In this document: piece by piece, positions 1 to 64,000 of the stretch
Layout: the number at the start of each line of letters is the position of its first letter
Position numbering within the stretch: position 1 is the first letter of the stretch
Source: Candidatus Bathyarchaeota archaeon
GTDB taxonomy: Archaea; Thermoproteota; Bathyarchaeia; 40CM-2-53-6; RBG-13-38-9
Reading direction: 5' to 3'
Assembly (NCBI GenBank): GCA_963807605.1
Contig: CAWECG010000003.1
Coordinates: forward strand, 1,093,265 to 1,157,264
DNA length: 64,000 nucleotides
Made by a program: the position numbers and the translations under genes
The notes under the pieces: model-generated
The model's input: only the letters and a program-made list of their open reading frames with translations
Told to the model about the DNA's origin: nothing
Database searches by the model: none

Positions 1-29
1 TCAACTCTGTTCTGCTGGCGGTTCTCAGC

Positions 30-839
30 ATGGCTGCCACAGGGTTCTCGGATTTTTTCTATAAACGAGCTAGGATTGGTGGCGCTACTCCAGAGTTCTT
101 CCTTGCATTTCAAAGCATATTCTTCAACGCGACCGGCTTAGCTTTTGCCGTATTTGTAGGGTGTCTTGAAATATCAGCACAGACAGTCTTTTTCGGAGCC
201 GCCTGTGCTTCGCTTGTATATATTTCATTTTATCTGTTTTTTAGGGGTCTTGGTGCAGGACAGGCGACCGTGAATGTTCCAATATTCCGATTAAGCTTTG
301 TTGTAACGGCTGTCATGGCATTCGTATTCCTCAACGAGGCTGCAACATTTGGAAAGGTCCTCGCGGTAGGTTTATCGGTTCTAAGCATACTCGCCCTATC
401 TAAAAGTCTACGCACCGGATCAGCGTCTCTGTCAGCACTATTTCAGCTTGTTTTCGCGACAATTATCTATGGAGTCTTCGGGCTTCTCTACAAGATTGCA
501 ATATCATTGGGATCAGCTCCGACAGGAATACTAGTAGTCCAAGGTGCGTTCTTCATAGTGTACGCCTTCGTTATCGCATATCGACGGAGTCTAATCAAGA
601 CTTCTCGAACGATTACTTTGCACGCGCCAGTTTGTGGGATTCTTTTATCATCGGCATATCTGCTCCTCTTGGAATCCCTCAAATATGGAGACGTCAGTGT
701 CAGTTTCTCCATCGTACAGCTCAGCTTTGTGATCACCAGCGTCCTAGCAATGCTTGCTTGGCCTGAAAAAATAAGGCCACTGAATGTCTTGGGAATAATA
801 TTGGCTGTACTGGCAATCGCTTCATTCGCATACCTGTAA
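30..839 (+). CDS. EamA/DMT family transporter (5' end may extend beyond window)
   Basis: Two repeated 5-TM halves, highly hydrophobic 269-aa ORF. Confidence 0.8.
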   Translation: MAATGFSDFFYKRARIGGATPEFFLAFQSIFFNATGLAFAVFVGCLEISAQTVFFGAACASLVYISFYLFFRGLGAGQATVNVPIFRLSFVVTAVMAFVFLNEAATFGKVLAVGLSVLSILALSKSLRTGSASLSALFQLVFATIIYGVFGLLYKIAISLGSAPTGILVVQGAFFIVYAFVIAYRRSLIKTSRTITLHAPVCGILLSSAYLLLLESLKYGDVSVSFSIVQLSFVITSVLAMLAWPEKIRPLNVLGIILAVLAIASFAYL

Positions 840-989
840 TCTAATTTGCCCGCTTTCTCGATTTATGTGTGAGTTGATCTCGGTCAAGATAGGGCTAAAT
901 ATGGAGGGCATCACTGAAAACTAAAGATTACTGGCAAGACCAAAATGATTCAGACTTAAATTGGAATCCTTCGCAAATCAGACAGGCAG

Positions 990-2027
990 ATGTCCGCAGT
1001 GCACGAACTCAAATCGATTGAAACAAGGACGTTAGTGGGGACTAAGAAAGCCCTTGCCTTACTCTCCGGGGGCTTGGACAGCACACTCGCTGTAGCTTTG
1101 TTGACTAAGCAAGACATAGATGTGGAAGGGATATTCTTTTCCTCACCTTTCTGCAAGTGCAATAGGAAAGGTAGCTGTCAAGCCGTAGACGTGGCCAGAG
1201 CACTAGGCATCAGACTAAAGATGATTACTAAGGATGAGGAGTATCTTGAGGTTGTCAGGAAGCCTAAACATGGCTATGGAAAGGGCATGAATCCCTGCAT
1301 TGATTGCAGGATCTTCATGTTGAGAAAAGCCAAGGAGTACGCCGACGAAATGGGAGCATCTCTGATAGTCACTGGTGAAGTCTTGGATGAGAGACCGATG
1401 TCGCAACACCGTAGAGCCCTTGACTTGATAGAGAAAGAATCTGGTCTGACAGGGAGGATCCTCAGGCCCCTTTCAGCCAAGCTGCTGCCTGAGACTGAGG
1501 CTGAGAAGAGCGGCTTAGTCAATAGAGACCAGCTTCTCGATATAAGTGGCCGGTCAAGAAAGAGACAGATCGAGTTGGCAAAGAACTTCAACATCACAGG
1601 ATATGCTTGCCCTGCAGGAGGATGCCTACTTACAGACCCACCTTTTGCAAGAAGGTTAAAAGACCTCTTCAAGAACACGAAAAAAGTCACTATGAGAGAC
1701 ATCGAATTACTGAAAGTAGGCAGGCATTTCAGACGCGGATCAAGCAAAATAATCGTTGGCAGAGACGAAGACGAGAACAAACGTCTGTTGACATTAAAGC
1801 GAGAGGATGACTATTTCTTTGAGATTCAGGGATCTGGCAGTCCCATAACTTTGCTTCAAAGTCCGGTATCGCAAGGGGCCATCGAGACTGCCGCGGCCTT
1901 GACGTTATATTACTCAGATTGCAAGGAAAGTAGAGGAGTCGTAACGTACGGAAAAGAAAGGTTGGATAGAAACATAAGTATCTTCTTTATCAGTAAGGAG
2001 GAAGTCGACAGACTGAGAATTTCCTGA
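990..2027 (+). CDS. ThiI/MnmA-like tRNA thiouridylase (PP-loop ATPase) with C-terminal DUF814-like domain
   Basis: SGGLDS PP-loop, NPCIDC, GEVLDERPMSQ, PAGGCLLTD, GRHFR motifs. Confidence 0.8.
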   Translation: MSAVHELKSIETRTLVGTKKALALLSGGLDSTLAVALLTKQDIDVEGIFFSSPFCKCNRKGSCQAVDVARALGIRLKMITKDEEYLEVVRKPKHGYGKGMNPCIDCRIFMLRKAKEYADEMGASLIVTGEVLDERPMSQHRRALDLIEKESGLTGRILRPLSAKLLPETEAEKSGLVNRDQLLDISGRSRKRQIELAKNFNITGYACPAGGCLLTDPPFARRLKDLFKNTKKVTMRDIELLKVGRHFRRGSSKIIVGRDEDENKRLLTLKREDDYFFEIQGSGSPITLLQSPVSQGAIETAAALTLYYSDCKESRGVVTYGKERLDRNISIFFISKEEVDRLRIS

Positions 2028-2161
2028 AAGCCATTTTACATTTCCCCAGGCTTTCGACATTGAAATGCTGACCAAACACGCAAGTCCTTTACTTCCATCT
2101 AAGAGCTTTATATATTTAGCAAATATGACAAAGTCGTCATGTCAACAGAATCTGATCGTGG

Positions 2162-2522
2162 CTGGAGCCTCGTAGAAAGATTCTCATAATTGCAGCGGCT
2201 GTTTTCTTAGCAGTCATGATACTACCTTATCTTAGATCCGTTGTTTTTTCCGAGTGCATATCCAGGTTTCGCGCAGTCGGTGTGCTGCGCTTCTAGCCGC
2301 AACGGAAGAAACCCTGAGAATCCGGAAACTCGACAGCAATCCAACAGCCTCGACGCCGCCAACGATGCTGCCTTGACATATTATCGACAGAAGTACAACG
2401 ACTCATCGGTAACTGCAAGTTCGAAAGACTATGGCTACCACATAGAAGTAATCATAAGTGAAAATGGACAACCAATTAAAGACTTCACATATCTCAATGG
2501 TAGAATATACAAACAACCATAA
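2162..2522 (+). pseudogene. Small exported protein frameshifted at a T6 run (2244-2249)
   Basis: Signal-peptide-like frame EPRRKILIIAAAVFLAVMILPYL from CTG 2162 joins ORF 2241..2522 if one T is removed. Confidence 0.45.
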
Positions 2523-2890
2523 ATGCAAGTGATCTTTCGCAGGGCTTCAGCGCTACGAATTGTACATCTACTGAAAGAGATACCAACCGCGGTCGATTCC
2601 GCGTAATCGCTAGGCTATTTTTCAGTATTGATGAAAGGGCTGTAATCACCGTTATCGGCGACAGCTACAATGACTCATCCAGTAAGGGAGTAATCAAATC
2701 ACTGTGTAAGAGGATGCAAGTACACACAGAATCGATATATTCTGTAACGTCGATAAATGGGATCTACCGCGTTCAGATATTCATCTCAATTTCTTTAATA
2801 ATCCAACTTTTTGTTGGTAAGAATCTCGCCGGCTGAGTATTATGATTACTGTTCCGACAACATCATTAACTCGCATAAAATCAAGAGGCA

Positions 2891-2906
2891 AAGCTTAAAT
2901 TATATA
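2891..2906 (+). promoter_or_regulatory. Archaeal TATA box for the AT-hook gene
   Basis: AAGCTTAAATTATATA ending ~28 nt before ATG 2934 (leaderless spacing). Confidence 0.55.
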
Positions 2907-2933
2907 CGATAATTGTTATAGTTCAGATGCAAT

Positions 2934-3167
2934 ATGCCAAGGAGAAAGGCTTCTAGCGCGCTATCAGATGTTTTGAGTTCTGCTGAAAGGCTGAAGGATA
3001 GCATTGCGGCTGTGCCAGTTGAAATTCAAGATAGGATTAGAGAGCTGGCTATGGCGATAGTCAGCAAACCTGTAAAGCGGCGTGGTCGTCCGCCGAAGAA
3101 AAGAGGGAGGCCACGGAAGAGAGGCAGACCGCGCAAGCCCAAGACAGAGACGCCCACTCAAGTATAG
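2934..3167 (+). CDS. Small basic protein with three tandem AT-hook (RGRP) motifs
   Basis: KRRGRPPKKRGRPRKRGRPRKPK after a helical N-terminus; own TATA box. Confidence 0.75.
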   Translation: MPRRKASSALSDVLSSAERLKDSIAAVPVEIQDRIRELAMAIVSKPVKRRGRPPKKRGRPRKRGRPRKPKTETPTQV

Positions 3168-3188
3168 AAAGAACCGATCTCAGTAACT

Positions 3189-3401
3189 TTACTTCTCTAT
3201 CTGTACAACTTTTTTTCTAGCCTTTAATCCAGAAATTATTCTGACCTGAGATGAAGAGACGCCAAAGCGTCTAGCCAACTTCTTAATCAATTCACGGTTT
3301 GCTTTACCATCTTCAGGTCTTGATGTTAGACCAATCGTGATCTTATTTCCATCGATATCAACGAAATCTTTATGGAATTTAACTTCGACTTCATATATCA
3401 T
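3189..3401 (-). CDS. DUF167 (YggU/UPF0235) protein
   Basis: PEDGKANRELIKKLA...IISGLKARKK signature. Confidence 0.85.
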   Translation of the reverse strand: MIYEVEVKFHKDFVDIDGNKITIGLTSRPEDGKANRELIKKLARRFGVSSSQVRIISGLKARKKVVQIEK

Positions 3402-3533
3402 TTCGATTAAGGTCCCCTTTTGCAGTATCCTCAGTCCGCTTCGTTATCATCGCCGGCGTATGTGCGGACTTAGATGAGATCTCTGATAAAAAACATAACT
3501 GTCGGCATTGTATGATCCATTTAGGTTGTCACA

Positions 3534-5648
3534 GTGTCTGTGAAATCTAATCCCAAGTCCGATAGGGTTCCTAATCGACTTATATTTGAAAAAAGCCCCT
3601 ATCTCCTACAGCATGCTTACAATCCTGTCGATTGGTATCCGTGGGGACCTGAGGCCTTTGATAAGGCTCATAGGGAAAACAAGCTGATATTCCTGTCTAT
3701 CGGTTACTCGACCTGTCATTGGTGTCACGTCATGGAACGCGAGTCTTTTGAAGACCCCGACGTGGCAAGATTGATGAACCACGTCTTTGTTTCAATCAAA
3801 GTAGATAGAGAGGAACGACCAGACATAGACAATTTGTACATGGCTGCTTGCCAGATGCTCTCAAGCAATTGCGGATGGCCGCTAAACATCATTATGACAC
3901 CGGACAAGAAACCCTTCTTTGCAGCCACCTATTTTCCCAAGGAAACCCGTGCCGGCCACATCGGCCTACTTGAATTGGTCACACAGGTCGAGGAGCTCTG
4001 GATGACCCGACCGGAAGAACTACTCAACTCAGCCGACGAAATCACTGCTAAACTCAGCATGATCTCAAGGCTTCAAGGAGGCAAAGAACTTGGAGAGGAC
4101 GCACTCAACGCAGCGTACGAACAGCTAACTCAAGCTTTTGATGAAGAGATGGGGGGCTTCAGCAGAGCGCCTAAATTCCCAATTCCTCACCATCTTTTCT
4201 TCTTGCTCCGCTACTGGAAGCGTACGGCCAATGAGAAAGCTCTTCGCATGGTTGAGAAAACCCTTCAATCTATGCGTCGAGGCGGACTCTATGATCACGT
4301 CGGTTTTGGTTTTCACCGATACTCCACTGACTTCAAATGGCTAGTTCCACATTTCGAAAAGATGCTCTACGACCAGGCTCTGTTGACAATAGCTTACATC
4401 GAGGCTTATCAAGCAACACAAAGGCAAGAATATCGGAAGACTGCTCAAGAGATCCTTGCCTATGTACTACGTGACATGAAAGCCCCTGAAGGCGGCTTCT
4501 ACTCCGCCGAAGACGCTGAGAGCGAAGGTAAAGAAGGAAAGTTTTACCTCTGGACAATAAAAGAAATCCAACAGATACTCGAAAAAGACGCTGATCTCGC
4601 TGCCAAAGCATTCAACATCGAACAAGCAGGCAACTTCATCGATGAAGCTTACGGAGAGAGAACTGGCGCGAATATCCTGCATATGAAAAAGTCGCTTAGC
4701 GACTTGGCCTACGATCTGAGAGTCTCACAGCAAGAACTCCAAAAACGCATGGAGAGTATTCAACAAAGGCTATTAGCCGCACGTGGGGTGCGTGTGCGCC
4801 CCCACAAAGATGACAAAATCCTTGCAGACTGGAATGGTCTGATGATAGCTGCACTGGCCAAGGCGGCACAGGTCTGTGATGAGCCGACGTATGTTGAGGC
4901 TGCCAAGAACGCCGCCCATTTTATTCTTAACAATATGCTTGATGCCGATGGGCGGCTTCTACATCGCTACAGAGAGGGCCAATCTGCCGTACCTGCCTAT
5001 GCAGACGACTATATCTTTCTAATCTGGGGATTGATCGAGCTATATGAGGCTACTTTCGACGCTAATCATCTCCAGATCGCATTATCTTTGACAAATGACT
5101 TAATCAAACATTATTGGGACGAGCAGAACGGGGGGTTCTATTTTACCCCTGACGATGGCGAAGAGACCCTGATTCGCAAAAAGGAGATCTATGATGGGGC
5201 AATTCCATCAGGTAACTCCGTGGAAATGCTGAACCTGCTTCGTCTGGGACGAATGACTGACAATCGTGACTTAGAAGATAAGGCTGAACGGATAAGACGT
5301 GCCTTCTCTTCCAACGTGAGGCAATCACTTGCATCCTTCACCCAACTGCTGGTTGCACTCGACTTTGCGATTGGGCCCTCATACGAGGTAGCCATAGCCG
5401 GTGATTCGCAGACAAAGGACACTATTGAGATGATCAGGACACTGAGATCTCGGTTTCTGCCAAACATGGTAGTGCTTCTCAATCCGACAGAACAAAAATC
5501 ACCCGACATATTTCGACTCGCTAAATTTCTGGAGGATCAGACTAGTATTGATAACAGAACAACAGCCTACGTGTGTATCAATTACGCATGTAAACAGCCG
5601 GCGACAGATGCGAAGAAGATGATGGAATTGTTGGGAGTGAAAATGTGA
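3534..5648 (+). CDS. Thioredoxin-domain protein YyaL/SSP411 (DUF255)
   Basis: [39 protein letters not shown]. Confidence 0.92.
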
Positions 5649-5959
5649 AACAAGATGATCTTAATCCGACTCTATATTACGCGAACTAAGAACGAACGGC
5701 AAGCACGATTTGCGAAGAATCACGCTTCTATTCTGACGTAGATCTGTTGAGACATCATTTCCGCTTTCAATTCATGAGAAGCTGTACTAATGAGTCCGTT
5801 TCCCAAACTGGGTCTCTTTCTTTGGACGATCAATTTAGCAGTTAGTCTCGAAGGCTCAACTATTATTTACGGAAACGCTTAAATTTGAACCTGGTGTTTG
5901 AGCAGATCATTCTTCCTAAAACATTTCATAGCCAATCAAATAATGCGGGGGTATGATAG

Positions 5960-6976
5960 ATGTCGAAGAAAGCCAAAGTCGCTCTTCTGAAAGTCAAGGA
6001 CTTTGATAATCCATATGATGCCATAAGGGAGGCTGTAGGACTCGCTGGTGGATTTGAAGAAGCGATAAAGAGAGAACCGTACACAACAATTAAGCCAAAT
6101 CTTGTACGAATTCCGAAATACCGACAGGCGCCTACACCTAGAGGAGCAGCTACAAGTTTTGAGGTTTTGAATGCTGTAATAAAATTGACAAAGGAAAAGA
6201 CGTCGAACGTGGGCATAATAGAATCCGATGCCATGCTTGGACCGGCTGAGGAAGCTTTCGAGAAATACAAGCTCTATGATTTGGCCAAGAAGTATGATCT
6301 CGATTTGATTAATGCTTCTAACGATGAGCTTATTACATGCGAGGTCCCCGACCCCCAGTTCTATGTGGCTATAGATGGATTGAATTGGTTAGATAATCCT
6401 GAAAGAGAGATGTTTGCAAGCGAGTATGTATTGAGGCTCTCAAAGAAATATCTGAAAAGTAATAGAATATCCGTTCCGTCAATGAAGACGCAGGCCGATC
6501 CCTACTCTGCTATTACTTTCTCAGTCAAGAATATGTTCGGAGTCTTGCCTGAGGTTAAGAAATTCCTTAAGTTCCACGAAATAAAATCGTGGAAGGGCCA
6601 CAAATTTAATTTTGGAATAAATGTAGGTAGGGCCCTCTTGGATCTCTGCCAGGTAGCACCACCTGATTACGCGATCATTGATGGACTCTGGGGGCTTCAT
6701 GGTCCAGGTGCTCCTGGAACCGGATATAGCGTAAGAATAGGTGTGATAATAGCCTCCAAGGATGCGTGGGCTGCAGATACTGTTGCAGGCTCGGTCGTCG
6801 GATTTGATATGAGGAGGTTATTCTACTTTAGAAAGGCAGAGAGGATGGGATTAGGAGTAACGAATATTGAGGATATAGAGGTGGTGGGAGAAGAAGTGGA
6901 GTCTGTAAGAGTTCCCTTCAAACTCGATGTCAGCTTGGAAGCCCAACGCCTTCTTGATGAAACCTGCGGTCGTTGA
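5960..6976 (+). CDS. DUF362 domain protein
   Basis: IKPNLV, TFSVKNMFG, IIDG, DAWAADTV motifs. Confidence 0.8.
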   Translation: MSKKAKVALLKVKDFDNPYDAIREAVGLAGGFEEAIKREPYTTIKPNLVRIPKYRQAPTPRGAATSFEVLNAVIKLTKEKTSNVGIIESDAMLGPAEEAFEKYKLYDLAKKYDLDLINASNDELITCEVPDPQFYVAIDGLNWLDNPEREMFASEYVLRLSKKYLKSNRISVPSMKTQADPYSAITFSVKNMFGVLPEVKKFLKFHEIKSWKGHKFNFGINVGRALLDLCQVAPPDYAIIDGLWGLHGPGAPGTGYSVRIGVIIASKDAWAADTVAGSVVGFDMRRLFYFRKAERMGLGVTNIEDIEVVGEEVESVRVPFKLDVSLEAQRLLDETCGR

Positions 6977-7153
6977 AAGCAGTTTTGGAGGCAAACGCTA
7001 TCGGAATTGCGTAGGCTTCGTCTTTCATCAACTAAGGGTCTCAACACTACCTCAAAAATTACCTCATTCATCAGAAACATGGAAGGGCTTTTTCTACAAG
7101 CTATGCCGACGACTTTGTAAATCGATCGACACAGCGTGATCTCTTTTTGACAC

Positions 7154-7480
7154 CTAGATGAGCCCTTCTAATCGCAGCCACATTTTCGTCGAATCCAAGA
7201 GGCTCCTGCAATCGCTCTTGGCAAAGTCGTAGTCGTCGGTTCCAGGCTCATTATTCTTAAACGTTGCCGCGTCTCGTTTGAGATGTTTCATGCTCCCTTC
7301 CAAGACTTCCAGGTCATGGGAGGATCCTGCTTCATCTCTCTCCCCTTGAATTATGGTCAATACTTCTGAGGCAAAAGATTCCAGTCCTGCGGGGCTTAAC
7401 GCTTCAAGCTCGCCTTTGTTTTCCAGGTATAATGTAGCGATTCTTTGTTTGAGTTCATGGGAGATGCCTGCGGGTTGCAT
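7154..7480 (-). CDS. Hypothetical protein
   Basis: 108-aa ORF directly downstream of the ADH pseudogene on the same strand. Confidence 0.55.
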   Translation of the reverse strand: MQPAGISHELKQRIATLYLENKGELEALSPAGLESFASEVLTIIQGERDEAGSSHDLEVLEGSMKHLKRDAATFKNNEPGTDDYDFAKSDCRSLLDSTKMWLRLEGLI

Positions 7481-7498
7481 GGTTCAATCTCTCTCTTG

Positions 7499-8507
7499 CT
7501 ATGGTATGAGCACTGCCCTACCTATCATATCTCCGTCTTTTAGTTTGCGTAAGACCTCTGGGGCTTGGATGAGAGGATATGTCTGGGTAGTTATTCTGAT
7601 CTTTCCTGACGCTGCTATTCTCAGAACCTCCTCCATGTCAAGTCTTGTTCCGATAGCGCTACCTTTGATCGTCTTTTCCATGAAGGACATCAAATTATTG
7701 ACATTCCCAGTAACTCCAAGAACTAGCGTGCCTCTAGGTTTGGTGATTCTCTGTGCTCTATCTATCGCATCTTGAGAGGGTGCGAAGACTATTGCAGAGT
7801 CAACATAACCCATTTTCTTCATCTCAGGTACAAGATTATCATCTTGAATGATGGCTCTATCTGCCCCCATCTTCATTGCTAAGTCTAGGTTCTTCTGGCT
7901 TCTGCTGATTGCGACGACAGTAGCTCCCGTCATCTTGGCAAATTGCACTGCAACGTGCCCGACTCCACCGATCCCAAATATAGCCACAGTTTTACTGGGG
8001 AAAAGACCGGCCTGCTTTACAGCTCTATGGGCTGTGACTCCCGGGCAGAACAGAGGAGCCGCCTGGTCATCTTTCAGATTTGCGGGAATACGATAAACGA
8101 AGTTGGCCTTCCCCCTAATGTACTCGGCATAGCCGCCGTCAACAGTCTCACCCGTGATCAGTCTATGAGGGCAGAGGTGTTCCCTACCACAGGCAAAACT
8201 CACAGTTGCCGCACGCCCAGTATAACGGTTGAATTCCAGCTCTGTCGCCAACATTAAGATTTGTAACCTTTGAACCAGTACTCTCAATCATCCCCGAGAT
8301 CTCATGATCCGGAATGATCGGCAATCTTGAAGGAATCCCTAGTCTACTGTATACCCCCTCGATCACGTTCAAGTTGGACCGGCAGACTCCACATGCTTTT
8401 ACTCGTATCAATACTTCATCATCAGCAGGCTTAGGATCATCATATTCTGCGTATCTGAGTGGATCCTGTTCGATCACTGCAGGTTTATCCAGAAGAACCG
8501 CTTTCAT
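7499..8507 (-). pseudogene. Zn-dependent alcohol dehydrogenase, frameshifted near 8190
   Basis: N-half (CGVCRS, DHE instead of GHE, CGNCEFC) and C-half (GREHLC, GIGGVG) in different frames; 2-nt loss in CTGTG(TG)GT. Confidence 0.8.
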
Positions 8508-8593
8508 CCTAGGATCTACGCGCGCGCGTATCAACAGTACACCAAGAACCCTATATTTGAGGGATCAAGCATAGATTCCACCTTCCTTAGGTT

Positions 8594-9697
8594 GTGGACT
8601 ATTTGTTAGCATCACGAATCCTATTCTTTGATTATGCCGGAAAAGAAGACGTACTGGATGGAATAGGCGAACATTTCAGAAATATAGTAGAGGGAGTCGT
8701 CTCACCGGGCGACAAAGTCGCTATTAAAGTGCACATGGGTGAGTATGGAAATCTAACGTACCTGAGACCGCCCTTTGTCAGCTTATTTGTGAAGTTGGTA
8801 AAGGAGGCCGAGGGCAAACCCTTCGTGACAGACACTACAGCACTCTATCCCAAGCATAGATTCACTGCGGAGCAGTACCTCCAAACCGCATCGTACAATG
8901 GCTTTACAGAGCAGTCGCTCGGAGCGCCTATAGTGATCGCTGATGGACCGCTAGGATATGATGGCGTAAGCCAAAGGTTGAGAAAGGTTATTGACGGATG
9001 TGATTTCAAGAAAATACCTGTCGCAAAGGCCATAGCCAACTCAGATGCGATGATCGTTCTCACTCATGGTAAAGGGCACATGCTCAGCGGATTCGGAGGA
9101 GCAATTAAGAATTTGGCTATGGGCTGCACGACGAAAGATGGAAAAGCAGCGCAGCACCTTGCAAATAGAGTCATACTAAACGTTGACAAATGCAATGGCT
9201 GTGGCGAATGTGTGGAGGCCTGCCCATTTGGTGCTGTCGAAATTAGAGCGGGCAAACACGTGAAGCTTTTGTCAAAATGTATGTCATGTATTAGCTGTTT
9301 TTTCGCCTGTACAGAGGGCGCTCTACATCTGCCAAGCGATGCCAAGGTAAAATTCCAGGTAAACCTGGCCCACGCAGCTCAGGGAGTCATAGCAAGATTT
9401 CCCAAAAGCAAGATTGCCTACCTCAACTTCCTCCAGGATATCACCAAGCTCTGCGATTGCGCTACTCCATCGGGAAGGCCACTTATGCAAGACATTGGGG
9501 TACTCGGCGGAGAAGATCCTGTCGCAATAGATAAGGCCTCAATAGACCTCATAGATAAAGCACCGATGTATAGAAGAAATTCGCTGAAGCGTACGGACAC
9601 TATCGGAAGACTGAATGAGACAAGCAGCTTTATTCATATCAGAACGGCAGAGAAGCTTGGATTGGGAAGTACGCGCTACCGCCTAGTGAGGAACTAA
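8594..9697 (+). CDS. DUF362 protein with 2x[4Fe-4S] ferredoxin domain
   Basis: AIKVHMGE, HGKGH..GFGGAIKNLAMG, two CxxCxxCxxxC motifs. Confidence 0.88.
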   Translation: MDYLLASRILFFDYAGKEDVLDGIGEHFRNIVEGVVSPGDKVAIKVHMGEYGNLTYLRPPFVSLFVKLVKEAEGKPFVTDTTALYPKHRFTAEQYLQTASYNGFTEQSLGAPIVIADGPLGYDGVSQRLRKVIDGCDFKKIPVAKAIANSDAMIVLTHGKGHMLSGFGGAIKNLAMGCTTKDGKAAQHLANRVILNVDKCNGCGECVEACPFGAVEIRAGKHVKLLSKCMSCISCFFACTEGALHLPSDAKVKFQVNLAHAAQGVIARFPKSKIAYLNFLQDITKLCDCATPSGRPLMQDIGVLGGEDPVAIDKASIDLIDKAPMYRRNSLKRTDTIGRLNETSSFIHIRTAEKLGLGSTRYRLVRN

Positions 9698-9902
9698 ACT
9701 AGGAGGCTCACGCGCGCGTCGAGTATTGAGGAAAATAAGAAAGTTGGCAAGTAGTGCGCAGGTGAACGCGTGCGTATCCAAAATGGGTCAGACTGAACGA
9801 CAATCTCAAGATATCGCAAACTGACCGTAGCTTAAATAACCACGACCTAAAAAACACAGAAGAAAAGAATGGTCGTCCGTTCCTAGCGAGCGCTAAAGTT
9901 AT

Positions 9903-10262
9903 CTACTGAACTTCCCCGCATTTTGGGCAGTACTTGACTTTTGAAGAGATTTCTGCTCCGCAACTGATACAGAATTTTTTGGGTTCAGTAGTAGCAGGAG
10001 GAGGCGCTACCCTCTGAACGACCTTCTTACGTCTCGCTCGCACTAGGATTGTGAAAATGAGCCATGCTATCACGCCATATATTATTCCATTAAATACAGC
10101 GAAGATTAAGATCGACGCGGGTATTCCAAGCACCGGATATGAGGTTTCAGGGACGTTTAGAAGGCTGTAAAGTTGCCTTCCAGGAGGCAAATCAGTATAA
10201 TACCGCAATGTCACTGCTCCGAAAATTACAAAGAATACTAGGAAGACTATCGCGCCTTTCAT
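9903..10262 (-). CDS. Membrane protein with C-terminal double zinc ribbon
   Basis: Two TM segments; FCISCG...YCPKCG. Confidence 0.8.
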   Translation of the reverse strand: MKGAIVFLVFFVIFGAVTLRYYTDLPPGRQLYSLLNVPETSYPVLGIPASILIFAVFNGIIYGVIAWLIFTILVRARRKKVVQRVAPPPATTEPKKFCISCGAEISSKVKYCPKCGEVQ

Positions 10263-10770
10263 GATATGTCTACACTCATTAGCTACCGATCAGATTATTA
10301 AAATGTGTGATAGATTGAAGCCCAACTATATCCCATGAGATTCAAGCAGTGGAGAAGGGAATGAAGAACCACCACTATCGGCATAATCTATTTTAGATAT
10401 TCCCAAACGCGTGAGACACCACTTCATGAGGCCGTGTTTGCAGCTACTAAATTTATCTATTCTCCAACGTACATACGTCAGGCAGAAACAGTTATCTTAA
10501 GTAGAAACAAAAGTAGAACACAATAGCCTAGGAGCGTTTAGCTTAATGGAATCCAATATGTCGACTCCAGAGGAAGTTGCATGTCCCGTCACCACCAAAG
10601 ATACCGGCAAGTAAATTGAGTATTTTTTTGTCACAACCAATTTGTTCTTTCAGATTTCTTGTATTTTTGACCGGATTACTTTGTTGTATGCGGTTTGACG
10701 CCAAGACCTGTTGACAAAGTGCGCGCTTTTAGAACTCTAGGTAAAATGAGTGGAATTGTTGAATAGAGGT

Positions 10771-11166
10771 TTAACTGATTTCATATTGGATGATGTTTCC
10801 ATTTCCGTCAAAAACTCGTATGTCATTTTCTGAGTCGTAAGGGTATGCCGTAATAATCATTATGCGGCCGTAGAAGTGGTTCAAGTCATGTGTCGAAGGC
10901 GCCAACACTCCAGAAGGATGCGAATGAGCGACACCCATTATTGACAGGGCGCTTGGAAGCATCGACAGAGGGAAGCCAGAGAAAGCTTGACCGTGAGTAG
11001 CCAGAGGTGGAATAATGACATTGTCTATCAATATTTTGCCCCCACCTGCCTTTCCTTGGAGTATTAGAATGGACTCCTTAGGGTGGGCCATCTTTGCATA
11101 AGTTAGGATACTATCAATGACCGATCGCTTGATGGTCAATGATCTCATCGGCATGAGAAATCCCAA
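10771..11166 (-). CDS. JAMM/MPN+ metalloprotease (Mov34 family)
   Basis: HPKE...HSHPSG...PSTHD motif. Confidence 0.88.
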   Translation of the reverse strand: MGFLMPMRSLTIKRSVIDSILTYAKMAHPKESILILQGKAGGGKILIDNVIIPPLATHGQAFSGFPLSMLPSALSIMGVAHSHPSGVLAPSTHDLNHFYGRIMIITAYPYDSENDIRVFDGNGNIIQYEIS

Positions 11167-11470
11167 CGTTTTCCTATGGCGTATGCAGAGTTAAGCTGAC
11201 TTGGAATGAATAAAGCTTCGCAAATTGACTCTCACAATCTTCTTTGATAGCCTCGAGTATCAAGAAAAAACGAGAGAATCTGAAGCGTCCATAGAAAGAT
11301 GTGGGGTGTTAGCTGGAATTTTTCAGATCGAGCTCCCAATTCAGTCGTTTAAAATCACAATTAGAGCGGCAAAGTCAAATAGGAGACATTTGACCTAAAG
11401 AACTGATCTACTTATCCGAAATAAAATGGGAATATTCTGGCGTAGACGATTCTGATGTGTTTGTGAGAGC

Positions 11471-12679
11471 TTGGAAAGCTTCGATGCCATTATCATTGGG
11501 GCTGGACCAGCCGGAGCGACGGCTGCGAGGGAGTGCAGCAGACAAGGTCTGAGGGCCGTCCTCATCGAGAAGGAAAAGCTGCCGAGACCAAAACTGTGTG
11601 GCGGTGGCATTACTCTGAAGGCCATGAACCTAGTTGGTGAAAGGATTCCTGAACACGTCATTGAGAGTGATGTCATGGGATTCCGTATCTATTCTCATTC
11701 TATGGATTCTGTTGAATTTGTTTCAAGAGATCCGATTTTGATTTCTACTTCTCGCGACAAGTTTGACGAGTTTTTGACCGAATTGGCTGTGCGTGAGGGT
11801 TGCGAGTTGATCGAATCGGATAGAGTCGTCGATATTTCAGTTCTGAGTGACGAGGTCATATGTAGACTGCAGAGTGGACGACTTGTCAGAGCAAATTTGG
11901 TAATTGGAGCGGACGGTGTCAACAGCACAACTGCCTGGGAAACTGGAATTCGCAGACACTGGAGAAAAGAGGAAGTAGCCCTGTGTCTGGAGACGACAAT
12001 TCCGCTGAACCGGACAGATATGAAGAATATTGATCCGGAGGTCTTTGAACTATACTTCGATGACAACCTCTTTGGATACAAATGGCTAATTCCGAAGAGG
12101 TCTGCGATCTCTGTTGGCGTAGGCGGCCTCCTAGCTCTCTTACATAAACCTCAGGATATCCTAGAGGATTTTTCCCAGACATTATCGAAGCTTAAAAAGA
12201 TCGACATTAGAATATCACATTTTGGAGGGCATCTCGTTCCTGCAGTTGGTTTTGTACGTGAAGTAGTCTCAGATCGCGTAATTCTCGTTGGAGATGCTGC
12301 CGGGTGTGTCGACCCCCTAATGGGAGAGGGGATCTATTATGCCATGAAAAGTGGCATTTTGGCAGCAGCCGCCTGCAGAAAGGCAATAGATGAGAGAAAC
12401 ACGGGCTCCTCCTTCCTAAGAAAAAATTATGAAAAAGAGTGCATGAGAGAATTCGGAAAGGACTTGAAGGTTGCGCTAGACCTGAGATACAGAGTCTGCA
12501 ACGACTTCGACACTTTCTTCGGACTAATAGAGACTCACTCAGCCTCAATGCTGGCTGATGTAACTTGTGGAAAGATTAACTACCAAGCTCTACGGAGAAA
12601 AGTATTCTTGTTGCTAGCCGCTAGATTTGTCGAGAGTAAAGTAAAAGGTGTGCTTCAAAGAAGGCCAGATCTTAGATAG
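11471..12679 (+). CDS. Geranylgeranyl reductase family FAD oxidoreductase
   Basis: GAGPAG, KLCGGG, GADG, GDAAG..P..GEGIYYA. Confidence 0.88.
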   Translation: MESFDAIIIGAGPAGATAARECSRQGLRAVLIEKEKLPRPKLCGGGITLKAMNLVGERIPEHVIESDVMGFRIYSHSMDSVEFVSRDPILISTSRDKFDEFLTELAVREGCELIESDRVVDISVLSDEVICRLQSGRLVRANLVIGADGVNSTTAWETGIRRHWRKEEVALCLETTIPLNRTDMKNIDPEVFELYFDDNLFGYKWLIPKRSAISVGVGGLLALLHKPQDILEDFSQTLSKLKKIDIRISHFGGHLVPAVGFVREVVSDRVILVGDAAGCVDPLMGEGIYYAMKSGILAAAACRKAIDERNTGSSFLRKNYEKECMREFGKDLKVALDLRYRVCNDFDTFFGLIETHSASMLADVTCGKINYQALRRKVFLLLAARFVESKVKGVLQRRPDLR

Positions 12680-12695
12680 GCCCTAGGCGTGCGTT

Positions 12696-13607
12696 CTAAC
12701 CCAGGCTCTGTGATATTACCGATTGAATTGAGGAAGCTGCTTCCAAGAGCTGTCTCTTCTCATCAGCGTTCAATTCCAGTTCTATTATTTTTTCAACACC
12801 CTTCTTTCCCAGTATTACAGGTAGGCCGATTGCAACATCCTTGAGGCCGTATTCTCCATTTGGAACAACGCAGGCACTAGTTACTCTATTTCTGCCATTG
12901 AGTACGGCATCAGCCATAACAGCAACTACAGATGCAGGGGCATGAACAGTGGCACCCTTTAGTTTGATCACTTCCATTGCACATGACCTTGTCGTCTCTA
13001 CGACTCTTTTGATACTCTCAGAGCTAAGCAACCTTCCTATCGGAATTCCGGATACGGTGGTGTAGTCGACTAGCGGAATCATGAGATCGCCATGCTCTCC
13101 GATGACTAAGCCTTGGATGTCTTGCTTCGATACGTTGAATTCAAGTGCTACGTATGAACGATATCTTGAAGCATCAAGCATTCCACTCATGCCAAAGACT
13201 CTGTTGCGCTCTAAGCCCGACTTCTTGTAAGCTAGATATGTCATAGCATCTACTGGGTTCGTTACCAGCATTATCTTACATTCCGGGGCATATCGAACAA
13301 TTTCTTCAACTACCGAAGAAACTATGTTAGCATTATTCTGCGCTAGGTCACGTCTTGAAGTATTGGGTTTTCGAGGATATCCAGCAGTCACGACGACTAG
13401 TTCGGAGCCAGCGACATCTGCGAAATCTGAGCTACCTTTGATCTTCCTGTCAAACCCAAGAGAAGGAGACGCCTGCCTCATGTCAAGCGCCTCGCCTTCG
13501 GCGAGGCCTTTCTGAACGTCAATCAAAGTTATGTCTGAGATATTCATGTGAAGGATACTTAACGCACAAGCGCTACCGATTCTTCCCGCGCCAATAATCG
13601 ATATCAA
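12696..13607 (-). CDS. mdh: LDH-like malate dehydrogenase
   Basis: IIGAGRIG, TAGYPRKPNTSRRDL, TNPVD, LDASR, GEHGD. Confidence 0.9.
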   Translation of the reverse strand: MISIIGAGRIGSACALSILHMNISDITLIDVQKGLAEGEALDMRQASPSLGFDRKIKGSSDFADVAGSELVVVTAGYPRKPNTSRRDLAQNNANIVSSVVEEIVRYAPECKIMLVTNPVDAMTYLAYKKSGLERNRVFGMSGMLDASRYRSYVALEFNVSKQDIQGLVIGEHGDLMIPLVDYTTVSGIPIGRLLSSESIKRVVETTRSCAMEVIKLKGATVHAPASVVAVMADAVLNGRNRVTSACVVPNGEYGLKDVAIGLPVILGKKGVEKIIELELNADEKRQLLEAASSIQSVISQSLG

Positions 13608-13796
13608 TTGATGTCAACCGAAGCTAGAGTCGTTGCCCATTAGTGCCGAGACAGATATTGTGGGCATCGCTCACGTACTAATGTCTGTATTTATGCTTTT
13701 GTGGCGGCTGTAAGAGTGTGACATCGACCTCATTTCATTCGGAAACAACAGACATATTAGATCAACTTAACAACCAATTATTAGGAGCTGAATTGC

Positions 13797-14150
13797 GTGA
13801 TACGTAGCATCGGAAGTGTAGCTGTTCTCGTATCTGATGCCCAGAAATCCAAGAAATGGTATGTTGAGAAACTAGGCTTCACAGTTGAATCAGATGAGAA
13901 ACACTGGGTTACGGTTTGTCCAAGCGGTTCTTCCACAGTACTACATCTGTGCGAGACGGACTCATTAGAACCCGGAAATTCGGGAATCACTCTACAGACA
14001 GATAATCTTGATGCCACGTACAAAGCTTTGAAGCAGAAGGGAGTTGAATTCGCAAGGGAGCTAGCTCCCTCTGAATGGGACGCGAATATGAAGTATGCAA
14101 TGCTCAAAGATCCTGACGGGAACGAATTCTGGCTAGTGGCCAGTGATTAA
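13797..14150 (+). CDS. VOC/glyoxalase family protein
   Basis: WYVEKLGF...KDPDGNEF. Confidence 0.88.
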   Translation: MIRSIGSVAVLVSDAQKSKKWYVEKLGFTVESDEKHWVTVCPSGSSTVLHLCETDSLEPGNSGITLQTDNLDATYKALKQKGVEFARELAPSEWDANMKYAMLKDPDGNEFWLVASD

Positions 14151-14246
14151 TGGATATCGTAGCACGCGTCTGCAACCCCATATTCTAGACCGCGCGCTAA
14201 CGAGGTCAATATGGAACACTTTTTTCTGAAAGGATTTGTTTTACTG

Positions 14247-14663
14247 CTATTCGCCTAATACTTCCACGACTATTCTCCGGTTTCTGGGTCCGTCAAGTTC
14301 GAGAAGGAAGATGTTCTGCCAAGTCCCCCTCAACAGCCTACCATCTTTGATAGGCAGGGTTCTTGAAGGGCCTATGAACGTTGAAGCTAAATGTGCATCA
14401 GCATTGTTGTCTATCCTATCATGGCTCCAGCCAGCGTTTTTTGGAAACTCTTGGTCGATCTTGCGGAGAATGTCATTCATTAATCCTCTCTCGTTCTCGT
14501 TTACTATTACAGCCGTCGTAGAGTGTAGGCTCGATACCAAACAAATTCCATTCTTGATGTCACTATCGTTCACGAATCCTTCGACCTTGTCCGTTATGTC
14601 AATAAGTTCGGTTCTGTTACTTGTGGAGATATTCATCTCTTCAAAAAGAAACTTCAATCTCAC
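14247..14663 (-). CDS. yjbQ: YjbQ/UPF0047 protein
   Basis: HSTTAVIVNENE, NADAHL, GTWQNIFLLELDGPR. Confidence 0.9.
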   Translation of the reverse strand: MRLKFLFEEMNISTSNRTELIDITDKVEGFVNDSDIKNGICLVSSLHSTTAVIVNENERGLMNDILRKIDQEFPKNAGWSHDRIDNNADAHLASTFIGPSRTLPIKDGRLLRGTWQNIFLLELDGPRNRRIVVEVLGE

Positions 14664-14718
14664 ACCTTGAGATTGTGTATATCATTGCACTGGTTGCATT
14701 ACCAATGCTGATAATGTA

Positions 14719-14979
14719 CTATTTCGCTGAGTGGTCTTCTGTCCGAGCGCGCGCTATCTCACTTGTATTCTTGACAAACGGATCGTGTTCATGGGCGACT
14801 CGAAGGGCCTCTATGAGAGAAGGGTCTGTAACAACTATGAAGTGCCAAAGTTGCTTGTTTGCGGCCGAGGGCGACAGTCTCCCAGCCTCAAGGATACGCT
14901 CAAGCTTTCCCTTCTCCACGGGTCTTGATTTGTATCTTCTTATACTTCTCCTTACGCGTATCGCCTCGAATACATCCAT
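14719..14979 (-). pseudogene. Truncated nitroreductase family gene (N-terminal half only)
   Basis: MDVFEAIRVRRSIRRY...SPSAANKQLWHFIVVTD, then stops after 86 aa. Confidence 0.65.
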
Positions 14980-15124
14980 TTTGAACTCCTCTTTGCAAAC
15001 TAATCTCTGGCCCAAATACTTTAGGATTCCAGTGTCAGCTTGATCTTCTTCTAAAGATGCGTCGAAGACGCAGACGTTCAGTTGAAAAAAAGTCTTGAGC
15101 TGGTTTGAAATCATCGGTGAGAAG

Positions 15125-16237
15125 CTAGCTAGCTAGGTCGTCGAGTCTTTTTCTGCGAATGCCCTCTTTGATCTCAAGAGCCATCCTCCTCCCCGTTGAC
15201 ATAGGTTTGGAGAACAGATAACAAGAGTATGGTGAACCTTCAGGGTAGAGATTTGTACCCGCAACGATCCTCGCTGACACCTCAAAAGTTACGAATTCCT
15301 GTTCATCAGTGCATATCGTCTCCAGGCAGAACGGCCCGGTTATTCCTGGTGGAAAGAGTCTAACGGATGCATTTGTGATTCGCCTGCCAAGATCTAGTAC
15401 CTTGGGAAGGAGCGATTCTCTGAGGACTATGGGCATATTGCCCGTAACGACATATGATGGTTCGATAGGCTTTCTTCCGCCAAGCTCAGGGATTCTGTAG
15501 AGGTCGTCCACATTGGTTTCCACTCTCCTGTCGATTCCCAAGAGCTCGATTCTGCCCTCTCCAGCCTTTACCTCTCCATCAAACATCAATGAATAGAAAT
15601 AATGAGGGTAGTAGCGTACCCCAATGACAAGCTCTTGTATTGTCAGTTCCTTCACGTCTGATTCCGTCATGATTCCTCTTTTGACGCGGTTCTTGATCTG
15701 TTTCTCGTATTCTTTTTCCGAATCGACTACGAAGAAGCCACGTCCTCCCCTGGCGCCGTGAAACTTGACAATACAAGGCCGATCGATCTCGGATGGTTTC
15801 GAATACTCCTCAGGGACCTTGATTCCTGCTTCTTTGAGCCAAGATCTCATCTTGCGCCTATCACCCTCAAATTCCAGCGCTCTTCTGTTGCCGAAGATGG
15901 GAACACGGAATTCTCTCCTGAGGTTCTCTGGTCCAACATATTCGACGAACGAACCGTGAGGGATGATAATCACATTCTTGCGCAGCAATTCATCTTGGAA
16001 TCCTTGGCAAATCAGATCGCGGTAGTTATCAACTATCATGTACTCATCTGGCTTGCCAAACTGAAAAGCTTCATAAACGAACCGCCGATCCGGGGTGCAA
16101 ATCCCTACGGTTTTGAACCCTTCTTGCCGTGCTCCATAAAAGATCTGTAATGCAGAATGGGAACAAATGGTCCCTATTCTGATTCTTGCAGGATCATAGC
16201 TCCTAAGATTTCCAAGAATCTCCTCTTTCTTAATCAT
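15125..16237 (-). CDS. purP: PurP, formate-AICAR ligase (ATP-grasp)
   Basis: CSHSALQIF, PHGSFVEY, GPFCLET, FEVSARIVAGTN. Confidence 0.9.
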   Translation of the reverse strand: MIKKEEILGNLRSYDPARIRIGTICSHSALQIFYGARQEGFKTVGICTPDRRFVYEAFQFGKPDEYMIVDNYRDLICQGFQDELLRKNVIIIPHGSFVEYVGPENLRREFRVPIFGNRRALEFEGDRRKMRSWLKEAGIKVPEEYSKPSEIDRPCIVKFHGARGGRGFFVVDSEKEYEKQIKNRVKRGIMTESDVKELTIQELVIGVRYYPHYFYSLMFDGEVKAGEGRIELLGIDRRVETNVDDLYRIPELGGRKPIEPSYVVTGNMPIVLRESLLPKVLDLGRRITNASVRLFPPGITGPFCLETICTDEQEFVTFEVSARIVAGTNLYPEGSPYSCYLFSKPMSTGRRMALEIKEGIRRKRLDDLAS

Positions 16238-17331
16238 GTCACAACTTCACTCAATCTACCTTGATGTTTGGCTCTCGTAATTTCTAACGCTATCCTCCTT
16301 CCCGTACTCATGGGTTCTCCAAAGTACCATCTTGAATATGGGCTGGTTGTTGATATTATCGGCGAACCTGGTACGCGAGGGCTAACATCGAAGATGCAGA
16401 TATCAAGTTCTTTTGTGACGGCTCCTTGAAGCGCGAAAGGACCTATGATCCCCGGTGGATATTCACGCTTGCAAGTCTCAACAAACCTTTCGCCGATCTC
16501 GTACACCCTTTCAAGAATTGACTCTCTAACTGTAGCCCCCTCATGTCCAACCTCAATATTCTGGATTACTGAGTCTAATTCCAATTGATCTCTGGCAGGC
16601 AACGAGAGTATCCCGTCCAAGTCAGTCTGGATCCTTCTGTCAACACCTAAGAACTCCACTTGGTCCTCAAGTGGGGACCAGAAATAGTTGAAGTTGAATT
16701 TCGCACCCATGATGAACTCCTCGATAGTTGCTTTCTCCAGCTCTGTTCTTGAGATTATCCCTTTTCCTATTCTGGTCTCTGCCTTTGTGCGGAAATCCTC
16801 AGGGCTGTTTGCGTAGAAGAAAGCTCTCTCCATCTTCCTCTTAGCCTCAGGAACCTTGACAATAACCAAACGATCGATCTCGTTTGGAGAATTGAATTTA
16901 ATCGGGAATTTTATTCCAGCCTTCTCAAGAAGATACATCTGATTACGAGGTGAGTCCCTTTCCTCTGATCTCAACATCGTCCTGTTTCCGAAGATGGGGA
17001 TCAAAAACCGGTTCTCTATGTTATCATATCCCACATAAGTGGAGAAGGATCGGTTTGCCGTGAAGATTACATTGAGTCTTCTCAGCTCTTCCTGAACATC
17101 CTCTTTGATCATATCAGCGAATGTGTTAAGAATTATGACTTTACTGATTATGCGCTTATACTTCAGATAGGTCTTCTCCCGTCCTCTCTGACAAATTACA
17201 ACAGTATCTACCCCCTCCTCCTTTGCACCATCGCATATGTCCAATGCAGAATGACTTCCAATGGTTCCCAACTTCAGATTTTCAATATCATATCTTTCAA
17301 GAACCTTGACTATCTCCTCTCTATTTAGCAA
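16234..17331 (-). CDS. PurP-like paralog (DUF1246/DUF1297)
   Basis: GSHSALDI, NRSFSTY, GPFALQ, DVSPRVPGSP; stop overlaps start of purP. Confidence 0.88.
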   Translation of the reverse strand: MLNREEIVKVLERYDIENLKLGTIGSHSALDICDGAKEEGVDTVVICQRGREKTYLKYKRIISKVIILNTFADMIKEDVQEELRRLNVIFTANRSFSTYVGYDNIENRFLIPIFGNRTMLRSEERDSPRNQMYLLEKAGIKFPIKFNSPNEIDRLVIVKVPEAKRKMERAFFYANSPEDFRTKAETRIGKGIISRTELEKATIEEFIMGAKFNFNYFWSPLEDQVEFLGVDRRIQTDLDGILSLPARDQLELDSVIQNIEVGHEGATVRESILERVYEIGERFVETCKREYPPGIIGPFALQGAVTKELDICIFDVSPRVPGSPIISTTSPYSRWYFGEPMSTGRRIALEITRAKHQGRLSEVVT

Positions 17332-17564
17332 AACCCTCTCTCCCCAATCAAGTTGAAAATTACCCTGCAGTGATTCTTGGAATCACCTTCTATGGATTGA
17401 CTAACAGTGAGTATATGAGATTTGGTGGAGGTAAAGGAGCGAACTAAGTATCATCTGACTAACCAACATTGACAGAACGGCTACTTGTAGCGGCTGCTAT
17501 CCTTTGGACGATATCCATAGATTGTGCCGCTTGTCACAAAAATAAAGATGGAAAACGCGCGCCG

Positions 17565-18590
17565 TCAAGGCATGACTACGGCTCTTATGGCTTCTCCTCT
17601 TCTTACCAACTCTAGGCCATCATTTACTCTGTCCAGAGGGAGCCTGTGGCTGATCAAGGGTTCCAACTTGAACTTTCCATCTCTAACGAGGTTAACGACC
17701 TCAATAGTTTCGTACTTGGAACTGGCACGCGAACCGACGATTTGGAGCTCCCCCCTAACGAGTCTCCTTGGGACCAAGGTGAGATTGTCTTCTGAGTATC
17801 CAATGAAGACCAGCTTTGCTCCTCTCGCCAGTATACTAAGAGCGTCGTTCATTGTCTTAGTTCTGCCGACAAATTCATAGACGATGTCAACGCCCCGTGC
17901 ACCGACGAGTCTCTTAACCTCTGTTGGCAAGTCCTTCTCTTTTGAATTGACTGTGTAATCTGCTCCCAAGGACTTTGCTACCTTCAACTTATCCTCTTGA
18001 ACATCTATCGCGATGACCGTGGCGCCACTAAGCTTCGCCATCTGAAGTGTGCACAGTCCGACGCCTCCAGACCCGATTATAGCAACTGTATCACCAAGTC
18101 TCACTTTCCCGACCTCTCTTACCGCATGGTAGGCCGTTGAGCCAGCATCAACGAGTATGCCCGCCTCGTACGGCACCTCGTCAGGCAGCTTGACTATGCT
18201 TCTGGATGGAGCTTTAGCGTATTCTGCATAACCACCATCTACAGTAAAACCAAACTGTTTGAACTGTGAGCTGACGCATAGATTCTCTCGCCCCCGCTGG
18301 CAGTAGTAGCACTCGCCGCAACTGAAGTAAAAGTGAATGAGTACCCTATCTCCTACCCTGAATTCTTTGACATCTCTGCCGACCTCGGCCACTTCTCCAG
18401 CAGCCTCATGACCCATAATCTGAGGAATCTTCCCGGGCTTGTACAATCCCTCATCGACGAAATGGAGGTCGGTATGGCATATTCCACAGGCATTTATTCT
18501 GACCAGAACTTCTTTTGGTGATATCGTTGGCTTTTCAACATCCTCTATCCGAAGGGGTTGACCAACCTCATAAAATCTAGCAGCCTTCAA
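17565..18590 (-). CDS. Zn-binding alcohol dehydrogenase family protein
   Basis: CGICHTD, GHE, CGECYYC...C, GSGGVG; likely TTG start at 18590. Confidence 0.88.
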   Translation of the reverse strand: MKAARFYEVGQPLRIEDVEKPTISPKEVLVRINACGICHTDLHFVDEGLYKPGKIPQIMGHEAAGEVAEVGRDVKEFRVGDRVLIHFYFSCGECYYCQRGRENLCVSSQFKQFGFTVDGGYAEYAKAPSRSIVKLPDEVPYEAGILVDAGSTAYHAVREVGKVRLGDTVAIIGSGGVGLCTLQMAKLSGATVIAIDVQEDKLKVAKSLGADYTVNSKEKDLPTEVKRLVGARGVDIVYEFVGRTKTMNDALSILARGAKLVFIGYSEDNLTLVPRRLVRGELQIVGSRASSKYETIEVVNLVRDGKFKLEPLISHRLPLDRVNDGLELVRRGEAIRAVVMP

Positions 18591-18821
18591 ATCACATCGC
18601 GGGTTGAGATACCCGCCTCGAAAAATAAAAGTATCTGTCGAATCCTGCACCACGCTTGGAAATGTTCTTTAATGGGGTTCCACGTGCTACTCTTGTTCGT
18701 GTAGGATAGCCGTCTGCGATCTATGGAAGTCTATCCAGTGGCGTGCAGTCAACTTGATCCGCAGCGTAGTTTGGCAGCTAAAGAGCTTTGCATAGCGCGC
18801 GTTCAAAGGACGAGATGAACT

Positions 18822-19394
18822 TTGACAGCGTTACCGAGAAGATTCTACGAAAGAGATCCCGAAGTGGTTGCTAGGGATTTGCTTGGAAAAAAATTGGTCA
18901 GGAGACTGTATGGGAAAAGCCTCGAAGGAATTCTGGTCGAGACAGAGGCCTATTATGGCTTAAAAGATCCCGCCTCGCGAGCATATAAGGGCATTAAAGT
19001 CTACAACAAACCGTTGTGGGGCGATGCGGGAAAGGCCTTCATCTACAACGTTCACAAGTACTGGATGCTAAACGCAGTTGCTCACCAAGCCGGAGAAATC
19101 GGTGCAGTTCTAATCAGAGCCCTGCAGCCAACCGAGGGCATAGAGATTATGAAGAGAAACAGAAAGGTAAAGAATATCATTGAACTCACAAGTGGACCGG
19201 GCAAGTTGACGGAGGCTCTTCAGATCGATAAGAAGTTGAATGAAGAGTGTCTTACCACTGACGAGGCTGAAGCGTTCATTGCACAGAACGAGATGAAATT
19301 CAAGATCGAGAATTCGCACAGAATTGGTGTCAAAAGAGATCTTAAGAACAAACTCAGGTTTTTTATAAAAGGAAATGAATTCGTTTCAAAGTGA
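18822..19394 (+). CDS. mpg: DNA-3-methyladenine glycosylase (MPG/AAG)
   Basis: VARDLLGK, ETEAY, AVLIRA, GPGKL, RIGV. Confidence 0.9.
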   Translation: MTALPRRFYERDPEVVARDLLGKKLVRRLYGKSLEGILVETEAYYGLKDPASRAYKGIKVYNKPLWGDAGKAFIYNVHKYWMLNAVAHQAGEIGAVLIRALQPTEGIEIMKRNRKVKNIIELTSGPGKLTEALQIDKKLNEECLTTDEAEAFIAQNEMKFKIENSHRIGVKRDLKNKLRFFIKGNEFVSK

Positions 19395-19556
19395 TGGAAC
19401 CCGCGCGATGCTCACACCCCTATTGTGCTCTCCATATTGCTTGGGGTGTACGCGTGCCAACCGGATCGATTTTGAAAACAAAATTCCTTTTGGAATAGCT
19501 ATGGCAAGAATTTATTAATGGTTCACATCAGGCATTAGGCAAACGGCGGGTCAATT

Positions 19557-20762
19557 GTGCCTGAGATAATCCTTGATGAACTGAAGCAGAAACCTCTGCA
19601 GGAGCAAAGGACGGAGATCTGCGAACGCAAAGGCCTAGGCCATCCTGACACGATATGTGATGCGATTATGGACGAGGTCTCCAAGGCCCTCAGCAAGGAG
19701 TACATAAAGAGATTCGGTTCTGTACTACACCACAACATCGACAAAGGCCTCTTGGTCGCTGGAGAGACTGAAGTGGCGTTCGGCGGAGGCAAGGTGCTAA
19801 AGCCTATGCTTCTAGTCTTTGGAGACAGGGCGACCTTCACTGTCGGGTCCGAGACTATTCCGGTGGAAGATATTACCATTAGGACCACTAAGGAATGGAT
19901 CAAACAGAATCTGAGGCTTGTGGATCCCGACAGGCACGTAAACTATCAGATTGAGTTGAAACGCGGTTCCCAAGCCTTGACAGACATCTTTGAGAGAAAA
20001 GACAAGTTTCTTGGTGCAAACGACACCTCAGCCGCTGTGGGTTTTGCTCCGCTCACGGCAACCGAGCAGATAGTTAGAGATACGGAGTTCTTTCTCAACG
20101 ACTCCTCCTTCAAGAGTGATTTTCCAGAAACTGGGGAGGACATCAAGGTAATGGGCCTGCGTAAGGATGGCGAACTCCACCTGACAGTGGGGATGGCCTT
20201 CGTCGATAGCTACATTGACAATGAAGCCGCATACTTCAGATTGAAAGATGAAGTTGTGGAAGAGATCCAGAAATATGTTAAATCCAGAGTTGAGATGGAG
20301 GTCTATATCGACCTTAACACCGCCGATAGGCTCGGGCGTGGTCTAGGCGGGATGTATCTCACTGTTCTGGGAACTTCCGCTGACGGTGGAGACTGCGGAC
20401 AAGTGGGTAGGGGAAACAGGGTTAACGGCATCATTCCTTTGAATAGGCCGACGTGTTCAGAGGCAGCTTGCGGCAAGAATCCTGTGAGCCACGTGGGGAA
20501 GATATACAATGTTCTTACGTACAGGATGGCTGAAGAGATCTATGGCAGTGTTTCAGGTCTGAAAGAGGTCTACGTATGGTTGCTAAGCCAAATCGGGCGG
20601 CCGATAAATGAACCAAAAATAGTCTCAGCTCAGCTAGTACTTGAACCCAATGCTTCAATGAAGGAGATCGTAGGTCCAGTCGAAGAGACTATTCAAGCCC
20701 AACTCGATAAGCTCGATGTCTTTTGTATGGAACTAGCGTACGGCAAGATGAAGTTGTGTTGA
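19557..20762 (+). CDS. mat: Archaeal-type S-adenosylmethionine synthetase
   Basis: ERKGLGHPD, ANDTS, GEDIKVMG, GRGNR, GKNPVSHVGKIYN. Confidence 0.93.
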   Translation: MPEIILDELKQKPLQEQRTEICERKGLGHPDTICDAIMDEVSKALSKEYIKRFGSVLHHNIDKGLLVAGETEVAFGGGKVLKPMLLVFGDRATFTVGSETIPVEDITIRTTKEWIKQNLRLVDPDRHVNYQIELKRGSQALTDIFERKDKFLGANDTSAAVGFAPLTATEQIVRDTEFFLNDSSFKSDFPETGEDIKVMGLRKDGELHLTVGMAFVDSYIDNEAAYFRLKDEVVEEIQKYVKSRVEMEVYIDLNTADRLGRGLGGMYLTVLGTSADGGDCGQVGRGNRVNGIIPLNRPTCSEAACGKNPVSHVGKIYNVLTYRMAEEIYGSVSGLKEVYVWLLSQIGRPINEPKIVSAQLVLEPNASMKEIVGPVEETIQAQLDKLDVFCMELAYGKMKLC

Positions 20763-20800
20763 GGTTGAACTGTTCGACTTTTCAAGAATCTTCGTACGAT

Positions 20801-21172
20801 CTATTCCTTCCGTATTTCGTCCAGGACAAGTTGGCAATTCCAATACTTTGAACAGTAAACCGTACAGTATTCCGGGTTTGGTCCACTGCAAGTGGTATAA
20901 TCCGTGTAGGCCTTCAAGTGATGACCTAGATTATGATTGTTGCTAGTGGGTAGGCCATCATTAGACTCAGCAGTCTTCCCACGCCAATCGCCGAGAATCG
21001 GTATACTCACAAACATCTGACACGCCGGGTGATTCTTGCTCACCTCAATCTCGATCTTCGGACAGAATCCACTTCTACATTTAGTGAAGGTCTCACACTC
21101 GCCGCACCGTTTCCCAAGATTGTTAGAAACTAGACTGGCAGATTGACTGAGCCTTAAGGACCTGTTTTCCGT
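20801..21172 (-). CDS. Small Cys/His-rich putative metal-binding protein (start uncertain)
   Basis: Frame stays open 43 codons upstream of GTG 21043 and adds CGEC-x5-C-x4-C. Confidence 0.4.
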   Translation of the reverse strand, partial: TENRSLRLSQSASLVSNNLGKRCGECETFTKCRSGFCPKIEIEVSKNHPACQMFVSIPILGDWRGKTAESNDGLPTSNNHNLGHHLKAYTDYTTCSGPNPEYCTVYCSKYWNCQLVLDEIRKE

Positions 21173-21428
21173 CTAGAACCCACTCCTCAGGTGGGGTGAG
21201 AGCCAAATATTCATTATAGAACTTCTTTAAAAGAAGATGTCAAGCAATCGCGACTATTTGGAAATATGTTGAGCCTTTCTTGAAATCAAATGAGCGCTGA
21301 TGAGCTTGATGCAATGTCGATATGGACAAACTTAGCAGGCAACTGTCATTCGTATCCTTCCAAAAAAACTTGAATTGTCTTGAAGGTATATTCTATCTGC
21401 AACAGTTGTTAAGTCAGTTCGGAGATGA

Positions 21429-22499
21429 TTGAGGGTGGTCAAGACCGATGCTGCTTTGAGAGCTGTTTCAGCATACGCCTCGAAAGCGACCGTGCTTTTC
21501 CTCGTCTCTACATATATCCTTTCAATGTTGATGGGCTTGTTCCTTATGTTGCTGAGTCCACAAAGCGACAGCTTCAGTAAGAAGTCCGTCGAGAGCCTCC
21601 CGATAGGTCTCTTAACCATATTCGTCATAAGGGTGCCTGTAGCGACAACTTTCGGAGCAGTCTTCATAGTCTTATGGATTATTTATGCCATCTGCTTTGT
21701 ACTCGCCTGGACAATCAACGGTGGGTTTGTTAAGGCGCTGCAAGGGAAGACGTTACAGCGGCCCACTTCACCCACAGGAAACCTCCTTTTTGCCTTTCCG
21801 GCACTTTCCAGCTCGCTGTTGATCTTAGTAGTTCTAGTCCAGAGTTTCCAAGAAGCAGTAGGATTGCCGACGGGTGAAATTAAGATTACGTCTATCTATC
21901 GTGAACTCTTCGAACTTGCATACTCTCCGATATTCGAAGAAGTCATGTTCAGAATCTCTCCCTACGCGGTCTACGCTGTCGGACGGCTAGGCCTGATCTT
22001 TGCCACAAAAAGAACACAAGATCCTAGGTTCTACCTGAAGTCAATCTTCCTATCAGTATTATTCCCTGACCGCGCGAAGGAGGGTCTTGGATTGCCAAGC
22101 ATCAGGCTGAATGGAATTCGCCGAGCGGTCAATTCAGGGGAATGGGTTCTTATGATTTTGACCTCCGTGATCTTCGGCTTAGCCCACTACCTCTCAGGAT
22201 CCGGGTGGGAAATGGGCAAAGTGACATCATCGTTTCTGGCGGGGTTTGCGTTCTTCCTCGCATACCTAGCGTTTGGATTTTATGCACCAATACTACTTCA
22301 CTGGTTTTTCAATTATTATTTCGATGTCTACGAGATCGCAACCAGGGTCTATCAAGGATTATTCGAGTCGCTTGAAACCGCAATTGGCATGGTCGTCCAG
22401 ATTGTGGGACTTGTCGTGATCCTCGTTTATGTAATCTACCTTCTCAGAAGGATACATGATAAGTTCTCTCAGCAACAGGTTGAGACATCGATAGAGTAG
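21429..22499 (+). CDS. CPBP (Abi/CAAX) intramembrane metalloprotease
   Basis: PIFEEVMFR, FGLAH, PILLHWFFN; multiple TMs. Confidence 0.88.
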   Translation: MRVVKTDAALRAVSAYASKATVLFLVSTYILSMLMGLFLMLLSPQSDSFSKKSVESLPIGLLTIFVIRVPVATTFGAVFIVLWIIYAICFVLAWTINGGFVKALQGKTLQRPTSPTGNLLFAFPALSSSLLILVVLVQSFQEAVGLPTGEIKITSIYRELFELAYSPIFEEVMFRISPYAVYAVGRLGLIFATKRTQDPRFYLKSIFLSVLFPDRAKEGLGLPSIRLNGIRRAVNSGEWVLMILTSVIFGLAHYLSGSGWEMGKVTSSFLAGFAFFLAYLAFGFYAPILLHWFFNYYFDVYEIATRVYQGLFESLETAIGMVVQIVGLVVILVYVIYLLRRIHDKFSQQQVETSIE

Positions 22500-22563
22500 G
22501 TTCTATAATCTAGATAGTCTTTTCTGATCGATTAAGATTCACAGTTCTCCGGGATGGAAGCTC

Positions 22564-23391
22564 TTGACTGAAGACCAACTAATATTCTTGGGGACTGGGG
22601 GAGGGCGCTTCGCGATGATCACGCAGAGACGACGAACGGGAGGCATAAGAGTGATAGGTTCAGCGAACATACAGATGGATCCGGGACCAGGATCCATCGC
22701 ATACTCTAACCAACTCAACCTAGATCCTACAAAAGTCGACGCCTTATTGGTGTCTCATTGCCATCCAGATCATGACAGTGATGCTGAGATATACATTGAA
22801 GCAATGACAAACGGAGGAACACGAAAGAGAGGAACCTTGATAGCCCCTCGAGGAGTCCTTCGAGGAAACAGAGTCTGTGAACCTCGCATATCAAGCTATC
22901 ATAGACATATGATAGGGAGAATGGTTGAGGCAAGCATTGGATCCACAGTTGATCTTGATACGGTCAAGGTTAGGGTTACGGCTGCGAAACATGAAGACCC
23001 TGACGCCGTGGGCTTCAGGTTAAGTCTGCCATCAGGTGAGATTGGCTATACATCCGATACAGAATACTTTGAGGGTATTGAAAAGGAGTTCAAAGGTGTC
23101 AAGTTACTCGTGATGTGTGTTCTCCGCCCCAGAGGAGCTGCCATAAAGGGACATCTGTGCACGGACGATGCCATTAGGATCCTAAATGGAGTTAAGCCCG
23201 ACTTCTGTGTCATAACGGGATTCGGTATGAAGATGATATACTCCGACCCGAAAAACGAAGCGAGATTCATGGAGGAATCGACGAGGGTTAAGACTGTTGC
23301 TGCAACAGACAACATGAGGCTGAACTTAGGAGAAGACGCAGAACCTCAGAAGGGACAGGAATTCTTGGGTAGATTCCTGGACACGCCCTGA
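22564..23391 (+). CDS. MBL-fold metallo-hydrolase
   Basis: FLGTGGG, SHCHPDH, YTSDT. Confidence 0.88.
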   Translation: MTEDQLIFLGTGGGRFAMITQRRRTGGIRVIGSANIQMDPGPGSIAYSNQLNLDPTKVDALLVSHCHPDHDSDAEIYIEAMTNGGTRKRGTLIAPRGVLRGNRVCEPRISSYHRHMIGRMVEASIGSTVDLDTVKVRVTAAKHEDPDAVGFRLSLPSGEIGYTSDTEYFEGIEKEFKGVKLLVMCVLRPRGAAIKGHLCTDDAIRILNGVKPDFCVITGFGMKMIYSDPKNEARFMEESTRVKTVAATDNMRLNLGEDAEPQKGQEFLGRFLDTP

Positions 23392-23489
23392 ACCCTCTAA
23401 GATCTGAGCATTTTGGAAATGCTTTTGAAGCAAATCCAGTAAATTGGACTCTCAAGCTTGATTAACATGGCGATGTAGTGCTGGTGTAG

Positions 23490-25961
23490 TTGCTGGAAAC
23501 CCGACACAATTCAGAACTGCCAAAGACTTACGATCCTTTAGCCAGCGAAGCTAAATGGCAGCAACTCTGGAGCCAATGGAATCTATACGCCTTCGATCGT
23601 CATGACAGAAGTCGCCTAACTTACAGCATAGATACGCCTCCTCCTTATCCCAGCGGTGAGTTCCATATGGGGAACGCCTTGAACTGGTGCTACTTCGATT
23701 TTGCTGCAAGGTACAAACGGATGAGGGGTTTCAACGTCCTCTTCCCTCAGGGCTGGGATTGTCACGGTCTTCCAACAGAAGTCAGAGCGGAAAAAGTCTA
23801 TGGAATACGGAAGCGTGAGGTCTCGGTCCAGAAGTTCAAGGAACTCTGTGTCAATCTCACCAATGAGTACATAGAGAAGATGAAGAGAGCAATGAATGCT
23901 ATGGGTTACTCAATGGATTGGAGCCTCGAGTACCGAACAATGGATCCAGCGTACTACCGCGCTACTCAACTCTCGTTCCTCATCCTCCACAGGAAAGGCT
24001 ACATCTACCAAGGAGAACACCCAGTCAACTGGTGTCCCAGATGTGAGACAGCTATAGCCGAGGCTGAAGTCACCTACGGCGAGCGAGAGAGTGAACTTAC
24101 ATACGTGACTTTCGGTTCAGGAGGAAACCAACTGGTTATAGCCACTACACGTCCAGAGCTTCTTCCGGCATGCGTCGCTGTAGCTGTAAACCCAAGCGAT
24201 GATAGGTACAAGTCGTATGTTGAAAGTGAGATTGAGGTTCCGCTCGTTGGGCGAAAAGTCAAGATCCTAGCCGACAAAGATGTAGATCCCGCATTTGGAA
24301 CCGGCGTTGTAATGGTATGCACCTTCGGAGACAAGACTGACGTAAAGTGGCAGAAGAAGTACGATCTCCCAATAATCCCACTAATAACTGAGGACGGCCA
24401 CATGAGCGAAGCCAGCGCGAAATACAAAGGCCTCAGTATAACCGAAGCCAAAAAGGCTCTGACCACAGATCTCAGGGCCAATAACTTGGTGGTAAAGGCA
24501 GACAAGATTAGGCAAAGCATTGGCACCTGTTGGCGATGCGACACACCAGTTGAGATAATCTCAAAGATACAATGGTTCATGAGGACACGGGATATGACCG
24601 AGGATGTCATAGAGTGGACTGACAAGGTGCACTGGATTCCCGAGTTCTCAAAGCATAGATTGATAGATTGGGCGAGATCTCTTGATTGGGATTGGGTCAT
24701 CTCCCGGCAGAGAGTCTTTGCAACTCCAATTCCAATATGGTACTGCAAGGGCTGTAGACAGGTTCTTGTTGCTGAGAGTGAATGGATCCCAATCGACCCC
24801 CGATCGGAGCCCCCGAAAATAGACAAATGTCCAAGGTGCGAGTCCACGGAGTTCATTGGGGAAAACGATGTCATGGACACTTGGATGGACTCATCGATCA
24901 CGTGTGCTGTCCACGCCGGCTGGCCTGACGATGAGAAGTCCTTTGAGAGACTCTTCCCAGTCGATCTCCAGCCTAACGGGCTCGACATAATCAGAACTTG
25001 GGACTACTACCTGATGGTCAAGAACCTAGCCCTCTTCGGGAAGGCACCATACAAGACTGTCTTGATAAACGGCATGGTAAGAGGTGCTGATGGCCGGATG
25101 ATGCACAAGTCTTTTGGAAACTACGTGGAGGCGTATGAGGCAACATCAAAGTATGGAGCTGATGCATTAAGGCAATGGGCCGCCGCAGGCGGAGCCACCG
25201 GCTATGATCTACCCTTCAATTGGGGTGAGGTTGAGTACGGCAAAAAGTTCCTGACCAAACTCTGGAACGCATCCAGATTCGTTCTAACAAACCTTAAAGA
25301 TTTTGAAAACGAAGAAGTCAAGTCCGAACTCATTGATCGATGGATCTTGAGTAAACTAGAGAGAATGACCACACAAGTCACCCGAGCCTACGAGAGCTTC
25401 CAGTTCAACACTGCGCTTGAAGGCATCAGGAACTTCACTTGGCACATCTTCTGCGACCAATACCTTGAGGCAGTTAAACATCGACTTTACAATACCGATG
25501 CCACAGCCGCCCAGCGTCGAAAGGCCGCCCAGTATGGGCTACACTGCTGTCTACTCAGGATCGTTCAGTTACTCGCCCCAATCTGCCCACACCTATCTGA
25601 AGAGATCTACCAGAACATGATATCTCTGAATAGCAAGCCGAAGAGCATTCACCTAACTGCTTGGCCTCAGCCAGACCAAGAATTAGTCGATGACAAATCT
25701 GAACGAGACGGCGACGCCATTCTAGCTCTAGTTTCCGAGATAAGACGCGTAAAATCTGAACAAAAGATATCTCTCAAAGCACCAATCAAGACCATACAAA
25801 TCTATTCAGACAAAGACTACTTTGAAGCGATAAACAGTTCCGTTGAAGATATCGCTAGCATTCTACACTCCAACATCGTTAAGATTACGCCCCTAACGAA
25901 AGGTAGTCCGGGCAGAGAAATCCAAGACTATCCCACAATCAAGATCACAGTTGACATATAG
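23490..25961 (+). CDS. valS: Valine-tRNA ligase
   Basis: DTPPPY, HMGN (HIGH), DWVISRQR, MMHKS (KMSKS). Confidence 0.95.
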   Translation: MLETRHNSELPKTYDPLASEAKWQQLWSQWNLYAFDRHDRSRLTYSIDTPPPYPSGEFHMGNALNWCYFDFAARYKRMRGFNVLFPQGWDCHGLPTEVRAEKVYGIRKREVSVQKFKELCVNLTNEYIEKMKRAMNAMGYSMDWSLEYRTMDPAYYRATQLSFLILHRKGYIYQGEHPVNWCPRCETAIAEAEVTYGERESELTYVTFGSGGNQLVIATTRPELLPACVAVAVNPSDDRYKSYVESEIEVPLVGRKVKILADKDVDPAFGTGVVMVCTFGDKTDVKWQKKYDLPIIPLITEDGHMSEASAKYKGLSITEAKKALTTDLRANNLVVKADKIRQSIGTCWRCDTPVEIISKIQWFMRTRDMTEDVIEWTDKVHWIPEFSKHRLIDWARSLDWDWVISRQRVFATPIPIWYCKGCRQVLVAESEWIPIDPRSEPPKIDKCPRCESTEFIGENDVMDTWMDSSITCAVHAGWPDDEKSFERLFPVDLQPNGLDIIRTWDYYLMVKNLALFGKAPYKTVLINGMVRGADGRMMHKSFGNYVEAYEATSKYGADALRQWAAAGGATGYDLPFNWGEVEYGKKFLTKLWNASRFVLTNLKDFENEEVKSELIDRWILSKLERMTTQVTRAYESFQFNTALEGIRNFTWHIFCDQYLEAVKHRLYNTDATAAQRRKAAQYGLHCCLLRIVQLLAPICPHLSEEIYQNMISLNSKPKSIHLTAWPQPDQELVDDKSERDGDAILALVSEIRRVKSEQKISLKAPIKTIQIYSDKDYFEAINSSVEDIASILHSNIVKITPLTKGSPGREIQDYPTIKITVDI

Positions 25962-26020
25962 ACGTAAGTGCAGGTTCTTCCAGCAAGTTTTTAATAGGAA
26001 AAACATTGCTGTAGGAGTCG

Positions 26021-26112
26021 TAAGTTAGGAATTGCCAGATGAGAAGTCTTAACCGATATGCCGGCGTGAAGGCAAGACTACTTTTCATCTCTATCCAAAC
26101 CTTCCTAGCTTA
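26021..26112 (+). promoter_or_regulatory. Structured 5' leader of TRAM-SSB operon
   Basis: Nested stems TAAGTTAGGAA/TTCCTAGCTTA and AGATGAGAAGT/ACTTTTCATCT; TATA-like TTTTTAAT at ~25988. Confidence 0.55.
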
Positions 26113-26136
26113 GAGAGAGGAGGAAAGATAATAGGT

Positions 26137-26394
26137 ATGGAAGAAGGATCTGTAGGCTCCACGCCGAGATCAGAGAGGGGATTCCAAAAAGGTCCGGGAA
26201 GATTCGGCCAACCCGTACCTGTCAAAGAGGGCGAGGAACACGAGGTTACAATTGAGACCGTAGGAAGAAAAGGCGATTGCATAGAAAAAATCCTGAACTT
26301 CATAATATTCGTGCCGAATACCAAAGCTGGAGATAAAGTAAAGGTTAAGATAACAGGGATTCGAGGATCCTTTGCGACAACTATAGTCCAATAA
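26137..26394 (+). CDS. Single TRAM domain RNA-binding protein
   Basis: PVKEGEEHEVTIE..G.KGD....FIIFVP. Confidence 0.88.
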   Translation: MEEGSVGSTPRSERGFQKGPGRFGQPVPVKEGEEHEVTIETVGRKGDCIEKILNFIIFVPNTKAGDKVKVKITGIRGSFATTIVQ

Positions 26395-26406
26395 GGAGCA
26401 AAGAGA

Positions 26407-26697
26407 ATGAAGATTAATGAATTAAGAGAGGGCATGAGAAGGGTCGAGCTAGAGGGTAAAATTCTAGACATAGGCGAGGTAAGGGAGGTTACAACTAAAT
26501 TTGGAGAACCAGGCCGAGTGGCAACTGCGACTTTGGAAGATGATTCGGGCACAACAAAACTATCACTATGGAATGAAATGATAGAAACCGTCAGTGTCAA
26601 CGACAAAGTCAAGATCGAGAACGGCTACGTCACTAGCTTCAGAGACGAGTCTCAACTCAACGTAGGAAGATACGGAAAGCTAACCGTTATCAAATGA
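26407..26697 (+). CDS. Single OB-fold ssDNA-binding protein (SSB/RPA)
   Basis: KINELREG, LEDDSG...LSLW, IENGYV, LNVGRYG. Confidence 0.88.
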   Translation: MKINELREGMRRVELEGKILDIGEVREVTTKFGEPGRVATATLEDDSGTTKLSLWNEMIETVSVNDKVKIENGYVTSFRDESQLNVGRYGKLTVIK

Positions 26698-27090
26698 GTT
26701 ACATTAGGTCTTTGTTCTAGCGACACCGAGAAGTCAGTTCACTAATCATCACAACAGTTGGACCCAGTGCAGTCCGTTGGGATAATCTAAAGACCTCTCT
26801 CACGCTAGTAGAAGGAGCACACGTAAACGGTCCAGCTGGGCTGTACCGCCGGATGAGAATAACCGTAACATTTTAGCTTTTCCGGAAGAAGGATCTCGAT
26901 TTAGTAGCCACACTTCTTTCAGTGGTTTGATGGTGTTTCCACCGAATCTGATAACATTTTTTCTCAAGAAAAACATTTAAGGGTGCAATTCTGGGAAATA
27001 AATCAATTCAGTAGAGTGGCGAAGAAACCTTAGAACTCGAAGGATAATCATCTGGTATCATTGATTCAGAGTAATTATGGAAGAAGACAT

Positions 27091-27639
27091 ATGGCGAAAA
27101 GAGTTAGAACCGTTCACGGAATGTTTCTTCCCAGAGCGTATTTTGTCACCAGCGGCGAAGGAACAAGCACCGAGTCGCATCTAAATGCTTTCGATGATGC
27201 ATTGAGTGAGGCAGGAATTGATGAATGCAATCTAGTCTACATCTCATCCATAATTCCCGCAGATGCGATCGAGGTTAAACGTATACGCATAACTCCAGCA
27301 TCCATCACCTTCGCTGTGGTTGCAAGGACGGACGGAGACGAGGGGGAAGTCATCGGCGCCGGGATAGGTTACACAAAATGTCGGGACAGGAAAGGTCCTA
27401 GTTATGGGTTTGTTGCAGAAAACCACGGCTACAAAGACGAAGACACAATAGCTTCAGAACTTCTCAAGAGGATGAAGAGAATGGCATCCGATAGGAACAT
27501 GGCCCTAGTGGACCCAAAGGTTCTGGTAAGGAGTATGCGCGTCCCCAAGGATCGTTACGGGTGTGTAGTTGTCGCACTGGTATATGTGCCCTTCACCGCC
27601 GAGATAGGTGAGAGAATACAGAAAGCTGGGGAAAGATAA
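27091..27639 (+). CDS. pdaD: Pyruvoyl-dependent arginine decarboxylase
   Basis: LNAFDDAL..AGI..CNLVYISSIIP (Ser-Ser cleavage site). Confidence 0.88.
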   Translation: MAKRVRTVHGMFLPRAYFVTSGEGTSTESHLNAFDDALSEAGIDECNLVYISSIIPADAIEVKRIRITPASITFAVVARTDGDEGEVIGAGIGYTKCRDRKGPSYGFVAENHGYKDEDTIASELLKRMKRMASDRNMALVDPKVLVRSMRVPKDRYGCVVVALVYVPFTAEIGERIQKAGER

Positions 27640-27767
27640 GAAGAAGACGAAAAAAGACTTCTCGATGATTCATCTGGAAGCGCGCACGACGGTTAATAGT
27701 ATCGATGAGGACGTTGTCGTCAGAAGAACACAAGAGAAATACTTCTGCAGCGCCTTCAATATTGAGA

Positions 27768-27904
27768 TGGCGCCGGGAGAGGGATTCGAACCCTCGCGGC
27801 CCGTAAGGGCCACAGGCTCTCTCTGGATCACTCAAGGCTTACGCAGATTTTCTGCGCCTCTTGACCCTCATAGATCTAAGGTTGATCCGCTCGGCCATCC
27901 CGGC
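27768..27904 (-). tRNA. tRNA-Ser(UGA) with three introns (~22/23, 29/30, 37/38)
   Basis: Acceptor GCCGGGA/TCCCGGC, G73, encoded CCA, T-arm GAGGG TTCGAAT CCCTC, long variable arm; removing 27881-27859, 27851-27839 and 27830-27819 gives an 89-nt cloverleaf with loop CT TGA GA. Confidence 0.85.
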
Positions 27905-27999
27905 TAATTGGGGGTTGAGGGTACTTTGCTATAAGACTGTCTACTCTAGCAGTACAATTAAGCTCCATCATTCTTGGGCAATCGAGGTCTTCCTAGACC

Positions 28000-29078
28000 T
28001 GCTGTGTTGCATGACTAGACATTTTTGTTTATGGATGTAGGTTTGAGTTTTCGGTTTATTGACGTGGAAGTGGTTGGATGATCTATATTGCCTGTGAGAG
28101 AACTATTCCACGATTGTGATTGGCTGCTAGAGATTGGAGACGCATCAATGAGGGTCTCGTGAAGCGTGGGGAGATCCTGCTTGACCCACGCATCCTTGAC
28201 AGGTGGAACATTGAGCTTGAAAAGATGAATACTGGGAAGGAAGGTGGACAATACGTCTACCCTGAGATCTTCATCAGGCTTCTAGGCTACATGCACCTGC
28301 TATTCCACCTACCCTACAGGCAGACAGAAGGATTCCTCAAAGCCCTGAGAAGATTCGACTCAAGGATCCATGTGCCTGACTATTCAACCATAGATAGACG
28401 CGTGAACAGGTTAGATGTGAAGCTGGATGAGAAAGATTATGGCGACGACATAGTCCTGGCGGTGGACGCATCAGGCATCAAGGTGGCTAACCGCGGCGAA
28501 TGGATACGCCATAAATGGAAGGTGAGACGCGGATACCTCAAGATCCATATCGCCGTTGATGTAAAGCGGAAGAAGATACTCGCCTTGAAGGTGACGGATG
28601 AGAAGACAGGTGACGGAGGGATGCTCCAGCCGCTTGTTGATGAAGCCTCCAAGAAAGGTAAGGTCGCCAAGGCAATTGGCGACGGAGCATACGATATGAA
28701 AAGCAACTTCCGCTATCTCAACGCAAAAGGGATTGAGCCAGCCATCAAGGTGCGCAAGAACACATCCAGCAGGGCCGGAGGATGCATGCCCAGAAAGCTC
28801 GTAGCCCAAGAATACCTCAAAGACCCTGAAGCCTGGAAACACAATCATGGCTACGGGTATAGATGGATGGCTGAATCAGCCTTCTCATCGCTGAAGCGAA
28901 CCTTCGGAGAATACGTCTCAGCCAAAACGATGCAAAACATGGCACAGGAGATGATGATCAAAGCCTCACTATACAACATGCTGATAGAAACAACCACAGC
29001 AACACACGGCTAGACGAAACCTGAAGACAGCCAACAAAAGCGAAAAACATCACTGAAACCTAGTCGCGCAACACAGCA
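28000..29078 (+). mobile_element. IS5-family (ISH1/IS903-like) insertion sequence, 1079 bp
   Basis: 19-bp imperfect terminal IRs TGCTGTGTTGCATGACTAG / CTAGTCGCGCAACACAGCA; 8-bp TSD CCTAGACC at 27992-27999 and 29079-29086. Confidence 0.92.
28120..29013 (+). CDS. IS5-family DDE transposase
   Basis: PDYSTI, AVDASG, GDGAYD, YGYRWMAESAFS. Confidence 0.92.
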   Translation: MAARDWRRINEGLVKRGEILLDPRILDRWNIELEKMNTGKEGGQYVYPEIFIRLLGYMHLLFHLPYRQTEGFLKALRRFDSRIHVPDYSTIDRRVNRLDVKLDEKDYGDDIVLAVDASGIKVANRGEWIRHKWKVRRGYLKIHIAVDVKRKKILALKVTDEKTGDGGMLQPLVDEASKKGKVAKAIGDGAYDMKSNFRYLNAKGIEPAIKVRKNTSSRAGGCMPRKLVAQEYLKDPEAWKHNHGYGYRWMAESAFSSLKRTFGEYVSAKTMQNMAQEMMIKASLYNMLIETTTATHG

Positions 29079-29079
29079 C

Positions 29080-29433
29080 CTAGACCGTAACGCACTTATC
29101 GAGAACCCCGGACTTCTTCAACATCTCCAAGGCATCGTTGTACTTTTTCTCGTCTTTGAATATCTCATTAAGCATCTTCTCTTGCGAGTGTGCTCCAGGC
29201 TTGACTGAGACCTCAACTTCCTTTCCAGTCTTCTTCTCCAAAGCGTACTTGATTAGAGCGCCGATTATACCTCCCATAGGGCAGAACGGTGAGGTGGGAG
29301 TGAATAGAACTCTGATCTTACCATCATCAAGAGTGATGTCTTCTTCACTGACTATCTTGAGGTCTATTACCGAGAGAGGATACTCTGGATCGTAAACCTT
29401 GCTCAGAACCTCGACCAACTCGCTCTTATTCAA
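29080..29433 (-). CDS. DUF59/SufT-like Fe-S assembly protein
   Basis: VYDPE...DL.IV...TPTSPFCP. Confidence 0.85.
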   Translation of the reverse strand: MNKSELVEVLSKVYDPEYPLSVIDLKIVSEEDITLDDGKIRVLFTPTSPFCPMGGIIGALIKYALEKKTGKEVEVSVKPGAHSQEKMLNEIFKDEKKYNDALEMLKKSGVLDKCVTV

Positions 29434-29562
29434 TGCTAAAGGCCTCAGAGTAACTTATCTGACCGCTTTTTTATCTTCATCGGCTACTCCATATATACGT
29501 ATTGAAACAGATCAGAACTTCTTTCAATAGATTTTTGAGTCTACCTGCCAACTAAACAACTG

Positions 29563-30018
29563 ATGAGATTGTCAGAGTACGAGAGTCCTCAAAGAGGCTT
29601 TAGGTTTCTTGATTACATGGGGGATGCATATGTAGAGGCCTACGGCTCGAGTCTTGAGGAAGCCTACGCAAACGCAGCTTTGGCAATGTTCGAAGTCATG
29701 ACAGATGCCTCCAAGGTTGAGCCGAAGATCGAGGAGTCAGTTGAGGTTGAGGGAGATGATCTCAAGTCTCTTCTTTACTCTTGGCTGGAAAGCCTCTTGA
29801 TAAGGTATGGAATTGAGAACAGACTCTACTCAAAGTTCGTGGTTGAGAAGATTGACATCGACAATAGCCACGCTAGGTTGAAGGCAAGTATCTTCGGAGA
29901 AGATTTCAATCACTTGAAGCACCCATCTAAGACGGAGGTAAAGGCGATTACCTTCCATTTGATGGAGATAGAACATTCAGAAGATAAGTATCGACTAAGA
30001 TTTCTCCTTGATCTATAA
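29563..30018 (+). CDS. Archease
   Basis: AYGSSLEEAYANAALAMF, EVKAITFH, FLLDL. Confidence 0.9.
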   Translation: MRLSEYESPQRGFRFLDYMGDAYVEAYGSSLEEAYANAALAMFEVMTDASKVEPKIEESVEVEGDDLKSLLYSWLESLLIRYGIENRLYSKFVVEKIDIDNSHARLKASIFGEDFNHLKHPSKTEVKAITFHLMEIEHSEDKYRLRFLLDL

Positions 30019-30173
30019 TAAACACGAGAGCTAAACGCAAGATCGTCTTCGAAATTGCACGTGTCTGCTTCATAGTTCTTATTTGTCGTGATTCGATGTT
30101 GAATTTGCTCAAAACAACTTAAATCTGTCTGCAGTCCAACAATAGTCAAAACGCAAAGGAAAGAGGATGCTTA

Positions 30174-31652
30174 TTGTCTGAGAAAGAGTCGAGACCACCA
30201 ACAAGGCCGGTTGAACTGAATAAGATTAGTGAGAACATCTGGGAGATACCTCAATCTTCACGGACTGGAATGAGGGTTCCGGGGAGAGTCTACGCAGATG
30301 ATACGCTGATGGAGAAGATGAAGCTCGACAGGACACTGAATCAATGTGCCAATGTTGCCTATCTTCCCGGAATCTATAAGTGGGCAATAACCCTCCCAGA
30401 CGGTCACGAAGGGTACGGCTTCCCCATAGGCGGAGTCGCAGCTACCGACTACGATGAGGGCGTAATCAGTCCAGGAGGAGTCGGCTACGACATTAACTGT
30501 GGAACCAGACTTCTGAGGACGAACCTGACAGAGTCTGAGATCAGACCAGTGCTTCCCAGACTTCTCGATACATTATTCAACTACATACCTTCGGGATTAG
30601 GAAGTAGGGGCCAGATCAAAGTAAGCCATGTTGAGCTTGACAAGGTATTATCAGACGGCGTTCAGTGGGCGGTCGATAGAGGCTACGGGTGGTCTGAAGA
30701 TGCGGCAAAGAGTGAAGAGGAAGGCTGCATGGAGACTGCTGACCCAAACAAAGTCTCTCCAACAGCGAAGTCGAGAGGATCCCCTCAGCTGGGCAGTCTC
30801 GGCAGTGGAAACCATTTCTTGGAGATCGAGAAGGTCGACGCTATCTTCAATGCCGAGGCAGCGAGAGTCTTCGGAATAGAAAGAGTCGGTCAGATACTGG
30901 TCTTCATTCACACTGGCAGCAGAGGACTGGGTCATCAAGTCTGCAGTGACTATCTCCAAGTGATGGACCGCGCAATAAGCAAGTATAAGATTGAACTGCC
31001 AGACCGTGAACTCGCTTGCGCACCGGGAAAGAGTCGTGAAGCTGAGGACTATATCCCAGCCATGGGCTCAGCCTGCAACTTTGCCTGGGCGAATAGACAG
31101 ATGATTACCCACTGGACCCGAGAAGCTTTCGAGAAGGTCTTCAACACACCTGCGGACAAAATTGGTCTCCAACTCATCTACGATGTAGCCCACAATATAG
31201 CGAAGATAGAAGAGCACCAAGTGAACGGGAAAAGAGCAAAGGTGTACGTGCATCGCAAAGGAGCGACAAGAGCCTTTCCACCAGGCCACAGTGCCCTACC
31301 GGCAGCCTACCGTGAAGTGGGTCAACCCGTACACATACCGGGCAGTATGGGAACGGCATCATGGGTTCTTCTTGGAGCGCAAAAGTCCATGGAGCTAAGC
31401 TTCGGCTCGACAGCCCACGGTGCTGGAAGAAACCTCAGCAGAACTGCGGCCAGGCGTCGTTACCTAGGTGAAGATGTAAAGAGGGACTTGGAGAAGCAAG
31501 GGATCCTCGTCAAAGCCGCAAGCATAACTGTTGTCAGCGAGGAGGCTCCAGGTGCTTACAAGGATGTCGATCGCGTCGCGGATGTCAGTCACAAACTTGG
31601 GATAGCGACAAAAGTCGCGAGGCTTGTGCCGATAGGAGTTACCAAAGGTTAA
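30174..31652 (+). CDS. rtcB: RNA-splicing ligase RtcB
   Basis: PDGHEGYGFPIGG, GYDINCG, GNHFLE, HRKGAT, PGSMG, HGAGR. Confidence 0.95.
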   Translation: MSEKESRPPTRPVELNKISENIWEIPQSSRTGMRVPGRVYADDTLMEKMKLDRTLNQCANVAYLPGIYKWAITLPDGHEGYGFPIGGVAATDYDEGVISPGGVGYDINCGTRLLRTNLTESEIRPVLPRLLDTLFNYIPSGLGSRGQIKVSHVELDKVLSDGVQWAVDRGYGWSEDAAKSEEEGCMETADPNKVSPTAKSRGSPQLGSLGSGNHFLEIEKVDAIFNAEAARVFGIERVGQILVFIHTGSRGLGHQVCSDYLQVMDRAISKYKIELPDRELACAPGKSREAEDYIPAMGSACNFAWANRQMITHWTREAFEKVFNTPADKIGLQLIYDVAHNIAKIEEHQVNGKRAKVYVHRKGATRAFPPGHSALPAAYREVGQPVHIPGSMGTASWVLLGAQKSMELSFGSTAHGAGRNLSRTAARRRYLGEDVKRDLEKQGILVKAASITVVSEEAPGAYKDVDRVADVSHKLGIATKVARLVPIGVTKG

Positions 31653-32761
31653 CCTAAGAGGGAGCTCTTCAACCTCGACTTCTCATGCGTCCGAGATTCC
31701 ACCTTTCTCTTCAACTCCTCGATAGATGGAACAGGAGTCGGGTCGAGGCCCCTCGCCAAAGCAAGGTAGACCGAGACAAAGTCTCCGAGATTGATTGGCA
31801 GGAGAAGTCTGCCGAGCTCTGTCTTTGCTTGCGTCCTCATCTCGTGAATATGTCTGAGCCCAGCCGACATAAGTTGTTCCTTTATCATCTCAATTCTAGA
31901 AGACTCCAAATCACTTTCTCTGCTATCTCTGACTAGTATCACCGGAAATCCTGATGAAGGCTGTCTTGACAGCCACTCTGGTGACCAGCCTTGAATCTCG
32001 TTGTGGCAAGCCTCTGGAACGAGATCAAATTTTGCGGGAATCTTGCTATTCTCATTCAGTTGATCCTTGAATCTTCTTGCCACTGAACTCATTCGTTCAA
32101 GGGAGTAAATGGTTGGGATGGTGTTTACCAATTCCTGAGCCAGCCTCTTGGATTGGTTTAATTGCGAGTTGACCGAAGGCATTAGTCCATTGGCTTGAAC
32201 CCGCAGCTCTTTAGCCGTCTCAATGATCTCGTTGCGGGCATCGCCTAATACATTAAATGTAGTTAGCGCCATGGTTGACGATGAAAGTAGGAGCGGTAGG
32301 GCAGCTCTGGGAGGAAGACCCGCTTTCACTGTTATCAGGGGCAAGTTCAGCTTCCTACAGAGTTCACTCATGAATCCCCCTGAAGTGATCGCCACCACGT
32401 TACATCCTACCTTGATTGAGGCGTCAAGAAGTCTCAATGACTCAGCAGTCTCCCCAGAGTAACTTACACATATTGCAAGTGTCTCTTTGCTCGCGTAAGC
32501 TGGTAACTCAAGGTCTCTGCAAACCTCAACAGGTACGGTCGATTTCCTAGAAAGCCAATTTCTCAGTATATCACCTGCTATTGCTGAGCCTCCGTAACCC
32601 ACAATCAAAACGTTTGATGGAACCTTCCCGAGTTCTCTAGGCTCGACTGCCCAGCCATGCTCCAAACCCTCAATTAGGAGGTCAGGGAAACTTGCTACCA
32701 GTCTTAGCATTCCAGACTTATCGATTGATCCGAGAAGCACAAGATCATCAAGATCCTTCAT
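31649..32761 (-). CDS. Bifunctional phosphoglucose/phosphomannose isomerase
   Basis: GYGGSAIAGD, SYSGET, QLNENSK, PEACHNEI, DPTPV. Confidence 0.9.
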   Translation of the reverse strand: MKDLDDLVLLGSIDKSGMLRLVASFPDLLIEGLEHGWAVEPRELGKVPSNVLIVGYGGSAIAGDILRNWLSRKSTVPVEVCRDLELPAYASKETLAICVSYSGETAESLRLLDASIKVGCNVVAITSGGFMSELCRKLNLPLITVKAGLPPRAALPLLLSSSTMALTTFNVLGDARNEIIETAKELRVQANGLMPSVNSQLNQSKRLAQELVNTIPTIYSLERMSSVARRFKDQLNENSKIPAKFDLVPEACHNEIQGWSPEWLSRQPSSGFPVILVRDSRESDLESSRIEMIKEQLMSAGLRHIHEMRTQAKTELGRLLLPINLGDFVSVYLALARGLDPTPVPSIEELKRKVESRTHEKSRLKSSLLG

Positions 32762-32829
32762 GTTGAATCAAACAGAGATTATTTATTGGAAAACTAGTAA
32801 ACCTTCCTAGACTCGAAGTAGATTCGAAA

Positions 32830-33717
32830 ATGTCAATTCCCTATCCCACCGAAGTTTCCTGTGCGCCGCCAAAGAGAAAGCGAAGCCTTTCGATAGCAAT
32901 TCCAGCATCGCTCGCCGAGGATACTCCGCACCTCAGGGAGAAAACCTACAAGATCGGTCTCATCGGTCGGGCCTCCTCCATATTCCGGGTTGAACGGATC
33001 ATGATTTACTTCGACAAGCCCCAACAAGATCAGGTCAAAGACGCAGAGTTGACAGCCGCCATTCTAAGGTATATGGAGACTCCTCAGTACCTTCGCAAGG
33101 CCCTTGTGAGGATTGAGCCCCAGCTTCGATTTGTAGGTATTCTTCCTCCCCTGCGGTCCCCCCACCATCAGTTGACACGGGATCTCAGAGACGTCAGGAT
33201 CGGCATGTTGCGCCAAGGGGTCGTCGTCGGACGCAGAGATGGATCTTCTATAGTTGATATTGGGCTTGAAAAACCCGCAGTTGTCCATGGAAGTCTTCCC
33301 ACCAATAGAAGGATCACAGTAATGCTTACCAAGATCGATAGCGGGATCGAGGCTGCAAAACTCGACGAGGCTGAGATAAGGATATATTGGGGGTATAATG
33401 TTACTGTCACGAAACTTCCACTTGCAGAGTCGACAAGAAAGTTTGGATTCGACCTGGTCATTTCAACCTCAAGATATGGAAAAAGCATAAACGAGGTATT
33501 TCCCAAGTTGCAATCAGCATGCACAAGATCAAAGGAGATATTGTTGGCGTTCGGTTCACCAGCACAAGGACTAAAGGAGATATTAGCCCAAGAAGGCCTG
33601 GATCTGGATGAGTACGCGGACTTTAATGTAAACATGGTTCCAGACCAAGGTGTAGAGACGATAAGGACTGAGGAGGCCATCTGCAGCTCGTTATCGCTGC
33701 TCAACCTTTTGGGGTGA
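32830..33717 (+). CDS. SPOUT RNA methyltransferase (DUF171)
   Basis: YMETPQYLRK, GILPPL, QGVETIRTEEA; usual position before rpl3. Confidence 0.88.
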   Translation: MSIPYPTEVSCAPPKRKRSLSIAIPASLAEDTPHLREKTYKIGLIGRASSIFRVERIMIYFDKPQQDQVKDAELTAAILRYMETPQYLRKALVRIEPQLRFVGILPPLRSPHHQLTRDLRDVRIGMLRQGVVVGRRDGSSIVDIGLEKPAVVHGSLPTNRRITVMLTKIDSGIEAAKLDEAEIRIYWGYNVTVTKLPLAESTRKFGFDLVISTSRYGKSINEVFPKLQSACTRSKEILLAFGSPAQGLKEILAQEGLDLDEYADFNVNMVPDQGVETIRTEEAICSSLSLLNLLG

Positions 33718-33723
33718 TTTCTA

Positions 33724-34731
33724 TTGGGTAGAAGAAAGGTAAGCGCTCCAAGACGTGGCTCTCTAGCCTACCTTCCCAGAGGCCGCGCGGCCAGCTGGAT
33801 CGGAAGAATAAGACACTGGCCTGAGGTTGCGGGTGACCCCCGACCATTGGCCTTTCCCGGCTACAAGGCAGGGATGACTCATCTTGTTGCTCTTGATCAA
33901 CAACAAGGTTCGCTGACGTTTGGAAAAGAGGTGTCGGTCCCAGTCACTGTGCTGGAGACTCCCCCTCTGGGCGTTTGCGGTCTGAGAATATATGGAATGG
34001 AGGGTGGCGAACTGCGTACACTTGGGGAGGTTTGGACAACAGATACTCCCAAGGAGCTTGAGAGACTACTAACAATAACTAAGAAACCCAGCAATCAGGA
34101 ATCTCTCCAAAAAGTCGAGAGTCTTCTTGATAAGTCTTCTGAGGTTAGAGTCATCGTGGCGACTCAGCCGAAACTGACAAGTGTGGGCCGAAAGACGCCC
34201 AGCCTAATAGAGATCAAGATTGGAGGAGGAAACGTAAAGGAAAAACTAGAGTATGGAAAAAAGATACTCGGTAAAGAGCTAAGACCATCAGATGTCTTTA
34301 AGGAAGGAAACTTTGTCGACGTGATAGCCATCACAAAAGGCAAGGGAATACAAGGACCTGTCAAGAGGTGGGGCGTAAGCATACTCCCGCACAAGTCTAG
34401 GAAGACAAAAAGAGGCGTGGGGTCGATAGGCGGATGGACACCCAACGCAGTCATGTACTCCGTTCCCAGAGCTGGTCAGATGGGTTTCTGCCAGAGAACT
34501 GAATTCAACAAGCAAATACTGAGGGTTGGCGAAGATGGGAAAGAGACAACTCCAAGCGGCGGTTTCCCAAATTACGGAAATATCAAAGGGCAATACGTCA
34601 TCTTGAGGGGAAGCACCCCTGGGACTGTGAAGCGACTGGTCATGATGCGATCGCCGGCAAGGGCTAGGAAGCCTACTGAAGAGGTCCCGAAGATAGAGTA
34701 TCTCAGCCTTGAGTCGAAGCAGGGAGACTGA
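33724..34731 (+). CDS. rpl3: 50S ribosomal protein uL3
   Basis: PRRGSL, GYKAGMTH, TKGKGIQGPVKRWG. Confidence 0.96.
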   Translation: MGRRKVSAPRRGSLAYLPRGRAASWIGRIRHWPEVAGDPRPLAFPGYKAGMTHLVALDQQQGSLTFGKEVSVPVTVLETPPLGVCGLRIYGMEGGELRTLGEVWTTDTPKELERLLTITKKPSNQESLQKVESLLDKSSEVRVIVATQPKLTSVGRKTPSLIEIKIGGGNVKEKLEYGKKILGKELRPSDVFKEGNFVDVIAITKGKGIQGPVKRWGVSILPHKSRKTKRGVGSIGGWTPNAVMYSVPRAGQMGFCQRTEFNKQILRVGEDGKETTPSGGFPNYGNIKGQYVILRGSTPGTVKRLVMMRSPARARKPTEEVPKIEYLSLESKQGD

Positions 34732-34739
34732 TTATCACC

Positions 34740-35537
34740 ATGTCAACTACGACAATTGATGTTTACGATTTGGACGGAACCCCAAAGAGCAAGATACCCC
34801 TCCCAAAGATCTTCGAGACCCAACTCAGGCCGGATATCATAAAGAAAAGCGTCGTTGCACTCCAGACACACAGGCTTCAGCCTCAGGGCAGAGATCCAAT
34901 GGCTGGAAAAAGGACAACAGCCAAATCCTTCGGTGTAGGAAGAGACCTGTCAAGGGTTCCCAGGGTAAAGGGTGAACGCCATCCTAAGGCGGGTAGTGCA
35001 GCCTTCGCACCGAGCACAGTAGGTGGCCGCCTCACACATCCACCAAGAGCACAGAAGAGAATCTGGAAGAGGTTGAATAAGAAAGAAGCATCTCTAGCAC
35101 TCGCCTCAGCCGTGGCAGCAACAGCAAGCAAAGAGGTCGTTGGCAAAAGAGGGCACAGGGTCGACCAAGTTCCATCACTTCCTCTGATTGTCGGCGACAG
35201 CCTGGAGACCGTCTCGGAGGCCAAAACAGCCAAGGAGGTCCTAGTGAAGCTTGGCCTTTGGCATGATGTAGAGAGAGTCCAAGACAGCGCCAAAAGGAGA
35301 TCTGGAAGAGCACGCTTAAGAGGAAGGGGTCGTAAAACGGCTAAGGGGCCGCTTATAGTCTGCGTGCAGGATAAGGGTATCTTCAATGCCTTCAGGAACA
35401 TTCCAGGTGTTGACGCGGTAAGAGCCTCAGACCTTAATGTTGAGCAATTAGCTCCTGGAACGCATCCTGGAAGACTAACCGTCTGGACCGAATCTGCGGT
35501 CAAAACAATCAATGGTAGATTGACAGGAGGAACTTGA
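34740..35537 (+). CDS. rpl4: 50S ribosomal protein uL4
   Basis: QGRDPMAGKRT, LAPGTHPGRLTVWT. Confidence 0.96.
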   Translation: MSTTTIDVYDLDGTPKSKIPLPKIFETQLRPDIIKKSVVALQTHRLQPQGRDPMAGKRTTAKSFGVGRDLSRVPRVKGERHPKAGSAAFAPSTVGGRLTHPPRAQKRIWKRLNKKEASLALASAVAATASKEVVGKRGHRVDQVPSLPLIVGDSLETVSEAKTAKEVLVKLGLWHDVERVQDSAKRRSGRARLRGRGRKTAKGPLIVCVQDKGIFNAFRNIPGVDAVRASDLNVEQLAPGTHPGRLTVWTESAVKTINGRLTGGT

Positions 35538-35541
35538 CAAG

Positions 35542-35811
35542 ATGGGCAAGGTCAAGACTCATGAAGTGATTCGTTACCCACTCATTTCAGAGGATTCAGT
35601 AACCCTCATCGAGAGGGAGAATAAGATCACTTTCATTGTGAACCTCGAGGCCGGCAAGAATGATATCGAAAGAGCTGTGAGAGAACTCTATGAGGCTGAT
35701 GTCGAGTCAATCAATACCCTAGTAACCCCAGAGGGTAGAAAAAAGGCGTTCGTCAAGTTCAAGCCTGAATTCAAGGCTGCAGACTTGGCGGTTAGGCTGG
35801 GAATCCTATAG
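35542..35811 (+). CDS. rpl23: 50S ribosomal protein uL23
   Basis: ENKITFIV, GRKKAFVK. Confidence 0.95.
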   Translation: MGKVKTHEVIRYPLISEDSVTLIERENKITFIVNLEAGKNDIERAVRELYEADVESINTLVTPEGRKKAFVKFKPEFKAADLAVRLGIL

Positions 35812-35827
35812 AAGGATGTGAAATCAT

Positions 35828-36583
35828 TTGGGAAAGAGGATACTGGTCAGAAGGAGAGGGCGCGGGGGAATATTCCAGGCTCCCACTCATAGAAGGATAG
35901 CCGAGATCTCCTACCCCACGCTCGATGAAGGAGGGACAATGAAGTCGATGAGCGCTGTCGTCACCAAGCTTGTACACGACCCCGGAAGAGGGGCGCCCTT
36001 GGCTCTGATGACTCTTGAAAACGGTAAAGAGTTCTATATTTCTGCTCCCGAAGGTCTTAGCCTAAGTCAAACGGTCTCGATCGGCGAGTCTCCAGTCGTT
36101 ATAGGAAACGTACTGCCACTTGGGAAGATCCCTGAAGGAACGACAATCTGTAACGTAGAGTGCAGGCCAGGTGACGGTGCAAAGATCGCAAGGTCATCGG
36201 GGGCCTACGTGATGCTGGTAGCCCATACCCCAAGAGGCACAGAGGTCAAGCTCCCATCAATGAGATCCGTATACTTGAACGACAACTGCAGGGCAATGAT
36301 TGGAGTCGTCGCTGGAGGTGGCAGAACAGACAAACCATTCCTCAAAGCAGGTACGAGGTGGAAGCTCATGCGGATAAGGGGCAGAAGATGGCCTAAGGTG
36401 AAAGGGACCTCGATGATCTCAGCGTCCCACCCCCACGGCGGAGGAAGACACAGACATGAAGGGAAACCCACCACAGTCTCAAGAAATACACCGCCTGGAA
36501 GGAAGGTTGGGCTGATAGCTGCAAGACAGACCGGCAGAGCAACCAAGACACGAGCAAGTGCCAGATCCCAAGAGAGACACTAA
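35828..36583 (+). CDS. rpl2: 50S ribosomal protein uL2
   Basis: HDPGRGAPLA, HPHGGG, PPGRKVGLIAARQTG. Confidence 0.96.
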   Translation: MGKRILVRRRGRGGIFQAPTHRRIAEISYPTLDEGGTMKSMSAVVTKLVHDPGRGAPLALMTLENGKEFYISAPEGLSLSQTVSIGESPVVIGNVLPLGKIPEGTTICNVECRPGDGAKIARSSGAYVMLVAHTPRGTEVKLPSMRSVYLNDNCRAMIGVVAGGGRTDKPFLKAGTRWKLMRIRGRRWPKVKGTSMISASHPHGGGRHRHEGKPTTVSRNTPPGRKVGLIAARQTGRATKTRASARSQERH

Positions 36584-36646
36584 TCGGATAAGCGACCACA
36601 GGTAGACTTAACTAGACCGCCAAAACAACAGGATGATTTGAGAAAC

Positions 36647-37048
36647 ATGCCAAAAGAATTCATTTACAGGGGTCACAACATACAACAACTTCGAGAGATG
36701 TCGATGGATGAGTTCATCAAGATACTGCCATCAAGGCAGAGGCGTTCCCTTCAAAGAGGGCTCACACCCTCACAGAGACGACTGCTCGAAGAGATAAAAG
36801 AGTTCAAGCGTGGAACTCGATCTGAGGCAGATGTCCTGAAGACTCACACGAGAGACATGATCATCCTTCCGGATATGGTTGGGCTCAGGATCTTGGTCCA
36901 CAACGGAAAGGAGTTCTCTTCAGTAGACATAACACCAGAGATGATCGGTCATTATCTGGGAGAGTTTGCGATAACAAACAAGAAGGTTAGCCACGGCACC
37001 CCAGGTATAGGCGCTTCAAGATCAAGCATGTACGTCCCATTAAAGTGA
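36647..37048 (+). CDS. rps19: 30S ribosomal protein uS19
   Basis: [26 protein letters not shown]. Confidence 0.96.
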
Positions 37049-37148
37049 GTGTCGAATTAGGTCAACAACTGTTCCTCTATCTGACTCCAGTAATCGACTT
37101 GCTTAATTCTTAGAACACTTCCGGCACTCCAGCATCAAGCGAGATTCT

Positions 37149-37427
37149 TCACTGAGAATCTTCTTGACGCGATTCTTTGTTCATGATCCTACTTGCCGTT
37201 TTGTGAACAAAAAGAGCAGTTAATAGTGCAGCTATGAGAGGAACGTAAATGGTCACCTCGTTGGGACCCTCTGACTTCACCATGGTAATCTCAGTTCTCA
37301 ACGTCTTTGCAGACTGCATCGCAGCAGGTGCAGCGCTTGGGGGGGATTCCTTAAGGTTTACTGTGAATGAGACGACTGTTAGGGCAACTACTATTCAGAG
37401 GAAGACCGGAAAGAACTTAGGCCCCAA
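37149..37427 (-). pseudogene. Two-TM membrane protein with in-frame TGA at codon 11
   Basis: MGPKFFPVFL*IVVALTVVSF...YVPLIAALLTALFV...EDSQ*; TGA at 37395-37397. Confidence 0.5.
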
Positions 37428-37493
37428 TTTGTCTCAGTCCTTGTAGATCTTATCTCAGACTTAACTGTTGATCTTCGCAGAAATGTCCAGTGA

Positions 37494-37941
37494 TTAGAAC
37501 AGTCTCTCTCGCCATGCTCGAACAGCCTCATATGTGGTTGCAGCCACAGCACAGGCAGTCAGGACCACGGCTATTGTGTCCAGCCCAAAGCCTAGAATCC
37601 AAGACTCAGCCAAGTACGAGATCAGGGCTGTCCAGAAGAAAGCTGCATAGAAGATATCTTGGAAGAATTAGTTTTCCAAAGCGTACGAATTGGCGCAAAG
37701 TGCCGACTTTGATCTCTTCTACCACGGCATACTGGCCGTAGGAGTTTTTCTCAACCAGTCCCAGTCTCCTGAGCTTTTCCAAATGGTAGAGTGCAGTGCT
37801 AGGACTTGACAGCTTGAGTGTCCGCTGGGCTTCGCGCACCCCCGTGGGTTGGTTCCTGCTGAAGAGTGCCCAGTAGGTTCTGAGAGTCGTTCCACGAAGC
37901 TCAGACTCCAATCTCTTTCGATCAAGTTCGAAATTGTCCAA
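37494..37941 (-). pseudogene. wHTH regulator with C-terminal TM pair, frameshifted near 37651
   Basis: GVREAQRTLKLSSPSTALYHLEKL; after LPRYL the hydrophobic continuation YAAFFWTALISYLAESW...YEAVRAWRERLF* is in another frame. Confidence 0.7.
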
Positions 37942-38055
37942 CAGTCTCTCTAAGGAAGCCTATGCAATATCCAAGTCCACTTATGCCTTTCTAGACGGGC
38001 ACAAGACTTTTTAGATGCCCAGCTCTTTACGTTCGAGCGCCTCGGTGAGACGGCT

Positions 38056-38517
38056 ATGCCAATATGGGGATACTCTGTTAGGGATCTTGATCCGGAAAGG
38101 ACCGTAAAGTGTGCCGGTCGAGAGATAAAAATTTCTCCAAAGGCTGCAACCGAGATCTGTAAGACAATAAGAGGTATGAAGCTAACTGAAGCAAAGAAGC
38201 TTCTTGAGGATGTTGCAGAGAAGAAGAGGTCCGTACCTTACAAGCACTACCGTAAAGAAGTCCCTCATAAGGGGCACCAGGGATTCGACGCAGGACGTTA
38301 TCCTGTGAAGGCAGCCAATAGGATACACCGATTGCTTGAGGAGCTTGAGGCTAACGCTGAGTACAGAGGGCTTGATGTCGACAAAGTGAAGATACTGCAT
38401 GCGGCGTGCCATAGAGGTATGAAGGTTAAGAAGTACATCCCCAGGGCATTTGGTAGGGCATCACCATACTACAACACAATGGCACATGTCGAACTTGTCG
38501 GTTTCGAGGCAGAGTAG
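38056..38517 (+). CDS. rpl22: 50S ribosomal protein uL22
   Basis: ISPKAA, GRYPVKAA, PRAFGRA. Confidence 0.96.
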   Translation: MPIWGYSVRDLDPERTVKCAGREIKISPKAATEICKTIRGMKLTEAKKLLEDVAEKKRSVPYKHYRKEVPHKGHQGFDAGRYPVKAANRIHRLLEELEANAEYRGLDVDKVKILHAACHRGMKVKKYIPRAFGRASPYYNTMAHVELVGFEAE

Positions 38518-38611
38518 AATAGCGCGCGCTAGCCGCAGTTCTGTCTGGATGGAATAGTTGCATTAGCCGTTGATCGGCGTTTAAACTTCTCAATACGTCT
38601 TCCTAATTCTA

Positions 38612-38788
38612 GGAAGTTTAAATATGAGTTGAAGGTATGTTGCTAGGCTTACATAGGTAAGAGTGAAGTCAGCTCACTTCATCACGAATAGTACTTACGG
38701 TGGAGTCAAGTTGGGTATCGAAAATTTCGATCAGATTTCATGGCTTGTGTCTTACGCTAGTCTATCCACTACTAAATGATGACTGACT
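38612..38788 (+). promoter_or_regulatory. Internal promoter and long structured leader before rps3
   Basis: GGAAG-TTTAAATA at 38612-38624; hairpins GTGAAGT/ACTTCAT and ATCGAAA/TTTCGAT. Confidence 0.45.
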
Positions 38789-39487
38789 ATGTCCGTCTAC
38801 AAGTACTTTATCAAGGATGCATCCAAAAAGAGTCAGATTGACGAGTTTCTCAACCGAGAATTGAGGAAAGCTGGTTACAGCAAAGTAGAGATTACCAAGA
38901 CCCCTATGGGCGCTAGGGTTGTAATCTTCGCAGCCAAACCGGGCATGGTCATAGGCAGAAGAGGCCAAAGCGTCAGGGATCTCACCAAGACATTAGAAGA
39001 AAGGTTCAGCTTGGAGAGCCCCCAGATCTCCATAGCGTCGGTGGAGCTTCCCGAGCTCGATGCGAAGATAATGGCGACACAGATAGCCATGGCTCTTGAG
39101 AGGGGTGTACATTTTAGAAGGGCAGCATATTGGGCGATGGGAAGGATTATGGACGCTGGCGCCTTGGGTGTTGAAGTTATAATAAGCGGCAAACTGACGA
39201 CTCAACGTGCCAGGACTGAGAAGTACCGCCAAGGTTATTTGTTGAAGGCTGGCGACCAGGTCACCAAGCAAGTCTTGGCTGCGATAGCCCACAGCCAGCT
39301 GAAACAAGGAATATTCGGCGTCAAGGTCGCTATTTTGCCTCCGAATTTTGAATTTCTTGACAAGCCCACCTTCAAAGTGATTGCACCTGAACCTACTGCT
39401 GAAGCACCGGAGATCATCGAGGAGAAAAACGAAGAGGTTTCCGAAAAGGAAGAGGAGAAGGAAGTTGCCGATTCTGCGCAAGCGTGA
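38789..39487 (+). CDS. rps3: 30S ribosomal protein uS3
   Basis: KPGMVIGRRG, LERGVHFRRAAY, ISGKL. Confidence 0.96.
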   Translation: MSVYKYFIKDASKKSQIDEFLNRELRKAGYSKVEITKTPMGARVVIFAAKPGMVIGRRGQSVRDLTKTLEERFSLESPQISIASVELPELDAKIMATQIAMALERGVHFRRAAYWAMGRIMDAGALGVEVIISGKLTTQRARTEKYRQGYLLKAGDQVTKQVLAAIAHSQLKQGIFGVKVAILPPNFEFLDKPTFKVIAPEPTAEAPEIIEEKNEEVSEKEEEKEVADSAQA

Positions 39488-39680
39488 ACTTAGACAGATG
39501 CTTCCAGACGAACGTGACAAAAGGCTTACAGAGTTGAGAACGGAACTTGTGCGTCTCAGAACGATGGTTGCGTCAGGGGGCACTATTGAGAATCCAGGGA
39601 GGATAAAAGAGCTTCGGAGAACAATCGCAAAACTTCTAACCATTGAAATCCAACAGAAGAAAGAGGGAAGCACCAAATGA
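39465..39680 (+). CDS. rpl29: 50S ribosomal protein uL29
   Basis: TTG start, PILRKRELR...NPGRIKELRRTIAKLLT. Confidence 0.93.
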   Translation: MPILRKRELRQMLPDERDKRLTELRTELVRLRTMVASGGTIENPGRIKELRRTIAKLLTIEIQQKKEGSTK

Positions 39681-39961
39681 CCCGGATCGCATATTTCAAT
39701 GTAGCCAGACATGAACTGATAGGCCTTGATGCGCGAGTCTCAAAGAGCTTCAACAGACAACTCGTCGGATTAAGAGGAAGAATAATTGATGAGACTCGAA
39801 ACACGTTGGTACTGGAAAGGGAGGCCAGAGAGGTCACAATCCCTAAGGATATAGTCCATCTTCGCCTCCGACTTCCGAAAGGTGAGACGATTGAGCTCGA
39901 TGGAAGAACGATAGTTTCTAGACCTGAGGATAGAACTAAGATGAGGGTGAGAAGATGGTGA
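39677..39961 (+). CDS. rnp1: RNase P protein component 1 (Rpp29/POP4)
   Basis: HELIGL, GRIIDETRNTL, RPEDR. Confidence 0.93.
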   Translation: MTRIAYFNVARHELIGLDARVSKSFNRQLVGLRGRIIDETRNTLVLEREAREVTIPKDIVHLRLRLPKGETIELDGRTIVSRPEDRTKMRVRRW

Positions 39962-40290
39962 TGCGCAACGTAGGTCTGAAAGTCAAGGGACCCCGTAAGA
40001 GTTGTGATGATAAACTATGCCCATTCCATGGAGAGCTGGGAGTTCGCAGAAGAACTTTAACTGGAACTGTTGCGAGCATCAAGATGAATCGGACAGTGAC
40101 CATTGAGCGAGATTACCTGCAATACGACCCAAAGTATCTGAGGTATGAGAGGAGACGGAGCCGGATAATGGCTCACAGCCCCCCTTGCCTTGAAGTGATT
40201 GAAGGTGACAAAGTCACCATCGCAGAATGCAGACCGCTAAGCAAAGAAGTCTCTTTCGTCATTGTCGAAAAGCTAACTGCTACAGAGTGA
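39955..40290 (+). CDS. rps17: 30S ribosomal protein uS17
   Basis: CDDKLCPFHG, ECRPLSK. Confidence 0.95.
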   Translation: MVMRNVGLKVKGPRKSCDDKLCPFHGELGVRRRTLTGTVASIKMNRTVTIERDYLQYDPKYLRYERRRSRIMAHSPPCLEVIEGDKVTIAECRPLSKEVSFVIVEKLTATE

Positions 40291-40301
40291 AGTGAAATCC
40301 T

Positions 40302-40739
40302 ATGCCCGCACCCAAGACCAGAGCTGTAAGCGCCAGAGGGGTAATCGAATACAGGCCTCGAATATCGAGAGGTCTCCCGACCGGAAGCGCGCTAATCTGT
40401 GCAGACAACACCGGAGCTAAGAGGCTAAAATTGATAAACGTAGTTGGTTACAAAGGTCGGCTCAGAAGATATCCCACCGCCTGCATCGGAGATATGGTCA
40501 TAGTCTCGGTATCAAAAGGCAAACCTGAACTCAAACGCCAAATGTTTCCAGCAGTAGTCATAAGACAGAGGAGACTGTTCAAAAGACCGGACGGCGTACG
40601 AGTCCAATTTGAAGACAACGCAGCAGTCATAATGACTCCTGAAGGCGAGCTCAAGGGAACTGAGATACGCGGTCCAGTAGCAAAGGAGGCTGCTGAGAGG
40701 TGGCCTCGCGTAGCGAATCTCGCCAGCATGGTTTTTTGA
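40302..40739 (+). CDS. rpl14: 50S ribosomal protein uL14
   Basis: ADNTGAK, FEDNAAV, GPVAKEAAERWP. Confidence 0.96.
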   Translation: MPAPKTRAVSARGVIEYRPRISRGLPTGSALICADNTGAKRLKLINVVGYKGRLRRYPTACIGDMVIVSVSKGKPELKRQMFPAVVIRQRRLFKRPDGVRVQFEDNAAVIMTPEGELKGTEIRGPVAKEAAERWPRVANLASMVF

Positions 40740-40749
40740 GGTTTCAGAC

Positions 40750-41139
40750 TTGACCGCGAAACCAGGAAGGCAGAGAAGATTGATCGCCTCAGCAACCGCA
40801 AAAGAGAGACAGCGAATGATGGGATGTAACCTTTCAGAAGAACTGAGGGAGCGATATCAAGCTAGATCTCTACGGCTTAGAAAGGGCGACACGGTGAAGA
40901 TTCTAAGAGGAGACTTCGCCGGGATCGAAGGGAAAGTAGTTGAGACAGACCTCCGACACCAACGAGTTATAGTCGAAGGCGTTACAAGAGAGAAAGTCTC
41001 CGGAGAACAGAAGAGAGTACCAGTGCATGTTTCAAAAGTCGCGGTGACAGGCTTAGATATGGGCGATAAATGGCGATCAGAGAGACTTGAAAGAAAGCCG
41101 GAAGAGCCAAAATCAGAGAAGTCGGAGGAGACTGCGTAA
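40750..41139 (+). CDS. rpl24: 50S ribosomal protein uL24
   Basis: LRKGDTVKILRGDF KOW motif. Confidence 0.95.
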   Translation: MTAKPGRQRRLIASATAKERQRMMGCNLSEELRERYQARSLRLRKGDTVKILRGDFAGIEGKVVETDLRHQRVIVEGVTREKVSGEQKRVPVHVSKVAVTGLDMGDKWRSERLERKPEEPKSEKSEETA

Positions 41140-41141
41140 CA

Positions 41142-41888
41142 ATGGGCAAGAAGGGTGGATCAAGACACATGAAGAGATTATCCGCACCTACCTTCTGGCC
41201 TATACGTGTCAAGCAGTTCAAGTGGACGACAAAACCAAAGCCTGGTCCTCATCCCATGACACGAGCGATTCCATTATCGGTCGTCCTCAGGGATGTCCTT
41301 CACCACGCAAAGACAAAGAAGGAAGCCAAGATGACCTTAGCAAGAGGAGGAGTGAAGGTTGATGGCAGGATTAGGAGGGACGACAAGTATCCAGTAGGAC
41401 TGATGGACGTCGTGGAGATTCCCGACGCCAAATCATTCTATAGGATGGTCCCCTTCCCGGCGAAGGGATTATCCTTACTCAAGATAACTAAAGATGAGGG
41501 CGGATTCAAACTCTGCCTCATCGATGACAAGATCCCTCTTAGTGGCGGGAGGACACAGCTCAACTTTAGCGACGGCCGGAATATCGCCCTTAGCCAAACT
41601 GGTGCCCCAATGGGTGACTCTTACGCGACAAGAGACACAATCCAACTTGGAATACCCAGCCAGAAAGTCCTTGGCCACATAAAATTTGCAGAAGGAAAGT
41701 ACGGCCTCGTTGTTGCCGGAAGGAACATCGGCAGACATGGAAAAATAGTAGAGATAGAGAAAGCCAAGACCTCAAATCTTGCTAAAGTAACAATTCAAGA
41801 CGTTCAAGGTCAGACCTTCCGAACAGTAGCCAACTACGTCTACGCAGTCGGTGACGATAAACCTACAATCAAGTTACCTGAGGAATAG
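41142..41888 (+). CDS. rps4e: 30S ribosomal protein eS4
   Basis: HMKRLSAP, PGPH, YPVGLMDV. Confidence 0.96.
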   Translation: MGKKGGSRHMKRLSAPTFWPIRVKQFKWTTKPKPGPHPMTRAIPLSVVLRDVLHHAKTKKEAKMTLARGGVKVDGRIRRDDKYPVGLMDVVEIPDAKSFYRMVPFPAKGLSLLKITKDEGGFKLCLIDDKIPLSGGRTQLNFSDGRNIALSQTGAPMGDSYATRDTIQLGIPSQKVLGHIKFAEGKYGLVVAGRNIGRHGKIVEIEKAKTSNLAKVTIQDVQGQTFRTVANYVYAVGDDKPTIKLPEE

Positions 41889-41895
41889 ATGAAGA

Positions 41896-42441
41896 ATGAC
41901 TGAAGTGGCACCTCAAACGGAGAATCCAATGCGGAGGATCAGAATAAGCAAGGTCACCGTCAATATCGGCGTAGGCAAGTCTGGAGAACCACTCGAGAAG
42001 GCCAAAAAAGTCCTCCAGCAGATCAGCGGCCAAACCCCAGGCTCATGCAACGCAAGAAAAACCATCAAAGACTTCGGAATCAGAAAAGGAGAACCTATAG
42101 GATGCAAAGTGACTTTGAGAGGAGAGAAGGCTGCAAATTTTCTCAAGACCTCCCTCGTCGCGGTCAGCAATAGACTGAAAGAAACTTCCTTCGACCGGTA
42201 TGGAAACTTTGCCTTCGGAATAAAGGAACACATAGAGATACCAAAGACACGGTACGTTCCTGAACTCGGGATTTTTGGAATGGACGTGACAGTCACCCTG
42301 GAAAGGCCGGGGTACAGAGTGAAGAGGAGATCCTATCACCGCTCAAGAGTCGGGATATCTCATACAATAGAAAAAGACGAGGCCATCGAGTACGTCAAGC
42401 AGAACTTCGGAGCAGAGATTGTCGAGGAGGAGGCTGCATGA
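41896..42441 (+). CDS. rpl5: 50S ribosomal protein uL5
   Basis: [26 protein letters not shown]. Confidence 0.96.
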
Positions 42442-42599
42442 AACAGAAGTCAAAGAAAGAGAGAAGCATCGGAAAAGGGAGCAGACCTTGCAGGAGATGC
42501 GGCCAGCAAGGCCCCGTCATAAGAAAATACGGATTGATGCTCTGCCGCCAATGCTTTAGAGAAGCGGCGAAATCCCTAGGATTCCGAAAGTATGAATGA
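42438..42599 (+). CDS. rps14: 30S ribosomal protein uS14 (Zn-binding, 53 aa; missing from ORF track)
   Basis: [22 protein letters not shown]...[15 protein letters not shown]...GFRKYE. Confidence 0.95.
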
Positions 42600-42610
42600 G
42601 GATTATTAGT

Positions 42611-43003
42611 ATGACATTACTCGACCCACTAGCAAATGCACTCTCAACAATTGTTGAGACTGAGAAGAGACGGAAAAGGGAATGTCTAGTATGGCCAGCA
42701 TCCAAATTGATGGGACAGGTACTAAGAGTCATGCAGAAGAACGGATACGTCGGCGAGTTCGAATTCATAGACGACGGAAGATCTGGAAAATTCAGAATCC
42801 AGCTTCTCGGCAGAATAAACAAGTGTGGAGTCATCAAGCCCAGGTACTCCGTGAAAATCGATAAACTCGAATTCTGGGAGAAGAGATACCTGCCTTCAAG
42901 AAGCCTGGGTACACTAGTCCTCACAACCTCTGAAGGGGTCATCTCAAACAAGGAAGCTAAGGAGAAGCGTGAAGGCGGTAAACTCATCGCCTACGTCTAT
43001 TAG
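42611..43003 (+). CDS. rps8: 30S ribosomal protein uS8
   Basis: [28 protein letters not shown]. Confidence 0.96.
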
Positions 43004-43017
43004 GAGGCCCAACTCGA

Positions 43018-43560
43018 TTGGTAGTCAGTAAAACGGTTGAGAGAGTCATCGAGATTCCACCAGAAGTTGATGTCGAAATATCAGGAAGAACAGTTAAGAT
43101 GAAAGGCCCACGAGGAACCTTAACCGAAGACCTCTCACACCTACCAATCAATCTTGCCCTCAAAGACAAGAGACTGACAGTTGAGGTGGCCTGGCCCAGG
43201 AAGAGGGAATACGCCATGGCAGGGACCGCCGCAGCACACATCAGAAACATGATAAAAGGCGTGACCAAAGGTTTCACGTACAAATTGAAGCTAGTTCACT
43301 CCCACTTCCCAATAAACGTCAAAGTGAAAGAGGACAAGAAGGTACTTCTGATAGAGAACTTTACAGGCGAAAAATCTCCAAGAATCATCAAACTCGTCGG
43401 TGACGTATCTGTCAAGGTTGCACAGGACGACATAATCGTAGAAGGTACAAACCTCAGCGACGTAAGCCAAACCGCCGCGAACATAGAGCACGGCACAAAG
43501 ATCAAAGACAAAGACCAGCGGGTCTTCCTAGACGGCATCTACATCTTCGAGAAGGCATAG
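43018..43560 (+). CDS. rpl6: 50S ribosomal protein uL6
   Basis: NMIKGVTKGF, HFPI, DQRVFLDGIY. Confidence 0.96.
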   Translation: MVVSKTVERVIEIPPEVDVEISGRTVKMKGPRGTLTEDLSHLPINLALKDKRLTVEVAWPRKREYAMAGTAAAHIRNMIKGVTKGFTYKLKLVHSHFPINVKVKEDKKVLLIENFTGEKSPRIIKLVGDVSVKVAQDDIIVEGTNLSDVSQTAANIEHGTKIKDKDQRVFLDGIYIFEKA

Positions 43561-43569
43561 TGAGACGCC

Positions 43570-44058
43570 ATGACCACAGACAGACCACGACCCAAAGCTC
43601 ATTCGAAGCCGAAGATACGGCGTCAAGAGAGCTGGCGCTACACAAGAGTGTCAGAGAGCTGGAGGAAACCAAGGGGCAAGACCAGCAGGATGAGAATAAG
43701 AAGAAAAGGATGGCCTGCCATCGCAAGCATCGGATACAAGGGACCTCGAGAGTACAGGATGGTACATCCATCAGGTCTGCGTGAGAAGCTCATCCACAGA
43801 CCAGAAGAACTCACAGGATTGTCTCCGGATAAAGAGGCCGTCAGGATAGCTGCCACTGTTGGCGAACGCAAGAGGGTCGCAATAGTAGATCAAGCCCAGC
43901 AACTTGGGCTTAGAATACTCAACCCTAGAGCCCCCAAGGCTGAGGCCGAAGCCCCTACACCTAAGGAAGAGGCAGCGGAGATAGCCGAAACCACCGAACC
44001 AATCAAGACTGAGGAAGAGACCGAAGAATCCAAGTCTGAGACGGTGAATAAAGAGTGA
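43570..44058 (+). CDS. rpl32e: 50S ribosomal protein eL32 with acidic C-terminal tail
   Basis: WRKPRG, IGYKGP, HPSGLRE, RILNP. Confidence 0.93.
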   Translation: MTTDRPRPKAHSKPKIRRQESWRYTRVSESWRKPRGKTSRMRIRRKGWPAIASIGYKGPREYRMVHPSGLREKLIHRPEELTGLSPDKEAVRIAATVGERKRVAIVDQAQQLGLRILNPRAPKAEAEAPTPKEEAAEIAETTEPIKTEEETEESKSETVNKE

Positions 44059-44489
44059 GTCTAAAAAGTCAAAGGCGCATGGCCGCTTCACTGATGAAGG
44101 CTGGCCAGTCTAGGCTCTGGATAAACCCAGAGGAACTAGAGAAGGTTGAGTCAGCGATAACCAAAGATGAGGTACGAAAGCTTATACACGAGGGTGTGAT
44201 AGCCAAAAAACCGAAACGCGGCGTTAGTCGGGGCAGACATAGAACCAAGGCCAGAAAGAAAACAGGTAGAGGCCAAGGTTCGAAAAAGGGGTCAAGTCAC
44301 AACCGAAAAAGGATCTGGGTAGATAAAATAAGAACTCTCAGATCCAGACTCCGAGAACTAAGAACCAAAAGAGTCATAACTAAACAGATCTATCGCAAAC
44401 TCCTTCCAATGGCTAAGGGAGATGCCTTCAGAAGTGTCTCCCACCTCAACGCATACTTGGAAGCTCACAACTTAGTAAGGAGGAGATGA
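44055..44489 (+). CDS. rpl19e: 50S ribosomal protein eL19
   Basis: LKSQRRMAA, GVSRGR, GSKKG. Confidence 0.95.
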   Translation: MSLKSQRRMAASLMKAGQSRLWINPEELEKVESAITKDEVRKLIHEGVIAKKPKRGVSRGRHRTKARKKTGRGQGSKKGSSHNRKRIWVDKIRTLRSRLRELRTKRVITKQIYRKLLPMAKGDAFRSVSHLNAYLEAHNLVRRR

Positions 44490-45100
44490 ATGTGGCAAGA
44501 GGACCAAGATACAGCCTGCCTTTCCGCAGAAGAAGAGAGCAGAAGACTGACTATGAGAGCCGAAGAACTTTGCTAGCTTCAGGCATCCCACGTCTTGTCA
44601 TCAGAATAACTGGAAAGCACACGATTGCCCAACTTACCGAGTCGACACCTCTGGGCGACAAGGTCTTAGCACACGCCAACTCGGGAGAGTTGACGAGCAA
44701 GTACGGGTGGAAAGGAGGGTCTAGGGACCTTCCGGCAGCCTATCTTACAGGACTGTTAGCGGGTATGAGAGCAAGCTCAAACTCTGTGAATGAGGCGATC
44801 GTAGACGTAGGATTAAGAAGGGTAACAAAGGGCTCAAGAGTATTCTCCGCCCTGAAGGGTGCAGCAGATTCAGGACTCAAGATTCCCTACAGCGAAGACA
44901 TCCTCCCCGACAAAACAAGAGTAAGAGGGGAACATATAGCAAACTACGCCAAGGCATTATCATCAGACCCAGAACAGTATAAGAGACGATTTTCAAGATA
45001 TCTAGCTTCAGGGCTCAAACCTGAAAATCTCCCGGAACATTTCGAACAGGTTAAGAAGCAGATGATGGAGTCTCAGAGGAAGGAAGCGCAATCAGCATGA
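44486..45100 (+). CDS. rpl18: 50S ribosomal protein uL18
   Basis: FRRRREQKTDY, PAAYLTGLLAG. Confidence 0.95.
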   Translation: MNVARGPRYSLPFRRRREQKTDYESRRTLLASGIPRLVIRITGKHTIAQLTESTPLGDKVLAHANSGELTSKYGWKGGSRDLPAAYLTGLLAGMRASSNSVNEAIVDVGLRRVTKGSRVFSALKGAADSGLKIPYSEDILPDKTRVRGEHIANYAKALSSDPEQYKRRFSRYLASGLKPENLPEHFEQVKKQMMESQRKEAQSA

Positions 45101-45726
45101 GCCAGACATCAACTAGGACTGCAGAAGCCGGTTGGACTCCCAAGACCAAAATCGGTAAACTGGTACAGGAAGGGAAGATAACATCTCTCGAGGAGATATA
45201 CATGCAAGGGCAGAAGGTGCTTGAGCCAGAGATAATCGACGTTCTCCTGCCAAATCTCCAACAGAAAGTCTTGGGGATAGGTCTGGTACAGAAACAGACA
45301 GATGCTGGTGAACGTTCAAGATTCAAAGCAGTAGTCGCCGTTGGAGACGGCCAGGGATACCTAGGGGTTGGATTGGGAAAGGCCAGTCAGGTCAGGACAG
45401 CCATAGGCAAAGCAACCGTCCAAGCGAAGCTGGCGGTCATACCCATCAGGCGAGGTTGCGGAAGCTGGGAGTGCGGATGCAGTCTCCCACACTCGTTACC
45501 CTTCAAGGTTCAGGGTAAGTGTGGAAGCGTGAGGGTTGAGATGATTCCAGGACCTAGAGGACTGGGACTCGTTGGCGGCGAGTTCGTCAAGATCATCCTC
45601 GGTCTCACTGGAATAAGGGATTGCTGGACTAGAACCTTCGGCTCGACAAATACCCTGACCTCGATAGCATATGCAATCTATGATGCACTAAGGAACACTT
45701 ACACAATGGTTAACGTAACCGGATGA
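45097..45726 (+). CDS. rps5: 30S ribosomal protein uS5
   Basis: WTPKTKIG, VQKQTDAG, RRGCGSWEC. Confidence 0.96.
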   Translation: MSQTSTRTAEAGWTPKTKIGKLVQEGKITSLEEIYMQGQKVLEPEIIDVLLPNLQQKVLGIGLVQKQTDAGERSRFKAVVAVGDGQGYLGVGLGKASQVRTAIGKATVQAKLAVIPIRRGCGSWECGCSLPHSLPFKVQGKCGSVRVEMIPGPRGLGLVGGEFVKIILGLTGIRDCWTRTFGSTNTLTSIAYAIYDALRNTYTMVNVTG

Positions 45727-45767
45727 GCAAAGCCAGCCGACATGTTGAGGAATTTAGGTAAGGTTTT

Positions 45768-46259
45768 ATGACGCAAGAAAAGACAGGCTGTCTACTAGCC
45801 GTAAGGGTGAGAGGCTCGGCTGGGCTTCGACATCAGGTCGAAGCGATACTTGAAGTGCTTGGTCTGAACCGAAGAAACCAGGCTATCCTTTTGAAGGACA
45901 GTCCGGCAGCGAGGGGCGCTCTCAAGAAAGCAAAAGACGCACTCTTCTGGGGTAAAGCAAGCGAGGAGATCATCACCTCACTCCTGACTTCAAGATCGAG
46001 ACTTTCCGGTTCCAGAAGACTGACCGACGCTGAGGCAAAGAAGAGGTTCGGTGTTGAGAGCATTAAAGCCCTTGCAAAGTCGCTCAGCAGCGGGGATCTA
46101 ACGTTACACGAACTAAAAAGAAAGGGCCTCTCCACAAGATTCAACCTTCACCCGCCAAAGCACGGTTTTGCAGGGAGTCTAAGAGATCCCTTTGGGAAAG
46201 GCGGCGAGCTTGGATTTAGAGCAGAATCCTTACGAGAGATTGTTGAGAGAATGATCTAG
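45768..46259 (+). CDS. rpl30: 50S ribosomal protein uL30
   Basis: AVRVRG, FNLHPPKHGF, GELGFR. Confidence 0.93.
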   Translation: MTQEKTGCLLAVRVRGSAGLRHQVEAILEVLGLNRRNQAILLKDSPAARGALKKAKDALFWGKASEEIITSLLTSRSRLSGSRRLTDAEAKKRFGVESIKALAKSLSSGDLTLHELKRKGLSTRFNLHPPKHGFAGSLRDPFGKGGELGFRAESLREIVERMI

Positions 46260-46273
46260 GAGAATATGCGACG

Positions 46274-46711
46274 ATGGCTACGAGAAGGAAGAAGACTAGG
46301 CGAATGCGGGGGTCAAGGACACACGGCTGGGGAGTCTCAGGACAGCACAGAGATTCTGGAATGAGGGGTGGAAGAGGAAAGTCAGGAACTTTCAAACATA
46401 AATGGACCAGTGTCGTTAGGTACGGCGAAGTCAAAAAGGGCGGCGCGCGCGCGCGCGAAAAGGGTGGCTTCACGAGTCCAAAAGGCTTGAAGAAGAGAAG
46501 GGCGATAAATGTTGGTGAACTCAATCTGCTCACACAAACAACCCAGAGTGGAAAAGGCCCCATCACCTTGGACCTAACCTCGCTTGGCTTCGATAAACTT
46601 CTAGGCCGAGGCTTAGTCCAGATGCCCTTCAATATCAAGGTCGCAAAGTCTTCAAGATCCGCGGCCAAGAAGATTGCCGACGCCGGAGGGGCCGTCGCTA
46701 CAGGTGGCTAG
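46274..46711 (+). CDS. rpl15: 50S ribosomal protein uL15
   Basis: RGSRTHGWG, GGRG, KLLGRG, KIADAGG. Confidence 0.93.
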   Translation: MATRRKKTRRMRGSRTHGWGVSGQHRDSGMRGGRGKSGTFKHKWTSVVRYGEVKKGGARAREKGGFTSPKGLKKRRAINVGELNLLTQTTQSGKGPITLDLTSLGFDKLLGRGLVQMPFNIKVAKSSRSAAKKIADAGGAVATGG

Positions 46712-46719
46712 GTGAGGCT

Positions 46720-48135
46720 TTGCCGAGATTCATAGAGTTATTCAAGCCCATAGTAAGATTCTTTCCGGATGTGAAGAAGCCTGACCGGAGGGTTGCCTTC
46801 AACGAGAAACTCTTCTGGACGGCGATCGTTCTAGTAGTCTACCTTGTGATGAGTGAAGTTCCCCTTCTCGGAGTTGGGTTGAATGGAGCCCAAGATCCTC
46901 TCGGCTCATTGAGAGTGATCTTCGCTTCAAACAGAGGAACCTTGATGGAGCTGGGGATCGGCCCGATAGTCACTGCTGGGCTGATACTCCAGATACTGAG
47001 TGGCTCCAAGATGATAGATGTTGACATGTCAGATGCTGAGGATAGGTCTCTCTTTACAGGGGCTAGCAAGATACTGGCTGTCTTGATGACGCTCTTTGAG
47101 GCTTTAGCTTACATAATCGGTGGGGCATACGGTCACCTCACGGTTCAAAATCAACTTGGAATCTTAGGCCAACTTTTAGCCGCAGGCATCATACTGATGC
47201 TTCTTGATGAGTTGCTGCAGAAGGGCTGGGGTATAGGAAGCGGCATCAGCCTCTTCATAGCTGCAGGGGTCGCCCAGAGGATATGGTGGGATCTTGTGGC
47301 GCCCGTAGGTCCGATGGCGGATAAGAAATTCCTAGGCGCCCTTCTAGCGTTCGCCCAGTCCTCCCAGAGAGGCGAGGGACTGCAGGGCCTCACTCGGACC
47401 GGCGGCCTCCCAGATATGGTCGGCCTCATCACGACAGCCATTGCCATAATTGTCGTAGTCTGGATGAGCGGCCTGAAGGTTAGCATTCCCGTCTCATATG
47501 CAAAGTACAGAGGCTTCCGCGGCACCTTTCCAATAAAATTCCTATACGTCTCAAACATCCCCGTCATCTTTGCAGCAGCCCTCTTCGGAAACGTCTACTT
47601 CATAACCCAACTCATCTGGCAGCGGTACAACTCGCTCAACACAAACTTCTGGCTTAACCTTCTCGGAACCTTCACGTCAAGTCAGAATAGCCTCAACCCC
47701 GTAGGAGGTCTGGTCTATTACCTTTCGCCACCCAGAAGCCTAGTTGCTCTTGTTGAAAATCCTCTAAGGGCAGGAGTCTACCTCCTCCTCTTTATAGTGG
47801 TCTGCGTCTTCTTCGCAGTGACGTGGGTCGAGGTTGGTGGAATGGATGCAAAGTCTGTGGCACAGCAGCTTCTCGAGTCGGGAATGCAGATCGAAGGCTT
47901 CAGAAGATCGAGTGCACCAATCCAGCAGCTCCTCTCACGCTACATCCCAACTGTGACGGTGCTAGGAGCTATCGCTGTAGCTGTCCTAGCTGCTGGTGCG
48001 GATTTCCTAGGAGCCTTCGGCTCGGGTACAGGAATTCTGCTGACCGTCGGCATCATAGAACAATACTATGAACAGCTCGTCCAAGAAAGGGTCAGTGAGA
48101 TGTTTCCGGCTGTGAGAGCCTTCCTCGGCGAGTGA
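46720..48135 (+). CDS. secY: Preprotein translocase SecY
   Basis: GTLMELGIGPIVTAGLILQ, GSGISLFI, YVSNIPVI, GTGILL. Confidence 0.96.
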   Translation: MPRFIELFKPIVRFFPDVKKPDRRVAFNEKLFWTAIVLVVYLVMSEVPLLGVGLNGAQDPLGSLRVIFASNRGTLMELGIGPIVTAGLILQILSGSKMIDVDMSDAEDRSLFTGASKILAVLMTLFEALAYIIGGAYGHLTVQNQLGILGQLLAAGIILMLLDELLQKGWGIGSGISLFIAAGVAQRIWWDLVAPVGPMADKKFLGALLAFAQSSQRGEGLQGLTRTGGLPDMVGLITTAIAIIVVVWMSGLKVSIPVSYAKYRGFRGTFPIKFLYVSNIPVIFAAALFGNVYFITQLIWQRYNSLNTNFWLNLLGTFTSSQNSLNPVGGLVYYLSPPRSLVALVENPLRAGVYLLLFIVVCVFFAVTWVEVGGMDAKSVAQQLLESGMQIEGFRRSSAPIQQLLSRYIPTVTVLGAIAVAVLAAGADFLGAFGSGTGILLTVGIIEQYYEQLVQERVSEMFPAVRAFLGE

Positions 48136-48142
48136 GAAGATA

Positions 48143-48730
48143 GTGGGACCGACAATAATCATTACAGGCGCACCTGGAGTCGGCAAGACCTCCATTATAA
48201 GTGAACTTACAAGGATCGCAAAGAAGGAAGGGAGAAAGATCAGAGTCATAAACTTCGGGACGACCATGAAGGGGCTTCTAGAATCCGCTGAGGAGATGAT
48301 TCACCGGGACCAGATAAGAAAGGAGAATCTCAACCTTCAGCGAAGGATCCAGTCAGAGGCTGCAAGGGAGATCTCGAAAACGAAGAACGAGGATATTCTG
48401 ATAGTTGATACTCATCTGTTCATTAGGACAGTCGCAGGAGCCTTTCCCGCACTGCCAGAGACAGTACTGAAGGAGCTGGAACCCTCAGTCCTAGTCTTGG
48501 TCGAGGCCAATCCCGAGGATATAGCCAAGAGAAGGAGTGGAAATGGGAACAGACATCGAGATCAACAGACACTTGATGATGTAAGATTCGATCTTGAATG
48601 GAGCAGGAAGACGGCGGCAGCCTGCGCTGTAATCTCAGGAGCCCCGGTCTTAATGATTAGGAATGAGGAGGGGCGTCAAATCGAGGCTGCCCAACGAATA
48701 CTTCAGATCGTCAAAGAAGGAGGACTTTAG
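48143..48730 (+). CDS. adk: Archaeal adenylate kinase
   Basis: GAPGVGKT, INFG, HRDQIRK, VDTH. Confidence 0.92.
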   Translation: MGPTIIITGAPGVGKTSIISELTRIAKKEGRKIRVINFGTTMKGLLESAEEMIHRDQIRKENLNLQRRIQSEAAREISKTKNEDILIVDTHLFIRTVAGAFPALPETVLKELEPSVLVLVEANPEDIAKRRSGNGNRHRDQQTLDDVRFDLEWSRKTAAACAVISGAPVLMIRNEEGRQIEAAQRILQIVKEGGL

Positions 48731-48731
48731 G

Positions 48732-49235
48732 TTGTTCGAGGATATTTGGACTTGGCTAATGAATTCGCTTCAACCTTACGCTGAGATGCCGCACTCAACA
48801 ATATTCGTAATTGCAGTAGCCTTCGCCCTCTCACTTACAACAAACCTGGCAAATCGCTTCCTCGTCGATGTCGATAAGATGAAGTCTGTAATGGCCGAGG
48901 TCAACGCGTGGAGAAAGGAATTCGACCAAGCCCGAAAGACCGATAATAAACAATTGATGGCCAAGGCTATGAAGAGGCAGAAGGCAATAATGCAGCTCCA
49001 AAGCAAGGCAATGTGGGACCGAATGAAGGTCAGCTTCACCTATCTTGGACCCTTCTGGATAATCTTCTATGTGTTAAGCAGCTTCTTTAAGACGAGGCCA
49101 GTAGCCCATTCCCCATTCACATTCCCCTTCCTACTCAGCAACGACATGCTCTTCACCGCTTGGTACATAGCCTGTTCATTAGCATTCAGCCTACCACTCT
49201 CACGAGCACTAGGCGTCAACCCCGAGATGGGATGA
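48732..49235 (+). CDS. EMC3/TMCO1 (DUF106) Oxa1-superfamily insertase
   Basis: TM-coiled coil-TM-TM, WYIACS; conserved position after adk. Confidence 0.88.
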   Translation: MFEDIWTWLMNSLQPYAEMPHSTIFVIAVAFALSLTTNLANRFLVDVDKMKSVMAEVNAWRKEFDQARKTDNKQLMAKAMKRQKAIMQLQSKAMWDRMKVSFTYLGPFWIIFYVLSSFFKTRPVAHSPFTFPFLLSNDMLFTAWYIACSLAFSLPLSRALGVNPEMG

Positions 49236-49274
49236 TCCCCCCTAACATAATTCCAGACGAGCTTGGTGGGATTG

Positions 49275-49847
49275 ATGGCCATCGTCATCACTGTGGGCGG
49301 GCTGCACGGAACAGGAAAATCGACGTACGCAAGAATATTGTCTGAAGACCTAGAACTCAGGCACACATCGGCTGGAGAGATCTTCCGGGCAATGGCTCAT
49401 GCCAAGAATATGAGCGTGGAAGAGTTAAACAAGGTAGCTGAAGCAGATCCGGCTATAGACAGGGAGATAGACGAGAGGATGAGGAGCGAAGCCTCCATAG
49501 GAAACGTTGTTCTAGATGGGCAACTCACTGCCTGGATGGCTGGCGATGAAGCTGACCTTAAGATACTTCTCATCGCTCCTAAAGAGGTCAGGATTAACAG
49601 ACTCGCCGCAAGGGACGGCCTCAACCTCAAGGAGACTGAGGACAAGACTCTTGGCAGGGAGGAGGTTGAGAGAGAACGCTACAGAAGATACTACGGAATA
49701 GACGTGTCAGACCCCTCGATATATGACTTTATAGTCGACACAAACCTTTACCCCCTTGAGGAGATGGCGAAAATTCTTAAGAAGATAGTCAGAGACTACA
49801 TTGGCGAGATCACAAAGAAAGGGAAGAGACTCAATGTCCCCGCTTGA
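49275..49847 (+). CDS. cmk: Cytidylate kinase
   Basis: GLHGTGKST, SAGEIFR, RYRRYYGID. Confidence 0.93.
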   Translation: MAIVITVGGLHGTGKSTYARILSEDLELRHTSAGEIFRAMAHAKNMSVEELNKVAEADPAIDREIDERMRSEASIGNVVLDGQLTAWMAGDEADLKILLIAPKEVRINRLAARDGLNLKETEDKTLGREEVERERYRRYYGIDVSDPSIYDFIVDTNLYPLEEMAKILKKIVRDYIGEITKKGKRLNVPA

Positions 49848-50154
49848 GATCGGTTCAATCTGCGTCAAGACTTTTGGCAGAGAAAAAGGCAAACGGTGCG
49901 TAATAATAGACTTGATAAACAAGAACTTCGTCCTAGTCACAGGCCCGCCCATGACAACCGGCGTCAAAAGAAGAAGAGCAAACGTCAGGCACCTCGAGCA
50001 GACGACAGACAAGATCAACATCAAGAAAGGCTCCACTGATGAAGAAGTAGCACAGTCTCTTGAGAAGAGCAAGATCCAAACGCCCAAACCACAATCCGAA
50101 GCCAAACGCAAACATACCCGGAGAGAAGGCGAAGAGCCAAAGAATACTGTTTAA
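49834..50154 (+). CDS. rpl14e: 50S ribosomal protein eL14
   Basis: GSICVKTFGREKG, FVLVTGP, GVKRRRAN. Confidence 0.93.
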   Translation: MSPLEIGSICVKTFGREKGKRCVIIDLINKNFVLVTGPPMTTGVKRRRANVRHLEQTTDKINIKKGSTDEEVAQSLEKSKIQTPKPQSEAKRKHTRREGEEPKNTV

Positions 50155-50187
50155 TTCTCAGCCCCGCCATCCATGGACTGAAGTTCC

Positions 50188-51217
50188 ATGGATGATAATG
50201 CACCAATCTGGGAAGCGAAGAGGCAACTGAAGATCCTCGCCAATGCAGAGACGGATCCGCAATACGGAAGGAGACCTGCCGAGAGATCGATTGAGGAATA
50301 TCTCCGGCTTGGAGCAGTAAACCTAGACAAACCGCCAAACCCGTCAAGTAGTGAGGTCGTAGCTTGGGTCAAGCGAATCCTTGGAGTCTCGCACGCCGGC
50401 CATGGTGGAACCCTAGAGGCTGAGAAGCCGGGGAGACCCGATGGTTACGGGCGTACTCCCCATCACGCTTGAGGATGCAACAAAGGCCATACAAGTATTC
50501 CTCCTCTCAGGAAAAGAGTACGTCTGCCTAATGCAGGTCCACAGCGATAAGCCTGAAGAGACGATCCAGTCTATACTCAATGAGTTCACGGGTGAGATCT
50601 ACCAGAAGCCACCTCTGAGAGCCTCGGTGAAGAGAGAGACCAGAAGGAGGACAATATACAAGATAGACCTCCTCGAGATCGACGGCAGAAGGGTTCTCTT
50701 CAGAGTTGCCTGCCAAGCTGGAACATACATCAGGAAGCTATGCTCAGATATAGGAGAGGCCCTGGGCTGTGGAGCCCATATGAACGAGCTGAGAAGGACA
50801 AGAGCAGGCCCATTCAACGAGGACGAGAATAGCTATACTCTCCACGAGCTTCAAGAGGCCAAGAGAATCTACGATGAGGAAGGCCGCGAAGAACAGTTAA
50901 GGCTGGTAGTCCAGCCGGTTGAAGGAGCCTTCAAGTACCTCTCGAAGATCTATATTCGAGACTCTGCAGTCGACGCCATCTGTCATGGCGCAGAACTTGC
51001 CATCCCTGGAATAGTCAAGTTAGAGACAGGAATCAAATCAAAGAGTCTAGTAGGCATATTCACGCTTAAAGACGAGGTTGTAGCCCTCGCAGAAGCTCAG
51101 CAGTCCACAGAGAATATTCTGGCTGCTGAGAAAGGCATCGCAGCGAAAACCAAGAGAGTCATAATGAGAACTGGAACATATTCTAGAGAATGGAGAAGCA
51201 GACAGAAACCTGACTAA
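50188..51217 (+). CDS. cbf5: H/ACA pseudouridine synthase Cbf5; exons 50188-50416 and 50436-51217, 19-nt intron
   Basis: LDKP, HGGTL[intron][27 protein letters not shown] domain; spliced CDS = 336 aa. Confidence 0.93.
50417..50435 (+). other. BHB-type mRNA intron in cbf5
   Basis: CCCT-AG|A-GGCT GAGA AGCC-GGGG-AG|A; removal restores the frame and Asp codon G|AC. Confidence 0.9.
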
Positions 51218-51394
51218 TGACTCTGTTGACAAAGGAATTTGAGGGCGACTCCAAGCCAACGAAGAATTGCTCAAACAGATCTCAGACAATTGTTTTTGTG
51301 TGTCTGACCGATGAGGACGATCCATAGACTCTCACCCGACCTATGCTAGTCATAGGCCATTCATCATCGCACTCAAGAATTTGAGGAAAGGATT

Positions 51395-51913
51395 ATGCTG
51401 ACTCTTGATGTTGGATGCGGCGAGAACAAGCGTGGCGACATTGGGACGGACGTAAAGCTAACGCCATGCGTTGATGTAGTAAGCAGCACATACCATCTGC
51501 CTTTCAAAGCCCAGACATTTGACAGCGTACACTTACTTGAGGTTCTTGAACACCTTGAAAATCCCTCAGATGCATTGAGAGAGATCAATAGAGTTCTCAA
51601 GCAAGATGGCATCCTCCACTGCTCTACCCCTAACGTCTACTGGTGTGGCAGAATACTTAGAGTCCTTCTCCACAAACCTATTGACGAGTGCTACACTTCT
51701 CACGAACACATCAATTCATGGACTATCTATGAGACAAGACACTTACTCAATCACAATGGATTTAGACTTCAAGATTACCGCTACGCTAACTCAGATTCTT
51801 ACAGGGGGGTAAGTCGACTTTTTGAGATTCTCCGATTGAATAGAATCCTCAAGGCCCTAACGAATCACCAGCTATTCTTCTCGGTTAAGAAAATAAGTCA
51901 TGAACCGTTCTGA
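51395..51913 (+). CDS. Class I SAM-dependent methyltransferase
   Basis: LDVGCG, LPF...FD, EVLEHL, RVLKQDG..STPN. Confidence 0.88.
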   Translation: MLTLDVGCGENKRGDIGTDVKLTPCVDVVSSTYHLPFKAQTFDSVHLLEVLEHLENPSDALREINRVLKQDGILHCSTPNVYWCGRILRVLLHKPIDECYTSHEHINSWTIYETRHLLNHNGFRLQDYRYANSDSYRGVSRLFEILRLNRILKALTNHQLFFSVKKISHEPF

Positions 51914-52048
51914 TCGAATTCTATGGTGGAGCGCATATTCCTGAACAGACTAGAAATGGAGAAATAAGGAGAGCAGAAGGATCCAGACAAGGCAATTTTC
52001 CGCGATGAGAAACAACTTTAAACTAAGCCCATAGACCACGATATTTCA

Positions 52049-52166
52049 GCCGGGATTCCCGAGCCTGGTACGGGGCAGTTTCGATTAGAAGCCCATGCCT
52101 GGAAACAGACTTGAAAGCCTGTGGTCCTCACGGGCCTCGTGGGTTCAAATCCCACTCCCGGCGCCA
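52049..52166 (+). tRNA. tRNA-Ser(GGA) with two introns (29/30 and 37/38)
   Basis: Removing 52079-52096 and 52105-52115 gives an 89-nt cloverleaf with loop CT GGA AA, long variable arm, G73, CCA; TTTAAA box at ~52017. Confidence 0.9.
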
Positions 52167-52260
52167 AGATGTAATTCAGCAACCGGAAGATTTGCAGAAT
52201 CCCTGATGATCGATGGTTTGAATAATATCCGTGGAAGCCTCTCCCTCGCAGATGTTGTAG

Positions 52261-53157
52261 TGGGTGACTAAGATCATCTGTGATAGTTGCCTAGAAGCCT
52301 TGAGATCCTATTTGAGCCTTAGAGGGCCAGGTGAACTTACCCACCCCTAAAGGGTGTGGGATTTCCCGCTCACCTTTTTTAAAGAGGGAGAATTAATCTG
52401 GCAACATTTAGGATCTATTGTTGGAATGCAAAAGATGATGCTTAGACTAGGCCAACGAATCAACGTTGTCCACAGAGTCAATAATAGTGATTCTGGCACA
52501 AGATACGGCTTTAATTTACACGAGATGCGGGATATCGCTCGGAGCTTATGGCATGAGAACGGATCCGATTTGAGTGTCGCAGAATTCACTCTTAGGCATT
52601 CAATCGATAAAAATGGGTATGACAGAATAATGACCTTGTCGCCGGATTATGCAATTAAAGAGTTCAAAAAGGCTGAACCCTACCTGAACTTGATGAGCGA
52701 AACGACGAGCTCGGAAACTCAGAGCGAGGTTTCGGCTCTAAAAATCCAAATCGCCTTACTGAATCTCAAAATGGAGGAGACAGTATTCTTTAGGAATCTA
52801 GAAAATTATCTAGAGGACCCTGAAGGTCTAATGATCCCCGCCGAGATCTCGTCGTTTGAGGCATGGACTAGCCAGAATTTGAACTACAAGTTTTTGCTAG
52901 AGAAGGATGCGGAGATCGCTAAAAAATATTACTCGGAGTCTGAAGTCAGACAGCATCTAGAATATCCACGGATCAATAGGAAGGTTTTGAATGCCTACTA
53001 CAAAGTGCTTTCCAAGAGACCTGAGCAGGAGATCTCCAAGCTGAAGGCTAAACAATTCAAGCAGCGGTATGGTTTTGCACCTAAAATGTTCTTCGAAACC
53101 CTGACGGTTGAGGAGAAAGATCAAATTCGCCGATTCAGTAGACCTCAACGAGGATGA
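52261..53157 (+). pseudogene. Tyrosine recombinase/integrase C-terminal remnant interrupted by mini-IS
   Basis: LEALRSYLSLRGP|VKEGELIW once 52331-52378 is removed; HEMRD (HxxR) and EFTLRHSIDKNGY (H...Y); N-terminus absent. Confidence 0.72.
52331..52378 (-). mobile_element. 48-bp solo-hairpin IS200/IS605 derivative (PATE-like)
   Basis: Minus strand TTAA|AAAAGGTGAGCGGGAAATCCCACACCCTTTAGGGGTGGGTAAGTTCAC = left end of the tnpB element fused to its right end. Confidence 0.88.
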
Positions 53158-53505
53158 CAATAAGATATTCCAAAGACTAGTTAGAGAGCACTAACGCACA
53201 GCGAGGTAAGGATCCACTTACAGAGCACGCGTGAATAGTACAAGCCTAGTATAAGACAAGTGCTGCTTTACCAAAGTACCGAGTTCAATACTTACTCTAC
53301 AAGTATAATAGTAGTTTGTACAATACAGTACTGCCCAGTCCATACATGGTTCTGGCTAACTACAAAAGTAGTAGTTGTTAGTGCGTTATTACTACTACTA
53401 GTTACTTGTTTAGCTAACAAAGTACTTCTTCTTAAGAACGTTAAATATGGTATACAATGTTATACGTGACTCTGCAAACTCCGTGGATATTTAACATCAT
53501 ATACC

Positions 53506-53646
53506 GACAAGAACTATACACTCGCCCAGTACAGGATAGCTGAGAAGTATCTTAACATAATCTCAGGATCAGCTGAGGTCTCCCAGCTCCAGGAAGAAAT
53601 GCAGAAACGCGACGAGGCTGTAAAGAAGCTCACAGCGCGCGCGTAA
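53506..53646 (+). pseudogene. Second integrase C-terminal tail fragment
   Basis: DKNYTLAQYRIAEKYLNIIS aligns with SPDYAIKEFKKAEPYLNLMS of the upstream remnant. Confidence 0.55.
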
Positions 53647-53658
53647 CTCTGGCGCGGG

Positions 53659-54061
53659 GTTTCAATCGCTCTATGATAGAATTGAAAGGCTCGGATTCGA
53701 CGAAGGAAACGGACAGCGAGATAACCAAGTTCTATGAAATAACCTAGGCCTTTTAAAGGAAAAACAATGATTTGGAAATAGTATCCAACTGGGATCCGTA
53801 GCAGCTATGGCATAAGGAAACCGTGAAGTCTCCAAGTAAGCTAGACCTGACAGAATCGGAGAATAACCCTAAGGAAAAACAGTAAAGTATCCAAGGGGAA
53901 GCAATAGTAGACCTGACTCGAGATAATCGAAATCTATTTAGAGAGAGTCAAAGTCAAAGAACCAAGAATAGCCGTGTACAAAAATGTGAAAAGAAGCAAG
54001 TGACCAGATGCTAACTAGGGCACGGGATCCGTAGGCAATCGATCTAGGGTAGAATTGAAAG
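53659..54061 (+). CRISPR. Two orphan CRISPR-repeat-like 30-mers (53659-53688, 54032-54061); not a regular array
   Basis: GTTTCAATCGCTCTATGATAGAATTGAAAG and TAGGCAATCGATCTAGGGTAGAATTGAAAG, 23/30 identical, both ending ATTGAAAG; no cas genes in window. Confidence 0.45.
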
Positions 54062-54243
54062 GCCTCGAGAAGTATCCAGATCAGGGTTCTGTTAAGTTGA
54101 TGGGACACGACTCTGCCTGTTAACAGTCGGGACATGGACAAAACAGGGTCAGTACGAACGGCTCAGCTAAGAAATGAAGAAAGTCCTTCAAGAATACATG
54201 GAAAGACACTAGCGACACACCGTTCATGTTCAACTACCCTTAA

Positions 54244-55589
54244 AAAAGGTGAGCGGGAAATCCCACACCCTTTAGGGGTGGGATGAAAACGAACTGGTAT
54301 CAGCATTATAAGCGGAGTTTACAAAAAATGTAGTGAGTACAATGCAGTCTTCAGTGCGCTATAGGCTTTACCCAACAAGGGAACAAGAGGAGGAGATATC
54401 TGCATACCTTGAGCTTTGCCGGTGGCTCTACAACTACTTCTTGGGAATAGTTAGGTGCAGTGTAAAGGCGCCAAAAAGGAAACTTCTACAAGAGATGATC
54501 CCTGCCCTATGCAGATACAAGCCTGAGCTTGAGAAGCTACACTCAAAGACACGGCAATACGTCCTCTACCAACTGTACTCCAATCTCAGGGCACTCTCTG
54601 AGATGAAGAAGAGAGGCAGGAAGGTTGGGAGGCTAAGATTCAAGGGACGTGGATGGTTCAAGGCCTTCATCTACAACCAATCTGGATTCTTAATCAAGCA
54701 TGGTGCAAAGCAGATACGACAGATGGGATTGCTCCACCTCAGCAAGATAGGAGACATCCCAATACGGCTGCATAGGAAGGTTGAGGGCGAAGTCAAACAG
54801 ATCATTATCAAGCGGTCTGCGAACGGCAAGTGGTATGCAATAACCTCCATCGAATATGACCATCCGATAAATACTAAGCCAGTGGACAGAAGCAAAATTG
54901 TTGGGGTAGATGTTGGCATAGTAAACTATGCCTACGATTCTAATGGAAGAGTGACCCCTCATCCGCATAACATCGACAAAAAACTGAAAAGACTCCAAAG
55001 AGAGCAGAGACGGCTATCAAGAAAGAAGAAGGAATCAAGAAACAGGATGAAACAGAAGGTCAAGGTCGCATCAATCCATGAGGAGATAACAAACTGCAGG
55101 AATGACTTCTTGCACAAACTCTCAAGATACTACGTTGACAAACACGATGTAATCTGCATGGAAGATCTGAATATTCAGGATTTGATGCAGGGGATCCGTA
55201 ATGCCAAGAATATGGCTGATGCTTCATGGGGAAGATTTGGAATGATGGTAGGGTACAAGGCTGAAACTGCCTGTAAACTACGAATCCAAGTACCGCCCCA
55301 GAACACCAGCCAGGATTGCAGTGGATGTGGCGCTAAAGTTCCTAAAACTCTTGCAGTGAGGATACACAAGTGTCCCCATTGTAGGCTAAAGATTGATAGG
55401 GACTTCAATGCATCACTCAATATAAGACGTTTAGGACTGGAAAGAATAGGGTGGGAACCATCCGAATACACGCCTGTGGAGATGAAGCCGCTACCCACCA
55501 TTATTGGTGGGCATGTTTCGTCGCTGAAGCAGGAACTTCTCTATCCGCAAGGGGAGAAGCCCACACCCTTTAGGGGTGGGTAAGTTCAC
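54244..55589 (+). mobile_element. Non-autonomous IS200/IS605 (IS1341-like) element carrying tnpB
   Basis: Identical hairpin CCCACACCCTTTAGGGGTGGG at both ends; TTAA 5' of left end; right end stops at TCAC; no tnpA. Confidence 0.88.
54333..55583 (+). CDS. tnpB: RNA-guided endonuclease TnpB
   Basis: YRLYPT, RuvC-I GVDVG, RuvC-II MEDL, Zn ribbon CSGC..CPHC, RuvC-III DRDFNAS. Confidence 0.95.
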   Translation: MSTMQSSVRYRLYPTREQEEEISAYLELCRWLYNYFLGIVRCSVKAPKRKLLQEMIPALCRYKPELEKLHSKTRQYVLYQLYSNLRALSEMKKRGRKVGRLRFKGRGWFKAFIYNQSGFLIKHGAKQIRQMGLLHLSKIGDIPIRLHRKVEGEVKQIIIKRSANGKWYAITSIEYDHPINTKPVDRSKIVGVDVGIVNYAYDSNGRVTPHPHNIDKKLKRLQREQRRLSRKKKESRNRMKQKVKVASIHEEITNCRNDFLHKLSRYYVDKHDVICMEDLNIQDLMQGIRNAKNMADASWGRFGMMVGYKAETACKLRIQVPPQNTSQDCSGCGAKVPKTLAVRIHKCPHCRLKIDRDFNASLNIRRLGLERIGWEPSEYTPVEMKPLPTIIGGHVSSLKQELLYPQGEKPTPFRGG

Positions 55590-55609
55590 AGATACACAAA
55601 CAAGAAACT
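55400..55609 (+). ncRNA. Predicted TnpB omega/reRNA overlapping tnpB 3' end (5' boundary approximate); guide ~55590-55609
   Basis: Established TnpB architecture; right-end hairpin and TCAC followed by AGATACACAAACAAGAAACT. Confidence 0.6.
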
Positions 55610-55725
55610 AATTCTCTAGGCTTTTGTGGGAAGTGGGTCTCAGGGGTCAGACTCAAGATAAGGTTCTTTAGTCACATTCATTGGATACCCGATCGTGACG
55701 ACGAATAGTCAGAGGGTGGTGATGG

Positions 55726-56241
55726 ATGGTGAAGAAGTCGTGGTTCGTTCCGGGGACGATTCTAGTCATCATCTTGATGATTGGAGCGGCAGTCTACATG
55801 GGCTCCGTGACTGAGACTGTCCAGACTCCTACGCCTACGACGCCAGCGGCCACAACTTCAACCCCGACGGTGACCACACCGCCCCCCTTGAACGATACCG
55901 ACGCGATAAACCGGTTGTTGTCCAACTTCCACGAGTCTGTAAGAGCAAAATCGCTAGACGGCGTCATGTCGCTTTTCACTGATGACGCCACTTTCATCGC
56001 ACCGACTAGGGAAAGATTCTTAGGAAAGAGTCAGATTGCTGGGTATTTTGGCTATCGTTTCCAAAATGAAGCTGGACCAATAGATCTACAAGTTCTCGAC
56101 ACCTCGGTTAATATCAAAGGGTATGGAGCAACAGTCAAGACAAAGATTGCAAGCTATGGGAAATTCGGCACGGAGTTTTTCGAGCTGGTAAAAGTTAGGG
56201 GAATCTGGAAAATTTCAAGTCTGACATTATTCAGTTACTGA
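55726..56241 (+). CDS. Membrane-anchored NTF2/SnoaL-like protein with Thr/Pro linker
   Basis: N-terminal TM, TPTPTTP linker, SLFTDDATF, GIWKISS; GGTGAT RBS. Confidence 0.75.
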   Translation: MVKKSWFVPGTILVIILMIGAAVYMGSVTETVQTPTPTTPAATTSTPTVTTPPPLNDTDAINRLLSNFHESVRAKSLDGVMSLFTDDATFIAPTRERFLGKSQIAGYFGYRFQNEAGPIDLQVLDTSVNIKGYGATVKTKIASYGKFGTEFFELVKVRGIWKISSLTLFSY

Positions 56242-56254
56242 CAACCCACAAACA

Positions 56255-56505
56255 AGGGATCTGCAGGCTGAGTCGTCAGAGACCCACGGTTAAAACCGTG
56301 GGCTTGAAATGGTGGTATTGATGCAAACTTTGACTAGACGGCTCGGCTCGCAGAGTCGGGTTAGCGGCGTGGAAGGCTACAAGCACGGCAAGTTACGAGA
56401 CCTAGACTTGCCCTCTGCGTCAGAACCACTAAATGGCACGGCTGTCAAACGTGATAGTCTAAGCCTTTCATGCAGCGTCGAAGGTCACAAAACTCCGAAA
56501 GGAGG
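56255..56505 (+). ncRNA. IsrB omegaRNA (HEARO-like): guide ~56255-56274, scaffold from 56275
   Basis: GTCA...TTGACTAG closing stem, GGAAGGCT/AGCCTTTC stem, GGCAAGT/ACTTGCC stem, terminal CTCCGAAAGGAG hairpin. Confidence 0.75.
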
Positions 56506-57576
56506 GCGAATATCGCCAACCCTCAAGGTTCCAGTTGTTGGCATTGATGGGAAACCATTGATGCCTACGACTCCCCAGAGGGCAAGAAAGCTGTTGAAGG
56601 ATGGAGTAGCGGAGAAACAGTGGAACAAGCTTGGGCAATTCTACATACAGATGCTAAGGCAGGTCGGCATTGGGAAGCAACTAGTATGTCTTGCAGAGGA
56701 TCCCGGAAGCAAGTGGGATGGAGTAGCTGTAGTTTCCAAGGAGTTGGTTTTGACATGTGGAATGCTTGTGCTTCCCTCAAAGGTGGCTGAGAAGGTTACC
56801 CAACGCAGAGAGATGCGTAGAGCTAGGCGATTCAGGAATACGCCGAGAAGAGCCAAACGGTTCGATAACAGACGTAGGCCAGATGGATGGATTACTCCAA
56901 GCCAGAAGGCAAAGGTAGACTTCCGAATTGAAATCGTAGACGAGCTATGCAAAATCTATCCCATCAATCAATTTGCTGCTGAGGATGTGCGATTCAACCA
57001 CTACAAGAAACGTTGGGGAAAACACTTCAGTACTGTTGAGATCGGTAAGGCAAAATTCTACAGTCATTTGAGAGGGCTTGGACAGTTGACTCTCTATAGG
57101 GGTGTAGATACTGTTGAGTGGCGTGATAAACTTGGTTTGTCAAAGAATAGTCGAAAGAACAGTTTAACTTGGGACTCTCATGCTGTAGATGCCATCGCCA
57201 TTGGATGTGCAGAGTTAGGCTGTGAGAATCCTTATCCGCCTGAATTCTGGGTTTGGAAACGCTTCGAGTACGCTAGGCGTCAGCTCCACAGACTTGAACC
57301 AGATAAGGGTGGTATCCGTAGAAGGTACGGTGGCTCATGGAGTATTTCACCATTTAGGAAAGGTGACGTGGTACAATACCCGAATGGAATTGCTAGAGTT
57401 GGAGGCTTCATGGACGATTTATCACTGCATAGATTTAGTCTGGCAAACAAACGTTTCACACAGACTGCGAAACTAGAAGAGTGTAAACGACTTTTCAATC
57501 AACAAATATTCAGCAGGTATGAGGTCCCCCAATTCATCCCACCCATGAATAGTGTGGGTTTCCTTGGGGGATTTTG
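56275..57576 (+). mobile_element. IS200/IS605-type element carrying isrB
   Basis: Ends GTCAGAGACCCACGGTTAAAACCGTGGGCTTG and CCCACCCATGAATAGTGTGGGTTTCCTTGGGGGATTTTG|ATGA. Confidence 0.82.
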
Positions 57577-57577
57577 A
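56309..57577 (+). CDS. isrB: IsrB (HNH-less IscB homolog, RRXRR family) RNA-guided nickase; true start uncertain
   Basis: PLMP motif, RuvC-I EDPGSK, Arg-rich bridge helix RREMRRARR, RuvC-II EDV, RuvC-III SHAVDA; no HNH or CxxC between RuvC-II and III. Confidence 0.85.
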   Translation: MVVLMQTLTRRLGSQSRVSGVEGYKHGKLRDLDLPSASEPLNGTAVKRDSLSLSCSVEGHKTPKGGRISPTLKVPVVGIDGKPLMPTTPQRARKLLKDGVAEKQWNKLGQFYIQMLRQVGIGKQLVCLAEDPGSKWDGVAVVSKELVLTCGMLVLPSKVAEKVTQRREMRRARRFRNTPRRAKRFDNRRRPDGWITPSQKAKVDFRIEIVDELCKIYPINQFAAEDVRFNHYKKRWGKHFSTVEIGKAKFYSHLRGLGQLTLYRGVDTVEWRDKLGLSKNSRKNSLTWDSHAVDAIAIGCAELGCENPYPPEFWVWKRFEYARRQLHRLEPDKGGIRRRYGGSWSISPFRKGDVVQYPNGIARVGGFMDDLSLHRFSLANKRFTQTAKLEECKRLFNQQIFSRYEVPQFIPPMNSVGFLGGF

Positions 57578-57714
57578 TGAAGATTCGGGTTGTCGCAGGG
57601 AATTGATTTCAGAGTAGTTTTGTCAAGTTGTTTTGAACGCGGCTGGAACCGTGAAGATCGCTGTGGGTGCAAGAGGTTCAAATAGAGGAAAGCCTAGCAA
57701 GATGCTGACAGAAA

Positions 57715-58911
57715 TTGGGCCGTAGACTCAGTGCAACGCTGATCGGGTCAGTCCTAATATTGGTCTTGGTCACGCTACTGATCATCGCCAGCAATTCCAT
57801 CAAAGAGGCTGAAACATTACGCCTGGGAGAGGCTAAAGACCAAGTCTCTAAGGAGATCGGTGGGTACTACAGATCTGTTCCGGTTTCCTTAAGAGTTGAC
57901 AACAGGACACATCTGATTTACATCTACTATAATCCATGCCGAAGTTGCGATCAAGACCGAAGGAAGATGATACAGGGAAGTTTCTCAGTCTGGACTTCAA
58001 ACGTCTCCTCCTCAAGTGTTCAACTTGAGATCATAAACTCTTACCAGTCGCCTAATCAGACTGAATCGTATCTGGAATCCTTCGGTATCCATGGTTACAA
58101 TTGGGGCTTCACTACGCTGATAATATACAGGAACAGTGAGGCCTATATTCTAAACCCCCCATTCGAGGACGAAAATGTTCAGAAAGCTATCTCTTATCTG
58201 AATTATGGGATTGTCCCTACCTCAGTTAAGACTCTTCCACTCTCCACACCTCTTGTCTACGCCCTTGGGACTGTCTCAGGGCTTAATCCATGCTTTGTAG
58301 CGTTAGCTTCAGCCTTTCTCGCAACCTCAACCCAAGATCAAGGGCGAAAGGTAGCGAGGAGACTTGTCTTGGTCTCTCTGGGACTGATCTACGCCTACTT
58401 GATCTTCTTCACCCTGATACTTGCAAGCCCCGGCGTGGTAAGTTATTTGCCGAGAGTGACTTGGATGGTTGCGCTAGTTCTGCTCGGTGTCGGTGTACTC
58501 TACCTTGTTGAGGTTACCTATGACTTGTACGCGAGAAGATGGGGTGCAGGCAGTCATATCGAGGCAAAGATACCTATATTCAGGACACCAAAGATTTTCA
58601 AGTCCAGAATCAGAAGATCTGAAAGTTCAAGCGGATTATATGATTTCGGTCTAGGAGCGTTCTTCTCTCTTGTCAAGTTGCCATGTATAGCTGCTTATCT
58701 CTTCATACTGCTAGTTAATTCAACGAATCAACTTGTGGATATCGCCGTTTTCACTCTTGGAGTTGTTTCTCCAATAGTTTTGATGGGAGGCTTGATCGGT
58801 CTGGGCATGGTTAAGATTAATCAATTGACGGAGCTCCAATTCAAAGGCAGAATCATTCAGCGAGCTGCAATAGGTATTATATTAGTCGTCTCTGTCATAT
58901 TCATCCTCTAA
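57715..58911 (+). CDS. CcdA/DsbD-like membrane protein with N-terminal thioredoxin-like domain
   Basis: YNPCRSC; GLNPCF and KLPC Cys pair in TM region. Confidence 0.8.
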   Translation: MGRRLSATLIGSVLILVLVTLLIIASNSIKEAETLRLGEAKDQVSKEIGGYYRSVPVSLRVDNRTHLIYIYYNPCRSCDQDRRKMIQGSFSVWTSNVSSSSVQLEIINSYQSPNQTESYLESFGIHGYNWGFTTLIIYRNSEAYILNPPFEDENVQKAISYLNYGIVPTSVKTLPLSTPLVYALGTVSGLNPCFVALASAFLATSTQDQGRKVARRLVLVSLGLIYAYLIFFTLILASPGVVSYLPRVTWMVALVLLGVGVLYLVEVTYDLYARRWGAGSHIEAKIPIFRTPKIFKSRIRRSESSSGLYDFGLGAFFSLVKLPCIAAYLFILLVNSTNQLVDIAVFTLGVVSPIVLMGGLIGLGMVKINQLTELQFKGRIIQRAAIGIILVVSVIFIL

Positions 58912-59203
58912 AAATGCCACAGAAATGCCTGAGACTATTTTCTCAGGGGATGGTGCCAGAGTTTGTCAAAGCAAGAATGTCGAGAATGCCAGAATGCCGC
59001 TTGGAAGTTTTGGCTTCCAGCAGCCTTATTTGGGGTCGCATCTTTTGGGGGATGGGTTCTAGGCGATAAGCCTCCGTTCCCAGATTGGATGGGACTCAGC
59101 CTACTCATAACTCTGAAAGCGAGTCCTCTACTTCAAAGTGATTTGTGTTATGTGGCTCAAGTCTGGGTGGAGAAGCAGATTGTCGTATTAAGTTTCTTCA
59201 ATA

Positions 59204-60676
59204 TGAAGCTGATCGTCGGCGTGGAGGAGGTGCTCATCGCCTCGTCATACGTCACCGTGACGGTGAAATTCCCGTTGCCGATGTCGTCCTGAGTGACCGT
59301 CGGCACGTTGGTCGTCACGCTGCTGACGGTCGGCACAGCGGGCGTAACCGTGACTTGCGCGGAGGACGGGGTATTGAGGCTGGGAACGTCGGCCGTCTGG
59401 TTCTCGGCGTCGTGCCGCCGCTGCGTTGCTCTCGGTGACGCTCACCGTCTGGCCTTTGGCGACCTGGATGGCGGTGAACGTGTGCGCCGTCGATCAGCGT
59501 CGCTGGTGCCGTCGGTCGTGACCGGTGACGCTCGTCGCCGCTGGGCAGTGCACTCTTGGCCGATGGGGTTGCCGTCGGCGAGCACTCCACCGTCGCCGCT
59601 GGTGACGCCGGTAACGTTGAAAGTGGAGGGCCTGGCGCTGCTGCGAGTTGTTCAAGTTGGTGGTCTGGCTGCTGCCGCCGCTGGGCGGCACGAAGGCCAC
59701 GCTGCTCGGCGCCGCCGGCGTGACCGTGGCGCAAGGGTTGGCCGGCGTTCGACGACGAATCGGCCGCGATCGTGACGGTGAAGGCTGCGGCGTCGGCGTG
59801 TCCGTGCCGTCGTTGGCGGTCACCGTGACCGTGACCGTGCCGGTGGCCCCCGCCGGCGGCCGCAACTCCAGCACGCCGTTCTGCGTGTCCGTGAAGATCG
59901 AGGTCGACTTGATCGTCACCGGAGTCACAAGTATACAATGCCGTTGGGTCCTGGGTGGAGCTTTCGTCCGCCATCGCCGCGATGGCCTGGTTCGACGGCT
60001 CGCCCGCCGTCTGAAAACCGAAGATCGTGTAGTTGAAGTCGAGGCCCCGGGTAGCCTCCTCCGTGACAAAGAACTCCTCGAGTTGGTGCTCGGGGTCGTT
60101 ACCCCGCCATGGCCAGAAGGCCGGCCGAGGTGAATTGGAGGTCGGGATTGAACTCCTCGGCCATCGCCGGCTGGTCGGGCTTGATGGCGCCGGTGGGCGG
60201 GTCATTGCCGCCTTGGATCACGAAGCGGGTTGCCGCTGGCGTCCATTGCCGTTGCGGTAAATCTGCGCCCGTTGTAGAACCCGCAATTGACCAGACTCTC
60301 GATCGCCGCGGTAGTGTTCGGCGCGAGATTGTCGAACAACTGGAAGTCCATCGTCTCGGTCGATGCCGTTGATGTCGACGTTCCAGTTGCAGGCTCTTGT
60401 TGGTCTGCGGCATGATCACCGGCGTGAGCTTCGAGTAGTCGGAAGCCGTCACCGCGAAGTTCAGCGTCGGCCCGGACTCGCTGCCGGCCAGGGGAATGAA
60501 AATCGTGGTTCCCGCCGGCATGCGTCACGTTGGCGATCGACCCCAGGCCGACCGGCTGAGCAGGCAGCGGCTCTCGAGCTGGTCGAACCTGGCCTGCCGG
60601 CGTATCCAAAGCGCCGGCAAGAACCATGGATGCGCGAGAGCGATCGCTTCGTATGAATCGAATGAGACTTCTTCAC
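59204..60676 (-). CDS. Secreted cyclophilin-type PPIase with Planctomycete extracellular signal (frameshifted, 3'-truncated)
   Basis: ARFDQLESRCLLS, FQLFDNLAPNT, FVIQGG, EEFNPDLQFTSAGLLAMA, LDFNYTIFG across frames. Confidence 0.72.
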
Positions 60677-61102
60677 GGTTGACTCCGCCAAAAAAGGGAC
60701 AATAGGGACTTCTCTCGGAAGAGAGCAAAGCCGCCTACCCAAGCCGGGGAGTCTTATAGCCTTCGCGGGTCGAAATCGCCGTTTCGCCTCGGGAAACGTG
60801 TCATTACGTGCCGCGCACGGTATAGGATGCCCTCCCGCCGCGCCGCCGGCCGTCCGGATCGGCTCACGCCTTATCAGAAAAATCCGTGAAAACGGTCGGC
60901 CCCTGGAAGCCCAGCCGGAATTGCAGACCCTCTTTCTCACCCGGCCTTGCGTTGTTCCGATTCACCCATTCTAACCTATGAGTCGGAAAGCCACAAAGAA
61001 AAAATGAGGGGCCGGCGTCGGCTTTGCCGGAGAGTCTGCCGCGCCGGGGCGTAAGGGGGGGGCCGCCTTTGCCGATCCTGTTGATGCGAGGAAATTTAGC
61101 GA

Positions 61103-62378
61103 TTATTCCTCGCAGCACGGCCCAGGCGGTCTCGATGTGCCCAAGGGGGCGCTGACTTGAATGCCGGCCACCCGCCGGCGGACCCGGGCGACCGACTCCC
61201 GCGCCACGGCCACGCCCACGGCCAACTGCTCCTCGCGGCCGGCCGCCGCGGCCATCCGCTCCAGCACCGCGTCGGGCACGACCACCCCCGGCACCTCGTT
61301 CCGCATGAACAGGGCGTTGCGGTAGCTCACCAGCGGCCAGACGCCGGCGAGGATCGGGATGCCCAGCGGCTGAGACTCGTCGAGCATCCCCAGCAGGGCG
61401 TCGGGGTGAACACCGGGTGGGTGATGGCGAATTCCTCCCTCCTGCACTTTCCGGCGGAAGCGCTGGACTTCGCGGCGGCGGTCCAGGTCCGTAGGGTCCA
61501 GGCCGACGCCGATCACCGCCATCGTCTGCGGGTCGATGGCCTGGCCGCCCAAGTCGATGCCGGCGTTCAGCGGCGCTGCACGGCGACCATGCCGATCGAG
61601 TCGGCGTCGAACACGCCGGTGGCGTGCGGATAGTCGCCCAGCTTGGGCGGATCGCCGGTCACGAACAGCAGGTTGCGGATGCCGCAGGCGGCGCAGGCCA
61701 ACAGGTCGGCCTGCATGCCGATCAGGTTGCGGTCGCGGCAGCAGAAGTGCAGCACGGCCTCGATGCCCGCCTCCCGCTGGATGCGGTCGGCGGTAACCAG
61801 CGGCGAAATGCGAGCTGGCCCGCGGACCGTCGGGGATATTGATCGCCGAGACGCCGCGCTCGCCGAGCGTGCGGCTTTTCGCCACGGTGCTGCTCAGGTC
61901 GTAGCCGCGGGGCGGCACGATCTCGCGTCTCGAAGATGATGAAATCGGCCCCTCCCTCCCGCAGGGCGCCGGCCTGCTCGGCAATCATCTCCTCGACCAG
62001 CCCCGTAGGGCGGGCGGCGAGGGGAGCGGCCCGATCGAGCCGGCCACGAGAACTCGCGGCCGGAAGCGGCGTCTGCCACCCGCCGGGCCGAGACCGCCCC
62101 GGCGCGGTTGATGCCCGCACCTTGTCTCCCAGGCCGAACTTGGCCAGCCCCACGGGTTCGCCCCGAAGGTGTTGGTGGTCAGCACGTCGGCCCCGGCCTC
62201 GCAGTATTCGCGGTGGATGGCCTCGATCAGTTTGGGTCGGCGAGGACGACTGGTCGAACGAGCGGTTGGTGAAACGTGGTGCCGGTAGATCTCCGTGCCC
62301 ATCGCGCCGTCGAAGACGAGCACGCCGCGCGCGGAGGGCGTCGGAGAAGATCGGCGGCTCGGCACGGGCGGCGGTCAT
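61103..62378 (-). CDS. Bifunctional homocysteine S-methyltransferase/MTHFR (YitJ-like), frameshifted
   Basis: VFDGAMGTE, GADVLTTNTFGAN, NIPDGPRAS, HFCCRDRNLIGMQ, TGDPPKLGDYP, NEVPGV across frames. Confidence 0.8.
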
Positions 62379-62415
62379 GATAAGCCGTTTAGCGGGCGGG
62401 CTTGCCCGCCGGTTA

Positions 62416-62528
62416 CTCCGTTCCCACGGTCCTCCGTGGGAACGCCGCGAGTGGCCGCTCGGCGGCCCTTCCCGACTCGGGGACGCAGAGCCCACTCAGT
62501 GCGTTCCCACGCGGAGCATGGGAACGAG
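62416..62528. repeat. REP-like palindrome doublet
   Basis: CGTTCCCACGG-TCCT-CCGTGGGAACG (62419-62444) and CGTTCCCACGC-GGA-GCATGGGAACG (62502-62526). Confidence 0.7.
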
Positions 62529-62539
62529 AAAATAGTACG

Positions 62540-62934
62540 CGTGCCAGAAGTCGCCACCACCGCCGCCGCCGAAATCACCGCCGCCGCCGCCGAAGTCACC
62601 ACCACCACCACCACCGAAATTACCACCGCCGCCGGCATCGCCGCCAAAATCACCGCCGCCGCCGGGGTCGCCGCTGAAATCGCCGGCGCCGGAATTCCCG
62701 GCGACGAGCCCGAGTCGCCGGACATGATCCCGCCGCCCCCCTAACGACCCCCGGCCGCCGCGAAAGGAGTCATAGAGCCAACTGCCCGCGGCCGCGCCGA
62801 ACATCCCGCCCGAGCATCGACTGGAAGAAGCCGCCGCCCCCGCCGGAAAGGCCAGGCGAAGCGGCGCCCTCAAGTGCCACCGAGCCCAACAGCGAAAGCA
62901 AGCGGGACATGGGAAATCTCCGGGAATAAGGCAT
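62540..62934 (-). CDS. Gly-rich protein or fragment with GGDFGGG repeats (frameshifted; boundaries approximate)
   Basis: GGGGFFQSMLG, GMFGAAAGSWLYDSF, (GGDFGGGG)n. Confidence 0.5.
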
Positions 62935-63087
62935 TTGATCTGCCATCGTCCGCACCTCTATGAGTGTGCGGTTTCACCCATCGCTGAGAATTCTAGCAAA
63001 CCCAGGCAGATTGACAACGCCCCGGCCGGCAACGACAATACGGCCAGCCTTCGTTTTTTGCCTCTTTCCGATCGAAAGGGTTTTGGC

Positions 63088-64000
63088 GATGATGCTCAGA
63101 GTCCAGATGGCGGCAGGCAGTCTTCGCGTCGGGAGTTTCTTCAGCGGTCGGGCAGTGCGGGTGGCGGCCGCGGCCCGGCGGGCCATTGACGGCCCGCGGC
63201 TACGCCGGCGAAGAGAACACGATCAAGATCGCCCTGGTGGGCTGCGGCGGGCGGGGCACGGGGCGGCCGCCCAGGCCCTGAGCAACCGAGGGCCCCACCA
63301 AGCTCGTGGCCATGGCCGATTTTTTCCCGCAAAGATGCCGGGCAGCATCCGCCAGCCGCGCCAGCATTCCCCAAGCAGATCGACTCCCGCCGGAGCGGCA
63401 GTTCACCGGGCTGGACGGCTACCGCAAGGCCATCGATGCGCTCCCCCGGCGACGTGGTGCTGCTGGCCACGCCGCCGGGTTCCGGCCGCTCCACCTGGAA
63501 TATGCGGTCCAGAAAGTCGTGCAACGTGTTCATGGAAAAGTCGTTCGCCGTGGATGCCCCCGGCATACGCCGCGTCCTCAGGGCGGGCAGGAAGCCGGCC
63601 AAGAAGAACCTCAAGATCGCCTGCGGCCTGATGACCCGCCATTACCGCCCGCTGGAAGAGGCCTCGGGCAAATCCACAAGGGCCTCATCGGCGACTCATC
63701 ACCTGCTGGGCTTACCGCGAGCACGCCGGTGGGGCTTCCCGCCCCGGCCGCCGGGCGCGAGCGAAATGGCCCAGCAGATCCGCAACTACTACTGCTTTAC
63801 CTGGCTCAACGGCAGTTTCATCCTGGACTGGCTGATCCACAATCTCGACGTGTGCTGCTGGGGCAAGGAGGCCTGGCCGGTCTCGGCCCAGGGGCAAGGC
63901 GGGCGCCAGGCCCGCACCGAGCCCGATCCGCTGTTCGACCACTACGCGATCGAATACTGTTCGCCGACGGCACGCGGCTGTTCGCCCAGGGCCGGCACAT
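63088..64000 (+). CDS. Tat-exported Gfo/Idh/MocA oxidoreductase (frameshifted, runs off window)
   Basis: SSRREFLQ twin-arginine motif, TIKIALVGCGGRGTGAA, ATPPG, VFMEK, IHNLDV across frames. Confidence 0.78.

Follow-up and report, generated by a model that had tools for sequence, protein, structure and literature searches.

Within the window, by which we mean the whole stretch of 64,000 nt analysed here, a truncated integrase gene carries a 48-bp insert that matches both ends of a neighbouring tnpB element (Table 1). The region is bounded on its left by a probable tRNA gene for which neither ARAGORN nor Rfam made a direct call; ARAGORN reports a tRNA starting at 52049 only once a segment of ~30 nt is removed. 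It is followed by the remnant of a rad50/SbcC-like gene, which shares 79–81% DNA identity with the end of the intact gene in four relatives up to a sharp stop at 52300. In these relatives the gene is intact and lies at the corresponding position, following the same cbf5 and methyltransferase genes; the present assembly yielded no close full-length copy. In the window the cbf5/truB gene (50188–51217) appears split into two frames near 50440–50470, perhaps by a sequencing frameshift. Because the rad50-like similarity ends at GAAGCCT, a motif that doubles as E-A-L in the integrase frame, a deletion has fused a broken rad50-like gene to a broken integrase, 30 bp from the insert.

Table 1. Features of the integrase locus and of the neighbouring tnpB element (window coordinates).
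Position	Strand	Feature	Basis or remark
52049..52166	+	Probable tRNA-Ser(UGA) with non-canonical intron	Read by eye; not firmly typed
about 52200..52300	-	3′ remnant of rad50/SbcC-like gene	Joins integrase piece at GAAGCCT (52294-52300)
52294..53157	+	3′ half of tyrosine-recombinase (integrase-family) gene	5′-truncated, interrupted by the 48-bp scar
52331..52378	-	Terminal-only (single-hairpin) remnant of family-A tnpB element, 48 bp (scar)	Sequence match
52331..52339	-	Outer right end of scar, 9 nt; last 4 nt = right cleavage site TCAC	Identical to 55581-55589
52340..52360	-	Sole 21-nt subterminal hairpin of scar	Identical to both hairpins of neighbouring full copy
52361..52378	-	Outer left end of scar, 18 nt; last 4 nt = guide AAAT (52364-52361)	Identical to 54244-54261
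52379..52382	-	Target tetranucleotide TTAA, host sequence, unduplicated	Family-A copies, element in genome G008, integrase homologues
54244..55589	+	Full-length tnpB-only IS200/IS605 (IS1341-type) element, family A, 1346 bp	One of 9 full copies
54262-54282	+	Left hairpin of full element, guide AAAT	
54333..55583	+	tnpB ORF, 416 aa; RuvC D-E-D motifs visible	Extends through right hairpin
55560-55580	+	Right hairpin of full element, guide GAAG	

The interrupted gene had been taken for an integrase, and this identification held. Of 30 homologues, 15 match the Pfam profile PF00589, with an E-value of 2e-8 at best, and the structure modelled for the full-length homologue P0003 resembles those of XerA and Cre (E 4e-5, probability 1.0), so that sequence and predicted fold both mark the host gene as a tyrosine recombinase; Pfam, NCBIfam and PDB sequence searches gave no name for single proteins of the family. 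The first-pass annotation had further proposed that the insert knocks the integrase out, a claim that we do not uphold. The piece in the window covers only positions 201–366 of the 399-position profile: its first ~200 codons (positions 1–200, the N-terminal binding domain and the first half of the catalytic domain) are absent upstream in all frames, and the gene, fused to the rad50-like remnant, is dead irrespective of the 48-bp insert. The homologue search found no longer homologues of the fragment. A split integrase of the SSV type, whose missing half would be encoded at another site, was considered as well and rejected, because the genome yielded no close match to an N-terminal half; a hit at C1:143 kb is located opposite a different gene and does not represent an integrase ORF. 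A second 3′ scrap of an integrase is present at about 53470–53646, so what follows the tRNA is a decayed integration site. Within this scrap, about 53506–53634 shares 94.6% DNA identity with the end of a paralogue at C3:85893–86021. In the homologue alignment the family consensus reads FQGxxDxE, with D at the usual position of the first catalytic Arg; next to the catalytic Lys stands an invariant Arg (R200-K201 of P0003), and possibly the family has a relocated catalytic Arg.

The neighbouring full-length element has tnpB as its sole gene, subterminal hairpins and a target motif directly 5′ of its left end, as expected for the IS1341 type, and its ORF matches PF01385, PF07282 and PF12323 as well as NCBIfam NF040570 above cut-off. 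Further along the window an RRXRR (IscB/IsrB-type) ORF at 56275–57577 has an end hairpin resembling those of the tnpB families, and a HEARO-like RNA overlaps its 5′ part (E 7e-11, below the gathering score). From 59250 to 64000 the GC content rises from about 46% to 63–70% and the DNA looks bacterial; this is the extreme end of contig C3, the end of contig C4 looks likewise, and the segment is probably chimeric or contaminant assembly sequence.

Read on the minus strand, the scar is identical to the left end of the neighbouring element (54244–54282) over 39/39 nt (blastn E 2e-14) and to its right end (55560–55589) over 30/30 nt, both matches overlapping in the 21-nt hairpin, which bears out the exact end-to-end fusion described before. 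The two hairpins of the full copy are spaced by 1298 bp; removal of the core and one hairpin from the 1346-bp element thus leaves exactly 48 bp. As the first-pass annotation had also noted, the hybrid end combines the guide AAAT with the right-end site TCAC. Since scar and neighbouring element lie in opposite orientation, they form the arms of a 43-bp perfect inverted repeat with 1857 nt between them, in agreement with the ~43-bp repeat around ~1.86 kb that had been predicted. There is no sign of inversion between the arms, the integrase frame being gapless across the scar. The scar consists only of the left terminus, one palindrome and the right terminus of an IS605-type element; the palindromes form a direct repeat in the parent, from which the core and one repeat are deleted; terminal inverted repeats and a target duplication are absent, and a fixed target oligonucleotide precedes the 5′ end. 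It is a terminal-only PATE, a clean new example of an element type described from haloarchaea in 2011 and not a new kind.

The boundaries of the insert were determined by several lines of evidence. The insert contains an in-frame TAA, and deletion of the 48 bp yields ...YLSLRGPVKEGELIW, so that the integrase reading is restored and runs gapless against homologues (RGPVKEGELIW versus RGPIREGELIW), as anticipated. Restoration of the frame had been taken to fix the target as TTAA; this part of the argument fails, as deletions of 45 and 51 bp open the frame equally well. The target itself stands, without duplication, on other grounds. After the 48-bp deletion LSLRGPVKEGELIW aligns to LELRGPIREGELIW of homologue P0005 without a gap, and P0009 is gapless too; on a profile of 124 sequences this deletion scores best (141.6 bits versus 138.9 and 137.4). 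In 9 of the 12 family-A copies the left end is immediately preceded by TTAA, the remaining three varying in an A-run, and a related element in genome G008 opens TTAA-CAGAGGTGAGCGGGAAAT (TTAA-CAGAGG), with the same boundary and no A-run. In G008 a family-A relative (L019:923–2800) has a family-C element nested in its tnpB. At the other end, flanks diverge straight after TCAC in all 12 copies. The homologous integrases, among which a 16-codon segment at this place would have spoken against an insertion, do not contain it. Because the flanks join into one gapless integrase frame, both tips derive from one insertion site. The empty-site sequence has no second occurrence in the genome, and no relative genome carries the integrase site.

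Genome-wide, family A comprises 9 full copies (94–98.5% identical) and 3 scars of 48 bp. The scars, for which a genome-wide search had been suggested as a check, are dispersed, and each follows TTAA. Family B, which has different ends and the target TTAT, is represented by 8 full copies as counted by script, with one more bearing a variant left end; 5 of 13 copies are scars of 48 bp. A sixth, variant family-B scar at C3:10003–10050 (minus strand) has the left arm TTCAT instead of GAAAA; TTCAT is the complement of the 3′ arm of the left end, a signature suggestive of a template-switch correction, which also destroyed the guide. Scars were found neither among the 13 copies of family C nor among the 2 of family D. 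The left and right hairpins match in families A and B and differ in C and D, and the contrast between the scarred matching-hairpin families and the 15 scarless C and D copies gives p=0.016 (Fisher), a value that counts kin copies as independent where effectively two families are compared with two. A perfect end repeat of 20–21 nt is kept in only one surviving full copy each of families A and B; that of family A is the neighbour of the scar at 54244–55589, whose hairpin matches the scar exactly. Outside the genome, a pattern scan of metagenome and genome contigs gave no match, a hairpin-based scan of 42 related metagenome loci detected no scars, and a search allowing 3 mismatches in 400 genomes of the same class likewise returned none, these being fragmented assemblies that drop repeats. 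In one peat contig, matches to the left end and to the right end flank a stretch of unknown sequence, which makes the contig uninformative.

Several arrangements of these elements were recorded alongside. The majority of IS605-type copies, from all four families, are clustered at C4:480000–723000; here two family-B scars are each separated from a family-A right end by no more than about 60 bp. A family-B scar on C3 is followed immediately by a family-C element, and in the C5:72256 region the right end of an IS200 (tnpA-only) copy continues into a family-B outer right end, forming a hybrid end between two families.

The directly observed anatomy, boundaries, copy census, allele pattern and guide–target correlation would be accounted for as follows. 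A complete family-A tnpB element would have entered the integrase gene behind TTAA, inserted by a Y1 transposase (TnpA) supplied in trans. The subterminal hairpins of this element constitute a 21-nt direct repeat, and slippage or recombination between them would delete 1298 bp, comprising the spacer at the left end, tnpB, the guide-RNA scaffold and one of the hairpins, and would leave the left tip, one hairpin and the right tip. The simplest route would be replication slippage or recombination between the 21-nt repeats, which can form hairpins in single-stranded DNA. After such a collapse neither nuclease nor guide RNA would remain, and with target motif and target 48 bp apart the unit should be neither excised nor cut. 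The same collapse would have occurred independently several times in this genome. We consider it highly probable that a family-A element inserted after TTAA and collapsed between its hairpins in place, that this happened independently several times, and that the scar is probably immobile.

The first-pass annotation had left the choice between such a collapse and a minimal PATE moved in trans. In the latter case the 48-mer would have arisen once or a few times as a mobile unit, carried by TnpA to TTAA sites including this one. Three dispersed family-A scars, each placed precisely after TTAA, agree with this, as do the high share of scars (8–9 versus about 18 full copies in A and B) and the identity of three family-B scars with one another; the mobility of such units was also left open by Dyall-Smith et al. 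(PMC3119063). However, the guides speak against it. The left guide–target pairs of the four families are AAAT-TTAA, AAAA-TTAT, AAAG-TTAC and AAAC-TTAG, and the right pairs are GAAG-TCAC and GAAT-TCAA: the base-level pairing rule between guide and cleavage site known from IS608 predicts every target seen. The scar retains only the left guide AAAT, which fits TTAA and mismatches TCAC at 2 of 3 pairing positions, and thus lacks the pair of end hairpins with cognate guides that mobile PATEs carry. In IS608 both ends and their cognate guides are needed for excision (PMC3201880; PMC10055086), and the TnpA dimer has two binding sites (PMC3201880), one of which a single hairpin would leave empty if the present enzyme behaves alike.

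The alleles argue in the same direction. The three family-A scars represent three different hairpin haplotypes, and two of them follow different full-length parents: the C1 scar has the CCCCC allele seen in four full-length left ends, the C4 scar the CCTAC allele of one other full copy's left end, and neither allele occurs at any right end. One mobile ancestor would need two parallel mutations. The chance of two such matches is about 0.004 under uniform mutation, with the caveat that copies could also have exchanged alleles by gene conversion. Many identical dispersed copies had been named beforehand as a sign of mobility; family A has no such series and no near-identical expansion forming its own lineage. 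The three identical family-B scars equal the consensus and are hence uninformative. A consistent pattern of local hops was dismissed, as no scar other than the one in the window agrees with the full copy closest to it. No scar turned up in the search of 400 further genomes of the class, and an intact TnpA was not found in the assembly: all four tnpA copies are damaged, one by a frameshift near the catalytic tyrosine, which may be a sequencing error, one by an altered HUH motif and two by truncation, in an assembly that is 94% complete.

Restriction to matching-hairpin families, different scar alleles, the AAAT/TCAC mismatch and the lack of an intact TnpA together favour repeated in-place collapse. 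Together with the exact fusion and the census this makes collapse the best reading of the two; a mobile minimal PATE we regard as improbable, and the specific version in which TnpA moves the 48-nt single-hairpin unit in trans, using one hairpin for both cuts, as slightly less probable still. If true, the latter would be about the smallest mobile unit of the IS200/IS605 group and would break the rule of two ends with cognate guides. From the sequences we conclude that the scars would be products of separate in-place deletions. With one hairpin instead of two and the guide AAAT unfit for TCAC, the scar is most likely immobile.

The same scar could also result from repair triggered by TnpB instead of spontaneous slippage, a variant that we count within in-place collapse and to which we give a real but clearly minor chance. 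After excision of the element TnpB would cut the empty site, the element would be copied back from the sister chromosome, and the new strands would anneal early at the shared hairpin. The deletion of the 5′ half of the integrase stops 30 bp short of the right end, close to the point at which TnpB is expected to cut, but this distance is a single case. In the variant family-B scar the 5′ arm has been replaced by the complement of the 3′ arm of the left end, a template-switch signature in keeping with such repair. Cutting of donor joints by TnpB followed by repair from the sister has been shown for IS605 elements (PMC10055086), whereas the Haloquadratum PATE HqIRS46 collapses likewise without a tnpB (PMC3119063), and no feature at the present locus separates repair from replication slippage.

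An assembly artefact, or a rearrangement junction between two different elements, is very unlikely. The chimeric-looking contig end with 63–70% GC lies 7 kb away, and two DNA sequencing runs that contain a small share of the genome do not cover the scar, no RNA run being among those listed. However, nine scars of exactly 48 bp are known from the two families; they occupy different sites, and some bear private mutations. The flanks of the window scar form one continuous gene, and two 151-nt pieces in an independent run are identical to the integrase remnant.

The genome thereby offers a natural control for the model of 2011: about a third of the A and B copies are collapsed, those of C and D not at all. 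Scarred families with matching ends beside scarless families with unlike ends point to repeat-mediated deletion as a regular loss route of RNA-guided TnpB elements. The scars also provide defined substrates for a question open since 2011, namely whether terminal-only units move. For annotation it is relevant that 48 bp preserves the frame, so that scars of this kind go unnoticed within ORFs if their stop-free orientation is the one being read.

Finally, we compared the locus with known systems. The integrase fragment keeps the H-x-x-R, H and Y of tyrosine recombinases of the XerA and Cre fold; unlike XerA and Cre, this copy is without the N-terminal ~200 residues, and its family consensus has D for the first catalytic R. 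Family A shares with IS1341-type elements and IS608 the subterminal hairpins, the 4-nt guides that predict cleavage sites, a tnpB with RuvC motifs and insertion 3′ of a fixed tetranucleotide without duplication, whereas the scar differs from them in that it has a single hairpin, lacks both tnpB and the guide-RNA scaffold, and carries a guide suited to the left site only. Solo LTRs arise when a retrotransposon collapses by recombination between the direct repeats at its ends, leaving one repeat. The likeness is one of analogy only, the repeat of the scar being 21 nt long, subterminal and without a promoter, and no target duplication being present. The closest counterparts are the 52-bp terminal-only PATEs of Haloquadratum walsbyi, which arose from ISHwa23, a tnpB-only IS605-type element of 1500 bp, and from HqIRS46 by deletion between end palindromes of 19–22 nt (Dyall-Smith et al. 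2011, PMC3119063); a full-text literature search on terminal-only PATE terms returned no other paper. Like the scar, they consist of left tip, one palindrome and right tip, cause no target duplication and have a right end ...TTCAC; their 52 bp include 4–5 nt of target, as would the 48 bp here plus TTAA. Host lineage (here Bathyarchaeia, with archaeal gene content) and element families are different. In Haloquadratum, comparison of two strains showed the full and the collapsed form at one and the same site. Six strain-specific insertions there were without exception terminal-only, which the authors read as a hint of mobility while leaving the question open (PMC3119063). For the present site the genomes and reads searched yielded no full element, and in-place collapse is what the sequences suggest. 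What the present genome has, unlike Haloquadratum, is a control within one genome, its families with unlike ends being scarless, and alleles that point to separate origins of the scars.

Follow-up and report, generated by a model that had tools for sequence, protein, structure and literature searches.

Solitary type I-B CRISPR repeats among mobile-element remnants of a Bathyarchaeia genome are most likely inert array relics

Results and discussion

Two CRISPR-type repeats between an integrase fragment and a TnpB element

The window, that is, the whole 64,000-nucleotide stretch that was analysed, corresponds to the end of contig C3 in the genome assembly of a Bathyarchaeia archaeon (five contigs, 2.65 Mb, 94% complete). 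The locus starts with the C-terminal remnant of a tyrosine integrase (53488..53646, about 49 amino acids), delimited by tblastn against an intact paralogue (C3:85827-86789). A leader-like flank of at most 24 nt (53635..53658), ending in CTGGCGCGGG, directly precedes a near-canonical type I-B CRISPR repeat (R1, GTTTCAATCGCTCTATGATAGAATTGAAAG, 53659-53688). After a unique non-coding interval (53689..53953) comes a 130-nt block that belongs to a three-copy family (the U-block, 53954..54083); it is made up of a second, diverged CRISPR repeat (R2, TAGGCAATCGATCTAGGGTAGAATTGAAAG, 54032-54061) with about 78 nt upstream and 22 nt downstream. The block is followed by the left-end fragment of an IS6-family element (54084..54212), whose terminal inverted repeat (GGTTCTGTTAAG..., 54084-54136) leads into internal sequence, and by a TnpB-only IS200/IS605-type element of 1351 bp (54239..55589) that leaves both repeats outside. 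Apart from the interval, to which no strand is assigned, all these features lie on the forward strand.

R1 matches the canonical repeat of the lineage at 28/30 positions and R2 at 25/30. They are identical to each other at 23/30 positions over the full 30-mer, or at 25/28 in the register given by the repeat finder. Both have the same orientation, their starts are 373 nt apart and the gap between them measures 343 nt. R2 has lost the first four bases of the repeat (TAGG instead of GTTT) and keeps an intact 3' handle, ATTGAAAG, which begins at 53681 in R1 and at 54054 in R2. From the end of R2 to the left end of the TnpB insertion sequence (54239/54240) there are 178 nt. A preliminary description of this DNA had reported a 30-mer and a 23/30 copy 373 nt further on, the latter ending about 180 nt before the tnpB left end and both lying within mobile-element debris. 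All of this holds: the boundary of the element is set by its approximately ten other genomic copies, and the debris can now be named as the integrase fragment, the IS6-family end and the TnpB element.

In the complete 2.65-Mb assembly, only seven of the 5.3 million oriented positions match the canonical repeat at 23/30 or better, six of them being clear repeat relics, and the shuffled window yielded no match to R1 at three mismatches or fewer. Given the 28/30 and 25/30 matches, the likeness of R1 and R2 to CRISPR repeats is thus not due to chance. Rfam recognizes R1 weakly as CRISPR-DR6 (20.6 bits, under the gathering score). Three other sites of the genome, C2:2943-2972(-), C4:622707-622736(+) and C3:976576-976605(-), resemble the canonical repeat at 21-23/30 positions and may be further decayed relics.

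A type I-B repeat family of the Bathyarchaeia

R1 and R2 are true derivatives of CRISPR repeats, as judged by sequence comparison, and their family is that of the type I-B repeats of the Bathyarchaeia, a 30-nt sequence of the form GTTTCAATCG(A/G/C)TCTATGGTAGAATTGAAAG. In a genome of the same family (G002), an array of 41-42 repeats with a 66-nt period (G002:C23) is built from GTTTCAATCGATCTATGGTAGAATTGAAAG, a sequence that differs from R1 by two mismatches and is identical to another solitary relic of the host genome (C2:83893). The repeat is present in 17/61 sampled relatives and on more than 120 contigs of the JGI metagenomes, with arrays of up to 81 units. On one of these contigs (L095, Ga0315312_1002799), an array of 54 repeats stands directly behind a cas operon, after a leader of about 120 nt. 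The operon comprises cas6, a 490-aa gene in the cas8b position, cas7, cas5, cas3, cas4, cas1 and cas2, and its cas1 matches the type I-B model with 453 bits. Similar type I-B operons are found in G043 and in G006, a genome of the same family. The preliminary description had taken the repeat for a Cas6 substrate from its ATTGAAAG end, a guess that agrees with the cas6-bearing operon in front of the metagenomic array, and it had proposed a comparison with the CRISPR repeats of the host; a lack of similar repeats in host and relatives would have spoken against its readings, and the relatives hold plenty of them.

The family also occurs as isolated units, of which the metagenome contigs contain 26 distinct examples. 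The exact R1 30-mer was not found among the JGI metagenome contigs, the repeat was not found in the 2.9 million viral contigs of IMG/VR, and the variant carried by the U-blocks was not found in genomes of other species. Comparison of the relics with 80 metagenomic repeat loci detected no flank homology beyond the repeats themselves among the matches listed. The 22-nt tail of R2 weakly resembles a spacer in two metagenomic loci (L150 and L151), but the likeness is not convincing.

Some loci of this family show regularities of their own. In four metagenome contigs (L131, L134, L150 and L151), one to three repeats are followed, about 1.28 kb further, by a solitary repeat whose upstream flank is conserved (...CCTAAAAGGTCAA); a similar sequence (...CCTAAAAGG) precedes the C2:83893 relic of the host. 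C/G-rich palindromes (CCCCCTAGGGG-like) follow solitary or mini-array repeats in G028 (L017, L025, L027), G040 (L015) and G006 (L038). Some of them are near-identical between loci of one genome, and they may be spacers against a hairpin-ended element or the ends of such an element.

The upstream side of R1 resembles a truncated leader

The integrase remnant is 86% identical to its intact paralogue over amino acids 251-299 (tblastn) and 94.6% identical over 53506-53634 (blastn). The homology stops at 53634 and a new stop codon occupies 53644-53646. The integrase fragment leaves at most 24 nt before R1, about 10 nt of which (...CTGGCGCGGG) are similar to leader ends. In metagenomic arrays with at least four repeats, the first repeat is preceded by GG in 15/20 distinct leaders and by GGG in 12/20; directly before the internal solitary repeats of metagenome contigs, GG occurs in 3/26 and GGG in 0/26. 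A comparable site is found in a genome of the same genus (G001), where ...CTGGCGGGG is followed by one repeat with a degenerate 3' part, and where about 70 nt upstream resemble, by eye, the leader of the 81-repeat array. On the grounds of the GGG junction counts and of this leader-like relic, R1 was probably the first repeat after the leader in an array that has collapsed and whose leader was cut short. A functional array would carry a leader of at least about 100 nt with a promoter at this position, where an integrase-gene fragment is found instead. By eye, nothing like a TATA box is seen in the 70 nt before R1, and a TTTTAAA motif lies at about 53749, some 280 nt before R2.

Another trace of insertion lies further upstream in the window. 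A second, more distant integrase gene (ORF 52354-53157) contains a solo-end scar, a piece of about 50 nt (52331-52382) that, in inverted orientation, matches the TnpB element at both ends (100% to 54240-54282).

No array and no cas operon in the host genome

A k-mer array finder detected no CRISPR array in the host genome, and none of its contig ends carries a partial repeat. Profile searches of the genome produced no match to Cas6 (PF01881, PF10040, TIGR01877), RAMP proteins, Cas2 or type I-B Cas7, and only sub-threshold matches of the Cas3 core to generic helicases; Cas5 and Cas4 are absent from the assembly as well. When all the ORFs from six cas loci of relatives and metagenomes were compared with the genome by tblastn, the only cas genes with matches were solo Cas1 genes (22-34% identity), the few other matches being to non-cas neighbouring genes and helicases. 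The genome has two Cas1 genes, neither of which has cas neighbours, and their matches were therefore rejected as a sign of CRISPR: the only Cas1 of this genome is solo and casposase-like.

Since Cas6 was detected in just 8/105 genomes of the order and 5-6% of the genome may be missing, the lack of cas genes in a metagenome-assembled genome is weak evidence by itself, but it is strengthened here by the contiguity of the assembly. A cas locus or an array may possibly lie in the missing part. Among the relatives, G002 has its long array yet no detectable Cas6, and G001 has no Cas6 and only a leader with one degenerate repeat. The relic sites were also considered as syntenic counterparts of the relatives' array loci, an idea that was rejected: the G002 array adjoins genes syntenic with C1:276-283 kb and the G001 relic adjoins genes syntenic with C3:909 kb, and these matching sites in the host are not relic sites. 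As regards the assembly itself, GC content passes from 45-49% to 61-70% over the last 5 kb of the window (59000-64000, the contig end), where the ORFs have no clear Pfam family. The ends of C3 and C4 are alike in composition and could correspond to a chimeric join or to foreign DNA.

The sequence between the repeats was searched for the remains of a longer array or for an RNA of its own. TRF found no tandem repeats in it. Candidate degenerate repeats picked by eye (GGGATCCGTAG..., TAGACCTGAC...) had background-level scores in an ungapped scan, which gave three positions at 15/30 or better where 1.2 were expected. No DNA or translated homologue of the interval was found elsewhere in the host genome or in the fetched metagenome loci, and the 105 genomes of the order contain a single 25-nt match (E 3.5e-4). 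Nor did the 36 nt after R1 or the whole interval match the host genome above 12-16-nt noise, and IMG/VR contains no exact copy of the first 30 nt after R1. A structured RNA between the handles was rejected too: the predicted fold of the 373-nt unit is no better than that of shuffled sequences (z = +1.3), and Rfam reports nothing beyond the sub-threshold hit on R1. Where a functional array would have at least three repeats at a period of about 66 nt, with unique spacers and cognate Cas6 and effector genes, there are two units 373 nt apart in a 94%-complete genome where such genes were not detected.

These observations bear on the possibility that the locus still works, with cas genes hidden in the 5-6% of the genome that is not assembled and a Cas6 that acts in trans on an R1-R2 precursor, from which a functional RNA of about 370 nt would be released. 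The two repeats have kept the handle and their common orientation, the genome is 94% complete, and CRISPR loci are often missing from metagenome-assembled genomes, as illustrated by the G002 array and its undetected Cas6. Nevertheless, an assembly of only five contigs, with no partial repeat at any contig end and no array anywhere, hardly favors a hidden system, and the congeneric G001 has no Cas6 either. The 373-nt unit has no excess structure, the interval resembles nothing in the order apart from the 25-nt match, and the R1 30-mer itself is absent from the JGI metagenome contigs. A working orphan locus is thus very unlikely.

The R2 block was copied together with an IS6-family end

The U-block that contains R2 has two other copies in the host genome, C1:401486-401593(-) and C4:636528-636672(-), the three being 86-89% identical to one another. 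The handle ATTGAAAG is perfect in R1 and in 2/3 U-block copies. The repeat portion differs between copies by one base, which, with the conserved handle, could be a hint of constraint, although the flanks are similarly conserved. In the window and on C4, the same 22 nt join the U-block to the terminal inverted repeat of an IS6-family element. In relatives, IS6-type ends of the same kind bracket elements, one of which encodes a DDE_Tnp_IS240 transposase, and the unrelated flanks around such ends fix the boundary of the element at about 54084. Complete copies of this transposase are found elsewhere in the host genome. Repeated DNA makes up 20-73% of the sequence within 1 kb on either side of the relics, compared with 10% genome-wide.

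On C1, a partial repeat at C1:394787 has 43 nt in common with the local U-block (half of the CRISPR repeat and 23 nt) and is followed by an IS6-like end. These 43 nt (the 3' 20 nt of the repeat plus 23 nt) form a direct repeat, C1:394764-394806 and C1:401466-401508, whose copies flank 6.7 kb of DNA with many small repeated elements; immediately before the lower copy stands a (GT)n run. The motif AGACTTGACAGAACC is found 8-11 nt outside an IS6-type terminal repeat in three places (C4:270464, C3:444438 and C1:394787), and in view of this recurrence the "spacer" that follows the C1 repeats may be sequence associated with the insertion sequence rather than a spacer. In a genome of another family (G059:C52, L013, 101-170), an IS6-like end (GGGTTCT...TGTTAAC) follows an array of two repeats at a distance of 38 nt, exactly one spacer length, and this may be another example in which an insertion sequence has truncated an array of the same repeat family.

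Solitary repeats that travel with mobile elements may have a function of their own. In a CRISPR-bearing host, such units could act as RNA anti-CRISPRs (Racrs), decoys that soak up type I-B Cas6 or Cascade. Both R1 and R2 are solitary by the SRUFinder criterion (PMC10651486): each matches a whole repeat and lacks a partial one within 100 bp. They lie among an integrase fragment, an IS6 end and OMEGA-type elements (TnpB and IsrB), the U-block is multi-copy and moves with the IS6 end, and isolated copies are common in metagenome contigs, with the 26 distinct cases mentioned above. Yet about 90% of the proviruses that bear solitary repeat units are in CRISPR-positive hosts, and 83% of those units match the subtype of the host (PMC10651486), whereas the present assembly contains no type I-B genes, and so no cognate system to be decoyed. 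Furthermore, the surroundings of the repeats do not resolve into an intact virus, plasmid or integrated element, the repeat is absent from IMG/VR, the leader or promoter region of R1 and the 5' end of R2 have been lost, and conservation of the flanks equals that of the repeat. A decoy function is consequently unlikely.

The neighbouring TnpB element

The ORF of the TnpB element (54333-55583) has the Pfam domains OrfB_IS605, Cas12f1-like_TNB and HTH_OrfB_IS605. About ten other copies of this insertion sequence, with 94-96% identity, are dispersed in the genome; their similarity to the window's copy starts at 54229-54243, and they have neither a common upstream flank nor a repeat nearby. A TnpB element of a different family (30% amino-acid identity) lies about 156 nt downstream of the C4 U-block, in the same orientation, and the TnpB start codons of the two elements are at similar distances from the repeat (272 nt for R2, 271 nt for the C4 copy). 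In an empirical null, a TnpB start is found 150-400 nt downstream of an oriented site in 0.1% of cases genome-wide and in 0.5% near repeated DNA. A third IS200/605-like left end after the C1 U-block was considered and rejected, as it consists of a weak hairpin with no TnpB and no other copies. Close to the element, the window also contains an IsrB/IscB-type OMEGA element (56275-57577) with a 422-aa ORF that has an RRXRR domain. An Rfam HEARO RNA (56275-56493; 61.6 bits, gathering score 83) overlaps the start of this ORF, and a diverged copy of the element (81%) is located at C4:566715-568021.

A TnpB element 156-178 nt downstream of 2/3 U-blocks is unexpected if the locus is pure junk. One reading is that of a nascent partnership, in which TnpB elements would land beside CRISPR repeats or recruit them, as has been proposed for the origin of Cas12. 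The two elements come from different families and share orientation and distance, both values of the null are low, and on the 1.16-Mb contig neither family has a TnpB locus other than the window's element. Nevertheless, IS200/IS605 elements encode the guide RNA of TnpB at the 3' end of the gene rather than 5' of their left end, and here the repeats are outside both elements, R2 being 178 nt beyond the left end, and are not common to the TnpB copies. Neither the ten or so other copies of the window's element nor the relatives reproduce the association: 23 repeat-bearing stretches fetched from relatives yielded no gene for TnpB, IsrB or an IS6 transposase. Both insertions are inside remnants of a dead IS6 copy, which is a tolerated target. 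Since the test was moreover post hoc and n = 2, the adjacency is a lead and not a finding, and a nascent TnpB-repeat partnership seems extremely improbable. We also hold it to be highly improbable that TnpB elements prefer to land just downstream of junctions between CRISPR repeats and IS6 ends, or that the block present in three copies serves as a mobile RNA decoy directed at type I-B systems. If the former were true, decaying arrays would repeatedly put a Cas6-type repeat upstream of tnpB, which would be starting material for a Cas12-like capture of repeats.

An inert relic of type I-B arrays

The explanation that we favor, and consider very likely, is that R1 and R2 are inert relics of type I-B arrays in a genome that has lost, or no longer shows, its cas operon and arrays. 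In a working system of this lineage, Cas6 would cut the type I-B repeat and leave ATTGAAAG as 5' handle. Once the cas genes had been lost, one or several arrays would have decayed, in an order of events that we reconstruct as follows. Recombination may have reduced one array to a leader stump and R1, and the integrase-gene fragment joined upstream would have cut the leader to 24 nt or less; like the copying of the R2 block, this step is shown in part and reconstructed in part. Elsewhere, IS6-type elements would have inserted at most one spacer length behind repeats and taken the neighbouring repeat block along or duplicated it. The R2 block is present three times, and the identical IS6-end junction of two copies suggests that it was spread by IS6-type mobilisation of adjacent DNA or by recombination between IS copies. 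The TnpB element would have inserted later, about 155 nt inside the IS6 remnant. With no Cas6 and no Cascade, the repeats have nothing to act on; they would be neither processed nor used today, and any transcript would come from read-through.

Among the readings offered in the preliminary description, those of an eroded array and of solitary repeat units fit this scenario, with the type I-B family identified and a leader-like junction kept at R1, and its remark that cas genes are lacking extends from the window to the whole assembled genome (profile searches and tblastn). The Cas6-excised RNA of about 370 nt is disfavored by the lack of Cas6 and effector genes in a 94%-complete genome, by the loss of the 5' GTTT of R2 and by the fold (z +1.3). 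An early TnpB-repeat association fares no better, with repeats outside the insertion sequence, about ten other copies without a repeat and no TnpB at the loci examined in relatives.

The outcome is mostly a clean negative one: with genuine repeats of an identified family and subtype, the locus can be explained without the exciting readings. In this almost closed genome of the Bathyarchaeia, it also shows what is left when CRISPR loss has run its course, namely a leader stump and its repeat on one side and diverged blocks copied by insertion sequences on the other, in a host unusually rich in TnpB, IsrB, IS6 and casposon-like elements. Beyond the routine, the locus offers a clear view of the scattering of repeat blocks driven by insertion sequences and a small puzzle in the TnpB adjacency. 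Such sites should not be annotated as CRISPR loci, and searches for RNA anti-CRISPRs or proto-Cas12 systems should regard them as background as long as neither expression nor Cas binding has been demonstrated.

Comparison with known systems

The arrangement shares some traits with several known systems. As in the association of Cas12 with arrays, a TnpB gene lies less than 300 nt from a CRISPR-type repeat. Unlike R1 and R2, which are 5' of the left end and outside the element, the omega RNA of TnpB overlaps the 3' end of tnpB and the right end of the element.

CreA of the CreTA modules and the crlRNAs (10.1101/2024.12.27.630466) are degenerate repeats that keep the 5'-handle part, as is the case here. 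They consist of two repeat-like units separated by a pseudo-spacer of 30-40 nt, which partly matches a promoter, they are located beside cas genes and they need Cascade. In contrast, R1 and R2 are separated by a 343-nt gap, the 36 nt after R1 have no genome match above noise, there is no target match, and neither a cas locus nor Cascade was found.

The Racrs (Camara-Wilpert et al. 2023, PMC10651486) are, like R1 and R2, single mimics of CRISPR repeats in a mobile-element setting and not linked to cas genes. However, they are carried by viruses or plasmids just downstream of a promoter, expected within about 250 bp, in hosts with a matching system. Around R1 and R2, no carrier element can be delimited, the leader of R1 is truncated with no evident promoter, and the host assembly contains no cognate Cas.

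With the type I-B arrays of the Bathyarchaeia (L095, G002:C23), R1 and R2 share the 30-nt family (GTTTCAAT...TAGAATTGAAAG), the palindromic ends and the ATTGAAAG handle, and R1 also the GGG junction between leader and repeat. Unlike these arrays, the locus has two units only and lacks the 66-nt periodicity, the spacers, a full leader and a cas operon.

The standalone repeats described in earlier work (10.1101/2023.03.03.530964; PMC8616872) are mostly inside or beside cas loci, which they often regulate, whereas no such locus is present in this assembly. The same literature (Shmakov et al. 2023, 10.1101/2023.03.03.530964; PMC8616872) describes orphan and degraded arrays in which repeat-derived sequence outlasts the working array, as it does here, and an end state of array collapse that consists of a leader stump and one repeat, as at R1. 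The locus is therefore a new instance of an already known type of relic, that of decayed repeats, stumps made of a leader and one repeat, and standalone repeats.
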